Shown piece after piece: positions 1-64,000 of a stretch of DNA of 64,000 bases. The notes beneath the pieces were generated by a model, which was not told where the DNA came from, did no database searches, and saw nothing but the letters and a program-made list of their open reading frames with translations. The position numbers were made by a program, and so were the translations under genes. The stretch's first letter is position 1. The number at the start of each line of letters is the position of its first letter. Origin of the DNA: Guillardia theta CCMP2712 (lineage: Eukaryota > Protista > Cryptophyta); assembly GCF_000315625.1 (NCBI RefSeq), contig NW_005434648.1:62001-126000 (forward strand), given 5' to 3'.

Positions 1-15
1 ACCTTTGTAGCACGC

Positions 16-3000
16 ATGGTGGTTTATGGTCGGAGACATGCTGCCCTCGTCCTGCTGGTGCGATGAATACCATGCTATGCTATCCTCCTGACTGCTGTAT
101 CCTATGCTATGCTGTCCTCCTGCCTGTTGTATCCTATGCTATGCTGTCCTCCTGCCTGTTGTATCCTATGCTATGCTGTCCTCCTTCCTCTTTTTCTGCC
201 AGTCCTCTTCTGTTTCCTCTTCTATCTTCTTTTATCGTTTCAATGATCCCGCCTCCGCTGCACTCCGATTCCTTCACCACCTTTCTGCTTGTTCCCTTGC
301 CTTTTCTTTGTTTGCTTCTTTCCTGTGTTTTCCTTTATCTTTTATGGACCTGCCGAAATACATCTGATCCTTTTCTTGTTTAATCTAGATGATTTGTAGT
401 AGTTGTGGTACATGCTCCCATGGATTCAAGCGACTGGGGTCAACGAAACTTTGCGAGGGTTTCATGTTCTGTCCTTCATTCCTCTTCAAAGGCACGCGTG
501 TCATACCTGCAGGGCTCAACATGTGCAGGGCTGGTTCGAGGTAAGCACCAAAGGGATTGTCATGATGTAATCTGGAATCTTAGTGAATTACACGAAGCTG
601 AAAAAAGAATAATGGAAATGGAGAAAACTATTAGACAGCAAGCCATGAAAATTCAAGAGCTCGAACACCTACTGGTTGAGAATAGCATGGTGGACGGAAA
701 GGTACCCTCGTTTATCATTCAACTCGTGCATGCTAACGGGTGTACAAGAGAGGGATTGCCTCGTCCGATGAGAGTCAAAGCGTCGATGAGAGGTTTTGGA
801 ACGCATCAGACTTGAGGAGGTTTTACTCCAGCAAGCCGATTGGGTTCATAAGGACTTGCTTTCCGACCAAGAACGGCTGCCCCCGCCAAGGAAATCTTGT
901 ATGAAGGCAGATGCTATTTCACCGCCGCTCAATCAATGAGTTGCAGGCTCCAACCTCTCTCGCGAAGCTACGAGTTCACTTTGGTTCGAACCCGACGCAC
1001 AGGCGAGTGAGCTGACATCAGCAGTTACTGCTCGCTCACTTTCTTGTTCAGCTTGGACGGCTTGGCTGACTTCTCGCACCTCTGGGTGTTTTTCGTGTTC
1101 CACCAGAATGAGAATGTGAGGGAGGCTCTTGCTCGACCCTCTTTGCCTTACTTTCATACCAAGTCAACTCCTAAGCCGAAAGTCTATCCTCCTCGCCTAG
1201 ACGGCAAGCCCAAGGTAAAGAGAGGGTAAGAAGACCCGCTGGTGTCAAGTAAGGGTGACCCTAGGGAGTGTTTGCCACCCGCTCTCCCCATCGACCCCAC
1301 CCGTTGGGGTTGACTCTCTCCAAGATCGACAAGGTGGAGCATGACGTGATCTACCTAAGCGGCGTGGATCTCGTCGATGGGACTCCGGTCAACCCCATGG
1401 TTCGCAAAGAGGAGGACTTACCTGGCTTCAGGTGATCGACATTAAGCCCTACATCGCCGTCTACGACTCTCCTCGACCCTCGGACGAAGTCTTTGCTCCG
1501 ACATGGTCTCTACCAGAGGGCAAGAGGGAGCTGCGCGTTGAGTTGAGTGAACAAGCTCTGATGGTCCTGCTGGCTGTGCCTGGTGACGAATGACTTGCAA
1601 GGACAGGACATCTTGGTGCTGGAGTCCAGCAGAGAAAGACCAGAGCACTTCTCGAGCTGGAGGGAAGCAGTTGCCGGGCTGCAGGAGATGCTGGCCTTGG
1701 ATCCAAGGTCAGCGTACAGGAGAAACAAGTGCCGAGATGTCGTCTATCCCGTCTACTACGATCGCTTGAACGTCTGTTGCAAGTTCCTTGACGCCGATGC
1801 AACTCACTCAGAGTCTGTCCAAGTCATGAACATCTCCTTGCGCCATGGCCCGACAGATAGAAGTCTTGCTGCAAGTCTGGAGCCACTTGAGGAGCCTGGA
1901 GCGCAAGTTGCCGATGAAAACCTCAACGCGCGGAGGAGGAGAGACGGTCGAATGGATCTGAACTTCAGCGAGATTTCAGTGAAGGCAGGCACGCGGCTCC
2001 CTGACGCACTCTTCTCCTCCTTTCCTCAGTTCTTTCCGTCACTTTCCTCGGCTCGAAAAGCAATCCGTCGTAGAGAGGTGAAATGAGCAGTCTATGTCTT
2101 CTTCTCTCTGTTCCTCCCTCCTCGTCTTGCCTTACCCTTCCTTGTCATGTTCTTGTCTGTGCGTTTGTATTTGCCATGCCTTGTCTTCTGTGCCGAGCTT
2201 CTTCCTCACTTCTGTTCGTTATGTCGTTCTCCAAGCAGATTCTCTGCAACAACCGAATAGCAACTTGCGGCACAGCGCTCGAGCAAGGAGACCGGATCTC
2301 CATGTTGCCCAGGAAGGAGAGGGACAGGACGAGGATTCCCAGAAGCAGGAGTAAGAGAAGCGAACAGTCGATGTCGTCTCATTGCCTCACAGGCTCACCC
2401 GTCAGGCATCGCTCGCCAAGCAACGAGGTGAGGGAGACAGAGGAATTTAGTTGATCGACTTCCCTTCTCACCTCTTCGCAAGTTGATTGCTCTCGTTGTT
2501 CGCTGCATGGCGTCTCTCAGTCGCGCAAGTCTTCGCAGGTCTTGTGCTCTCTCCTCTCCTTCCTGAAGTCGTGCGGGCAGAAAGCCGCGGGTTCTCTTCC
2601 TGGACGACGAGCTTGTTGTAGTCGAGAAACCAGAGTGAGCTGAGCCGCGTGAGACCCGAAAAGCTAAAGACAGAGTCACGTCAGACACCTCCCAACAACG
2701 TTTCCTCGCGGCATTGAAGGCGCAAGACGGAGAGCAACAAGCGAGCACACAGATCTCACAACGTTTGTGACTGAAACCCTCCAGGCAAAGCGCTTCTCAC
2801 TCCTCTCAGTCCTCTCCTCTCATCCTCTGAATCCTTCTCACTTCGTCTTTCTCCTTCCTCTTGCCTTCTCTCACAAGTGCATGTCCTGTTGTTGCATGTC
2901 GTGTCATTGTCTGCTCAGGCCAAGGGGTTCACAACAGACTTCATCGCGCCTTGTCATCGACTTGACAGCGCTACTGGAGGGCTCGTCGTCTTCGCGAGGT

Positions 3001-3759
3001 GAGGATGTGTCAGAGGAGGCACGTGCACATCACCTCCTGCAGGTCAAGACAAGCGGCTTTCAGGATATCTCAGCAGTTTGAGGATCGAGCCATCGGGAAG
3101 GAGTACCTGGCGGTGACTGCTGCGCTCCCAGCTGCGCTCCTCTAGTTCCTTGTCACCTCAGCATTAGGTCGTCGTCGGGGACGCTTCTCGGTATGGACTC
3201 GTGGGAACCATCGACAGAGAGATCGACGGCAAGTCAGCGATCACCAACTTTCAAGGTGAGCATGTCTGATCTTGTTGCTGCCTCATTTCTCTTGCCAGTC
3301 TTGTCTGTACGCTCGAGTCGCAGGTGTGCGTCGTCAACCTCCTCGCTGTGAGTCTTACTAGTCTCATCGTCAGGTATGGCAAGGTCACTCTTCTCCTGCT
3401 GCGTCCGCAAACAGGGAGGAGGCATCAGCTCCGGATTCATCTCTCGCAGTTGGGACATCCGATCCTCGGGGATGACAAGTACGGGGTCTCACTCGCTCAC
3501 TCGCTACTCGCTGGTCGCTCTCAGTGGCTCCTGCAGCCGTCGGGCGACGTTTGAGAGCTTCACCTGCGTCCTCCAGCTGATTCTTGCCCAGCAGGTACCC
3601 AGCAAGGTTCAGTGGGTGGACTCGAAGGCTTTGAGCAGGGAGGAGGCGCAGCTGCTGCTTTGGGCCTCCAGGCTGAGCCTGCGACATCCAACTACGAACG
3701 AGGAGCTGGAGTTTGAGTCTCGAGCGCCTCCGAGCTTCCATGAGGGCGACAGCAAGTGA
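16..3759 (+). CDS. Multi-exon fusion protein: possible N-terminal signal peptide + coiled coil + TrmO/TsaA (tRNA m6t6A37 methyltransferase) domain + S4-like domain + RluA/RluD-family pseudouridine synthase
   Basis: Spliced translation shows TrmO motifs KPIGFIRTCFPTKNGCPRQ (~835-890), LDGLADFSHLWVFFVFHQN, KVYPPRLDG, GVFATRSPHRPHPLGLT, GVDLVDGTP, IDIKPY and LALDPRSAY. The exon in ORF 1583-2086 continues into RLPDALF..SLSSARKAIRRRE (S4-like). Downstream exons give RluA motifs VLFLDDELVVVEKP, HRLDSATGGLVVFAR (HRLD 2955-2966), KEYLA, TGRRHQLRIHLSQLGHPILGDDKYG and LLLWASRLSLRHP. Confidence 0.85.
72..185. repeat. ~32-bp tandem repeat (ATGCTATGCTGTCCTCCTGCCTGTTGTATCCT), about 3.5 copies, inside the predicted first intron
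   Basis: Direct repeats visible in sequence; they explain the repetitive ORFs 63-383 and 104-367. Confidence 0.85.
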
Positions 3760-4237
3760 CCCCATAGCCTTCGCGACTTATATTAAGATCACCGCTTCCA
3801 TGATGTTGAGCTTGAATACCGCATGCCCATGTTGTGTGTCTGCGCAGCTGCCGTGCTACGGTGACTCTCGGAGTTGCGTGTATGCTCGTCTGGCGTGCGG
3901 GTAGTTATCTCTGACTCTGACTCTGACTCTGCCACCGGACTCTCACTCTGACCGTGGCACGCGGCGGCCCGGCGCTGCCCGTCCCTTCTCCCTTCTAACG
4001 TTTCTCTTGTAACTTTTCTCTCTTCATTTCCACTCTGTCACTTGTTTTAGCGAACGTCATTTGTTTTTTTGCATATCTTTTTTTTTTTAAAAAAACGTTT
4101 TTTTTCACTTTCCGACCCGGCTCGGGCTGTATGAGTCGAATTTCAGAAGTTTTGAATTCGAAACTGCATGGTTTGTGACTTTTCACACGCCTGGCATGGC
4201 AGAGGAACGGAAGCGAGCCGAGGAGAGCTGAGAACCT

Positions 4238-6986
4238 GATGGATGTCCTCAGGCCTGTCTGACTCTCTTTGAGCTCATTTCAAGTTGCTACCTGGTTCAT
4301 TCCTTCCCTCCTCCTTTTCTCGCCTGTGCCTTCGACCTCTGGCGTCTTTGCAAAACAGAATGACCAGAAATGCGGATTCCTCTCCTCGAGTTCCTCTCTC
4401 CCTGTATAGTCCAGGGAAGGTGAACATCCTCCGGCATGGAGAAGATACGAAGGGATTCATCGCTTCCAGCAAGCAAATGAGCTCCAAGGGGACGGCTCAG
4501 AGCATAGAGTCTAAGGTCGCATGCTGCGTGCTGGAACTTTTACCCTGACTTGACATCAGAAGAGGCGAATAAGTCAACAACAACTGGCTGATGAAGAGCT
4601 GGTAATGCTTGCCTGCTTGAGCTGCTCTGCTGACTTCGCATCTAGATGAGACGACGACGAGCTGCCATGAAGCGTCAGGTATCGTCGTTCGTGCGAAGAT
4701 CAGACGATGCATGCGTGGAGCAGAGGAGCAAACAGAAGATGCGATACTGAAATTCCTCAAAACAGGCATTTCTCATACAACAAGCTAGCTCTGCATTTGC
4801 GAATTCAAGGTGCAAGAGATTTATCTTTCATGCCAAGTTCTTTCCCTCTCCTCCTCTAATTTACTTTTCAGCAGCTACAATTCCCATGGAGATGATCCAC
4901 CTCCTCGGTCATCATACCTGCTTGGCTCCATCCAGAAGGAAGTTCCCAGACAGACTGTCTTAGATCCGCTCGCCCTGACCGTCGGCGAGCAAGGTGAAAA
5001 GAGGAAGGAGAGCTCGAATACTGATCTCTTCGACAAGACGTGAAGCAGCGGACTTCGCCTCAGCCCTGTGCTCCTCCGACTCCTGCCTCGGTCAAGTACC
5101 CTCGGGTCTCTTTGCTGCTGGGAAGTTGGATGAACGAGGCAGCTGTTCATTGCCTGACACCAACAATGAGAGAGCAAAGCGGGGAGGACCTGAGAAACTC
5201 TGCTCTTGCCTCCCCTCTTCTCCCCCGTCTTGACGCTGCGAGTACTGCTGATGAGACTCCGCGATCAACGAGCAGAAGATTGATGGAGGACTACGCCACC
5301 CGGAAGAAAGCTCTCATAGACTCTCTTGTCTCCTCTCACTCCATCCCCTCATCCTCGCGCTCCCACGCTCCGCTGGTGCTGGACGTGTCTTGTCAAGAAG
5401 TCACGTCTTCCGCTCTCGCCTCCTCTTCCTCCTGTTCGTCAGGTCTCAACAGCTTTTGATGTGCTCAAGTGACATGCAAGACAGTCGCAATGAAGGATAG
5501 GAGGATCACGCAAGACCTGACGGAGCTGCTCGCGTTGGCATCGGGAGCCACCCGTACAAGATGACATCGTTTGACTTGAGCTGACGAGGAGGCTGCAGTC
5601 AATGCTCGAGGAGGGAAGGAGAGTGAGATCGCCGTTGAGCGTCGAAGATCATCCAAGAAATTTTCATCGAGGTTGCGGGCCTTTGATTCTTGTTCTCTCT
5701 TTTCTCCTCCTGCTCCACCTCTCCTCCTCTGACTTCTGTTCCTTGTACTTTGCCTGCAGTTCGCATGGTCGGCGGCTCACCGAGGAGATCTCGGAGTGTC
5801 TGAGGCTGTTTCAGTCCTCCTCCCTCCCCCCTGCGCTCTCGGCTGCCGAGAAAGAGGCTCTGCTGCCTCCCCGCCTGGTCCTCTCGTTTGCTCCCTCACC
5901 CTTCTAAACCGAACCCAGGGAGAGCAAGCCGAGGAGGCAAGAGCACAAGGCGGAGAGCAGATGAAGGAGGTCTGTGACGCGCAAGAGGGAGGAAGCGGTC
6001 GCCCTCGAGTGAGTCGGTTGCTTGAGAAGAGGAGGGAGAAGAACCAAATCCTGCCCAAGTCACTCCTCATCCTCCGATCTCCCGAGTCATCTGCACCAGT
6101 GTCCCATCTTTTGACTCCTCGCACAAGTCCAGAGGCAGAGGAGGGAGGAGACGACGTCCTCACGCCTCTTGCTTGCGACAAGTACTTGCAGCAGAGAGCG
6201 AGGAGAGAGCGAGCGAAGAAAGAAGTTCTACACAAGACCATCTGCATCAGACAGCAACAGAGGGACAGCAACGCGCCTATGCTCCTCACCAAGCCTCAAA
6301 AAGCCACCAACATCACCAACACCTCCCTCTCCTCGTTCCTTACGTCTTCTTCTGTAGCTGCCACCACTCGTTCTCCTTCCAAGCCAGACAAGGCAGCAGA
6401 AGGCATGGTCTCCTCGAGCAAGGCAGCAGAAGGCATGGTCTCCTCGAGCAAGGCAGCAGAAGGCATGGTCTCCTCGAGCAAGGCAGCAGAAGGCATGGTC
6501 TCCTCGAGCAAGGCAGCAGAAGGCATGGTCTCCTCGAGCAAGGCAGCAGAAGGCATGGTCTCCTCGAGCAAGGCAGCAGAAGGCATGGTCTCCTCGAGCA
6601 AGGCAGCAGAAGGCATGGTCTCCTCGAACAAGGAGCAAGTGTTGGGATCAGACAAGGTGTGGGAGGTGAGAGGTCACGAGCAAGTGACAGACAGTCAGGT
6701 GAAGGCAGACGGGGACGTGAAGACCAAAACGAGACTTCTGCTGCTGAGCAGCGAAACCAACGAGCTCAACATGTGCCAACCGCAACTGAAGATCCGACAG
6801 AGTCGAGGAATGTGGAGGAGGAGGAGGAGGAGGAGGAGGAGGAGGAGGAGGAGGAGGAGGAGGAGGAGGAGGAGGAGGAGGAGGAGGAGGAGGAGGAGGA
6901 GGAGGAGGATGTATTTGTTGCGGTGGTGGATATGGGGTGGGGAGGGAGATGGGTGGGTGAGAAGAGGATTGCTTGGAATGGTGTAG
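4238..6986 (+). CDS. Multi-exon hypothetical protein with a low-complexity, repeat-containing C-terminus
   Basis: Series of exon-like segments separated by short GT..AG introns, ending in the long ORF 5796-6986 with SKAAEGMVSS repeats. No recognisable domain; boundaries uncertain. Confidence 0.4.
6389..6630 (+). repeat. 30-bp tandem repeat x8 (AAGGCAGCAGAAGGCATGGTCTCCTCGAGC), in frame as KAAEGMVSSS
   Basis: Near-perfect head-to-tail copies with no spacers. Confidence 0.95.
6813..6909. repeat. (GGA)n trinucleotide microsatellite, about 30 units
   Basis: Seen directly. Confidence 0.95.
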
Positions 6987-8333
6987 AGTGGAGATGACGA
7001 TTGAGAGCAGGTGAAGGCCTTCAGCCCATCCAGACGTTCAGCTCGTGGAAGCCTCTTCCTCCTCCTCCTACGTCTTCCTCGTCATGCTCGTGAGTCCTCT
7101 CTCACAGTAGGAAGAACCTGAGAGTTTCGAACAGAAGGGTGTTATCAAAGCAGGAGGAGGAAGAGGAGGTAAGTAAAAAACCCTCCTTGGGCCCTCCTCC
7201 TCGTTCCTCTCCTCTCCTCCTTCTGATTCACTGTTAACGTCAGAAGCAAGAATCGTCTTCCTCCTATCCAAGGCGTTGGCTGAGCTTTGACCGCCTCGAG
7301 ACCTCCTGTAAGCCCAACTGATGCTTACTGCAGCAGCAGCTCATCCTCCTCGTCCTCCTCAACGCCTGCTACATCCCCTTCTCTCACTTCCCTTCCTCTG
7401 CCGTTGTCCTTTCTGTTTCCTCTCTCATCTGTTCCTCAGCAGCCTCACGCCAGATGGAGAAAACCCTCAAGAAAGTCGCGGCAGACAGTCCAGCGCTCGT
7501 TCGCCTTCCACGAGATAAGGCAACAACACATAAACATGCTCTTCCTACTCTTTCACTTCTCCCCCCCCTCCATGCTCTTCTCCTCAGCTCCGACTTTCTG
7601 TCCTGACATCTCCCTTCAGCTTCTCCAGCTGCTTGAAAATGCTGTCGAGCTGCAGATACCCCGGGGGTTCGTCGCCTCGCAGGCAGGAAGAGGGAGGAAG
7701 AGTGAGGAAGAGCTAGTGAAGAGAAAGGGGGGGGGGGGGGGGAGGCAAGATTGAGGAGAAGCAAGAAAATTTTCGGATGGAGGGGGAGCATACAAGAAGC
7801 AGGGGCAGGGGCAAGGGCGGGGGCAGGAGCAGGAGGGGTTTGATGGGGCTGCAGGACGATTCTCCCTCTTCTCTACTTCACGGTGTGCTTGTGCTCTGTT
7901 CCGGGAGCCTCCGGGTTACCTATCAGGAGAAGGATTGTACGGGTGGTAATCGAGAGGTGAGGACACAAGGAGGAGAAGCATGTGCTGAGCAGGCGTCAGT
8001 TGCTGGTGGCTGGTGATCTCATCAGCTCTCCTCTCGTCCTCTCCGGCTGCCCGCGAGTCTTGTGCGTCTCCTCTTTGCTTCTCCCATGCTCACGAGGCTC
8101 ACAGAGGTGCTCGCGCTCTCCTTCCCCTCCTGTTTCGTTGGCATCTGCCCGAGCAGCTGGTGAGGACTTGGAGGAGGAGGGAAGAGGATGACAACCAGCT
8201 CAGGTAGCCGAGGAGAGCTCCTCACTTCTCCTCCTCTCCTCTCATGCCTGTCAGAAAGTTTTGTTTTCGGGTGAGCCATGCGGAGGGGAGAGTGGGGGAG
8301 TGACGGTATTACAAAGCCATTGAGGAAGAAGTG

Positions 8334-11300
8334 ATGAAGCAAATCAACATGCTAAGGAGGTACGCTCTCTGCTCTCCTCCCCTCTGATGTCACCTCTCCC
8401 TCTGCCTCTCCCCTCTCCCCTCCTCACAACTTGCTAGGCTGCCGCTCTTCTCTCAGGTCGAGGAGTTTCACCTCAAGCAGCTCTTGTCCGGCTCTTCTCT
8501 CACTCTCGTCGAGGTCATCGCGACATTCAAGAGGCTTGAAAGTGACTTGAAGACCAGGATAATCGCGTCCTTGTGAGGGAAGAAGAGACCTCCTCTTCCT
8601 CCTCGTTTCTCTACGTCCTCGAGGTCTCTGCCTCATCTCTGCCTCCTCTTCTCACTCTCCTCAGGCTGGGCATGTCAAATTGAGCGTGACCTCCCACACC
8701 GCGAGAAAGAGGCAAGTCAATCCCTTGACCTCCCTCCTCCCTCCTCTCCTCTTCCACTCTCCTCCGCTCTCCTCTGTGCTCCTCTATGCTGTTCCATCCT
8801 CTCTTCTCGCTTCTTCCTGTCCCTCCTCTTGCTCTCTTCCTCTTCTCACGTCTCTGTCTCCCTCTGACTGTCTTCAGTTATCAAGTCCGAGCTGGCACCC
8901 TCGGCCTCGGTGCTTCGCTTCGCTTGTCTAGCCTGCTGCTAGACAGGTAAATTCCTCGTCCCTAGCTCCTGCTACTCGAGTGTTTCTCCTCCCCCCCCTC
9001 CTTTCCTGTTCTGCTTCTTCCTCCTTCTTTTGCGTAGCGTAACTGCCCCTTGCTAGTCCACAAGCGATGACAGTGAGGACGGAAGGAAGGTGAGGAGTCA
9101 ACGGGAGGAGGGGAAGGAGAGGCTGTAGCTCAAGTTGACCTCCTCCTTTGTTTCAGTTGTCTGGTGCTGAGCTTGCGAGCGATGGAAGTGAAAGAAATCT
9201 TCAACGTTCACTCGTCGGGCGAGCATCAGGACCGATTGAAGTCAACCTGCCGAGAGGAAGGAGGAGGAGGAGGAGGAGGAGGAGGAGGAGGTGCTGACTG
9301 GGTCAACAGATGACAGCGAAAACAGAAGACTTGAAAAGTCTGGGAGGAGAGGTAGGGATTGAACCGCACAATCATGTCTGCCGGGCAGCTGCTCTGACTC
9401 CTCTGTATCTGTAGATTCTGAAAGCTCTTGAGCTCCTGGACGACCAGTCTTGTCCCGTCCTTGCCTCGCTCTCTCAGCTGACAGACTTGTACCACAAGGT
9501 CTCTTGCACTCGCCGCCCTCTCACTTCTCATGTGTCTGTTAGCTGGATGGCCTACACTCAGAGGACGGATCGAAAGTCTTCTCTCCGATTGAGCTGGCCA
9601 GGATTTTCACTTCCTCTACCTCTGTGATGCTTCTGTTTACGGTACCCTCCTCCCCCCTTCTCCTCCTCCTTAAATCTGCACGCCAGGAATTCAGGAACGA
9701 TTTGAAGCTTGCGCTGAGCGAGGAGGAGATTGACATCCAACAATGCATCGTCCCGGTGATCCTTGTGCTCTTCCTGGTCTCCTATGCTCCGCTCTTATCA
9801 CCCCTCTCTACGATCTTTTCTCTTCTCTTCTCCTCCTCTCTCATTCTCTTTCTACCGCTGCAGCTTCTCCGTCGTGTCTCGTGTATTTCTCGAGGATTTG
9901 CACAGATGGCGAGCTTTGCCGTCCAGTCTCTGTCTACTTTCGAGCGCAAGACGAGAGACGAGGAGGAGAAGCCTGAAGGAGCGAGGAAGAGGCCAAACTC
10001 CGAGGAGGCGAGCAGCTTTGAGAGCTTTCAGGAGTTAACTTGCTCGCTGCTGAATGGCTGGCCACAGCTGGTGAGAAAGTGATGGAGCAGATTGAGGAGG
10101 AGGAGGAGGAGGAGGTGGTGGTGGTGGTGGTGATGATGGTGGTGATGGTGGTGATGATGATGGTGGTGGTGGTGGAGGAGGAGGAGGAGGAGGAGGAGGC
10201 AGATGAGAAGAAGTTGGAGGGAGCTCAAACTTCTGCAGGCTCAGAGGGTGAAGCATCTCATCCCTTTGCTTGCGAGCTTTGCGACCAAGACCGAAGAAGG
10301 AGAGCACGACTTCTCAGCGGAGGTGAGGGACAGCAGAGCTTGAGGGAGGAGATGACAGAGAAGCAGGAGGAAGAGATAACGAGCTCGATCGAGACGAGCT
10401 ACCAAGCACTGGAGGATGTGATTGCTATGCTAGAAGCCAAGCACGAGCTGAGGCAACTCAGCTTGACTAACGAAGCTCTGAGCAGAGGTTGACCCTCCCT
10501 CGCGCCTCTTTGACCTCCTCCTTCCCTCCGCTCTTTGACGCTGTGCAGGAGCTCAAGAGAAGGCGACCGACGCTTGCTGTAGTCACCGTCGAGTTCTTTT
10601 CAACGCGCGAGCAGAACTGGTATCCACAAGAGTCACTTGCGAAGACAAAGTTCAGTGCCAAGTTGTCCTTTGCAACGACTTGCTTTTCATCAAGCCAGGT
10701 ACCTCCATCATTCTCCCTCCCTTGTTGCCCTGCTGAAGTTCTTCCAGCCTCTAGCTCGCTCTTTTCTTCTTTCACGAGCGACAATGCTTCGTGTCTCAGC
10801 CTAAGGAGGCTCCTTCTCGTCGGCCTCGGCGATCATAATCTGCTTGCAATCAGGTGCTTGTCTTCGCACCTGTCCTGTCCTGTCCTATCCCTCTCCTCTC
10901 CTCTCCTCTCCTCTCACGCGTCGCAGAGGCTTTTCCAGCCATCCCTATGCCATCTCCATTATCCGCGAGGAAGACGCCCTCCCCGAGCTAGTGAGACTTT
11001 CCATGCTCTCCTGCCCGCCCTCGCGTGACTGGATGTGTCAAGTTGTTAAGCTTCGCCGAGGAGGAGGACTTCTCCAAGTTGCTCTCGCTCTTCGCAGCCT
11101 GCAGACAGGAGGTGACTGCACGCTTGCTGCTGCTGCTGCTGCTGCTCGAGCTGGTGGTGGTGCTGGTGGTGAAGAGGATGACAGGCGGAGCAGCTTGCTA
11201 GCGACCCCTACTTGACGGAGTGACGGGAAGGGCAGGGGACAACAACAAGCGTAACGTTGGAGGCTCAACTACGATGGAAGCTCAACGTTAGAGACAGAGG

Positions 11301-12049
11301 TTTCACGTTAGAGAAAGAGGGTTAACGTTAGAGAAAGAGGTTTAACGTTAGAGATAGAGGTTTTAACGTCGATTGTCCTCTATGAACGACGAAGATATTT
11401 CCGTGAGCATGTCCGGTCATGGCTTTGAAGGATGAGCTTGACTAGCGGGTCGCTCAAGTTGAAGGAGACGAGATCGCGTCGATCTCACTGATCAAAACTT
11501 TCTGTCCGAGGTGATTGTTCCAGCTTCGCTGTAACGTCACGTAACGCACTCGCTCCTGCATGGCCGTCACTAGCCCCCCACTCCCTCCTCATGCCCGCAC
11601 ATGCGCATCCCCGTCGGGCCGTCGGAAGCCAAGCTGAACCTTAGAGCCAACCTGGATGGCGGTCAGAGAGGAGGCGAGGAGCCGCCGGAGCTCACAGGTC
11701 CCAGCATGTAGTCGCGCAGTGTCAGAGGGCTCCTGCCAGCTCATGTCAGTCAAGCTTGCAGCAGCACAGCAACACGAACATGCACTTGACGTCTGCTCCG
11801 TCGACAGACACCAGCTCTTCACCTGACATGCGGTGACTCCATGAGAGGAGCAGGATGCGGGGTATACCGATAACAATCTCGTTGCAGAGCTCAGCCGGGC
11901 TGCTCTCACGACTCAGTTCAGCCCCCCGCTTCTCACAGGAACAACCTGGATGGAGCGACGCCAGCGACTATCAGCTGCTGGCTCTTCTCTCGCGCAAGGA
12001 AGATGATGCCGACTCCGATCTTTGCTCCTGGCTTCGGGCCGCTGATTAG
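8334..12049 (+). CDS. Multi-exon protein with a degenerate N-terminal cyclic-nucleotide-binding (cNMP) domain; the rest is unassigned
   Basis: Spliced exons read MLRRLPLFSQVEEFHLKQLL, VLVREEE..FLYVLEAGHVKLS, PQAMTVRTEG and CLVLSLRAMEVKEIF, in the order expected for a cNMP fold. Acidic low-complexity stretch at 10095-10200. 3' end uncertain. Confidence 0.45.
11283..11370. repeat. ~20-bp tandem repeat x4 (AACGTTAGAGAAAGAGGTTT-like)
   Basis: Seen directly; probably intronic. Confidence 0.8.
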
Positions 12050-12204
12050 ATGCCCTCCTGCTTCATTTTCATGGCTTCCAGCCTTAGGCCCTCCGCAACC
12101 TGATATAAGGATTAGAGTGCTACGTGTACTGCATAGCAAAAGCCGTACAGTTGGTGAGAGAAGCAATCCAATCCATGATGTCCATATCTTCAGCAATCTT
12201 GATT

Positions 12205-12287
12205 CACTCCTCGCTCTCCTCGCTCTCCTCGCTCTCCTCGCTCTCCTCGCTCTCCTCGCTCTCCTCGCTCTCCTCGCTCTCCTCGTC
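12205..12287. repeat. (CTCCTCGCT)n 9-bp repeat, about 9 copies; a 27-bp repeat (about 2.5 copies) follows at 12467-12537
   Basis: Seen directly. Confidence 0.9.
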
Positions 12288-12652
12288 GTATCGCCATGTT
12301 GACACGAGGAGCCGGAATCGGGAGGATCCTCTGACCCCTCATCCCCACTCCGACATGACCTCTTCCCCCCTCTGACCACCCTCTGACCTCCTCCCTTTGA
12401 AAGTTTGAAAGTTTTGTTTCTTGCCCTGCAGACAGACTGAACATGCGACGAGATGGAGGGGGGGAAGGAGGAGCGAGGAGATGAGCTAGCTAAGGAGGAG
12501 CGAGGAGATGAGCTAGCTAAGGAGGAGCGAGGAGATGAAGGTCATGCTCGAGAAGACTCAGACGGGCACTTTTGAAGAAAGATTATAGTCTTGCATCACA
12601 AACTAACTCATGCTAACAACTCATGCATGTAACCTTTCATTGACTCCTGCTA

Positions 12653-15600
12653 GATGATGGAGGAGGCAAGGATCTGTGTCGCGTTTGCGATGAAGTGAGG
12701 TGAAGTGGATGGCCGAGCCATTTCCTTCTGGTTCGACCATTCGAGGATGGTTGGATGAGGATGAAGAAGGAGATGAAGAGACCGAACAGCATCAAGGCAA
12801 ACCTGAGAGAAGAGACGTCCCTTCATCCCATCGTTCAAAGGATTCAGAAGAGATGGTAGTTGCGCTCTCTTTCATCGTGCGAGAGATTCAGAAGTGTCGG
12901 CAAGACCTTGGACGTACCCTGAGTGGGGCCCAACAAAACATGCGCGAACCTCTGCTTGACAAGAACAAGTTCAAGATCTCCAACAAAGGTCGAGCATCAA
13001 GCAATGACTTCAGCAGTCTGACCTCGCAGTCTCTTTCCCTCTTGTCGGAGTCGGCGAGGCGAGAGGCAGAACTTCGATACCAGCGGGACCAACTAGAATT
13101 GCAGCTGAGGGAGGCGACGACGAAGCTGGAGAAGATGAAAGTCGAACAACAGTTGCTGATCAGAGACTTTGACGCAGCTGTAGAGAACCTCCGTAGGATC
13201 TCTTGCGACTGCTGCGCTCTCTCTCTTCAAGTCGACACAACTTGTCGGGAGCATTCAGAATTAAAGAAGGTGAGGACGAGGGACGAGCAACGAGAGACGC
13301 CATGCGCTGATAACTTGGCAGCAACGTCAAGAAGTCTGCGCTCTCCTAACAAACGCTCCTCAGCAACTCAATGCTTGCAGCCTCAGCTTACAACAAGTCG
13401 TCAAGTCCATTTGGAGTCGCGAGGACGTTGGAATTGAAAGTGGCGAAACCGATAAGACCGGAGCTGGTCGAGACAAGAGCAGGGAGGTCAAGCTGGTCTT
13501 TAAGATGTGGAACTTGACGCGGATCTTTGACAAGAGGATTAAAAGTGTTGGTTACTCAGGCGCCTTGCGAGCTACAAGATCTTTGGTTCGGTCAGTTGTC
13601 TCGTTGTGGGGTGAGCTCGTAGTGATCTCACGCAAGGTAAGCGACAGACCTCACTCAACTGTTTTTCAATTCTTTCAGGTCCGCACGGCGTCTGAGTTGT
13701 GGCTGCAATCAAGGCTGAAGATGAAAAAGGTATTGAAGGCATACAGCGAGTATAGAAGAGCCACAGCCTCCTGCAGGAAGTTGAGAGAAGCGAGCGCCAT
13801 CATCATCTCCTCTCGGCGTCGGAGCGCTCTCTCGCAAGCTTTCTCAGCATGGCGTGTGATCGTTCGCCACACCAGAAGGTCGCAAACTTTGCTTGCTATG
13901 ATGGACTCGCGACAGAGAATTCGAAGAAAACGGCAAGTGTTGGGAGCCATGGCCCTGTCGTGTAATGACAGCCGACGGTCGTTCCTTGTGCTGGAAGATT
14001 GCTTCAGGAAAATTTCAGAAGTTCATCTGCGACAATGCAGCGTCTTGAAGTTGCTGTCGAGGTCAAGGAGGCGAAGGACCTTGTCTTATTGTCTCCTCGG
14101 TTGGATGAGATTGGCGGTGGAGCAGGGAGAGGAGGAGGAGGGAGAGTTGTCTCTCTGTGCCCCCCCCTGCTCATTCATCGACTCTTCTCTCGTTGGAGGT
14201 CTCGAGCTCTCAGCGCACGAGTCGCTTGTCAACAAGTCAAGAAGTGGTTGCTAGCCAGCGCTGCTGCTTCCCTTCCTCCCTCCATCCAACACCTGCAGCC
14301 CCTTTCCACTTCAACTCCTCTGCTTCCTCCTGCGACCCGCGAGTCTTCGTGGAGGCCGACGAGTGGTGGCTGGAGTCTGCTGAGTCGTACGCTGCTACTG
14401 GATCATCAGGCAGAGAGGAGGAGAGAGATGAGACCCGGCCAGTCGCAACGTGACACTGATGCGTGCAGGAGGATGGAAATTCTGACAAAAGTGGCTGAAG
14501 TTGTTGGAGCTAATCGAATGTTCTTCTCGTATATGCCACTGACGGCCTTTGAAAATGTAATCTACGTCACCTTGTCGTCTTATCTGGTTTGAATCATGTT
14601 TCTTGTGTTGTCTTGCAGGCTAGCGTTGCTCACACGTCGTCAACTACGCGCGTCCCGTCAGGCAGAGACTTTCTTCCTGTCAAGAGGTAGGCAGATCTTC
14701 CTTCTTCTCCTTGTTCGCCTTCTTCTTGTTCTCCTCCCCCTTCCGACTCGCTTCTGCCTCAGACTTTTTTTGCACTCTTGGCGCTGGGCGACGACGAAGA
14801 GGAGGAGACTGAGAAACCTGAGAGCCCACTGGTCCAGCAAGCGCAGGATCCTCGTGTTGGATGCGTTTTTCTCGCGTTGGTTCCTTGTATTCAAGGTCTC
14901 CTTCCCCTCTCCCCCACCACCACCACCACCTCCTCCTCCTCCTCCTTCCATGTCTCATGTTGCTTTCTTTCATCAGGCGCAGTCCTTCAGCAGGTCGAAG
15001 GAAACGTTGATGTTGAGGATGACGAGGTGGAGTTCGTCCGTAGCCTTCGAGAGCATGCTGCCGTTGCTACTTCGACCCAAGGAAGGAGGCGAAGACTCGA
15101 CGAGGATCTCCAAGAGGTTCTTCTCCCTCCTCCATCACACCTGCAGGGCCTTCGACGGGTGGGATCAAACTCTCTCCCTCCTCTCCTCATCACACCTCGA
15201 CCTCCTCCAACTGCGTGAGAGGATGGGGAGGACGCGCTCGTTGCAAGCGAGCGGCTGCTGGTTCATGTGGCAAGTAGGGAGGGGAGGGCGAGGGAGCAGG
15301 GACATGGAGCTGCGAGTCCAGGAGAAGAGGAGGCGCTGGGTCTCTCTTTGCCTCCTCGATGAGCGTCTGCAAGGAGGAGGGGGTGGCATGTTGGAGCTCG
15401 CTTCCTTGCCCTCCTCCTCTGCTGATTTCCGCTACCTGGCTCGCGGATTCCGAAAGCTTTCAAGGTTTGCCAGCCTGCGGAGCAAGGAGCGAGCACACCA
15501 TCCTCGACTGCTGGTGAGCGTTTGAAGTTCTGTTTCGCCTCCTTCCTCACATGCGCACAGACGCGCGTCTTGAAGGAGCTGAGGAAGTTGGTCCAGCAAA

Positions 15601-15879
15601 GAAGAGCCGAGGGAGAAGTGAAGAGACGGGTCTTGTCCTGCTCCCTCGCAGCCTCTTGCCTCTTTGCAGCCTTTCTAGATTGGAAAATTGCTTTATGTAC
15701 AAGGTGACTCCTCTCTTACAGCTCTCTTTCCCGTCCTGGAGGTCTGAACATCAGACATCACTTACACCAGGCGCTGCTTCCTCCTCGTCTCTTCGCTCCT
15801 GACCCCTCAGTCTCGCCGTAGCTCCTCCAAGGCCATCAACGCCTCTTTCGCTCTCATCGTCGACCTGGCGACCTGCTGA
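12653..15879 (+). CDS. Sfi1-repeat-like (putative centrin-binding) basic helical protein with an N-terminal coiled coil
   Basis: Coiled coil in ORF 12700-13437, then recurring basic helices ending in F/L-x-x-W: ALSQAFSAWR, SYCLLGWMR, LFLHSWR, DAFFSRWF, RAFDGWD, CWFMWQ, FAAFLDWK. Confidence 0.55.
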
Positions 15880-18050
15880 GTGAGCACACTGAGCAGAGGA
15901 GGACTGAGGAGACGAACGTGTGGTCTTGTCCGAGGCGACTCTGAAACACGTCGAAGGCATGCACCAGATGCTTCTCCATCTGCCTCAAGGGTCGGAGGGA
16001 GAACATCAGTAGAAGCGGCAGGACCTTCAAGAAGTCGCTTCCTTCATGCGCTCGCCTCCTGCCCTTCCCGAAGAACAACCTGCTCATCAACAATTTTAAC
16101 GGACCTCCACCTCCACACCGTTGCAGGACAGCACCTGAACCAAAAGCTTCTCCTCCCTTTCGCTGCTCGTCGTTCTGCTGCACATGAGCAGGAGCAAGAG
16201 GGACAGCTGAGAGCTCGTACCCGCCTCCATCTCTCCTTTGGTCTGGTAGGCCAGGGCAAGGTTCCAATGGACATGAGCCACCTGCAAGAAGGTTCAGATC
16301 GCGGGCTGCAGGAGGGGCGGCAGACTTCAGGGTGGTCGTGACCGAAGTGCTTTGACACCTCGACATCCAGTTAGCTCAGTCGGCAACAAGTGACGTCAGC
16401 ACTACCATGTCGAGAGCTTCCTTGTACCACTTGATGGCTTCGTCGATCTGTCCCAGGCCCTGAGGGGCATCAGCGGGCCGATAAAGTAGAGACATGCTAC
16501 CTTCAGGCTGTTGGCGATGTTGTTCTTCGTCCATGCGACGCTCGGATCGTTCTGTGGTCTATCAAACGGGCTTAGATTTCTTTCACATTAACCTCGCCAA
16601 GGATTTGAAGCTTGTCTCCTAACGCGTACTTGAAGTGCCTCAGAGCCTCCTTGTACTGTCCGCTGTCGCGAAGGTCAAGCCAGGTCGCTTCCTTCCAACC
16701 TTACCGAATGTTGTACACATTTCCCTTGCAGTGCATGATGTTTGCAATATCGATGTCTGGATCCTCCCGTTCCAGCACTTTGAAAACCTCAAGCGCCTGG
16801 GAAACGTTGAGATCTCCATCTCCATCATTCCCTTGCCATATACCATGTTGTATTTCGCCAGGGCCTCCTTCGTGAGTTTGTCTATCTGGTTGTCTTGGAG
16901 CTGAGATACTTTCTGGGTCTTGGTCAGTAAAGATTCAGTCTTGGCATGCCCTCTACCTTCGGAATGTTTTCAGCTTGTAGCTCAAGGGCCTTGTCACACA
17001 CATCTCACTGATTGAATCGATCGCATCTAACTCACCTGGCCAACGTGCATTACGGTCAAGGCCCAGTCTACTCGTTTCCCAGCCCCCCCTAGCTGATGCA
17101 AGGAGTCAATGTCCCTAAAAATGAAGGACGAGTACAAAGAGAAAGTTGCAAGAGACTTCACGTGCTGATAGATGGCGAGTGATTTCTCAAAAGTCTCCAG
17201 AGCCTGCAGATGACCTGGTCAGTAAACAGATGTGAGTGAATTTCATCGCTAACATCATAAGCGCGATCTAAACGAAGCAACGCAACCCCCATGAAGTCGA
17301 TGGTCTTGAGAGTCAAATTAATGCTCGGTATGAATCATATGTGCGCTACCTGTGCAACCAATGGGTGAAGATCGCCAAGAGCTTTCAGTTGTATCTGATA
17401 GTTAGATCATCTAACGCCAAACAATTCAGCCGACAAACTAGTATACCTTCAAGCACTTGTCGTAAAACTATCAACCAGATTTCCCAAATGAATTTCAGCT
17501 TCGAGCGAAAGGCAAAAGACACGATGGACCTGCAGAGCCTCTGCATAACGTCCCTTCCTCATGAACTGAACTGCATTCTCTTGATAGCTCCTGCAGTGAA
17601 GTATGATGTGAGGCTACCTTCAAAGCAACCGCCGATGATGCTTACATCGCATCTGTCAACGCTGCCTCTGCTGTGACCGTCCGCCTTTGCGATACATCAG
17701 TTCAGAAGTGAGCACCAGTTGGGCATACTTGTGGGGGGCGCCCTGTGAATGAGAGTGCAACGCATGGCTAAACTGCTCCATGAATCTGTTGAGTGATGAT
17801 CAGCGGGGGTACTTCAAACTGATTTAGCCCACTCGTTTGATTCATCTATGGAGCCATAGCCTGGCGACTGGATTCAAGTGTCAAAGGAATGCGAGCGAAC
17901 AAGTTGTATACCATCTCCATCTCCATTTCGTAAGGTTGGAAGTCATTTTCTATCTCAATGAAATTCTGGAATTCTGTTCATGGCATCAAACATTGAAGGG
18001 TGAAGCACGCGCATGACCTGGAGGAAGGTCGCCCTGGAGGAACCTTTGAG
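15807..18050 (-). CDS. TPR-repeat protein with kinesin-light-chain-type TPRs, multi-exon
   Basis: Minus-strand exons: IANIMHCKGNVY, GQYKEALRHFKYAL, DPSVAWTKNNIANSLK, GLGQIDEAIKWYKEALD, KHFGHDHPE, VAHVHWNLALAYQTKG, AFDVFQSRLGQDH. 5' end uncertain. Confidence 0.75.
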
Positions 18051-18654
18051 CCTCTAAAGTTGATAAAAAGAGAACCTGAGAAAACGACTACTCAGCCATG
18101 CCCGTGTAGAATTGATTGAGACAACCCAATAATCTCTTGCTCCTTCACTGGCATCTCCATCCCCATCTCCACCACTAACATCATCTTCATCATCATCATC
18201 TCCATCTCCATCTCCATCTCCATCTCCATCTCCACAACTAACATCATCTCCATTGTCATCATTGTCATCATTGTCATCACCACCACCACCACTATCATCA
18301 TCATCATCGCTCTCTTACCAGTATCGATACACCTGCAAATCGCATTTTCGCCCTTGCGACCCTAACCATATGGTTGCCCTCATCCCCGCTCACCAGAGTG
18401 AGACCGATGACTGATGACTAAAACTTCTGGCTCAAAGTTAACTGATATATTTACTTAAAACTCTCTCATTTTGACTCGCGACTTTTCATTTCTGAGAAGG
18501 ATTCGTGGAGGGGGTGGGGGTAGTCTAAGGAGGGGTTCATGGACTGCAATGTTTTGGGAAAAGGTGGGTGAGGTGGTATCAATATCGGGGTCTGCACGAC
18601 GATGAGGAGTGTAAAAACCCAGCAAATGCGACTTGGAGAGGCTGAGGCGCGAGG

Positions 18655-19035
18655 AAAGAGGAAGAGGAAGAGGAAGGGGAAGGGAGACAGACAGGAAGAG
18701 GAAGAGAGGTAGGGAGAGCGAGGGAGACAGACAGGAAGAGGAAGAGAGGTAGGGAGAGCGAGGGAGACAGACAGGAAGAGGAAGATGAAGGTAGGAAGGG
18801 AGCGAGGGAGACAGACAGACAGGAAGAGGAAGGGAGAGCGAGGGAGACAGACAGGAAGAGGAAGATGAAGGTAGGAAGGGAGCGAGGGAGACAGACAGGA
18901 AGAGGAAGAGAGGTAGGGAGAGCGAGGGAGACAGACAGGAAGAGGAAGATGAAGGGAGGAAGGGAGCGAGGGAGACAGACAGACTGGAAGATGAAGGGAG
19001 GAAGGGAGCGAGGGAGACAGACAGGAAGGGGAAGG
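18655..19035. repeat. Degenerate purine-rich minisatellite (core GAGGGAGACAGACAGGAAGAGGAAGA), about 9 units
   Basis: Seen directly, upstream of the SAM-domain gene. Confidence 0.85.
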
Positions 19036-19125
19036 CGAAGTATTGGATAACAAGACTTGAAGGGACAGGGACAGACGGTCAGAGGACCGATGGCCGCTTG
19101 TGGCTGACGAGGAACGTACCACAGG

Positions 19126-20857
19126 ATGGGTGAGCCTAAGAAGGAGACCGTTCAGAAATGGACAAGCCAACAAGTCTCTCAGTGGATCTTTGACAGAGAT
19201 CCCGAGTTCCAAAACATGTTAGTAGATGTGTTGAGTTGTGCTTTCACGGTTCTGATTCAGTTTGTTTGCAATCACAAACTTGATTCCTTTTCTTCGCATG
19301 ATCCCAGTGCCGATGCCTTCAACTATCACAACATCACCGGCGAAATTCTTCTTGAGCTCAAGGAGTCAGATTTCATGAAGATCGTACACGATAGAGTGAG
19401 GTGCAAGGAGTCGTTGAGTCGAGCTGACGTAGTTGGTAGCACGTGACGATGAAGCAAGAGGCCGAGTTTCTGGAGCACCTCTCTAAGCTGCAACGATACT
19501 TCAAGAAACCTAAGACTCGGCAGCGCGCAAGGCGGGGAGTGAGTGAATGCGTCATTGATGGATCGACTGTTGATGACGTGACTCAGGTCCCTTCGCTTCC
19601 GATGCTTCTCGTCAACGCCATCACTTTTCGATTTGCCGACACCAGCGAGGGGAAGGTAACGCCTGCTGCACGTGCTCATGACTGTTACTGACAATGGCGC
19701 AGGATGTGGCTGGGATGAAGGTTGTTGAAAGCCCTTTCTAGTGTCGTCGCTGATCGGAGTGCAACCTCACAGGAGGAGATTGTTTCAGCCCATGGAAGTG
19801 TTGCTATTGTCTCGACCTTGCTGTGGGCGATTGCTTGGGTGCGGGGACTGGAGTCTGTTGACCTGCTTTTGAAATTCTTGGCAGAACATCTTCTATGGTT
19901 CAGCATACTCGGTTTTCTGCAACACAGATGCGAGTAAGCGGCAGAAGCTTCTCGTGCACGTGGTTCATCTCACGTCTCTTAGATCCTCTCTGCTTCAAGT
20001 CGGGCGGTTTCGGCCTCGATGTAGCCTCACTCTCTTTGCTCCCCGCGATTTAGCCTCCCCCTCACGTTGTACTTTGGTAGGGACGAGCTCTGGCAGTTTT
20101 CTACGCGTTTGCTGGGATGTGCTCGGTAGCTCCTGTATCTTGTTTCTTGTCTAAGTTTCCCGGCTGTTCAGATCTGTTTGGTTCTGTCCACGATCTTTGC
20201 CGTAGTTCAGATCATCATGATCTACGAGATGAGCGATGACGTGGAGCTAGAGGAGTTCCTCGATCTGATCGACCAGTAGACGTTGACAGTCGCAGGGCTC
20301 TACTGAGTTCGCTGCAGGGATGTTCAGCTGCCCGGTATGTTCCTCGTCGCTGGGATTCTTCTCATCACTGTCCCCGTCACCAGGTGCTCCTGTCTCTTCT
20401 TCTTTGTGACTCTCCTCAACTTTTTCTCGGTGCACGTGCAGCTACGTGATCATGAACTCCATGGTGAGTGGGCGATTCCAAGTCGCGCAACTCTGACATA
20501 TCCTATCAGTTTGGCGTGTACCAAACAACCAAACTATACAGAGACATCCATGACAACAAGTTGTTGCCGGATGATGTCAAGAACGAATCAAAGTTCTACA
20601 TTGCCATGTCAGTAACCCGCCAATGAGATCCAAGGTTAACCCAGGCTGCCTGCAGGAGCTGGATTACCATCCTTGGCATTGTCTTGCCCTCGTCGTTCAA
20701 TACTCTCATTCTTATCCCGGAGTACGTGGGGAACCTCTACAAGGTGCGTGTCTCTCTCGCTTGCGCTAGTCGCCAACCTCAGCAACAGTCGAAGTTGAAG
20801 TCCGTGGAAGACCTCAAGGACCTCGACAAATCGTTCTTCACTCCGAAACTCGAGTAG
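19126..20857 (+). CDS. SAM (sterile alpha motif) domain membrane protein, multi-exon
   Basis: VQKWTSQQVSQWI..ADAFNYHNITGEILLELKESDF matches the SAM pattern (W..V..W, F..I.G..LL.L..D). Several hydrophobic segments follow (VAIVSTLLWAIAW, ICLVLSTIFAVVQIIMI, MFLVAGILLITVP, WITILGIVLP). Confidence 0.65.
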
Positions 20858-20982
20858 CCGATGGGCTGAGCTACTCTTCCTACTGCGGGGGTGAAGAGAG
20901 CAGGAGCAAGATAGAGTTCGATCTTGGTTGTATGAGAAACTCCCGATTGCATTCCCACACTCCACCTCCACACAGATGGTGA

Positions 20983-23544
20983 TTACTTCGTTTCTAACTC
21001 AGTGGCATACGCGATTGCTCGGTCGCACCACTCCGTTCTCCTGTGCTTTCCCCGGCACTCGCGCAAGATCGACAAGAAGCTCTTTGGTGAGATCTCCGCG
21101 GCTCGGAAGACAGCAGGCAGGACGCCTTCCTGCACCTCCTGGTTGGCATCGTCCAGGTGAACGACGAGACCTCGCACGAGATACTCGAACTGCGTGCTGT
21201 CATAACCGCGAGGAACGGAAGGAAGAAATTCAGCGAAAGCCTTGGCGGCTTCGATTCGGATCCTATCGTTGCTGTCATCCATTCGCTTCAGCAGCTCGAT
21301 GTACATCGTTCGGATCTGTAGAGGGGAGCATGAGGACGAGAGAAAAGTATAACAAGGCTGCACCTGCTCGGTGTCGAGACGGTTCCGGATCATGACGAAG
21401 AGCTCGCTCAGAGCTCCGCAGGTGATGAAGCGAATCTCAGCGTCCTCGTCGTCTAGGCAGGACTTCATGATCGAGTCCAGCTGTCCCGGCTTGAAGCCTT
21501 CCCCCAGCTCCTTCATCACCTGCTCAGCATTGCAGATGCGACGGCTCAGCATGACCCTCAAGCATGACATGCCGCCCTTCCGTAGCGCACACGCCACCTT
21601 GCCAGCCCTCCACACGCACACAGGCAGGACTACCTGTGACAGCATCTCCCCGCCATGTCTGCGCAATGTGTCTAAGAGAGCTTCTTGTTTGAGCAGGTCG
21701 TCGAGAAGGAGGAGGAGGATGGATCGGACGTCCGCATCCTTCTGAGCGTCTGCGCCCACGGCAAAGATGCGGATGCAAGTCGAGAAGCAGGGTGCGAGGC
21801 ATGTCCCTGCCCGCCTGCTCAAAGATTCAAAGATGTACAAGTTGTAGGAGTCTCTCCGCCATTGAGGTGCTTCCTCGAACAAATTATTTACAATGTCCTC
21901 GGTCTCCATGCGGAACAGGAAGTCATCTCCGCCCTGCCCCTCGAGCTCCCCAAGGATACGCGACAACTTGAGAAGTGAGTCGAGGGCACGAGAAGCGATC
22001 GATTCTGATGACTTGAGGCTGTGCAGGCGGAGCAGCGACTTCATGAGTTTCTGGCGGACGGGCGAGCATTGACCTCCGGAGTTGTTGATACACGCCTCGA
22101 GGATGCGATAGACATGCACCTGATAGTCTGCTGTATCCGGCAGGGAGAGCTCTAGCTCCGACACCACAGTGCAGATGCTGCTAACAAACGGGCCAACCTG
22201 CCCTTCCCTGCAGCCTTCCAGCAAGGTACCAAGGACAGCTGCCCAATTCTTCTTGGAGCTTACAGAGATACTCGAGCTCGTCAGATTTGCCTCAACCACA
22301 CCGATGAAAACATCTGCGGGGGTAAACGCTCCAGTCAGCCTTATGCAGGTCAGGATTGTTTGTGCCACACTGTCTTCCTCGTCCATGCAAGAGCGCGAGA
22401 ATGCGGTGAGCAGAGCCTCTGCATGCTTCGTGATACTCCTCTCTGCGTAGATCAACACATTTACGAGAGTGACAGATGCCTTCTGTCTTGCGCCAGCTGT
22501 CCAGTCAGCCAGCTCGCCCAGCAACTGCAGTAGGATCGACTTGAGATGTGTCGTTATGAGCAGGCGAGCGCCCTTGCCTGGACGGCCATGGAACGCCTTG
22601 GGATACAGTGAAAGCACGGCATCATCGAATTCATCCTCCTCTTGCATACAGTCTTTCGCTTCACACTTTCCCTCCAAGGCATTCCCCACCTCCTCCATCA
22701 GGTCGACTGAGAGCTGCTGCACTTGCTCGATCTCATCGGCAGCGCCATGCAACAGAATGGGGAGGATCCCAGGAGCTTCGAGGACGTCCAAGCATTTCAA
22801 CCACACTGCAGCAATCTTGAGCACTTCTTCTCGCAGCTGCTTCGATCTATCGGTATTGAACTTGGCAATATTCGGCAAGACATCCTTGAGAATGGAACAG
22901 TCGTGGGTGACGAGGGAACCAACTGCTTGCAAGCTCGCAACGCGAACTTTCTGCTGCTGGTGCGAGAAATTTTGTTGCAAAGCTTTGTTGATTGTGGGGA
23001 TGTGTTCTTTCATGCCAGGTACCCAACACTGATCACAAATCAGCACAACAGTATCAGCCACTAACTTCTTGGCATCAGGAAACTTGTCTGAACATGACTT
23101 TTCCAAGATCAGTGCAACTTCGGGTATCGCATCTTGTAGCCGATCTTGGCTTAGTTTGATGAGGCTGTTTGTCAGCACCAGCAGCTCTAATCGAACCTCT
23201 TCCGACTCTTCCTGCTGAGGGAAACATCCGATCCTTTCTCGAACATGCTCCAACGTCTCCACCACGTACTTCCCTGCATCCTTCAGCAAGGGAAACAGAG
23301 CATTCAGAATGTTTGCAGAAATTTCACGACACTTTTCAGCTTGATCTTTGAGGCATCTCAGCAGATGAGGGTGCAGCAACTCAAAGTCTTTCCCCAGGGC
23401 TTCGCCAGTCCAACCACTTGAGGAACTCAGGTTTTGTGACTCCTTTAGAATCTTCTCGAGGGCTCGTTTCCTCGTGCTTCTGTCAGGATCAGAAAGACAA
23501 TTCAGGTCGCGCTGGGTGAAAAGGAGGTGATCGGCCGTAGACAT
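20983..23544 (-). CDS. DNAAF5: Dynein axonemal assembly factor 5 (HEATR2), HEAT-repeat protein
   Basis: QRDLNCLSDPDRSTRKRAL, DQAEKCRE, EESEEVRLELL, HQQQKVRVASL, ELADWTAGARQK, WRAGKVACALR, ELLKRMDDSNDRIR, LVVHLDD. One in-frame 48-nt GT-AG intron at 21316-21363. Confidence 0.9.
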   Translation of the reverse strand: MSTADHLLFTQRDLNCLSDPDRSTRKRALEKILKESQNLSSSSGWTGEALGKDFELLHPHLLRCLKDQAEKCREISANILNALFPLLKDAGKYVVETLEHVRERIGCFPQQEESEEVRLELLVLTNSLIKLSQDRLQDAIPEVALILEKSCSDKFPDAKKLVADTVVLICDQCWVPGMKEHIPTINKALQQNFSHQQQKVRVASLQAVGSLVTHDCSILKDVLPNIAKFNTDRSKQLREEVLKIAAVWLKCLDVLEAPGILPILLHGAADEIEQVQQLSVDLMEEVGNALEGKCEAKDCMQEEDEFDDAVLSLYPKAFHGRPGKGARLLITTHLKSILLQLLGELADWTAGARQKASVTLVNVLIYAERSITKHAEALLTAFSRSCMDEEDSVAQTILTCIRLTGAFTPADVFIGVVEANLTSSSISVSSKKNWAAVLGTLLEGCREGQVGPFVSSICTVVSELELSLPDTADYQVHVYRILEACINNSGGQCSPVRQKLMKSLLRLHSLKSSESIASRALDSLLKLSRILGELEGQGGDDFLFRMETEDIVNNLFEEAPQWRRDSYNLYIFESLSRRAGTCLAPCFSTCIRIFAVGADAQKDADVRSILLLLLDDLLKQEALLDTLRRHGGEMLSQVVLPVCVWRAGKVACALRKGGMSCLRVMLSRRICNAEQVMKELGEGFKPGQLDSIMKSCLDDEDAEIRFITCGALSELFVMIRNRLDTEQVQPCYTFLSSSCSPLQIRTMYIELLKRMDDSNDRIRIEAAKAFAEFLPSVPRGYDSTQFEYLVRGLVVHLDDANQEVQEGVLPAVFRAAEISPKSFLSILRECRGKHRRTEWCDRAIAYATELETK

Positions 23545-24057
23545 GTCCGGGTAAAAATATGCTCCTGACGGCCAGCAGTTTGATAGACCCCTTTGACGCA
23601 GCAGCAACCAACTCCCAGCTCAATCTGAAGGGGAAACGTGAGAAAAAATAAAGTTTACGAGCTTAAAAGGTGAACGAAGTGAGAAGGGACTCTACAGAGA
23701 TCCGCGAGGAATGCAACGCAAATACATGAAAAAGAATCCCTTTCTTTTGTGAGATGGAGGAGCGGTCAAAGAAGAGGTGAGAGATGAGGAAGATGAGGAC
23801 GACGATGAGGACGATGGCGATGAGAGGAGCAATGAAGGATCAGGACGAGGGGAGGGAGGGAGGGAGAGGCACGTTGAGCCAGCATGCACATCAGCACGCG
23901 TCACATGGGCTGCATAGCGGGCCACAAGGCGGGCCTGAGGCGGGCCCAACGCACACAAGGGGAACACATCTGGAACATATTAGAAGGATCTCCCAGATCT
24001 GTAACAGATATAGAACACTTGCATAGATCTAGAACAAAAGGGTCTGTGCCGGACGCC

Positions 24058-26319
24058 ATGGCATGGGCGAGGGGGTTCAGGGAGGACGTGGGGCGGATGC
24101 TGCTGCGCGCGCATGAGGGGACGAGGCCTGGCGCGATGCTGGTTCAGATCATGCTTCTAGAGCCGTCGATGAAGCTGGCAGAGCTGGCTCGTCACGTGAT
24201 GGAAGAGGTCGAGGGGTCAGGGCCTGCCTTTGAAGTCTGCCTCCGTATCCAACTCGCGCCCACCAACGTCCAACGATGCGTGAGAGACCTGACGCTGGGA
24301 TGAAGGACACTTGATGGTCTTTTGTAGGTCTTTGACTTGATCTCATCGAGATGGGATGAGTTGTCTCTCTCGTTGCAAAGGTGATCTCGGATTGCTAAGA
24401 CCCTCTAACGCTGATTTCAATTGCACAATAGTTCTTTGGTGTCTAAACTGAAGGTCTCACTTCTTGCCTTGATCGAAGAATGATGTTGACTGGGTGTACT
24501 GTGAGGAACAGAGATATCTACGGGATCCAGTGGTCATATGCATGTTCGAAAAGGTTGCCGACGAGTTTCAAGCATCTCATGGGAGGTGCGAATACACTCG
24601 CAAACGAGAGGTGAACCCTCTGCTCTCATCCACGTGGATTGTTTTAGACATCAAGACTGATACTTGACAAGGAGAATGTCGATGCCATCGCCAAGGCCTT
24701 CTATGACTTCCACGTTAAGCTGATGCGAGCATGCGTGTTACACCCCCCGAGGCCTGCGAAACTAGGAGGAACAGCGAAGACAGCTGAGAGAAGCGGGAGA
24801 GAGACATGTAGTGGCTCAGAAACAGACATGCGAGAGAAAGCATCGCCAAACGTGACTCCCCACAAGCGCAAAAGAGAAGCAGCTTCACTCGAAGAGAGAG
24901 AAGAGAAACAGCAGTCTAACCGGGGCACCTCAACAAGTGATGCGGTTTGATCCTCTCCTCTCCTCTCTTGCACACTGATGAATGTTGCTCTCAGGAGCTT
25001 CTCAGTGATAAAGAGACGCTGTCCCTCCAACATCTCAAGGTCCGCGAGTCCTTGACTGTCCGGGGACTTGACTGCTCTGAGTAGACGGCGTTACGAGCAT
25101 TGAAACCGCACGCCAAGAGTTCGGATCTCCCGCAAGCATTGAAAGATGTAATCCTTTCAAGTCATAGGGATTGGATTGTTACTCATGTATGTGCCAGGTG
25201 GTCAAGATGGAACGTGCAGAGCAAGCCTGGAATTCTCTCAAAATGGTTGGGGATGAAAGCTTGCTCGGCCTTGGAAGACTTTACATTAACTTGTTCATGA
25301 TCAGGAGGAGTTGGGAGATGATCTTTTCTGTCTAGTCTCTGATCATATTCTCGATGACTCTTCGGGACACAGAGAGGTTTCACCTGCTCCAATGCTGACA
25401 GGCTGCTGAGCTCACCTCATGTTGAAAGGCCTCCTGCTACATGAGAAACGTCTTTGTGCCAAGAATCAAGCTTCTCGCTCAGCCCGCGTCTCGAGTTCTT
25501 CTGGGCACCGTAAGCTTTGGCTGGTGGACCTCTCATCCCCCCCCCTTACGATCTGCTGCATGCCAGATCATGAACGCTGTGACGAGGCATTCCCATGCTG
25601 CAAGGGACAGCTTTGTCCTCCCTCTGCTTGAACATCCAGACCTAGGTGTAAGTGGTGCTCGGATCACTGAGTTTGATCAGCAACCACAGGGACCGCACAG
25701 ATCGAAGTGCTCACACGCGTGATCAAAGAGGGTTTCACGGCACAGACTCAACTTGCTCTTCTCGATGCGCTGCTGGGTATCAAGCGTGTGGGCAAGATTC
25801 TGACGTCTTTCTGATTTCTTTTCAGATGTCGTCGACATGAAACGAGGATCACTCACAGATGCTGCACAGCCTCATCCGTTTCAACATGCTCACGTCGCGA
25901 TCGTGCACTCCATCCTCCTACTCAAGCCTCCGATCCCTCAAGTCTCTCTGGGAAAACTCGTTATTGTGAGAGCTCCGTTACTGGTGGGACGAGCAAAGAG
26001 TGACGAAAGCGTTCCAGATGCTGGTGGAGCTCGTTCGAAGGGAGAGAGACTGCAATGCTCCCGTCATGTTGCAATCACTCAAGTTCTCCAATTTGGTGCC
26101 CCTCGTTGAGCGTTGACGGCTCCTCTCACTTGTTTCGCTCAGGTTCTCGCTATCGTCTCTAAGTATGGCAGCGAGGTGACGGCGAGCATCGACAACCTTG
26201 ACGAGGTCAGCCCAGCGCCTGTCGAGTGTGGATGTGACGCAAAGTAGGTCGCCGACTTGCTGTGCACTACCTTGAAGAAGCCAATCAAGAGCATGATCTC
26301 CCGAATCAAGTCCAGGTAG
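24058..26319 (+). CDS. FANCE: Fanconi anemia group E (FANCE)-like protein, multi-exon
   Basis: Spliced C-terminal segments FVPRIKLLAQPASRVLL, FVLPLLEHPDLG, PQIEVLTRVIK, SLKFSNL, IVSKYG and CTTLKKPIKSMISRI resemble the FANCE C-terminal domain (recalled, not searched). Confidence 0.7.
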
Positions 26320-27339
26320 AGCGAGACGGCGAGGAGCAGTCGAAAGACAGAGGTACGGAGATCTTGGAGCACGAGCAGTGAAGCAAAAAGGAACACGAGC
26401 CGGTTGAAAGCGTACCATTGTATAATATTATCAACAGCAGGAATGTATTTCGCACGAGAGTGCACGGGAATAGGATGGAGTCCTATCTCTCTGAGGCCTT
26501 GTGTTTCTTCGGGGGTGCGGTGTGAACGGTGAGGGTGAGAGGGTCATCGGGTCAGGGAGGAAGGATGCGGTCTCAGCACAGAAGATCATGACCTGTTCCT
26601 GCTGCTATGCCGCCTTGTATCGCACCATCGTTCCCAGTGCCTGTATGAGGGGCGTTTGGGGGTCGTATCACACTACCCCTAGCTCACACTTGACCCCTCA
26701 GAAACAACTAAACACCACGGGTACCATACCATCACTATCGACCCTTACCACCCCCCACCATCAACAGACGGATCTTGAACTACCCTACCCGCGTGTTTCC
26801 CTACCCCCTCCATTTATACCAAATCGTTTGGTACCCTACCCATTAAATTATCACCCCCCTGAGGATGAACCCCACATGCCTCCAGGATCTCCTACCCACC
26901 CGTTGCAATGAATTTGACCCTACCCTTTCAATTTTTTACCCCAGCAAGGTGTAACCCCCCTCACGACATCCTCACCTGAAATCGAGAAGTGCCTCATATC
27001 ATGTACCGGTGGTTTATCCACCCCACCCCCTTTCTTTTCACCCCCACCCCACTGTTTGAACCATCCACTCCATCTGCCGTGCTGCCACCAGCTGCTACGT
27101 ACACCCCACCCACATCTTTCCCTTCTCAGTACCCTACCACTAACTGTACACCCTGGAATCCTAAGCTTAACCCCCTTTGATGAGCAGGGACCCCTTTCCA
27201 CATTCAAACACCCCTCCTTAAGTCTGATTTTTGTAGCCCAGCCTTGTCTACAATCCGTCTATTTTTGCAAACAGTAGGGGTTCTAGATCACCCCCACCCC
27301 GTTCACCAATACCCCCACCCCCCAGCTTGAAGCGGCGCC

Positions 27340-29981
27340 ATGACCCTCGTCGACCCGCACACCGGCGCCCGCGCCCGCATGTCCAAGACGGAAGGAGACG
27401 TGGAGATGGGGGGCAGCGCTAGCGCCCTCCTGCTCTCTGAGCCCAAGTACCGCAAGCCTCGTCCAGGATCCCTCCAGGTGTCCACCTCCTCTCCGCCCTC
27501 CTCTCCTCTGTTTTTTCCTCTGCCGTTCTTGTTCTGCTGTGTGGTCGAGGAGACACTGCGGTACCAGAAAGAGTTTTCTGAGTGTGCGAGACGATTTTCT
27601 GTTAAAGACGAAGACTGTGAAGTGATGTGAAAAGATGTGAAGCTATGCACGTTTTCAAGATAGGTCCTGACATGCTTCCGCAGGTCAGCGGAACAGTCCT
27701 CACCATCGTTTGTGTTCCGCTTTGCTTGGCGCTGCTTTTCCTCGGGCTACAAACCAACACCGTTGCCCTAATGGTGTTTGTAGTTACTTGTGCCAGTCTC
27801 TACTTCGCCTATCAGATGGCATTGAACATCCTGGCAATTAACATCGCGGCGGATCAAGAGAACATGTTTCTTGTCTCCGAACCCATCAGAGAAGGCGCGG
27901 AAGGTTTTTTCAGGACTCAGTATGGAACCATATCGCGATTCTCTGTGGCCTTGTTCATCTGCATTATCATCATCTATTCGTTCAGGCAGTTGACACCTGA
28001 GCAAGAGCAGGCTGGTATCAGCAAGGGGCTGCTAGCTACAATTACAGGCATCTCATTTTTGCTCGGAGCGTTCTGTTCTGGAATCGCTGGGTACTCGGGC
28101 ATGTGGGTGTCTGTGCGTGCAAATATTCGAGTGGCAGGTGAAGCTCGAAAATCAATGCGAGCTGCCTTGTATGTCGCTTTGCGAGCTGGAGGATTCGCCG
28201 CGCTGGTGGTCGTTGGGCTGACGGTCATGGGCGTGACCTTCCTGTTCTGCGTATGCCATGCCCTGCTCGGTGCTGGGAGCGGAGGATCGATGAAGTCAAC
28301 AGACATTCCTATGTTGCTGGTCGGATATGGGTTCGGAGCCTCCTTCGTTGCCTTGTTCGCTCAGCTTGGCGGTGGAATCTACACCAAGGCTGCAGATGTT
28401 GGTGCTGACCTTGTCGGGAAAATAGAATCCGATATTCCAGAAGATGACCCAAGGAACCCAGCAGTGATCGCAGACCTAGTGGGAGACAACGTGGGTGACT
28501 GTGCTGCTCGTGGCGCTGATCTCTTCGAGAGTATTGCAGCTGAGATCATCAGCGCGATGATCTTGGGTGCAAGCATGGCCAAGAAAGCTAACCTAACGTC
28601 GTCAGAAACCATTGGCTTCATGATGTTCCCATTGGTTGTTCACTGTATGGACCTTGTAGTCAGCGGAATTGGAATTATTTCAGTGAGCAGGGATGCCCCA
28701 ATCAGCAACATCTTGGAGGATCCGCTTGAAGTCATGAAGAAAGGGTACAAGGTATCCCTGGTACTTGCCGTCATTGGATTTGGAATTGCTTGCAACACGA
28801 TGCTTTCAATCTCATCTGCACCGAGTGCATGGATTTATTTCTATGGCTGTGGTCTGATTGGAGTCGGGTCTGCCTATTTGTTTGTATGGATTTCACAATA
28901 CTACACCGATTACAAATACCGCCCTGTGCGGCAGCTCGCAGAATCGAGTACGACGGGTCATGGTACGAATGTCATTGCAGGAGTCGCTCTTGGAATGGAG
29001 TCGACGGCGATGCCAGTAATAGTCATCAGTGTCGCCATCGTTTCCGCTTACTGGTGTGGAAGAATGTCGGGACTCGTGGATGCCAATGGGATTCCCTGTG
29101 GAGGTCTGTTTGGAACAGCCGTTGCAACCATGGGTATGCTCTCTACAGCAGCTTATGTGCTCGCCATGGATATCTTTGGTCCCATTGCAGACAATGCAGG
29201 AGGGATTGTTGAGATGAGTTCGCAGCCAGCGAATGTCAGGGAGGTTACTGACTCCCTTGATGCGGTTGGAAACACCACAAAGGCTACGACCAAAGGTTTC
29301 GCCATCGGGTCTGCCGCGCTGGCATCATTCTTGTTGTTTAGTGCCTACATGGATGAGGTTTCGGCGTTTACAGCCAAACCATTCAATCACGTCGACATTG
29401 CTGTCCCCGAAGTTTTTGTTGGAGGTTTGCTTGGCTCGATGTTGGTCTACCTCTTCAGCGCGTGGGCATGCAAAGCTGTTGGCAAATCAGCCCAGGAGGT
29501 TGTCAAGGAAGTGAGAAGGCAGTTTGAGGAGAGGCCTGGAATCATGACGTATCAGGACAAGCCTGACTATGACCGCTGCGTCTCCATTGTTGCCAAATCT
29601 GCATTGCGTGAGATGACGGCTCCCGGCCTTTTAGCTGTTTCAATGCCCATCATCGTAGGAGTCACATTCAGATATGTGGGTTTGCTAACGAAGCAAACGA
29701 TGCTGGGGCCTCAGGTTGTCGCGGGTTTCCTCATGTTCGCGACGGTTGCGGGGATCCTGATGGCTCTTTTCCTCAATACAGCTGGAGGCGCGTGGGACAA
29801 CGCAAAGAAGTACGTGGAGACAGGAGCGTATGGTGGGAAAGGTTCCGAGACGCACAAAGCAGCTGTAACAGGAGACACTGTGGGCGACCCATTCAAGGAC
29901 ACGGCCGGGCCATCAATTCACGTGCTGATCAAGATGCTGGCGACCATTACGCTAGTGATGGCTCCCCTCTTTCTTGACTAA
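27340..29981 (+). CDS. Membrane H+-translocating pyrophosphatase, K+-independent type II (AVP2/VHP2-like); 2 exons
   Basis: GGIYTKAADVGADLVGK, EDDPRNPAVIADLVGDNVGD, GPIADNAGGI, LDAVGNTTKA (Lys at the K+-independence position), GGAWDNAKK, GDTVGDPFKDTAGP. Exon 1 27340-27477, intron 27478-27683, exon 2 in frame. Confidence 0.96.
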
Positions 29982-30098
29982 CTTTGGCCTCCCCCCCTGT
30001 GAGGTTCCCGTCTGTGAATATGCGCGAGACTTCCTCTGCTTGCGATGTTTGTATATTGTCACGAATAAAAGCGGATTGTCGATGACCAGACTTTTGCT

Positions 30099-31627
30099 CT
30101 AGTTCCATTGCGGCCCACACACACATGCGGCGCTCGTTGGGTGGCGTCGGTTCAACCAGCAGCACGGGCAGACGCCACTGCATGCACAGAGTTGGAACCT
30201 CGAGGGTCGCAGGAGAATCAAGTTTTACCTCCTCATGCCTCGCATGCTCCGCGTCCACAGGATCAGGCCGTACCGCTTGCCGCCGGTCACAGGAAGCACC
30301 TCGTGCAGCTTGACCGCGTCATGCCAGCAGGCGACACACGAGTCAACGCACCTGCCGTCCGACGTGCAGCACAGCCCAACCCGGTGCGGGAGCCTTGAAG
30401 GACCCGAGGGTTTTCAGCTCCTCGCCTGAGCCACGGCGGCCATGGAAGACGAGCTCTCCTCCTTGGTAGTCGCTGCCTGCCACATCAGCACAGCGGAGGC
30501 TGAGAAGAGACCGCAGACCTCTGAAGACAGACGTTGAGGGTGATCTCCGAGTCGTCGGTATGCGACACAAGGTGGTTCCTCCTCGGACGGAATTCAGTCC
30601 CTGCTTGTCCTGGCTGTCTCTGCTTGTCTGGCATGGCAAGTAGACGTCAGGTATCCATCGCATGCAGGTAGTAGGACGTACCGCCCTCTCCGCCGTCCTG
30701 CTGGTCGATCACGTCCTTGGGAGCGTATCCCACGATGTAGCCGTGCCTCCAGTCAAGAGTCTCGCCTTCCAGCTCGTCCTCGAATAGAGCTTCTGCCTGC
30801 CACTCCCGTGAGCCCATGAGGCGACAGCGCAAGCAGCACCAGCGGAGAGACAACTTGCCTCAGGAGCATATCGTTGATCCACCTGTGCGTCCCAATGTTT
30901 AAGAAATGCGCTCCCTTCACTCTCTTCTCCGTTGCCCTACTCCCTTTCCTCCTCCTCTCTCCAATCTCACCCTCTTCTCCTCTCTCCTCTCCTCTCTCAC
31001 CCTCTTCTCCTCTCTTCTCTCTCACCCAAGCTTCATCATGTCTAGTACGGCTGGTCTCTCGCTGTCGAACTTGCCCTCCAGTTTCTCCTGGCGCGTGAAG
31101 GCAGCAAAGTCGTTGGCGCACGAGACGATCTGTTGGCAGAGCGAAGGCTGGAGGAGAGGAAACGAGTAGACTCCGTCCGCCTCCTCGCTCAAGATTTTAT
31201 TCAGCTTCCCAAGTCGCAGTTTCCCATCCCCGTCGATCAGCTCCAAGAATCGCTTGTCCCAAATGTCCTGTGGGGCTGGGGCCGTTGCAAGCCTGCAAAG
31301 GAAAGAGGAAGAGGAGAGCAACTTTTGCCGCAGCTTCTCCTTCTCCTCCACCACCTTGTCGAGCTGAGCTCGCAGCTTCATCTCCAACTCCTCGATGTCG
31401 CTCATCTGCCATCGCTGCAGGTAGTTGGGATAATGGTCGAGCCCGAACGTCGCGTGCATCACCATGGCCGCGTCGCTCGCCCTGGCCCCCACGCAGACCT
31501 TCTCGTTGATGGCCCCGCATCCCCCTTCGCTTCCTCTCAGCACCTCCTGTGCCTTCAAGCCTCCTCCTCCTCCTCCCCCTTCCCCCCCCCCCAACATCGC
31601 TGCCACCATCCACCAGAACCAGCCCAT
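30099..31627 (-). CDS. 2OG-Fe(II) oxygenase, OGFOD2/prolyl-lysyl-hydroxylase-like, with a Cys-rich tail
   Basis: GVYSFPLL, LDWRHGYIVGY, HTDDSEITLNVCL (HxD), YQGGELVFHG, LHEVLPVTGGKRYGLILW (distal His and Arg), C-terminal TCPCCW..CVC. Confidence 0.85.
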
Positions 31628-31730
31628 GTCACAGGGGCGCAACAAACTTGAAGGTCTTTTTAACCTTTACAAGATCTCGACGTGGTAGAGTTACGCTCAG
31701 ATCAATACAAGGCGACGAGACTGAAAACTG

Positions 31731-31995
31731 AAGGAAGAGAGAAGTGAAGGGAAGGAGAGGAAGAGAGAAGTGAAGGGAAGGAGAGGAAGAGAGAAGTGAA
31801 GGGAAGGAGAGGAAGAGAGAAGTGAAGGGAAGGAGAGGAAGAGAGAAGTGAAGGGAAGGAGAGGAAGAGAGAAGTGAAGGGAAGGAGAGGAAGAGAGAAG
31901 TGAAGGGAAGGAGAGGAAGAGAGAAGTGAAGGGAAGGAGAGGAAGAGAGAAGTGAAGGGAAGGAGAGGAACAGAGAAGTGAAGGGAAGGTGAAGG
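31731..31995. repeat. 26-bp tandem repeat, about 10 copies (GAAGTGAAGGGAAGGAGAGGAAGAGA)
   Basis: Near-perfect tandem copies, intergenic. Confidence 0.95.
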
Positions 31996-32099
31996 AAGAA
32001 ATTGAGTTTAGAGGCCATGAGAAGGACCAACGGAGGACGGAGGCAGGGCAGCAGCAGGGAGTTTTTGTTGGAGTCTTCAATGCGATTAACAAGCTGCCC

Positions 32100-35000
32100 T
32101 TAGAGGGTACCGCAGAAGCAGACGCACTTCTTGTCTTTGCCGTCTTGGTCTCCGAGGATGTTTTTGATCTTCTTGGTCAGCAGCGGGAGGCTGCCCACGC
32201 GCACCGGGTTGTTGTTCTTGCAGAAGCACCTGCAGCACGAGCTCAGCTCACCGCCAGTAGAGGTCAGAGATAGGAACAATCAGGGAGCTGGGAAGTGGAG
32301 CTGAGAGCAGGGAATGAGCTGGACTTACTTGTTGCTGCTGTTGCATGTGCACTGCTTGACGCAGCCGCACGTGTAGCTGGTGGCATCACCACCTTTCGGG
32401 TTGATCACTTTGATGTCCTGCAGCGGCTCCCACTTGGTTGACACGACGTCTGACGCTGTGCCTATTGGCGCCATCGCCCAGTCCGAACCTGAAGGAGCGT
32501 GAGGAGAGGAGAGGAGAGGAGAGGAGAGGGGAGGGGAGGGGAGGGGAGGGGAGGGGAGGGGAGGGGAAGAGAGGAGAGGAGAGGAGAGGGGAGGAGAGGG
32601 GAGGAGAGGAGAGGGAGAGGACAGGAGGATTGGGTTGAGGAATGATAGGAGGCGAGACGCAAGACTGAGAAAGAGACCTCCGTCGTTGCAGTACTTGTTG
32701 GTTGGGTTCTGACTGCACCACATTTGAGCGCTATCATACGCGAAGCAGCTGCAAGAGGCTCAGAAGTGACTTTGATTGACCTCCCCCTCACAAGTTGTTT
32801 GAGTCTCGGAAGCGGCAGCCATTTGCCGGGCCCTCGAGGGACTGCTCGCAGTCGGCAGACCTGCAGCCAGTCGTCAGTCTTCCCCCATACCTCCTCTGTC
32901 ATCGTCACACATGCAGTTAGCCATCATGGACATTTGCTCCGCTGCGACACTGATTTGCCTGGACTGACGTCACGATATCGACAAGGTGACAGAAGAAATT
33001 TCTCACTTTTCGTCACGATACTTCGCGCACTTATCATTCAGTATCGATTTCCTGGTCCTCATCTCAGCCACCTCCAACGCCTTCGCTCCCGCATGCTCAC
33101 ATCGGATTGTTATCCTTGAAGAGTGAAACAAGCGCAGGCGGGAATGCATCGTTATTTGGTGGTGGTGGTGGTGGTGGTGGTGGTGGTGGAGCACCCGAAG
33201 AGCTAGCGCTCTCCGGCATCTTCATCCCGTAGCACACAAGCTTGCTCCATGGCTTTCCCTTGTTCCGGTTCCTGCGGCTTCACGTCAAAACTATCAATGG
33301 CATATCCCGTGTACGCACCCAGTGCACTTGCTGCCGTGAGTAAGGGAGCCCCAGTTCTGCCACGTCAAGTCAACGCGAATCGCCGCAGGACGAGCTTCAC
33401 CGTTCCGGCAGGGAAGATTCGGCTGTTAAGGCAGCAATCCTTCTGGCCCTGCCCATATCGTCACCCCCACATCCCGTCACCCCACCTCCCTCACATTGTC
33501 GTTGGCGTTGCAGTTGCCATAGAAGTGCTCGGCCTGGTTGGGTCCGGACGTGAGCTCTGGCGTGCCCAGTGAGAAACATTCTACTGCACATAGTCAAACG
33601 TGGAGCTACCTGCAAAGGACTTGCTGTCTGGGACAAGAGGGTATACAGCAGAGGAGCACATGCACACTTTGGAGGCCGAGGGAGCTGGATCCTTGTCTGC
33701 GGGCCCCTTGAGTCTTCACACAGCACAGCAAATGTCTTCGTACTGAAGTTGGAAGCTTTGCACTGAATGCTTCCTGAAACGAGCTTTGGTGCTGACCACT
33801 TCCCGTCGACTCCAATTCTGACATTCCCTTCGCATTTGCAACTTGCTCCCTGTCATTCGAAGTCTTCAGGGACATGATGCAACAGCGGATTCCGCTACCT
33901 GGTCTGCGCACTTCGTCTCTTTGTTCACCCACTCATTGCCGAACATTGCAAACAAGCAAGCATTTTTGACCTGAAATGATGATTAAACTGTATCAGCTCT
34001 AATTGTTCTTTGGAATTTGACCTGGTAAGATCCAGCAGCGATTTTGCTTTCATCGAAGGTAATATCATCGAGATAGAGGCCTGCTTGTTCATCAGACAGA
34101 GGTAGAATCTTTGAGCTATCATACCGTCGGGGTTGCTGATCTCAAAGCCGTTTGCACACTGACAACCCTGCACGTATCGGATCAGAACGACCAATTGCAA
34201 AGTCAGAGCCATGGAACATGCCTTGCTCTTCCCTGGGGCAGGATCCTTGCCGAATGTTGTGATGGAGCAGAGCAACTAGAAGCTGTCAACAGAGCACTGT
34301 GAGCTTCCTGGTAGTACCTGAGACGTCGAGCCAACATCTTCGGTCCAGCTATCACCGCTCCCATACCTTGAGCAAACTAAGGGGTGATGAAGCACGGGAA
34401 GCGAAGACTCACCGGACGCGGCCGTTACATGTGCACTGCTGGCCTTCACTAGCGCAATCCTCTACAGAATCGTCATGATTGAATGGAATCAAAGCTGACC
34501 ATACTCCAATCGGCCCCTGCACAGAGCCCGCACATGTTCTCCCGCACACCGAAGGCCTTACAGGCCGCACTCCTGACGTAGCAATTGCCGAAGTCTGTCT
34601 CCCTGTTCAACAACCTTTCAGCCCCTGAGAAATGTCAGATTTGGCTACAGACTTGGCGACAGGAATGCTGACACGGGAAGGACCAGCACCTGCAGGAAGA
34701 TCAGTCTGCTATCTGGAGGTCTACAATCTTCAGTCCTTACCATCCAGTCCAGGAACACCGACCGCACCCTGTGCTCCTGGCGCCCCAGTGCTGATCAAAA
34801 CATTAAGCCAATGGATATGCGATTCATAAAGTGATCTCACGGTCCGTTCTGGCCTGGTTGTCCCTGGGGTCCCGCTGCACCCACGGCACCGTCCTTGCCT
34901 GCTGGTCCTGGTTCTCCTGTCGGCCCACGAGGCCCGGGGGGGCCTTCCGGACTGTTCTCTCCTTGCGGGCCAGGCAGCTACGATCCGTGGTCAGACGCAG

Positions 35001-36390
35001 AGCAGAAGCCAAAGTGGCATACTCCATCAGCTCCGTTCGTTCCTGGTGCACCAGCAGAGCCGGGGATGCCTCGGGCTCCTGGGGGACCCTGAAGGCCTGG
35101 ACTTCCTTGCGCTCCATCTGCTCCTTTATCTCCTTCTTTGCCTGCTTCCCCGATGCTCCCTGTCATCCCCTTGGCTCCCGTTCTTCCCTGGCAGCCGGGT
35201 GAGTGGCGCAAGCGAGGAGAGAAACGCTCGTTCTCAGCTTACTTGAATTCCTGGTACACCAGTAGGGCCAACGGGTCCCTTGTGTCCGACTGGTCCCCTT
35301 GAGCCCTGAGGTCCTTGTTCACCTTGTGGCCCGATGTCTCCGGGTGGCCCTGGCGACGAATTCAATATGGAGATGTATCAAGAAGTATTTCGTCATTTGC
35401 GGTCATACAAACTTCACCGACATACAGTCCCAACTGCATCAGAGTAGCATCTGGTACCTGTGAATCCTCGTGGACCTCGGGGGCTTATCTTCACCCTCAT
35501 CTCACGGGGAGCACCGTGTTCGAAGTTACCCCGGATCAACTGGAACATGTCTCAATCGCTGAGAAAGCAGTGACATGACCTACTCTGAACTCTTGTTTCA
35601 TCTTAGCAAGCTTAGCTCGAAGAGCTGAAACCATGGCCGAAATCGAGATATCACCAACGGGTGCCTGGGGAGCTGAAATATCGCTGGAGATAGATTCATC
35701 TGCTTTGGCCATATAATTTGCAGCCCAATGCTTGGTGCATTCAGTCGAATCTGCCGAGGCAAGGCAAGGATTCTTGTGGGCAGATCCTAGAGCCTGCGGA
35801 GGGGTATCAGGAGACCTCTCTTCTCGTCTCTGTCCACAGTCTTCCACCTCATCCATGCGCTTCTTCGCCAATTCTAAAGGGGCCGAGAAAATGTCTGACA
35901 ACTGCGACCTGCGACCTGCGACCTGCAGCTGGGGTGAGGTGAAGAGTGACACAAAAGGGAAGCAAACATACCTGCAGCATTTCTTGTCTGTGCTGCCCAT
36001 GAAGACCTACCAGCAACACACACACAAGAACCACAAGCGAGCCGGGAATCAACCAGATTATCCGAGATCGCCTCCTGTAAGAACCCACTTATCGACGAAT
36101 GCAGCACTAAACAAGAAGGAAATGGAGGAGAGAGTGAGGAGCAAGGGGACAGAGTTGGGCGAGAGGTCATTAACAAAGGATGAACTACATAACGAGGTCA
36201 AAGGAGAGGGATAGACGAAGACTGGGGTGATTTTTAGAGGGGCTTGGGGGAAGGGGAAGGTTGTAGAGCAGATACAGCACAGAGAGGATCTTGCAGGAGA
36301 GTAGAACGAGCACAGGAGGAGCAGAGGCTTCAGAGTTTCTGCCATGCCGCACCTGTCGAAGGGTAGCAGCGGCTCCTTCTCAGACGCCAT
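32100..36390 (-). CDS. Type II membrane or secreted protein with a Gly-X-Y collagen-like region and Cys-rich C-terminal domains, multi-exon
   Basis: [13 protein letters not shown]|[23 protein letters not shown] (signal anchor), a short coiled coil, then GXY exons at ~34740-35490 ([75 protein letters not shown]). Cys-rich tail: [20 protein letters not shown]. Confidence 0.8.
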
Positions 36391-36705
36391 CGCGCCCCTT
36401 CGCTTGACGACCCTCCACCACCCTACCACCCAACTGTACCCCCGAAATCTACGGTGATTATCCCCACCCCTCCTCGCGAGGACATCATAGGGGGTACAAT
36501 AGTGGTATATACACCGGTAGCGGGGGATATTTCAGTACCTACCCCTACCTGATTAAGACCTCCACCCACCCACATGTATGTATAATACACAAAAACGTTT
36601 TTCTAGTACCAGATAGCTCGATACCCGGTACAAACTTCTTTAATATGTATTTATATTTGACTTTTTTCTTCTTCTCGATTTAGCAATGAAATGGGGCAGT
36701 GGTAG

Positions 36706-37113
<408 letters not shown>

Positions 37114-37632
37114 TAGAGGGGGGAAAGGTAGAGTGCGTGTTTGAATTTGAAGTGAGTAGGGAAAGGAGAATGGAGTACGACAGGAAATGACTGTACTTCG
37201 GTTGAGTACGACAAGAAGTGACTGTACTACCGGGATGGGAGGGATGGAGGGAGCAAGTCAGCATAGAGATGTGTTGCAGGACTACCACAGACTGAATGGA
37301 TGTCATTGAACCAGGTACCTTGGGGCCAGTGAGATCCGAAAAGCAGCCCATGCCGTTTGCGATCCTTCAGCGCGCTATGGCGCAAACAACACTGTTTGAA
37401 ACGCACGACCACAAGTACAACCCCAAAGACCACAACGAAGAGGAGTTTTGCGCATGTCCGCAAATCTATGATGTGCAGAGCAATTTTCGAAGCGAGCAGT
37501 TTTCATGCTTCTGCCCATTCAACTATCAGCATGCCATTTACCTTTCAAACCCCACTTCTCTCTGATGTAGCTCTTTCTGTTTAGAAATGAAACAGCGTGA
37601 TTAAGTTTACAAAGAATTCTTATTTAGCATTA

Positions 37633-40248
37633 TCAAAACACCATTACTTTTCCATAGACACTGGGACTCCTTCTCGGGGACATTTTCCCGTTGGTCTTGG
37701 TTATGGAGCCAAACCACGTTCCAACCTGAGCTAGCTCTGGAATGTCAAGGAACTGCAAACAAAGTTTTAATTCATCTGAACAACATCAATGCTCCCATTT
37801 CACCTCAATGCTGGCCGAAAGAGGGATATCTTCGTGGGGTTCAGCGTTTTCTTGCAGGTCCGGTATTTCCAAGGCAACATGTGCTTCCTTGAAGCTTGTC
37901 ATGGCTCCGTTCAACAAGAACAGATCACAAGACCTTGTTGTCTTTCGGAGCTTGAGTTTTCTTTGTTCTTTGATGAGGAGGCACACCCTGCCATCGCCGT
38001 GAACAAGAAATTATCTTCGGCTATTTCTTCTAGTCACCTTCGTCCCAGGAGAGATGTTGTCATTGCGCCACACTCCTTCATAGGTGTTTCCATCTGCCCA
38101 TACCAGTTTCCCGAACCCGTGACGAAGGTCATCGCACCACTCCCCTTCATACTTGTCCCCTGCAAGACTTCAACAGTCTCTCCAAGTGTCAAGACTCTCA
38201 CCGTTGGAATACACGCAAACCCCATGATTGTTACGCAAATCGTTCTCCCAGTCGCCCTCATAGCAGTCCCCGTCCGACCACGAGTATTTCCCGTAACCGT
38301 GTTTCTTGTCTTTGTGCCAATTTCCGCTGTATTCATCGCCAGGCAATACTTTCGGCTGCAAAGTTTTGTGTCACACAACTGTAGGATGTAGCGCAAAGCA
38401 TACAAGTGCGGCGTCAGGCATCAACACTTTCACAGGAGCAGTCGTGTATACACCCCACCTGTTCAATTTCATGTCATCTACCACAAACAATTTTCGAGAC
38501 GTACCCCTCGCGAAAATTTGCTACAAAGTTCCCAACAAACACGTCTTTGTTTGCATATTCGCATCTCCCTTCTCCTTGACGCATGTCGTTTTGCCACATC
38601 CCGTCATAGACGTCGCCTTGTATCTTTTCAATCGCAAGACATCAGACGGGGCTTTTACCGTTAACATATTTCATCGTCCCGCGCCCATGCCGTTTGTCAT
38701 TCAGCCATGCACCTTGCTGGAAACTCAACCAAGAGACTACCAGGGATGAGTCAATATCACCGTCATACAGTCCATCCTCGGCGTAAGAAAAGCGCCCGAT
38801 TCCGTTCATCACTCCCGCCTTCCACTCTCCTTCATATTCATCGCCGGACGCCCAGCGCATCCTGACATCAGATTGAGAAGGCACAACAATGCTTGACGTT
38901 TGCAGTGAGCAACCTTCCTTTTCCAGATTTCAAGTTTGATTTCATTTCTCCAACGTACATGTTGCCTTGAAAACTTTCACAGATCTAGATGCTTTCATTT
39001 CAATCCACGTATACCATTTATGTACTTGATTGTCCCTTCCCCCGACATTTCGTCCTGAAACCAGTATCCTTCGTACATGTCCCCGTTGTTCCATATAAAT
39101 TTTCCTGGAGGTTTAGAATCATAAACAGCAGTACAGCTCTTTTGATAGATCCAAATCTCCACACCGAATCCTTCTTTGTTGTCAGCAACGAAGTTCCCTG
39201 TGTATGAGTTCCCATTGTGGTACTTGAAATCTCCGTAACCCCACCTGCAACACAGCGTCAGAGAGCAGACAAAAGCTGCTCCAGCGGGAGACATCTTGTT
39301 GTCTTTCCAATCGCCCCTGTATTGATCGTTGTTTGCCCAGGTCAAGGTCCCGTACCCACACTTGCGATCTGGCGAGGGTCAGTCCCTCAGCCGAGAAGTG
39401 ACCGGCAGCACCTTTGTTCCAGGATCCGATGTACACGTTTCCGTTGTGATACTCGAACCTGCCCATTCCATGTCGCTCTCCGGACTGAAACTCACCAACG
39501 TACTGCAGCAAACAGCTCAAGGAGAGTATCGGAGCTCAACACGAATGAGCACCTGACCCGACGGGTAGCTCAAAGATCGAAACTCCCTGCCGTTGCGAGA
39601 GATGACTGAGTTTGACGGCTCCAAGGGTGTCTGAAACAGAACCAGCCGTCACGCTCCTTGCTCCAGGCATCTAGGGCCTCTGGAGCACTGACCCCTCTTG
39701 TACATGTTGTGGTCATACCTGCTTCAGGTTGCCACTGTTCTCATACTCTTGGGTTTGTTCCTTGTCGATGTTGCTCTGCTCTTGTCTGGTGGTTGCCAAA
39801 GTCAACGACTGAGTCGAGCATGAAGGCTCGAAGACACCTCACATCACCATCACCATGCATGTCCTCGAGAGCTCCACGCACAAGGGCGGCGATCCATTCC
39901 TCTCTCTCTGCCACAGAGTTGCACTGCAACAAAAGCTTCTTTCCATCCTAGTGAGAGCTATGTAAGCTCAGCTCTCTTATACAAATAGTCACAGACCTTG
40001 CAATTGACCGAGAAGGATTTGTCATCAGTCTCTTTCACAGCGCTCACAGTTTCGAACTGTGAAGCATTACTAAAGTTGTTGGCCATGGATTGCAAGACAA
40101 TTTTTTTTCATGAGGTTACCTGTTTGCACTTATTCTTGCTCGGTACATGCTTGATCGTGATAAATCCATCCCAAACAATAACAAAACGAGTTTGCCATCG
40201 AGAAAGAAACCCGCTGGACTTCTTTTGAAGCCAACCAGATTTCTGCAT
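37633..40248 (-). CDS. PH domain + MORN-repeat protein, multi-exon
   Basis: N-terminal MQKSGWLQKKSSGFLSRWQTRFVIV ... LLLQCNSVAEREEWIAAL (PH domain), followed by many YxGxW/FxxxxxxGxG MORN repeats (YVGEFQSGERHGMG, YEGYWFQDEMSGEG, YEGEWKAGVMNGIG, YSGNWHKDKKHGYG). Confidence 0.88.
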
Positions 40249-40611
40249 CTCAACGACCTCGAATTGAAGACATTTTCCATTTCATGGTGGCAAGCTGAGC
40301 CTACTAAGGTCCCGTCCCCATGTGCACCTCCCCTCCTCTCTTCTCATCTCCTCGTCCTCTCCTCTCTCCTCTCCTCCCTCTCATGGCATGTTCGTCCACA
40401 GCAATCTCGTCGTTATGCACACCGGTAGAACCAAAACCGACCGGCACCCCACCCCCTCCTCATTTGCATCCTTTGAAGTACGGTACTCAGAAGGACCCCC
40501 TGTACCCCCACCCCAGTGATGAGGTTCGATCCCCTGGCGTTTGAAATTTTGTTGCCCGAGCCTCCTTTCACCATGCTGAAAACGCGTGAGGGAAGAGGAG
40601 ACGAAAGCAAG

Positions 40612-40895
40612 AGAAGTGAGGAGAGGAGAGGAGAGGAGAGGAGAGGAGAGGAGAGGAGAGTAAAGGGGAGGGGAGGAGAGGAGAGAGGAGGAGAGTAAAG
40701 GAGAGGAGAGGAGAGGGGAGGGGAGGAGAATACAGGAGAATGCAGGAGAGGAGAGGAGAGGAGAGGAGAGTAAAGGGGAAGAAAGGAGAGGGGAGGAGAG
40801 GGGAGGGGAGGGGAGGAGAGAGGAGGAGAGGAGAGGAGAGGAGAGGGGAGGGGAGGGGAGGGGAGGAGAGAAGAGAGAGAGGAGAGGAGAGGGGA
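40612..40895. repeat. (GAGAG/GGGGA)n purine pentamer microsatellite
   Basis: Seen directly; a similar tract lies in an intron at 32500-32620. Confidence 0.9.
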
Positions 40896-41199
40896 TTAGA
40901 GATAGAGAGGGTGAGAACAGGGAGGATGTAGGACACGGGATAGAGATTAGCAAGGAAGGGAGAAAATCACCCGATTGGAATGTTAGGCGATAATCTTACT
41001 CGAATGTCTACTCACTGTGAGCGTGAAACGAATTCAATGTGCTAGGGCAAGTTTGTTTCGGATGTTAACTTATTTCATTGATGTCGCCCACTTGGTCGTT
41101 TTCTTATCATCCCGAACTAAACCCTAGACCGATCGCTGCTTACTCCCTTTCCCTTCTACCTCATTATGTACACCGACCCTTTCAGCATTCTGGTTCCTC

Positions 41200-43147
41200 T
41201 GCAATTCAAACATCAGAGGAACGCAAGAATGCAGTTGGTTGCTGACCGCTTGCAGTGCGAGACTCGCCTGAAGAGTAGAACTCAAAATGAACCGAGGATG
41301 TTGTAGTCATAAAGATGTCAATGCATTCCATCCCTCTATTCGCACCTGCATTTTTCCTTCTTCACTTGGCACCATTCTGCGCTCGAAGAAGGCTCCGACA
41401 TTGTAATATAAACTGAGCTCCCCTCTTCCTCCCACCTCTTCCACCTGCGAATCCTTAAATTGCAAACCCTCCAACAGTGTTGTGGACCGAGAAGATGTAA
41501 TCTGTGAATGCTTCTTGCTGCATCAATGCAGATTCAGGAGGATCTATCGTGACCTGTTATGCTTGTCACTGTACAAGCCCAAGGAAGCTTCGAATGATTC
41601 TTTCCTTATCGTAAGTTGTGACGAGATTGTACATAACGCAAGAAAGTCTCCATCCTCTCTTGGCCCAAGCCTGCTTCTCTTGTAAGAAGATGAGCGTCAG
41701 AGTCAAATGCCAGGACCTTGACTATTCTTATCAACGCCCCGCTAATTACACTGCCAGTTCCTCTCAACTCTACAAGCTCCAGCTGCGAGAATGGATCAAT
41801 CTCGTCTGAGATCAAGAAGACTTGGGATGATGACCTGCATACGCGAGGCGGAACTCTCTTGGGAAAATACAAGATGCGAGAACGGGGAGACGACAACTAG
41901 AATGCAGCATATCAGCAGCATGCGGATAGTGAAAGGTAGTAACTTCACCCACCATCGGGATACATGGCGTAACTCAGAACGAAATCCTGAACCTGGGCCC
42001 GACTATGCATAAAGGCAGTCACAGGCACATGATCGATTGAATTCTCGTCTGTCTCACCCTCTCAGCGCTGCCCGAAATCTCCATCCGCTCCTAGCCTTGT
42101 CCCTTGCAAGACTCAATACCTGTGAAGTCCAATCAATCTCGCGGTTCGAACTTAGTCTCTTCATACATCCTCGAAGTCCACTCCTGCTCGAATCAAGGTT
42201 GAGCTTGAGTTCGTCACAGTACAATACAAAGAGTGAATAGACCTGAATCGTTCGGAAGAGGCTCAAGGAGGACGTTTGAGTCAGTTTTCCCCATGACCTG
42301 CATTCAAGTCCTTGAGGCCGTGAAAATCAGCACGAATGCACAAACCTCGTACGTGGCGAGTCCGAATGTGTTGGAAATGAATAAATATCCCTTGTGAAAG
42401 GAAAGACCATCGGGATCATGAGGATTGACAGAAAGACGGAACGATACCTTTGTCGCCTCAGCCTGGATGTCTCGTACCAACATCTCTTCGTCAACCTGAC
42501 CCCAAGATCGCGTCAAACAGAACATCGTTGTCAAGGACATACCGTGATCCGATGCGTTACATAGGGATTACATCCGGTCGCAATGGGTGTCTCCACTATC
42601 AGGTATCTGCGCCTGTCTCATTTTCTGCAGCCACGTCACTTCGAGGTACCGGTCTTCTCCGACTATAGGGGCATCATATTCTCCGAGTCTCTGGCTGAGC
42701 TGATGGCTCAGTGCCTATGTCATCCTATCAGCCTATGAATTCGAGGCGAGCTGAGTAGAATCGAACTTCAAGGAGCGAGTCTTGACTCGCCGAGTACCCT
42801 TGGAGGTTGGCTTCAGCACTGTCCGGAAACCTGTCAACATCATTCGGAAAGATCCATGAATTAGATCGCATGCTTCACATGCTCTCGCTCGAGTCCATAG
42901 CAGGCAGATGATTGCTTCCCAGTAAATCCGCACTCCGGGCCTCAATCTTGCTCTGCGTCTTCAACTTCTCCATGTCCACGTCCTCGACCTTCTCCAACCT
43001 ACATGCGCCGTGAGCCCTCGAGGAAGCATGGAACAGCAGCTGCCTGTAGGTGAAGCGGGGCTGCATGGCCGGGCCTGTGGGCATGAAGTGGTCTATGATC
43101 CTCCTCCTCTCCTCGATGTTGGACTTCTTCGACGTGCAGCAGCCCAT
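41200..43147 (-). CDS. Hypothetical multi-exon protein with an MGCC N-terminus (possible myristoylation/palmitoylation)
   Basis: Starts MGCCTSKK. Exon-like segments with short introns run to ~41200. No domain recognised. Confidence 0.5.
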
Positions 43148-43340
43148 TGTGCATTCCAAGCGCACTGTGCGTAACGAGCTCGCCTCAGTATTTGTTCCTA
43201 GTGAGATTAAAGACAGAAAGTGAATTGCGATTTAGACTAGCACAAACGGAAGGGCAGCAAATCCAGTAACGTCAGTAACGGACTATGCGGTTGGGAGATT
43301 GATGAGCCCACATGCTGCAGAGCGATGAGAGTGGAGAAGC

Positions 43341-43520
43341 GGAGGGGAGAGAAGAACGAAGAGGAGGGGAGAGAAGAACCAAGAGGAGGGGAGAGAAGAA
43401 CCAAGAGGAGGGGAGAGAAGAACGAAGAGGAGGGGAGAGAAGAACGAAGAGGAGGGGAGAGAAGAACGAAGAGGAGGGGAGAGAAGAACGAAGAGGAGGG
43501 GAGAGAAGAACGAAGAGGAG
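43341..43520. repeat. 22-bp tandem repeat, about 8 copies (GGAGGGGAGAGAAGAACGAAGA)
   Basis: Seen directly, between divergent genes. Confidence 0.92.
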
Positions 43521-43839
43521 CAGAGAAGATTGAGCTGTCCGCTATCCCGAAGGAGGCTGAGAAGCCCATCTGATGGTCAGGTCGAAGGTCAACCAGACAT
43601 AAGGAAGCATGAGGCAGCACAATACTACGGTTTACAGAGGGTTCAGCTCATTCAGAAATTCGATTGCAAACATAAAGGTCAAGGAGGGAAAAGAGGTTCA
43701 TGATAGCAGTCAGAGGATCATAACAAGATGATATTGATGAAGGAGGTTTGTCGACATGAAGAAGATGAGAAAGTGTTACGGAACAAGCTGTTATCTGTGA
43801 TTCATGCTAAGGTTGATCTGGTACCACAGTGATAGAGCG

Positions 43840-45374
43840 ATGAAGCTTCCTCCACCTCCCCAGCCATCAGCTAGTAAAGTGGCACCTTCGAAAGACTTGG
43901 ATGAAATTGAGGAGGTCGAGGACGACAACAGCTCAGAAGCGTCAAGGTTTTTCAGCTTTCTTTATGCATGTAATTCTCAACGATTCACAGTGAAAACGAA
44001 AAACTGGCCAAGACTTCAAAGAAAGACCAAGATGAAGTTCAGCCGCGCGAGAGGTCGCTCTCCTTCGATGACCTCTATCAGCTTGCACCGCTTCAGGTAC
44101 TGTAAAGCAATCATTGTATGCCTGGCAGAGCATGAGCATGGTGCAAGGATGGGCTCTCTCTTCAATCTGCCTTTGCCTTCGAGCCACTGGAAGGGGATGA
44201 AACTAAGGGTTTGAAAGATTGCTGTTCCTTTCAGGCCCCTGATGCATCCCCTCAGCATTTCGGAGATCAGCTTCTCTTGATGGAATCTATGCACTTGCAG
44301 AAGCCATGATTCGAGAATCTGAAGACCGATCTCAGGTATTTTGTTTTGTTGCCAAGCTTCATGCTATAGATCATGTTTCTCATTCGAACGCAGGACGATG
44401 ATGACGTATCAGAAGAAACAGCAACAGTCATGTCTGTCCCAGCTGGTGGCGGTAAGGGGCTTCCGAGGCATAACACGATCAGATCCTTGATTGGTGTTCC
44501 AAGGTGGGAAATCCACTACACCGAGGACCGCGATCTCTCTGGAGGATTATGGGCCTCGTAAATCTTCACGGAGAAGACGGGAACGAGGTTCAAACTTCTT
44601 GCGTATAAGACTTTTGCTGACACAGATGGGTGAAGAGTATGAGATCGAGTCAGTCAGTACTGCTGAAGAGGATGATTCTCCTGCTGAAAGATTATTCGGC
44701 AAAGAAAGGTCTCTTAGAATTTCGTGTTGTTCTCATGTAACTCTTGACGGAAGGGCCAATGAGCTGCGAAAGAGAATCACCAAGAGCAAGAAAGTTTCAC
44801 CCCAGGTACTCCTCTCCGGTCCGATATGTTTGTTTCTACGAGCCTCATTCCTTCGCAGGCAGCGCGAGAGGCATTAGATGCAGCAACTGCCGGTACAACA
44901 TTCGGTTCATTCATCGGGAAGTTCTCATCCCTTCTTTTCTATTAGCCATGCTTGGATCTGATTCAACAGAAACGATTGAGTTTGTCACATGGTTCAGGTG
45001 GCCTGCATTTTGTTTATTGGACAATTCAAGTTGATGTTGTGCTGCAGTGTTTGGATCCTGATAATCTTTTGGCTGCTCTTCTACTCCTCATACGGCCCAA
45101 CTCTCTGGCGGTGAATCAAGTTGTCCTGTGCTTGTTGTTGCTGACCTGTGCTCGATAGATTTCTTTACGGACCCATGGGTCTTGTTCTTGTGTTGCCCTT
45201 CGGGTTCGGTCTTCTGTTCTGGCTCGTCACTTACGTCTTCACCGAAGAAGAGGATTGAAGCTTGTTCTGCTTTTCAATCCCGTCTGACATAGACATATTA
45301 CCTTAACGCTCTTTCAGAGCGGAAACATGACATCGAAACTAACCAACATTCCAGTAAGAATTTCAGAACTCTAG
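43840..45374 (+). CDS. Hypothetical multi-exon protein with an acidic N-terminus and C-terminal transmembrane segments
   Basis: Begins MKLPPPPQPSASKVAP; late hydrophobic exons such as FLYGPMGLVLVLPFGFGLLFWLVTYVF. Confidence 0.45.
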
Positions 45375-45479
45375 TGAGTTCAAGAAAGCTTTTCGGTTGA
45401 GAAATGAAATTGTAGAGTACAAAGATCGTGTGTGATTCTGGTCACCAGAAACTCATCCAAAATGCTTTTCGATATCATG

Positions 45480-46085
45480 CAGCTCTGTCTCAGCCAGTCT
45501 TTGAGATTTTTGTATCTTTAAAATGGAGTGAAGCTTGTTCATTGTGCTGGATTGCTTGGGTTTTGACAAATGAACTTTTCCTGCAGACTTAGAAGAAACG
45601 AAAGCTTTCGATCTGAGCTTCTGTGCCACTCCTGCAAAGGAAAAGCATCATTCCAGATCAACAGTCACCAACAAGCAAGTACCTTGCTGCAAAAGCTGCT
45701 CTTTCCTGGCCTTGTCCATCAATCGTCGAACGTCCATGGCAGAGACCGTCTTTACAAGGGGGTCGAGAGGTTTGAGCTCAAGTGGGATATGATTCATCTC
45801 TTGCTCTCTCCGCAGGACTGCTCGAGATGCGATACGCGCAGCAGCAGCAGCCTTCAACGCTGAGCTCAAGGAAGGCGCGGCCCGCGTTTTCCGTGAGGTA
45901 GAAACAAGAAGCTGTATGGCTGAGGGTAGATCGGGAGAAAACGACGAGCACAATACGAGAGTTGCGCTCAAGCACAAGAGCAAAGCGCCACTACATGCGG
46001 CCATTCCACGTCTCATCACCTTGTCGCCTTGTCGCTCTGCCTCCTCGCCCCCTCCATGACCCTCCAACATTCTTCTCCCGCCCAT
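45480..46085 (-). CDS. Small hypothetical protein with a signal anchor
   Basis: ORF 45648-46109 with hydrophobic ACSGALLLCLSATLVLC; divergent from rsmB. Confidence 0.45.
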
Positions 46086-46205
46086 GACTGACTCTATTCC
46101 TGGCGGCAAAGACCGTTACTGTCTTACTCGGATCCAAAACGGTTAGGTATCCGTGGATATCCGTGAGTATCCGTGAGATTTCGGGGGCCACGGGCATCGA
46201 CGGCG

Positions 46206-48071
46206 ATGCTGCGGACCAGGCGGAGCATGACGAGTGTAAGCCTGATGCTAATGGCGTCCTGCTGCCTCGACTCTCTCTGTCTGCCTCCTCCCTCCTTCAT
46301 CTCCTCCCCTCTCAAGAGCCCCCTCCTCTCGTCTCCCAGCAAGTCCTGCCGCTGCCCCGCTACATTTCTACGCAAGAACCCAGGGACGGGTGGGAATCTC
46401 CTTGGAAGCAGGAGAGGAGGTCGGAGCGCTATGCACGAACCTCTGCGGGCTGTCATGACTGATGAAGCTGATGACTTCATCTATGGCGAGCTTGAGGCTT
46501 CTGAGCCTTCTGAGAGGAAGAGGGTGAAGAACATCACAGCTCACATCAGCGGGGCAGGGACCCCCCGTCAGATCGCCTTCGATCTTCTGCTGAAGCGGGA
46601 GGTTGGAGGCTCCAACACTTTCATCGAGAACATTCTCAATGACGTTGTGTCAGAGTCGCTGCTGTCCAGCTCTGATCGGGGCTTCTGCAAGGAGCTCATC
46701 TACGGATGCATCAGGTGGAAGGCACTGCTGGACCACTTGGTTGCGAGAAGACAAGACGGCAAGAAGAGACAGAAAGCGGCAGTGCAAGTGATTCTGAGGA
46801 TGGGGCTCTACCAGCTCTTCTTCATGGACAGAGTCCCCTCTCACGCTCTTGTCTCTGAGTGTGTGAACCTTGCCAAGAGTCGGGGCGCCGCAGGGGCAGC
46901 AGGGTTTGTCAATGCGTTCCTCCGGCAGTACGTGCGGGAGCAGGCGGAGACACAGGAGCTCATCGCAGAGTTGCAGGAGAACAAGCTTCACATCGGATGG
47001 TCTCACCCGGACTGGCTCGTCAACGAGTGGGTGAAGCGATACGGCAAGGAGGGAGCACAGCGGCTGCTTTCTTGGAACAACAGCCCAGCTCCCATCTTTG
47101 CCAGGATCAACCGACTGAAGTCCACCGGCCCGACAGTCCGCAAGTTGTGGGAGCATGAGCCCATCACTTTCCGAGACGTGCAGGTTGACTGGTGCGACAG
47201 TGAAGACTTGGCTGAGATCAAGGTCAGCGCGCCCGTTCACTCTCTTGACAGTTTCAAGCGCGGCCTCTTCTACGTGCAGGATCCATCGACCCTGCTGTCA
47301 GTGAAGGTGCTTGATCCTCAGCCTGGAGAGAGCATCCTCGATCTCTGCTCAGCGCCCGGAGGGAAGTCTTGCTACATCGCGCAGAGGATGGAGGACAAGG
47401 GCAAGTTGATCGCCTCGGACATCGACGAGTTGAGGTTGAACGTGGTGCGAGAAAACAGCGAGAGGCTCGGCATCACCTGCCTTGAGGTGTGTTTGCCAGA
47501 GGCTCAATCCTCACACATCTTCTTGCTGCTTCTTCCCTGTCCCCACCGTTGTCGCTGATCTTTCTCACTGACTGCCCGTTCAGACCCAACCCGCCTCGGC
47601 CATTGATCATATTCTAGCTGGAGAACAGCCGATGACGTTCGACCGGATTCTGATCGACGCGCCATGCTCGAACTCGGGGGTGATCCGGCGAAGGATCGAC
47701 GTGCGATGGCGAATCTCAAAAGCTGAGATTGCACAGCTGCATGAAACTCAGTTCGGACTTCTGATGAAGGTGTCTGAGCCCCTTGAAGTTTGCCTGCTCT
47801 TGTCGCTCACAGGATCTTTGTGACAGGCCGCCAAGGCAGTGAAGAAGGGAGGGATTATAGTGTACAGCACGTGCAGCCTCGAGCCGGAGGAGAACGAGCA
47901 CGTGATCCGACGTTTCCTCAAGAGAAGCGAGACGCGGTGACGACGTGAGTTCAGCGCGCACGGGAATGACAGGCATGCAGGTTCGACTTGGAGTTCTCGC
48001 GGCAGCTTTCACCCATTACCGACTCAACTGACGGAGCATATGTGGCGAAGTTGAGGCGCTGCCAAGACTGA
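46206..48071 (+). CDS. rsmB: RsmB/Sun 16S rRNA m5C methyltransferase (NusB-like + SAM domain) with an N-terminal extension, probably organelle-targeted
   Basis: [97 protein letters not shown]. Confidence 0.93.
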
Positions 48072-48129
48072 GAGAGAGTGGAGGGAACAACACGGTAGTT
48101 GCAAACATGTATAATACAGACATCACATG

Positions 48130-49579
48130 CTATGGTGTTAGCTGCTCTCCTTCCTTTCCGTCCAAGGCTCCATAGAGGAGCATGTAGGCAGTGAAGGAAT
48201 CCCTCGATCGCTCCATCTGGCACGGCAAGGGGAACGAGTCAGCTGGGACCGGAGCAGGGCGAGACCTTACGGGCTGAAGGAACTTCTGGACGTGCAGGCC
48301 GCACAGTGCGCTGACGTTGGAGTCGTCAAAGTGATTCCAACCTGAGCTTGACCTGGGCACTCTCAACCCACCAACTGAGGATGCTGACTCCAGCTCTCAC
48401 CTACAGATCACCGTGTAATGGCCCAGGGCTTCTGATAAGTGACTGCGCAGTATCACCGCCAGCAGCTCGTAGCGCCTCGTAGGGTCCTGTCGCTCGCTGC
48501 CTCGAGGTCAGGATCCTGCCAGCGGAGGCAGCGGACGGTACCTGCCGATCAGGACCTCGTGAGACAGTGTTGTCTGGATGTTGGTGGCGAGACCCGGCTG
48601 GGTGAGGTGGATCATGAGGTATGGCGGGTAAGGCGGAGAGAAGCTGGTCCATCGAGCAGCCTCGACCATGGTGTTGCAGCGAGGACAGGCGTACTTGTCG
48701 GCTCCTCCTAACACTTCGACCTGCGTGAAGTTTGGGAAGGTCAAGAGAACGCGGGCCGAGGTAGGGGAAGAGGAAGGAGGGAGGAGGTAAAGAGTAGTCG
48801 AGGAGGGTCAAGGGCACGCACTGATGATCGACTGTACAAAAGAAAGTTGATGGAGGCGCTGTCTTCAACCTTGAGAGATAGGCTGCATGCTACAGGTGGG
48901 ACGACATAAGTCCCTCGCGCGTCAGTCAACCACTTCCTCACCTTCCTCCTGTTGGGCGGACACCAGCTCGCATTCTTGGCAGCGTGTAGAGTGGACTGAC
49001 ACAGCCCGAAACAAGTTCCTAGCACAACATGAGCCAAATCCCGTGCAGAGCTGGAAACGACTTAGCACTCTGAGGGAGATCGTCCAGAAAGTGAAGGAAG
49101 AGCTCGTGGGCGTCTTGCTGAGCGCCGCCAGAAATTCCGTACTCCTGCACGGGCCGAGTCATCCTCCTCTCCTCTCCTGCAGGCCTTCTTCCAACCGTCT
49201 GCAGGGAAGCGAGCACTTGCGTCGGCGCCATCGCCGTTGCTGCCTGCAGGGGCATCAGGTGGGGCCTGCAGCCTGGCAAGAAGCCCGTGACCTCATCCAT
49301 GTCGCGCAGCTGCTGCTGGAGCGCGAGGAGGACGGAGGATTTCATGTCCTCGGGGCTCATGCCGAGAAGAAGTCGGCGCAGAGGGCGGACATGGCGCAGC
49401 ATCTGCACGATCACGTTCACGTAGCATGTGTTTCCCGCGTTCAGCAGCCCGATGGGCGGGAGGGTCTCGCGGGCAGCGAAGGAGCAGCATGCAGGAGTCG
49501 CTTCGGAAGCTTGCCTCTTCTCGTCCCTGCAGGGCTTCTCCTCTCCTCTCCTCTTCAGCCGCAGCCTCCCCCCGCTCAT
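48130..49579 (-). CDS. Ubiquitin-specific protease (peptidase C19), multi-exon
   Basis: Cys box GLLNAGNTCYVNVIVQML, QQDAHELF, two CxxC pairs (CTRC, CPRC), His box YELLAVI..GHYT, WNHFDDSNV, AYMLLY. Confidence 0.92.
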
Positions 49580-49711
49580 CCGATCCTCGCCATCGGCTCC
49601 CCCGCCCCTGCCCCGCCCCCCGACTTGCCCCACATGTTTTATTTGGGACTGAGGCAAATAGTCGCATCGGGGAGCTGGGAGGAGAAGAGAAGCAGGAGGG
49701 GGAAAGGGAGG

Positions 49712-52700
49712 ATGGTGACGTTCTATGGAGAAGCAGAGGTATCCTTGTTCTCCTTCCTCCTTCCTCTGCCTCATCCTTCCTCTTCTGCTGCCAACCTCTA
49801 CTGCATGTCACTTCCTCGAACCCTTCTTCCTTCATGCCTCACCTGACTTCTACTGCTCTGCTCGAACCTCTCTCACACTCCGTCCCTCCTAACTTCTCCT
49901 CGTCCCCCTGACCTGTCCCTCTCTTTCTTCTGCTCCACCAGACGATTTTCTTGACCAAGTTCGAGAATGCCAACGAAACCACTAGGAAGCTCTACGACGA
50001 CTTGAGCAGAGGTCGGGCATGCGGGGGAGCTTCGGCGAGTCTACTCACTTGCTGCATGTTGTGCTCTCAAGATGGAAAGCACGTTCTAGTCGCCACAGTA
50101 AAGTCTTCAGGGTCCCTGCTCATGGTGAGCGGGCGAGACGGGCGGTAGGAACAAGAACTGCTGTGCTGGTGCGAGCATGACGAGTGTGGAAGGCTCATAG
50201 TGGCGAGCAAGAACGGGACAGACAACGTGTACAGTCAGAGCGGGCACTACCTGCTGCTGAAACACCTGCGAGACGTGAGAGGGCAGGGAGGGTCGCTAAG
50301 AGAAATAACCTGCTGCTGCAGGAGTTTCCGGAGGGTTATCAGGTCAAGTACCGGCAGCTCATCCGTTTCCTCCAGCACAACAAGCTTTCGCTGGTTCCTC
50401 TCCCTCTGCTCTGAATTTGACGCTCAGCATGCACCACCCAGGGATGTGAAGTGATCGCCAACTGTCTGGGAGAGCATGGAGAAGTCCCCAAGACTGAACA
50501 TGTCGTCGTCAACGCAGTGTCCTGTAGGACGCGGCTGAAAGCCTTGTCGCCTCTTTTCCTCACTGTTCTTCGAGTGGGTTTCCTTGTGCAGCCTTGCGTG
50601 TCTGAGTTCCTTGCAGAGAGAGTTTCGACTGATCATCCCGGGGATGTACATCTTTCAAGATGGTGAGAAGTGAGGGGGAGGTCCGGCTGCTGAAGCCTAT
50701 CGCAAGCTCAAGTCTTCTACTCGACTTACGACAAGTTCCGATGGGACTTCAACGCGAGATGGTGCGACATCCATGATGCCATGAAGAGAGAGGCGTGGAA
50801 GCACATCGACATGGAGTACGACCGGCTGCACTCAGACCTGCTCGAGGTCTGCTGGGCAATTTGGGAGGAGATTCAATGTTCCTGACATGATGGCAGGGGT
50901 TTGTTGCCTACTGGATACCCAAGGAGGACGTAGCTTTCATGCTTGAGTCTAGTATGAGACATGGATGATGCGCAAGCATGTGACTGCTTGCTCAGATGGG
51001 GATGAAGGATTGGGACTGCTGGGGTTGGCCTCGTTGGAGCAGACGCTGGATCCTCTCGTCAGCAGTACGTCTCAGCCGACCCAGGAGCAGTGGCCGACCC
51101 TCGAGAGCCTCTTGGGGGATGCCGGACAGATGGATACGCTGTATGCTGAGGTGGGAAGGATTCTAGAGCGGGAGACGGGCGACCGAGTTCTGTCGGAAGC
51201 GAGAGAGGCGACATCGAAGAAAGAATCGATGCAGAAGCTCCGGGAGGAGTTTCGCATGTTGATGGCAAACAGCCGGCCGAGGATATTCGGTAGGGTCTCC
51301 TCGTTGCTGCGAGGCTGCGCTGACGGGATGGCAGACAACGACATGGTGGGGTACGGGGGAGTTTCCTTCATGAAGATGATCAGCGCGTTAGAGCAGCTGC
51401 GTCTTCCTCACGAATTGAAAGTTTCCCGTCCCGCCAGCTCCCAGTCGCCGCTCAAGAAGGAGAGCTTCAACGAGTTCCTCGTCACGGTCCACGTGCTGCA
51501 GGACTCCGCCTTTCCCAAGTACGAGAAATACAGGCAAGAGAATGAAGACGAGAACCTGCCGCCTCTGCTACGAGGATACACGTGGTACATCTCATTTCTC
51601 AACGAGGAGGAGGAGCAGGATCGTCCGAGCAAGAAGGCGTGCCTGGAGCAGCAGCAGGAGGAGGAGACACTTCTTGACATGGATACGCTCTTGTCGCACG
51701 GGCCCTTGGAGGGGAGCGTGTGGAAGTTCAAGGTCGTCTCGTACATGATCCGAACCTTCCTCTATCGCAATCTCGGGAGTGTACTCGCTAAGAATGGCAA
51801 CAAGGCTTCCTTCCTTCAGAGCACGGAGAGACTCATCGAGTCCTGGGCCCCTCCGATGTCTGTGAAGGAGGAGCTGTACAAGCGAGCCACCCTCTGGGCT
51901 GACAGCATCATGGCTCTTTCCCCTGATGAACGCAACGATCTCGCGCGTGGAAAGTATCTTTCTGTCCTCCGCAGTCACCTGGACGTCATTGCTCGAGGGC
52001 AAGGTGCCGTCGCGTCGAGTCAGGAGGAGGTTGGCATTTACTTTCTCATTTCTCTCCATCCTTGGTTCGAGGAAACGGCTCGCCTGCTCTCAGACCATCT
52101 CGCTCATCGGACGGGATTCCGCCGAAATGTCCTTAAGCCCGAGGACTTGAGCATGGAAAACGCCGTGCTTCTAGCTGGCATGTCGGGTGTCGTCTTCGGG
52201 CAGATCGGGGATGGGCACATCTTCAAGGTCGCTCGTCTCATCTCGAAGCTTCCGCTCAAGACCCGAGCAGCAGTGGTCGTCATGCATGCGGTGAGCTTGG
52301 AGCACGCGGACGCAGAGTGCGACCGCCGAGGACTGGCAGCGGATGCAGACGAGAGGAAGAAGCTCAAGGGCTTGTGTGCGAGCGTGATGGACCATATGGA
52401 CAGACTCCAGACGTCGCTTGGGTCGGGAGCTTGCTTCCAGCTCCTGAGCATCTCAGAGGGAGAGGGTGACGACAGAAACCAGAGCTGTGAACGGATCATG
52501 GCGGCCATGCGCGCAGCTCGGGAGAGGATGATCAAACCCCCGAAGGAGCTGGTGCAGGGAGGACGAGGCTCTCCTTTTAGCACGATCCACATTGTCATGT
52601 TCGTCACTGTGGTGGGATGGGGAAAGAACGCTATCTGCGACAAGGTGACTGGTGCCCGTGCCTGTGTGCGTGCCTGACGACTTCTTGCAGCTAGAGGCGA

Positions 52701-53983
52701 TACACAAGCAGTCACTGGCAGGAGGAGGAGGAGGTCTGCATGGGCTGCTGGGGTTGCCCGAGGGAGAGCTGTGCGTGCTGGAGGGCGACCATCTGAAGAA
52801 GACGTTTTGGACTGAAGTAGAGAAAGTGTTCAGAAGGAAGAGCATGAACCTCCTCATCCTCAACCGAAACTTCCCCCCCAACTCCTGGGCCACCAGCCTC
52901 TCCAAGCTCGACAAGGCCGGAAAGATGGCAGGGAGAAGCTTTCACGTTAGCGCGGCCCTCCCGTACTCGCAGGCGACTTCGGGATACGCGTTTGGTCTCG
53001 CGGACCTCGCTGTCTGCCTCCAGTCGGTTCAGATGCGGAGGAATCACGGTACAAGTTTGGACGGCGAGCAGAGTCAAGAGACATGCAAAGTGACCAGCAT
53101 GTTCTTCAACTTCTACAACTACCAAGACTGGGAGACGCTCGCCCAGTCTGTGCGAACTCAACTCACCCGCAGGGTTGCTGTCGTCCCGTGGCTGAAGGAG
53201 GGAGCTGAAGAGGAGCTTGCGAGACACGAGGAGCTCTCAGCGTCAGTCCAGCTGGTGGCTACGATGCCTCAGGGGATGTTCAACCTCGGCCACGAGACGA
53301 GCACACGCGACTGCCTAGCCCGCCCTAAGCACCAGGAGCTCCTCAGCTCACTGCGGTTGTCGCTCGATGAGGTCGTTGACAACTTGACACGCAGTCTAAG
53401 GACATCGTTCGGTGTCAGCGGCATGCAGGACATCGCTCCTCGATACGCCAGCATCGATCTCGATCAGCAGTCGGTAGTCGCACTCGTTCATAGCGTGTCC
53501 TCTCACGTCCCCGAGGATATCGCAAGGAGGCTGCAGGAGTATCAACAGTCTTCTGCTCGCAGGAGGTACCACGTCACGCTGTGGCATTCTCAATCGCATG
53601 CTGTGGAGCTGCTGCAAGAGTTGAGCGAGTTCAAGGGCGCTGCTCAGGTGATCTCGCCAGGTGAGCCGCGAGCTTGTCTTGGTGTGGTTGTGACGTCTGC
53701 GCCAGCTCTCCTCGTGGCCGACGAGTACTGTATCGCCCTCTCTGTTCGCGTGCTCTCCAACGCCCTGAGCCCCACCGTCCCTTGCTACAACCAGTTCCCC
53801 CATGTCACCCTATGGTGCGTCAAGCCCGACATGGCAAAGCACTCGAACGAGCTGATCGAGGCTGCGGTGGCTGGAGGAGACAACGGGGGCGACTCTCCCC
53901 GCCCCTTCACGCTTGACCTGCAGGAGCTCCAGGACGACGTTGTGCGTTCTTCTCTGTGCGGGACTGTACGATGGCACTTTTGA
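49712..53983 (+). CDS. Plant-type trifunctional tRNA ligase (RNL/Trl1 architecture: adenylyltransferase + polynucleotide kinase + 2',3'-cyclic phosphodiesterase)
   Basis: Ligase motif I TVKSSGSLLM (Lys at 50101), SKN, CEVIANCLGEHGEVPKTEHVVVNAV, LLEGFVA, KFKVVSYMIRTFLYRN. Kinase P-loop VTVVGWGKN (GWGKN 52615-52629), GDHLKKTFW, LNRN, VQMRRNH. Two 2H motifs HVTL at 53570 and 53801. First exon 49712-49738. Confidence 0.85.
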
Positions 53984-54264
53984 TTAAAGCAGTGTTGATT
54001 GACTCCATCCCACATCTGCTAGGAAGGCTGTGAGGCTGCATACGTTCTCTCTGATTCAGCATATACTCGCTTTCGTTTGTTCCTCTGTGTGCTATTTTCT
54101 GGCTGCCCGGGCCGTGCAGGCCTGGCCAGTGGACTCGGAGCCTGCCGTGGAGCAGCGCGGCCCGTGGACCGTCGGACTCCGGGAGGCCCCGGGTACTGTG
54201 TGGGGATGCGGGGGGATACATGACCGAGTGGAAATGTTTTTCAAATTTTCAAAACCAGGGTGGG

Positions 54265-54445
54265 ATGAGGAGGAAGAGACAGGAGAGGAGGGAGAGGAGG
54301 GAGAGAAGGGAGAGACAGGAGAGGAGGGAGTGGAGGAAGGGACGGGAGAGGAGGGAGTGGAGGAAGAGGAAGAAGAGAAAGGAGAGGGGGGAGAGGAGGA
54401 AGAGACGGGAGAGGAGGGAGAGGAGGGACGACAGGAGGGAAGAGA
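54265..54445. repeat. Purine-rich degenerate repeat (GGAGAGGAG-based)
   Basis: Seen directly; gives the spurious acidic ORF 54030-54578. Confidence 0.7.
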
Positions 54446-54856
54446 GATAGAAGTGAGAGGCAAGAGATGGGAGAAAACAGGAAGGGAGACGAAAGAGACG
54501 AAAGGCACTTTGGGCAATATCCAGAGGCAGAATGACAGCATGGTGCGAAGTGGAGGATTAGGGAGTGTGATGGAATGATGAGACGAATATTGGAAGAAGT
54601 TCAAGGTATCACCAAAGTCTTACTGAAAGAAGTGTGGATATACTATTCAGAGTGCATTACAATGATTCCACTTATGTAGGACAGTGAGTGAGGGTGCGAG
54701 AGCAGGGGCGAAAGAGATGAAATGAAGGCAACTCCAAAGGACTTAATATTTTTCATGACATCTTCTTTTGCAGGTCGGCAAACAGCAGATGGCGGCGGCA
54801 AATCCTATGCCATGTGATTGATTCTTGATTCTTGGCTGTAGAATTCAAAGGATAGG

Positions 54857-56870
54857 ATGGAGATAGCAAGAGTTCTTGACCGTGTTGAGAAGACAGCAGA
54901 GAAACTCAATAGTGATTCGCGAAAGATTCTCTTTGAAAAGATTCTGGAATGCGCCAAATCATTTACCCAGCCGCCCACGAGGGAGGTTGCAAGCAAAGGG
55001 CAACTGCAATCGGATGATGATGGCATGAATAGCGACCGGTCGATGATGGAATCGACTCCTGAGAAGTTTCCTCGCCGCCGTGTGGACGCCAAGACTTCTC
55101 AACCAGCAAAGAGCTCAACGAAACGTAGAGCTATCTCTCTGCCTTGTAGGAGCGATCCCCTACTCTTCTGTGATCTTCAGGCTGAAGATATGCTGTGCAT
55201 TTTCCGCTTCCTGAACCATTTCGACTTGCGCAAGGCAATGCTTGTATGCAAGCATTGGAAGAAAGTTGCTTGCGACGATCGGCTGTGGTCTTGGATCTAC
55301 TCCAAGTCAGATTTGAAGATGCCCGAGGTGATGCCGAGATCGTGGAGGTGGGAGTTCCTGCGCGCCGAGCAGCTGCACCAGCGATGGGCCAACGGGATGT
55401 ACAGAAAGCGAAGACTCGCCGGGCATCGGGGCGCTATCAACTGCATGAGTGCTGAGGGAAACAAGATTGTGACGGGGTCGGACGATCACGACCTGAGAGT
55501 TTGGAATGTAATGGAAGCAGACGCGAGCTCCGTAAGGCTGCACGCGCACAAGGGGAAAGTGCTCTGCTGTTGTATCGTTGGCAAGTTCATCGCCAGCGGG
55601 TCCGAGGACTCCCTCGTCATCCTCTGGAACATGTCTAGCGGAAAGGTGAAGGGAAAACTTCGTCAACACCAGCAGCCAGTCACTTGCCTTGCAACCGACA
55701 AGAAGCAGCTCGTTTTCTCTGGAAGTGTTGATATGCAAATTTGTGTCTGGTGCACATCCACTTTGTCCAACATCGCTGTCTTGAGAGACCACCGCCTTGC
55801 TGTCTTTTGCCTCTCCTTCATCGCTCCTTTACAGCTGCTGGTGAGCGGAGGGAAGGAGTGCGAAGTTCGGGTGTGGAAGATGAAGGACAAGAACAAATCA
55901 ACCATCCTCCTCCGAGGGCATTCGGCCTCCGTTACTTGTCTAGACACCACGGACTCCCTCATTGCATCCGGGTCGGACGATCGATCAGTTCGCCTCTGGG
56001 ACGCGTTTTCAGGTTCCTGCGCTAGTCTGGGTGACTTTCACTGATCCTCCTCAACCAGGCTTGTGCTTGAGAACCTTCCTTGGGCATGGTGGGCCCGTCT
56101 CCGCATTGAACTTGGCTGGAAGCCGACTCTTCACAGGGAGGTGAGAGCGCTGGATGAGGAGATGCGTCATGGTAACTCGAGACGCCTCAGCTTTGACGGG
56201 AAAGTTCGGATGTTCGACCTGCTGTCGGGAAGGTGTAACAAGATTATGAACGGTCACAAGAATGTGAGAATTCCTATTTCAACCCGCTCTGCCTCACTCT
56301 TTCTGATGCCAGGCCATCCTGTCCTTGTCTGCTTCAGAGTCGTTCTGCGTCTCGGGAGCCAATGACCACGATGTTCGGGTCTGGGACTGCAGGAGAGAAA
56401 CTTGCGGGGAACCTGCTGCAGACACCATCAAGTTGCTAGCAGACAGCTATCCAGGGAGCGCGAACAATAGCATGGAGGTGGAGGAATTGACAGACGGTCG
56501 GTCTTTTCTCGCGTTGTGACTGCACGTGACCTTTACAGCAGAGGAATACGTCGACGAGGTGTACGGCATGTACGAGGAGCCTGAAGCTCGTCGAACGCAG
56601 ATCCTCTCCTCAGGTCTCTTCCTCCAACAAGGACTCTCCTGCTCTGCTCACATGGTAACAGGCACCAGCTGCAGCTCGGGATACTCACTGAGAGGACACT
56701 CATCTGGTGTTCAAGCGGTGACGCTCATTCGCGATCGGTTTGTCGTGTCGGTGAGTCAGTCAAGGGACTTGGACTCCCCGTCCCTTTGCCCCTCACATCC
56801 TTCCCCCTTCCTGACTTGTTGTCAGGCGTCGGATGACTATCATGTCTGCGTTTGGGACTTTGCTTTTTGA
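54857..56870 (+). CDS. F-box/WD40-repeat protein (FBXW7/beta-TrCP-like SCF substrate receptor)
   Basis: F-box LQAEDMLCIFRFL..DLRKAMLVCKHW...DRLW. At least 7 WD repeats (GH..INC, TGSDDHDLRVWN, SGSEDSLVILWN, SGSDDRSVRLWD, SGANDHDVRVWD, SDDYHVCVWDF). Confidence 0.92.
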
Positions 56871-57021
56871 GGTTGCTTGCGCAAGAATCTATCAAGTTCC
56901 GAATTCCAATGAATGGGACACGCTGATCAATTGAAGCGACAAATGTTGAGGGTGTCTTTGTGATAAAAAACAATACATGGAGCTATGTACAAGTGAGGGA
57001 GGCCAAACATAATGCACAAGG

Positions 57022-58659
57022 TCAAAACGACCGATGAGGCAAACCAAATTTGATGGCCGGATGATCTCGTCTATCCTGCCACGTTAACAAGGGCTCTGAC
57101 TTCTTACGAAACATGGAACCAACATCCTTGTTCGGGCTCAAAGACCTCCGCACGTCGTGATGGTCAGTCTCGAATCCTCGATCTGCTCGCCACATCCTGT
57201 CGTCGTGCACGATCGCCGCATCTCTCCAGCGGTCGTCACCGTCATCTTCATCCTCTTCATTTTCTTCTGCTGGTACGCGACTTGCGTATCTCGAATGAAG
57301 TGATGAGCGAACTCGTTCAGCAAGTCTCATGGCTGTTCGCTCCTCGAAATCCGAAAGAATCAACTCCGGTGTATTCGATTCTGCGAGCGCGAGAGTATCG
57401 TTGGATTCGATCCGGTCTGAGTTGACTGCTATCCCACAAGCTCGCAGGAGTTCACAAGTTCGCCTGGCAACACGCTTTGCTGCAAGGAATGAGTCACGTT
57501 TCGAGGTCACTAGAAAGATCTATGTACCGAGCTCTTCTCCTCGCAGAGTAGTCGAGACTTGGACCATTTGTCCACCCGCGACCGTTTGAAGAGTAATCGT
57601 GACTGCATCTTGATTCCCAGAAAAAGAACCGAGACCGTCGAGGTTATGAGCACTCACGTTTGGTCCAGGGAGCGAAACAGCTTCATACGCTCTCGAAGGA
57701 AGAACCATGTGCACGTCCCTCCTCCCACGAGTGAACTCCTCCTGGAGCTCTGGAGAGTTTCTGAGGACATGACTGTCTATGGATCTCCCACTCGTAATGA
57801 TAGGAAAATCCAGGCTCCCTGCGCCATCTCTGTCCCGTGGGTGCTCGAATGATCTAAACGAACTGTCTTGAAACTCGATGCTCTCAGCAGAGTCATCACT
57901 TTCAAGCTCGTAGTTTTCATCTTCTCCGAACGGGTTTGCATCTAAATCCTGTGCAGCAAGATCGTCCTCAGAGGAATCCTACCATCATCGTCAGGAAGAA
58001 CTCTCCCAGCAATGTACAACATACCGGTGGTGGCATGGCAGGAGCGCTGAAGCCACTGCCGTACCCGTATCCATTCCCATACCTATGGCCCGGAAAGCTG
58101 TTGGAATCCCTCATGTTCATCGCTGACAAGTCGTCCGCGACGCCAGAATATGGAGAGCGAGCAAGGACATGGTCAATGTCCGATCGAAATGTTCGCTCGT
58201 GCCGTACACGACTTAATCTGGACACATCGTTCAAAAAAAGCAGGCCGAAAGTAAACCGGTCGTTGACCTCGCAAGTATGTTGTTCTGAGAGTTCTGATAA
58301 GCAGAAGTCCTGTACTCTATACATCTGAAGTGAGTGGAGCTACTGGGGCACCACTCGCACATACCTGGAGACATGTAGTTGTGCAAATGGTCTCGAGCCA
58401 TGATGTTGTTATTATGTTCATCCATTACAAACGAGCCTGTAACAGATCATTCAACACACAACCCTTGACTCCACCAGCTAGGATACCGCCAAACTCGGTC
58501 TGACCATGGTGCTGAAGCAAGAAGATTGTTAGTCTCAAGATAGTCTTTGAGAAAGAGTTCTACCGGGATGGAACGGTCAAAGTCGAGCTCGTTTCGATTC
58601 AGCGTCGCTTCTCGAGCAGTGATGATTTGAACGAAGCAGAAAAGAAGAACAATAACCAT
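57022..58659 (-). CDS. Hypothetical secreted protein, multi-exon
   Basis: Signal-like start MVIVLLFCFVQIITA, with consecutive minus-strand exon ORFs (58447-58659, 58231-58425, 57968-58324, 57520-57714, 57022-57510). Confidence 0.55.
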
Positions 58660-59457
58660 ATTCGGTGTGAGTGGGATGCGGAGAGAAGGTGAGAATGAAG
58701 TGAGGGACGTTGGAGCAGGAATTTGCGACAGGAAATATTAGGATGACAGAATTGAAGCTGTCAGATCTCGGTTGTCAGAGAAAGATTGTGAGGAGGAAGG
58801 AAGGGAGACAGGCAGGAAGAGGAAAGGAGGGAGGGAGGGAGGAGGGAGGAGTGAGAGAGAGGAGGAAGATAGGAAGAGGAGAGGACGGAGAAGCAGGTAG
58901 AAGCAGGAGAACGCGAAGGAGACTGGGGTCGATGGAGAAAAGTTTTGAGCTACAATGTAGGGGGGCAGATGTCGGGAGATCCCACCGGTACTATGAGGCT
59001 CTACCTGGGGGTGGGGGTGTGGGATGGTCGTATCTACGACAGGGGGTAGGGTGCCATGAATAAAACATACTCACACCGGTACTTGGATGTTCTGGGCGTG
59101 TCAAAAACGGGGTGGGTGGTCTGCGCAGGGTCGCAATTTGGGGGTGGTCCTGTAACGACCAAGTAACCGATCATACTAAAACCGTTACTATCACAGTTAC
59201 AAAACTCTTAAAGAAACCTCTTAGGGTACCGGAGATGCCGGGAGAATCAGTGGTCAGTGGGGGGACGAGGTTGTTGGAGAGGGGAATGGCTCGGGGAAAC
59301 GGGGCAGCGCCTGGTAGGGGTTGAGGAGAGGAGGAGGAGAGCGAGTGAAGTAGGTGCGAGGGAGACAGCAAGGATCATTTCCGAGGGAGGAGAGCGAGCT
59401 TCGGCGCTATCGTTCTGTGATTGAGAGAGAAATCTTGGGATTCCCAAGTTGTGCAAA

Positions 59458-62400
59458 ATGGCTTTGCGTCCGTCAGGTGTAGAGGTTACCGCGGATCAAC
59501 TGCAACAAGACATGAAAGAAGCAGAGATCGCGCATCTAAAGAACCAGCTTGCTTCAACTGAATCTGAGGTTGAAAGGCTGCAGTCCGCGAACATGCGACT
59601 GAGCATGCAATTGCGCGAGACTCAGAATCTGCTGTGGAACAATGTGTCCGATGAGGGGATGATGTCTCAGCTGCTGGAACTCCAAAGCTTCATTTGGAAC
59701 GCTGATGTTGAGAATACCCTACAGGCAAAAGAGCGGTTGCTTGACGCCGCAGGTTTCAGCAACATTCTGTTGGTTGAGTTGAAACAAATACAAGCGAATG
59801 TCTTTGCCCTGAGGGATTCAACAGTGTTTCTCTCCGAAGAGAATGCACGGATGAAGGAAGAGCTGAACATGCTAACTGCTGAGAATTATAAATTGAAAGA
59901 AGACTTCGAAAGATTCAAGAAGACCGCTGATGATGAAAGGGTTGCCCTTCTGCAAAAATTGCAGGAGTACAAAGGGAATTTCTTAGCTTTTGCTCCTGGA
60001 AGTCACGATGAAGATAATCATTCTTTGGAGTTAGGACATAATCGCTATACAGAGATGCCACTGTTGGTGGAGTATGGTGAACTCTCACAATCACACATGG
60101 ACACCTCGGCTGAGGTAGATGCGACCCACGACAGTTGGTCGAGCGATGGCGAGGTAGGAGCTCTGGAACAGCTTGCAGACAATTACATCGGGTTTCATGC
60201 TGCTGGCTTTTCTGTTGCACAGGTTGCCGACCAGCTCAAGGATGAGCAGTTCGAGTCGCTGGCAGGATCGGGGCCTCCAGTTGTTCCCGAGCTGAATGTC
60301 GGGGCAGCAGCAGCAGCAGCAGCAGATAAGCTGCCTCCTACGTCTTCAGCTCTGACTGAGCGAATCCGAGATGACGTCACGGAAATTCTCAACCTCACAC
60401 GCCAGTGCGATCTACATATCATGGCATTAAGGAATCTTCAGAGGGAGACGGTGGGCCAGATACAACAGAACAGTGAAACACAGATTGCCAGGTCTGGAAG
60501 CGACCGAGCAGCAGTGTTGGCTGATGCTGATAGCCTTGAAAGCACTGCCGTGAATCATCCGTCTTGGTCAAACATCAGCCAGACAAGAGACGGACAAGAC
60601 CATCGGCGTGATCTCAACCAGATCCGCGATGGAGGACAGACAACGAAGTCACAAGCCGAACTTGAACTACAAAAATTCAGCCACATTTTGGAGGAGTGCG
60701 ACAACCAATCAGAAGAGCTTCAACAAGAGCAGGAGAAAATGTTAGCAGAGATAAAACGGCTACGGGAGGAGCTGGCGAGGCTGGAAGCAGAGCGAGGCAG
60801 CGGAGGAGGCAGCGGAGGAGGAGGGAGGACAGGGGAGGCGAACCCGTTCGACGACCTACTGCTGGACTTTGGGGACAAGGAGGAGGCAGGGAGAAGCGCG
60901 GGAGGGCCGGAAGGGACGGAAGGGGGAGGAGGGGAGAGGGGGCTCGGGGATCTGCTCGGGCTCGGGGAGGACGGGGGAGAGGCAGGCGGGGACTTTGGAA
61001 AGGAAAGCAAAAGAGAAAATCAACATCAAATTTTTGGGGAGAGCAAGTTTGAGAGGGTTCTGCTAGGAAAGGGATGGAATGAGGGTATAGAACATGACCC
61101 AGGTGCAACTCATAAGAATCATAACGAAGAAAATGGCGTGCAAGAAAAAGAAGCAAAGTCTGATGCAGACAAGCTCGAACAAGAACAATTGTTCGAAATT
61201 GAGAAGAAGAAACAAGCAGCTGAAGAAGCGGCGGCGGTAGAGGCGGCGATAGCAGAGCTAGCTACGAGCCTGGGGAGGCTGGAGGGGCAGGTAGAGGCAG
61301 GGCTGCAGGAGGCGAGGCGGCAGCGGGATCAGGACCGGGAGGAAGCAGCAAGGCGGGAAGGAGGAAGGGCGATGGCACATGCGGCGGCGGAGGCTCACGT
61401 GGGGAGCGTGTGGGAGGTCCTGGAAGAGTACAGAGAGAGCGTGAGGGAGCTGGAGGAGGAGCAGAAGGGGATGGAGGAGGAGATGGGGAGGCTACGGGAG
61501 GAGCTGGCGAGGCTGGAAGCAGAGCGAGGCAGCGGGGGAGGAAGAGGAGGAGGAGGAGGNNNNNNNNNNNNNNNNNNNNNNNNNNNNNNNNNNNNNNNNN
61601 NNNNNNNNNNNNNNNNNNNNNNNNNNNNNNNNNNNNNNNNNNNNNNNNNNNNNNNNNNNNNNNNNNNNNNNNNNNNNNNNNNNNNNNNNNNNNNNNNNNN
61701 NNNNNNNNNNNNNNNNNNNNNNNNNNNNNNNNNNNNNNNNNNNNNNNNNNNNNNNNNNNNNNNNNNNNNNNNNNNNNNNNNNNNNNNNNNNNNNNNNNNN
61801 NNNNNNNNNNNNNNNNNNNNNNNNNNNNNNNNNNNNNNNNNNNNNNNNNNNNNNNNNNNNNNNNNNNNNNNNNNNNNNNNNNNNNNNNNNNNNNNNNNNN
61901 NNNNNNNNNNNNNNNNNNNNNNNNNNNNNNNNNNNNNNNNNNNNNNNNNNNNNNNNNNNNNNNNNNNNNNNNNNNNNNNNNNNNNNNNNNNNNNNNNNNN
62001 NNNNNNNNNNNNNNNNNNNNNNNNNNNNNNNNNNNNNNNNNNNNNNNNNNNNNNNNNNNNNNNNNNNNNNNNNNNNNNAAGGCGGGAAGGAGGAAGGGCG
62101 ATGGCACATGCGGCGGCGGAGGCTCACGTGGGGAGCGTGTGGGAGGTCCTGGAAGAGTACAGAGAGAGCGTGAGGGAGCTGGAGGAGGAGCAGAAGGGGA
62201 TGGAGGAGGAGATGGGGAGGCTACGGGAGGAGCTGGCGAGGCTGGAAGCAGAGCGAGGCAGCGGAGGAGGCAGCGGAGGAGGAGGGAGGACAGGGGAGGC
62301 GAACCCGTTCGACGACCTACTGCTGGACTTTGGGGACAAGGAGGAGGCAGGGAGAAGCGCGGGAGGGCCGGAAGGGACGGAACGGGGAGGAGGGGAGAGG

Positions 62401-64000
62401 GGGCTCGGGGATCTGCTCGGGCTCGGGGAGGACGGTGGAGAGGCAGGCGGGGGCTGGGGGAGGGAGGGACGAGGGCGGAGGAAGGAAGGAGCTTCGGAGG
62501 GGAGATACGGATCGAGCTGAAGATAGACGGAGGGGCGGTAGAGGCGGCGGCGGTAGAGGCGGCGATAGCAGAGCTAGCTACGAGCCTGGGGAGGCTGGAG
62601 GGGCAGGTAGAGGCAGGGCTGCAGGAGGCGAGGCGGCAGCGGGATCAGGACCGGGAGGAAGCAGCAAGGCGGGAAGGAGGAAGGGCGATGGCACATGCGG
62701 CGGCGGAGGCTCACGTGGGGAGCGTGTGGGAGGTCCTGGAAGAGTACAGAGAGAGCGTGAGGGAGCTGGAGGAGGAGCAGAAGGGGATGGAGGAGGAGAT
62801 GGGGAGGCTACGGGAGGAGCTGGCGAGGCTGGAAGCAGAGCGAGGCAGCGGGGGAGGAGGAGGAGGAGGAGGAGGAGGGAGGACAGGGGAGGCGAACCCG
62901 TTCGACGACCTACTGCTGGACTTTGGGGACAAGGAGGAGGCAGGGAGAAGCGCGGGAGGGCCGGAAGGGACGGAAGGGGGAGGAGGGGAGAGGGGGCTCG
63001 GGGATCTGCTCGGGCTCGGGGAGGACGGGGGAGGGGCAGGCGGGGGCTGGGGGAAGGGAGGGACGAGGGCGGAGGAAGGAAGGAGCTTCGGAGGGGAGAT
63101 ACGGATCGAGCTGAAGATAGACGGAGGGGCGGTAGAGGCGGCGGCGGTAGAGGCGGCGATAGCAGAGCTAGCTACGAGCCTGGGGAGGCTGGAGGGGCAG
63201 GTAGAGGCAGGGCTGCAGGAGGCGAGGCGAAAGACTGCACATTGCACGATCGTTGGTCAGGAGGAGACATCGGTCTTTTTGATCGAGCTGTGAAACTCTC
63301 TTGCCACGTAGCATCGTTGAGTGGACGGAACCTCTCGCGTCTCGAAGGTGCTCTTGATTCATTATCCTTTGCGGCCCTGACTTAACTGGCAGGTTGTTTG
63401 TCGTCACTTGTGCTGGATCTTGCGGGGCTGAGGTCTGAGATGAAAGCGAACGTGAATGAGGTAGCGGAGACTCTTTCTCTGCTCTTCTCGGACAACTTGA
63501 CCCTTGTCGACCTGCTCGAAAAGAGTGAAAGTTCCCTTGAGATCGCCCTCACAAAACTTGAAGACTCTTACAGGAAGCATCAGTCCGATGGTGGGTGCTG
63601 CTGCTGCTGCTGCTGCTTCTGATGTCACTGCAGGCATGTTTGATTCAGTTTCTGCGCTGTCCGTTACAGCCAAGCTTGAGGAGAGCGAGCCTGTCAGGTT
63701 GGAGGAGGGCAAGGGGGTCAGTGCGATCGAGGGGGAGGACGTGAACTGCTTGTGGAGCATGGACGAGGATCTTTCAAACCTTGAGAACAAGATGCTCGAC
63801 CTTCGCTTCGAGCACGAGTACTCAATGCAGCAGCTGCGGTCTCCCAACCCCAACGGCACTTCGGTCGCCTTCCCCTCTGTGGACGGGGAGGTTTCGCGGG
63901 TAGGGAGGAGGGAAAGCAGAGAGGAGGAGAGGAGGACGAGTCTCGACTTGGACGAGGATGATCACGCGGCAAGGCAAGTCATGGGCGCGATCGCGAGCAT
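59458..64000 (+). CDS. Large coiled-coil protein with ~200-aa internal repeats; runs off the window end and spans an assembly gap
   Basis: Long ORF from 59458 with heptad-rich segments; repeat units contain RLREELARLEAE and GEANPFDDLLLDFGD; further exons after 63230. Confidence 0.7.
60765..63230 (+). repeat. ~600-bp near-identical intragenic tandem repeat (at least 3-4 full or partial copies)
   Basis: The same sequence recurs at ~61230, ~62545 and ~63140, with a partial copy at 60765-60990. Confidence 0.9.
61560..62078. other. Assembly gap (run of N)
   Basis: Ns flanked on both sides by the ~600-bp repeat. Confidence 0.99.

Follow-up and report, generated by a model that had tools for sequence, protein, structure and literature searches.

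Does this locus encode a single protein in which a TrmO-type tRNA methyltransferase is joined to an RluA-family pseudouridine synthase, and if so, do the two halves work together on one RNA? The window analysed here is a 64,000-nt stretch of the Guillardia theta contig NW_005434648.1, and the gene lies at its start, with the following features:

16..3759, + strand: complete gene, with 20 introns between 21 coding exons; 773 aa assuming a start at ATG16; the first exon and its intron are putative
16..57, + strand: putative first coding exon (from leftover contig bases), with the basic n-region of a signal-peptide-like leader and the first part of its hydrophobic core
58..388, + strand: putative first intron, 331 nt, which follows from that exon
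389..523, + strand: remainder of the predicted bipartite leader (sequence features), with a small-residue c-region, Phe at 425-427 and a 33-aa transit-peptide-like stretch
824..1855, + strand: TrmO half (profile matches, residue mapping)
875-1467, + strand: TrmO_N barrel (Pfam profile)
887, 1280, 1367 and 1444, + strand: SAM-binding codons Q, R, D and K, within the TrmO half (residue mapping)
1607-2077, + strand: junction exon, 471 nt, stop-free, running from the TrmO C-domain through a linker into the S4-like domain, of which it encodes the first half (contigs, spliced model)
1853-1960, + strand: linker of about 36 aa, within the junction exon
1982..2304, + strand: probable divergent S4-like domain, split by the intron 2078-2238 (profiles, model)
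2531..3759, + strand: RluA-family catalytic domain (profile, residue mapping, structure model)
2955-2966, 3104-3106, 3414-3434 and 3757-3759, + strand: HRLD, Tyr, GRRHQLR and the stop codon TGA, within the RluA-family domain

Sequence reads were represented by contig runs X1, X4 and X6, one from each of studies P1, P3 and P4. All three gave a single spliced contig across the gene (2315, 2386 and 2360 nt, respectively), covering the window from about 388 to 3794-3826 with GT/GC-AG introns removed; the alignments contained neither foreign letters nor gaps in the displayed pieces, in which 15 of the 20 splice joints were inspected. About 6% of the raw reads in X17 were examined, and the 5 reads placed are uninformative. 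A model with 19 introns, spanning 389-3794, is 2315 nt, the exact length of the X1 contig, and holds a single open frame from ATG389 to TGA3759 (759 aa). Its residues 61-759 are identical to the G. theta UniRef entry A0A7S4N3A8 (P0001), and the spliced model is also identical to the JGI/IMG record P0087. The fusion proposed in the first-pass annotation is thus real: one spliced gene encodes one chain.

That annotation had placed the junction in an uninterrupted exon at 1583-2086. A single stop-free exon does carry it, with the DPRSAY motif at 1700-1717, but its limits are those of the intron at 1564-1606 and the donor at 2078. The same exon is likewise open in a relative of 91% identity (P0213). 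The proposed gene start at 830 did not hold, as exons 389-540, 584-701 and 749-898 are spliced into the transcript and a further, putative exon ends at 57; the annotation had overlooked these 5' exons together with the probable plastid leader. The frame stays open to the first base of the window, and the gene possibly starts before 16. No tRNA genes were found in the 64-kb window.

Both A0A7S4N3A8 and the genome model GUITHDRAFT_106721 are records of this gene, the latter mis-spliced with the loss of three motifs. PF01980 and PF00849 are present in both, the leader is missing from both, and the names given are only 'TsaA-like domain-containing' or 'hypothetical'. The fusion had been thought undescribed; it has indeed gone unremarked, but a UniProt entry for the two-domain protein, with both Pfam domains assigned, already exists. 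The record P0086 describes a shorter isoform of 645 aa that keeps the last intron and lacks the C-terminal strands.

The first half passes the cut-offs for TrmO_N (PF01980, 134.5 against 26.8) and for the TrmO equivalog TIGR00104 (120.9 against 93.25). Residues Q25, R92, D125, K136, D194, R196 and Y199 of E. coli TrmO correspond to Q77, R143, D172, K183, D254, R256 and Y259 in P0001, and the C-terminal DPRxxY motif is present as D254-P-R256-S-A-Y259. All six mutationally tested residues are retained; Q25, R92, D125 and K136 bind SAM, and D194 and R196 are required for activity (PMC4132733). The fusion therefore has the barrel, the four SAM-binding residues and the DPRxxY motif in common with TrmO/YaeB/human TRMO, the class VIII SAM methyltransferases (PF01980, TIGR00104), whose substrates are t6A tRNAs with U36, tRNA-Thr GGU in E. 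coli and tRNA-Ser GCU in human (PMC4132733); it differs in its additional C-terminal synthase and predicted plastid leader. A quick tree placed this half with eukaryotic TrmOs rather than with E. coli. Its sister, P0002 (complete, 390 aa), stands alone, and L002, L004, L007 and L011 stop after the TrmO C-domain; the nearest TrmO relatives (Rhodomonas cluster, environmental loci) are thus unfused and end in a stop.

The second half passes PseudoU_synth_2 (PF00849, 94.6 against 26.8). RluA residues R62, D64 and Y96 map to R512, D514 and Y546 of P0001, and the GRxHQ motif lies at G600-R606; both sets of catalytic motifs reported earlier are thus present. The model of this half aligned with RluA chain 2i82_C (Z 25.7, rmsd 2.6, 199 residues aligned), tied with RluC chains, and pLDDT in the synthase core is mostly above 90. 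Nevertheless, the scores for NF007543 (RluA proper, 62.1 against 286), the RluC and RluD equivalogs (61.5 against 378 and 70.7 against 351) and TruC (84 against 328) are far below cut-off, and a FastTree tree put this half on a long branch outside the RluA, RluC and RluD clades. By these sequence comparisons, it is not an orthologue of RluA, RluC, RluD or TruC, so complementation of E. coli rluA/rluC/rluD mutants may fail even if the synthase half is active. It shares the catalytic fold and residues of E. coli RluA (Psi32 in tRNA, Psi746 in 23S rRNA), an enzyme that has no S4 domain, whereas an S4-like segment is present here. With the 23S rRNA enzymes RluC/RluD it shares HRLD, GRxHQ, the fold and probably an S4-like domain ahead of the RluA-family core, but its loop from HRLD to GRxHQ is shorter; relative to the RluA loop, about 10 residues are missing (89 against 95-108). 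It adjoins an uncharacterised short-loop S4 group. Its closest relative is 37% identical and the nearest proteins are bacterial, one of them named from Bacteroidota. No cryptophyte stand-alone orthologue was found in the databases searched, and the stand-alone eukaryote-like relatives P0094, P0075 and P0128 carry N-terminal extensions.

The S4-like domain is likely real but divergent, judging from profiles and the structure model. An initial profile built from merely 4 rows gave 2.1 bits against 1.2 for shuffles, and our own 20-row profile gave 5.9 bits at 348-401 against a best of 1.6 among 300 shuffles. The segment has a pLDDT of 92-95, and structural alignments to the S4-bearing RsuA and RluF start at 349 and 346, respectively. 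Of the domain profiles scored on the spliced protein, TrmO_N and PseudoU_synth_2 pass, whereas S4 (14.2 bits against 22.8) and TrmO_C (21.0 against 27.1) fall below the Pfam cut-offs, the latter also scoring only 18.2 and 19.4 in the stand-alone relatives P0002 and P0215. The S4 domain does not dictate an rRNA target, since the S4-bearing yeast Pus8/Pus9 modify U32 of tRNA (PMC5699540).

In the databases searched, the TrmO-synthase fusion turned up nowhere but in G. theta records and the P0213 exon, as uncommon as had been supposed, and it looks lineage-restricted. Separate transcripts, a lack of any frame joining the halves or a common architecture, named earlier as grounds for abandoning the fusion, were not what we observed. 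Atlas searches returned single-domain clusters only, which proves neither novelty nor absence. Both families show other sporadic fusions. Around prokaryote relatives of P0093, mostly distant, 21 loci were scanned for trmO over up to 4 kb and none gave a match, unlike the E. coli control; a bacterial origin of the pairing is thereby weakly disfavoured.

The N-terminal exon is placed at 16..57 because 38 and 26 leftover contig bases, seen as depth in the window bin 1-154, fit nothing else; position 58 alone offers a GT donor that follows a G and leaves sufficient room. A 32-bp repeat (3.7 copies, 72-189) lies inside the putative intron. The 9-residue hydropathy of the leader is 3.12 with this exon and 1.89 without it, and the transit-peptide-like stretch holds 5 K/R and 1 D/E. 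The Rhodomonas-cluster TrmO displays the same layout (hydropathy 3.02, then Phe), and the N-termini of L001 and L002 are hydrophobic leaders as well. Phe at +1 is a mark of plastid import in cryptophytes (PMC4329603), and the signal-peptide-like leader followed by Phe in the G. theta fusion suggests such import. Cleavage elsewhere, leaving His, Ser or Thr as the +1 residue, would instead favour the periplastid compartment.

We favour, at a probability of roughly 55%, a protein whose two domains are both active, imported into the plastid through one predicted leader and working independently on different RNAs. Its support lies in the single transcript and frame, the intact catalytic residues and the unfused nearest TrmO relatives. 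A signal peptide and a Phe-led transit peptide would take the chain into the complex plastid. There the TrmO half, probably dimerising like TrmO, would perform SAM-dependent N6-methylation of t6A37 in an organellar U36 tRNA, most likely tRNA-Thr(GGU), which we take to be encoded in the G. theta plastid genome. Using the S4-like domain, the synthase half would isomerise a stem-loop uridine of an organellar RNA, 23S rRNA being the likeliest substrate. The fusion is likely recent in the Guillardia lineage, a presumed stand-alone S4-RluA gene having landed in frame behind trmO and, once fused, no longer needing a leader of its own. It may persist as harmless or leader-saving, not through coupled reactions.

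Action outside the stroma appears unlikely, whether on nucleomorph tRNA/rRNA within the periplastid space or, by way of a downstream ATG, in the cytosol. It would suit the grouping of the TrmO half with eukaryotic TrmOs, apart from E. coli, the activity of human TRMO on tRNA-Ser(GCU) (PMC4132733), the nucleomorph's own tRNA set (PMC13578239), the L001/L002 leaders, in which the probable cleavage site is followed by Leu and not Phe, and the start of the X1 contig at 389. However, G. theta and the Rhodomonas cluster both have Phe directly after the c-region, and the bacterial affinity of the second half fits a 70S ribosome.

Coupled modification of one anticodon loop, the leading idea of the first-pass annotation, lost that place and is in our view quite improbable. 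It would have the synthase half make Psi (at 32, or at 31/38-40) in the anticodon arm bearing TrmO's t6A37, with the S4-like domain serving both. Bacterial RluA requires A36 (PMC12710931) and TrmO substrates have U36 (PMC4132733), which makes the same loop an unlikely target, and the synthase half is no RluA orthologue, although its shorter loop means that the RluA consensus need not apply. Both active sites are held on one chain, and Pus8/Pus9 with S4-like domains make Psi32 (PMC5699540); yet the unfused state of the nearest TrmO relatives argues against a necessary coupling, and the linker is the fastest-changing part, with 7 of 36 residues substituted compared with 5/82 and 1/39 in the flanking domains. 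Selection on the linker was discounted as evidence, a frame that stays open after 7 substitutions being expected by chance.

Cleavage of a polyprotein, in which a peptidase would cut the linker after import and free two enzymes, is very unlikely. Cleaved plastid polyproteins do occur in other algae, the linker has low confidence in the structure model and its basic end resembles that of a transit peptide; on the other hand, its first two-thirds are acidic, and the stand-alone P0094 carries a comparable basic stretch in the corresponding position, so the stretch may belong to the mature synthase. We give as little weight to one half being enzymatically dead, a mere RNA-binding or ribosome-assembly module. 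The long branch of the synthase half, its three low-confidence insertions, a TIGR00005 score below cut-off (129.2 against 192.7) and the truncated P0086 isoform would fit this, but every catalytic residue checked is retained and 8 of the 9 stand-alone relatives tested also miss the TIGR00005 cut-off. Finally, two adjacent genes joined by assembly or read-through are extremely improbable and largely refuted already: a contig spanning two genes does not by itself prove a single transcript, the runs are presumed to be RNA and no long reads were seen, but a TrmO-only mRNA would have no stop ahead of the S4 segment, introns have been removed from the contigs and the 91%-identical relative has the same open exon.

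Among known two-domain enzymes, RlmKL, a fused rRNA methyltransferase, also has two RNA-modifying catalytic domains per chain; it modifies adjacent positions within a single rRNA helix and occurs widely among gammaproteobacteria, whereas the Guillardia protein joins different chemistries in seemingly one algal lineage. Of what marks RlmKL, a common substrate and a conserved fusion, conservation was not found beyond one close relative. Yeast Pus8/Rib2, a synthase with a riboflavin-pathway deaminase, is likewise a lineage-restricted S4-RluA-family fusion with no known coupling (PMC5699540); in Guillardia, the partner is itself RNA-modifying and N-terminal.

The narrow distribution limits the general weight of the finding. 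Natural fusions of two RNA-modifying enzymes are few, and this one is a new pairing among them; the analysis also corrects the public gene model. Two side results may outweigh the fusion itself: the leaders of cryptophyte-like TrmOs, and the synthase half as a pointer to a widespread short-loop S4-RluA group beyond the NCBIfam equivalogs tested. It is a long shot that this is the first natural enzyme to write m6t6A37 and Psi on the same plastid anticodon arm, or to link tRNA and ribosome maturation, through a so far uncharacterised S4-RluA synthase with a shortened loop, one not bound by the A36 rule; if true, evidence for m6t6A in a plastid would also be provided for the first time. No report of m6t6A in a complex plastid turned up in the literature searched, and the signal-peptide-type leaders of cryptophyte-like TrmOs predict the modification there.

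A profile search of exon-sized frames in this eukaryotic, intron-rich gene region matched TrmO_N, TrmO_C, and PseudoU_synth_2 in that order on the + strand. In ten of the 20 listed runs, the share of words present was half or close to it, as expected of spliced RNA, and no run is recorded as RNA. In each of three contig runs (X1, X4, and X6, from three studies), a single contig (2315, 2386, and 2360 nt) spans the gene with introns removed, placing TrmO and synthase on one transcript as the first-pass annotation proposed. The skipped introns are GT-AG or GC-AG, and 15 of the 20 splice joints are displayed by contigs; just five reads of the raw-read run were placed on the gene. Displayed joints were shifted to canonical ends, 3549-3591 was taken from the piece table, and introns 3113-3167, 3256-3298, and 3324-3373 were picked among candidate sites. 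The spliced model is 2315 nt, the length of the X1 contig, with a single 759-aa frame; residues 61-759 are identical to P0001 (UniRef A0A7S4N3A8, Guillardia theta) and residues 26-759 to P0087 (JGI/IMG), which may share source data with the runs and thus confirm the splice choices rather than provide independent samples. The two halves meet in one exon:

1607-2077, + strand, junction exon, stop-free

This exon bears out the uninterrupted junction described earlier; since it holds no stop, a normally ending TrmO is impossible from this locus. Retention of the following intron would put a stop within the S4 segment.

GC-AG ends occur in two of the 20 introns (1003-1051 and 2785-2918). The public genome model P0358 (GUITHDRAFT_106721, 640 aa; 389-3759) is mis-spliced and carries neither the leader nor any of the CPRQ, RSPHRP, and GRRHQLR motifs. 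P0086 (UniRef, 645 aa) fits retention of the last intron, 3549-3591, whose stop ends the protein short of the last conserved strands in the synthase core. X1 also holds a shallow 210-nt contig immediately downstream of the gene (3841-4050) and a loose-ended record touching 3138-3155 and 2103-2126, probably another locus with low-complexity sequence in common. Further downstream, a long open frame (5733-6986) contains a 30-bp repeat (8.3 copies, 99% matches, 6389-6637) and 32 GGA units (6814-6909).

The TrmO half scored above cut-off for PF01980 and the TIGR00104 equivalog, and its closest solved structures are TrmO/YaeB. In alignment, it retains all residues whose mutation matters in E. coli (PMC4132733), in agreement with the intact motifs first noted. 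A quick 46-row tree pairs it with the Rhodomonas-cluster protein as sister (89) and nests both in a seven-row clade (98) among eukaryotic TrmOs.

The synthase half scored above the PF00849 cut-off and preserves the Tyr and, again as first read, HRLD and GRxHQ, and its predicted fold resembles RluA/RluC. The S4-like segment is a weak profile match, yet above 300 shuffles, with pLDDT 92-95 in the predicted structure. A single mRNA and a single chain with two intact active-site sets are shown. The synthase half lies equally far from E. coli RluA, RluC, RluD, and TruC (52-59 bits), far below all four equivalogs, and outside their clades on a long branch of unsure placement (FastTree, 93 rows); orthology assigns it no substrate. 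Its best matches, ~30-37% identical, fall into two sets: bacterial proteins of about 295 aa (one named Winogradskyella) and N-terminally extended proteins of eukaryote-like type. Genome loci nearest P0093, a relative, are Bacteroidetes, and neighbours in the Atlas are clusters from oomycetes, haptophytes, and bacteria. The HRLD-to-GRxHQ segment measures 89 residues, and mostly 85-90 in the best-match group, versus 95-108 in the E. coli enzymes. P0093-P0135, P0094, P0075, and P0128 form a broad S4-RluA-like group of bacteria and algae-like eukaryotes, with this segment ~10 residues shorter than in RluA/C/D/TruC and scores below every equivalog cut-off tested.

With 7995 candidates scored, both Pfam domains occurred in one of the 85 matches of 384-1224 aa, namely P0001; in the databases searched the architecture is not common, a prospect the first-pass annotation had raised. 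The exhaustive search covered the best 150 of 42175 matches. Four of 357 proteins matched both halves. Three are G. theta records; the fourth, P0213 (ENA contig, 91% identical), is an exon product of 163 aa that continues across the same linker and on into the S4 segment. P0358 likewise matches both halves. Because cluster representatives may be fragments (P0213 represents a cluster that includes the 640-aa P0358), fused relatives may be hidden; none of the database records found is named Hanusia. The Rhodomonas-cluster TrmO (P0002), annotated complete at 390 aa, terminates at the C-domain. Across 29 metagenome loci, no synthase-profile match was better than E 0.47; as a control, the same profile recovered the gene in the window itself as eight exon pieces, four at E < 0.01. 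TrmO is closed by a stop codon in L002, L004, L007, and L011, the 4 kb downstream of TrmO in L005 held no synthase match, and downstream sequence in L001, L003, and L006 is too short to judge fusion.

We found no description of a TrmO-pseudouridine synthase fusion in literature on TrmO/m6t6A, such fusions, and cryptophyte tRNA modification (including PMC13578239), subscription journals and supplements aside, and none of seven TrmO/YaeB papers mentions Guillardia; the fusion could still appear in phylogenomic supplements to PMC4132733 or PMC8868631. It is real and apparently undescribed, yet already deposited, with an apparently narrow distribution. Sporadic fusions are common for both families. 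A survey of 16 proteins, chosen for length or several domains, returned TrmO with PrmC-like (P0074), HhH-GPD (P0081), ABC-3, nickel-insertion, RRM, and PPR domains, and an RluA-family synthase with a SAM methyltransferase (P0084), some of which may be mis-calls; P0082 joins an RluA-family synthase to a weak Bmt2-like match.

Beyond position 388, X4 has 38 extra bases and X6 has 26, matching their depth in bin 1-154. Position 58 is the sole GT donor that follows a G and leaves sufficient space, and is in frame with the ATG at 16; joining the first exon through it would give a 773-aa chain. This chain would open on a basic n-region and continue through a hydrophobic core (hydropathy 3.12) and small residues to Phe, followed by a 33-residue stretch with five K/R versus one D/E. 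A tandem repeat with a 32-bp unit (3.7 copies, 95% matches, 72-189) lies within the putative first intron. In diatoms and cryptophytes, Phe at +1 behind a signal peptide marks plastid proteins (PMC4329603), and one leader would presumably import the whole chain into the plastid; it may instead serve the periplastid compartment.

Most likely, the fusion represents two independent plastid enzymes in one chain. A single leader would bring in both halves, the TrmO half would methylate t6A37 of U36 tRNA, and the synthase half would modify a separate RNA, probably 23S rRNA, on which S4-bearing RluC/RluD act (PMC12710931). The coupling on one anticodon loop suggested at first reading is improbable. 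Yeast Pus8/Pus9, also S4-bearing, form Psi32 (PMC5699540), and the shortened loop of the synthase group may release it from the RluA A36 rule; however, RluA requires A36 (PMC12710931) whereas TrmO substrates carry U36 (PMC4132733), near relatives of the TrmO half are unfused, and the linker is the fastest-changing part.

The Rhodomonas-cluster TrmO shares the leader layout of G. theta, and the environmental loci L001 and L002 open with hydrophobic leaders. In stand-alone cryptophyte-like TrmOs (P0002, P0219, L001:~2850-3000, and L002:~310-460), a signal-peptide-like leader and a coiled-coil-like stretch precede the barrel. Such leaders suggest that organellar m6t6A may extend beyond Guillardia.
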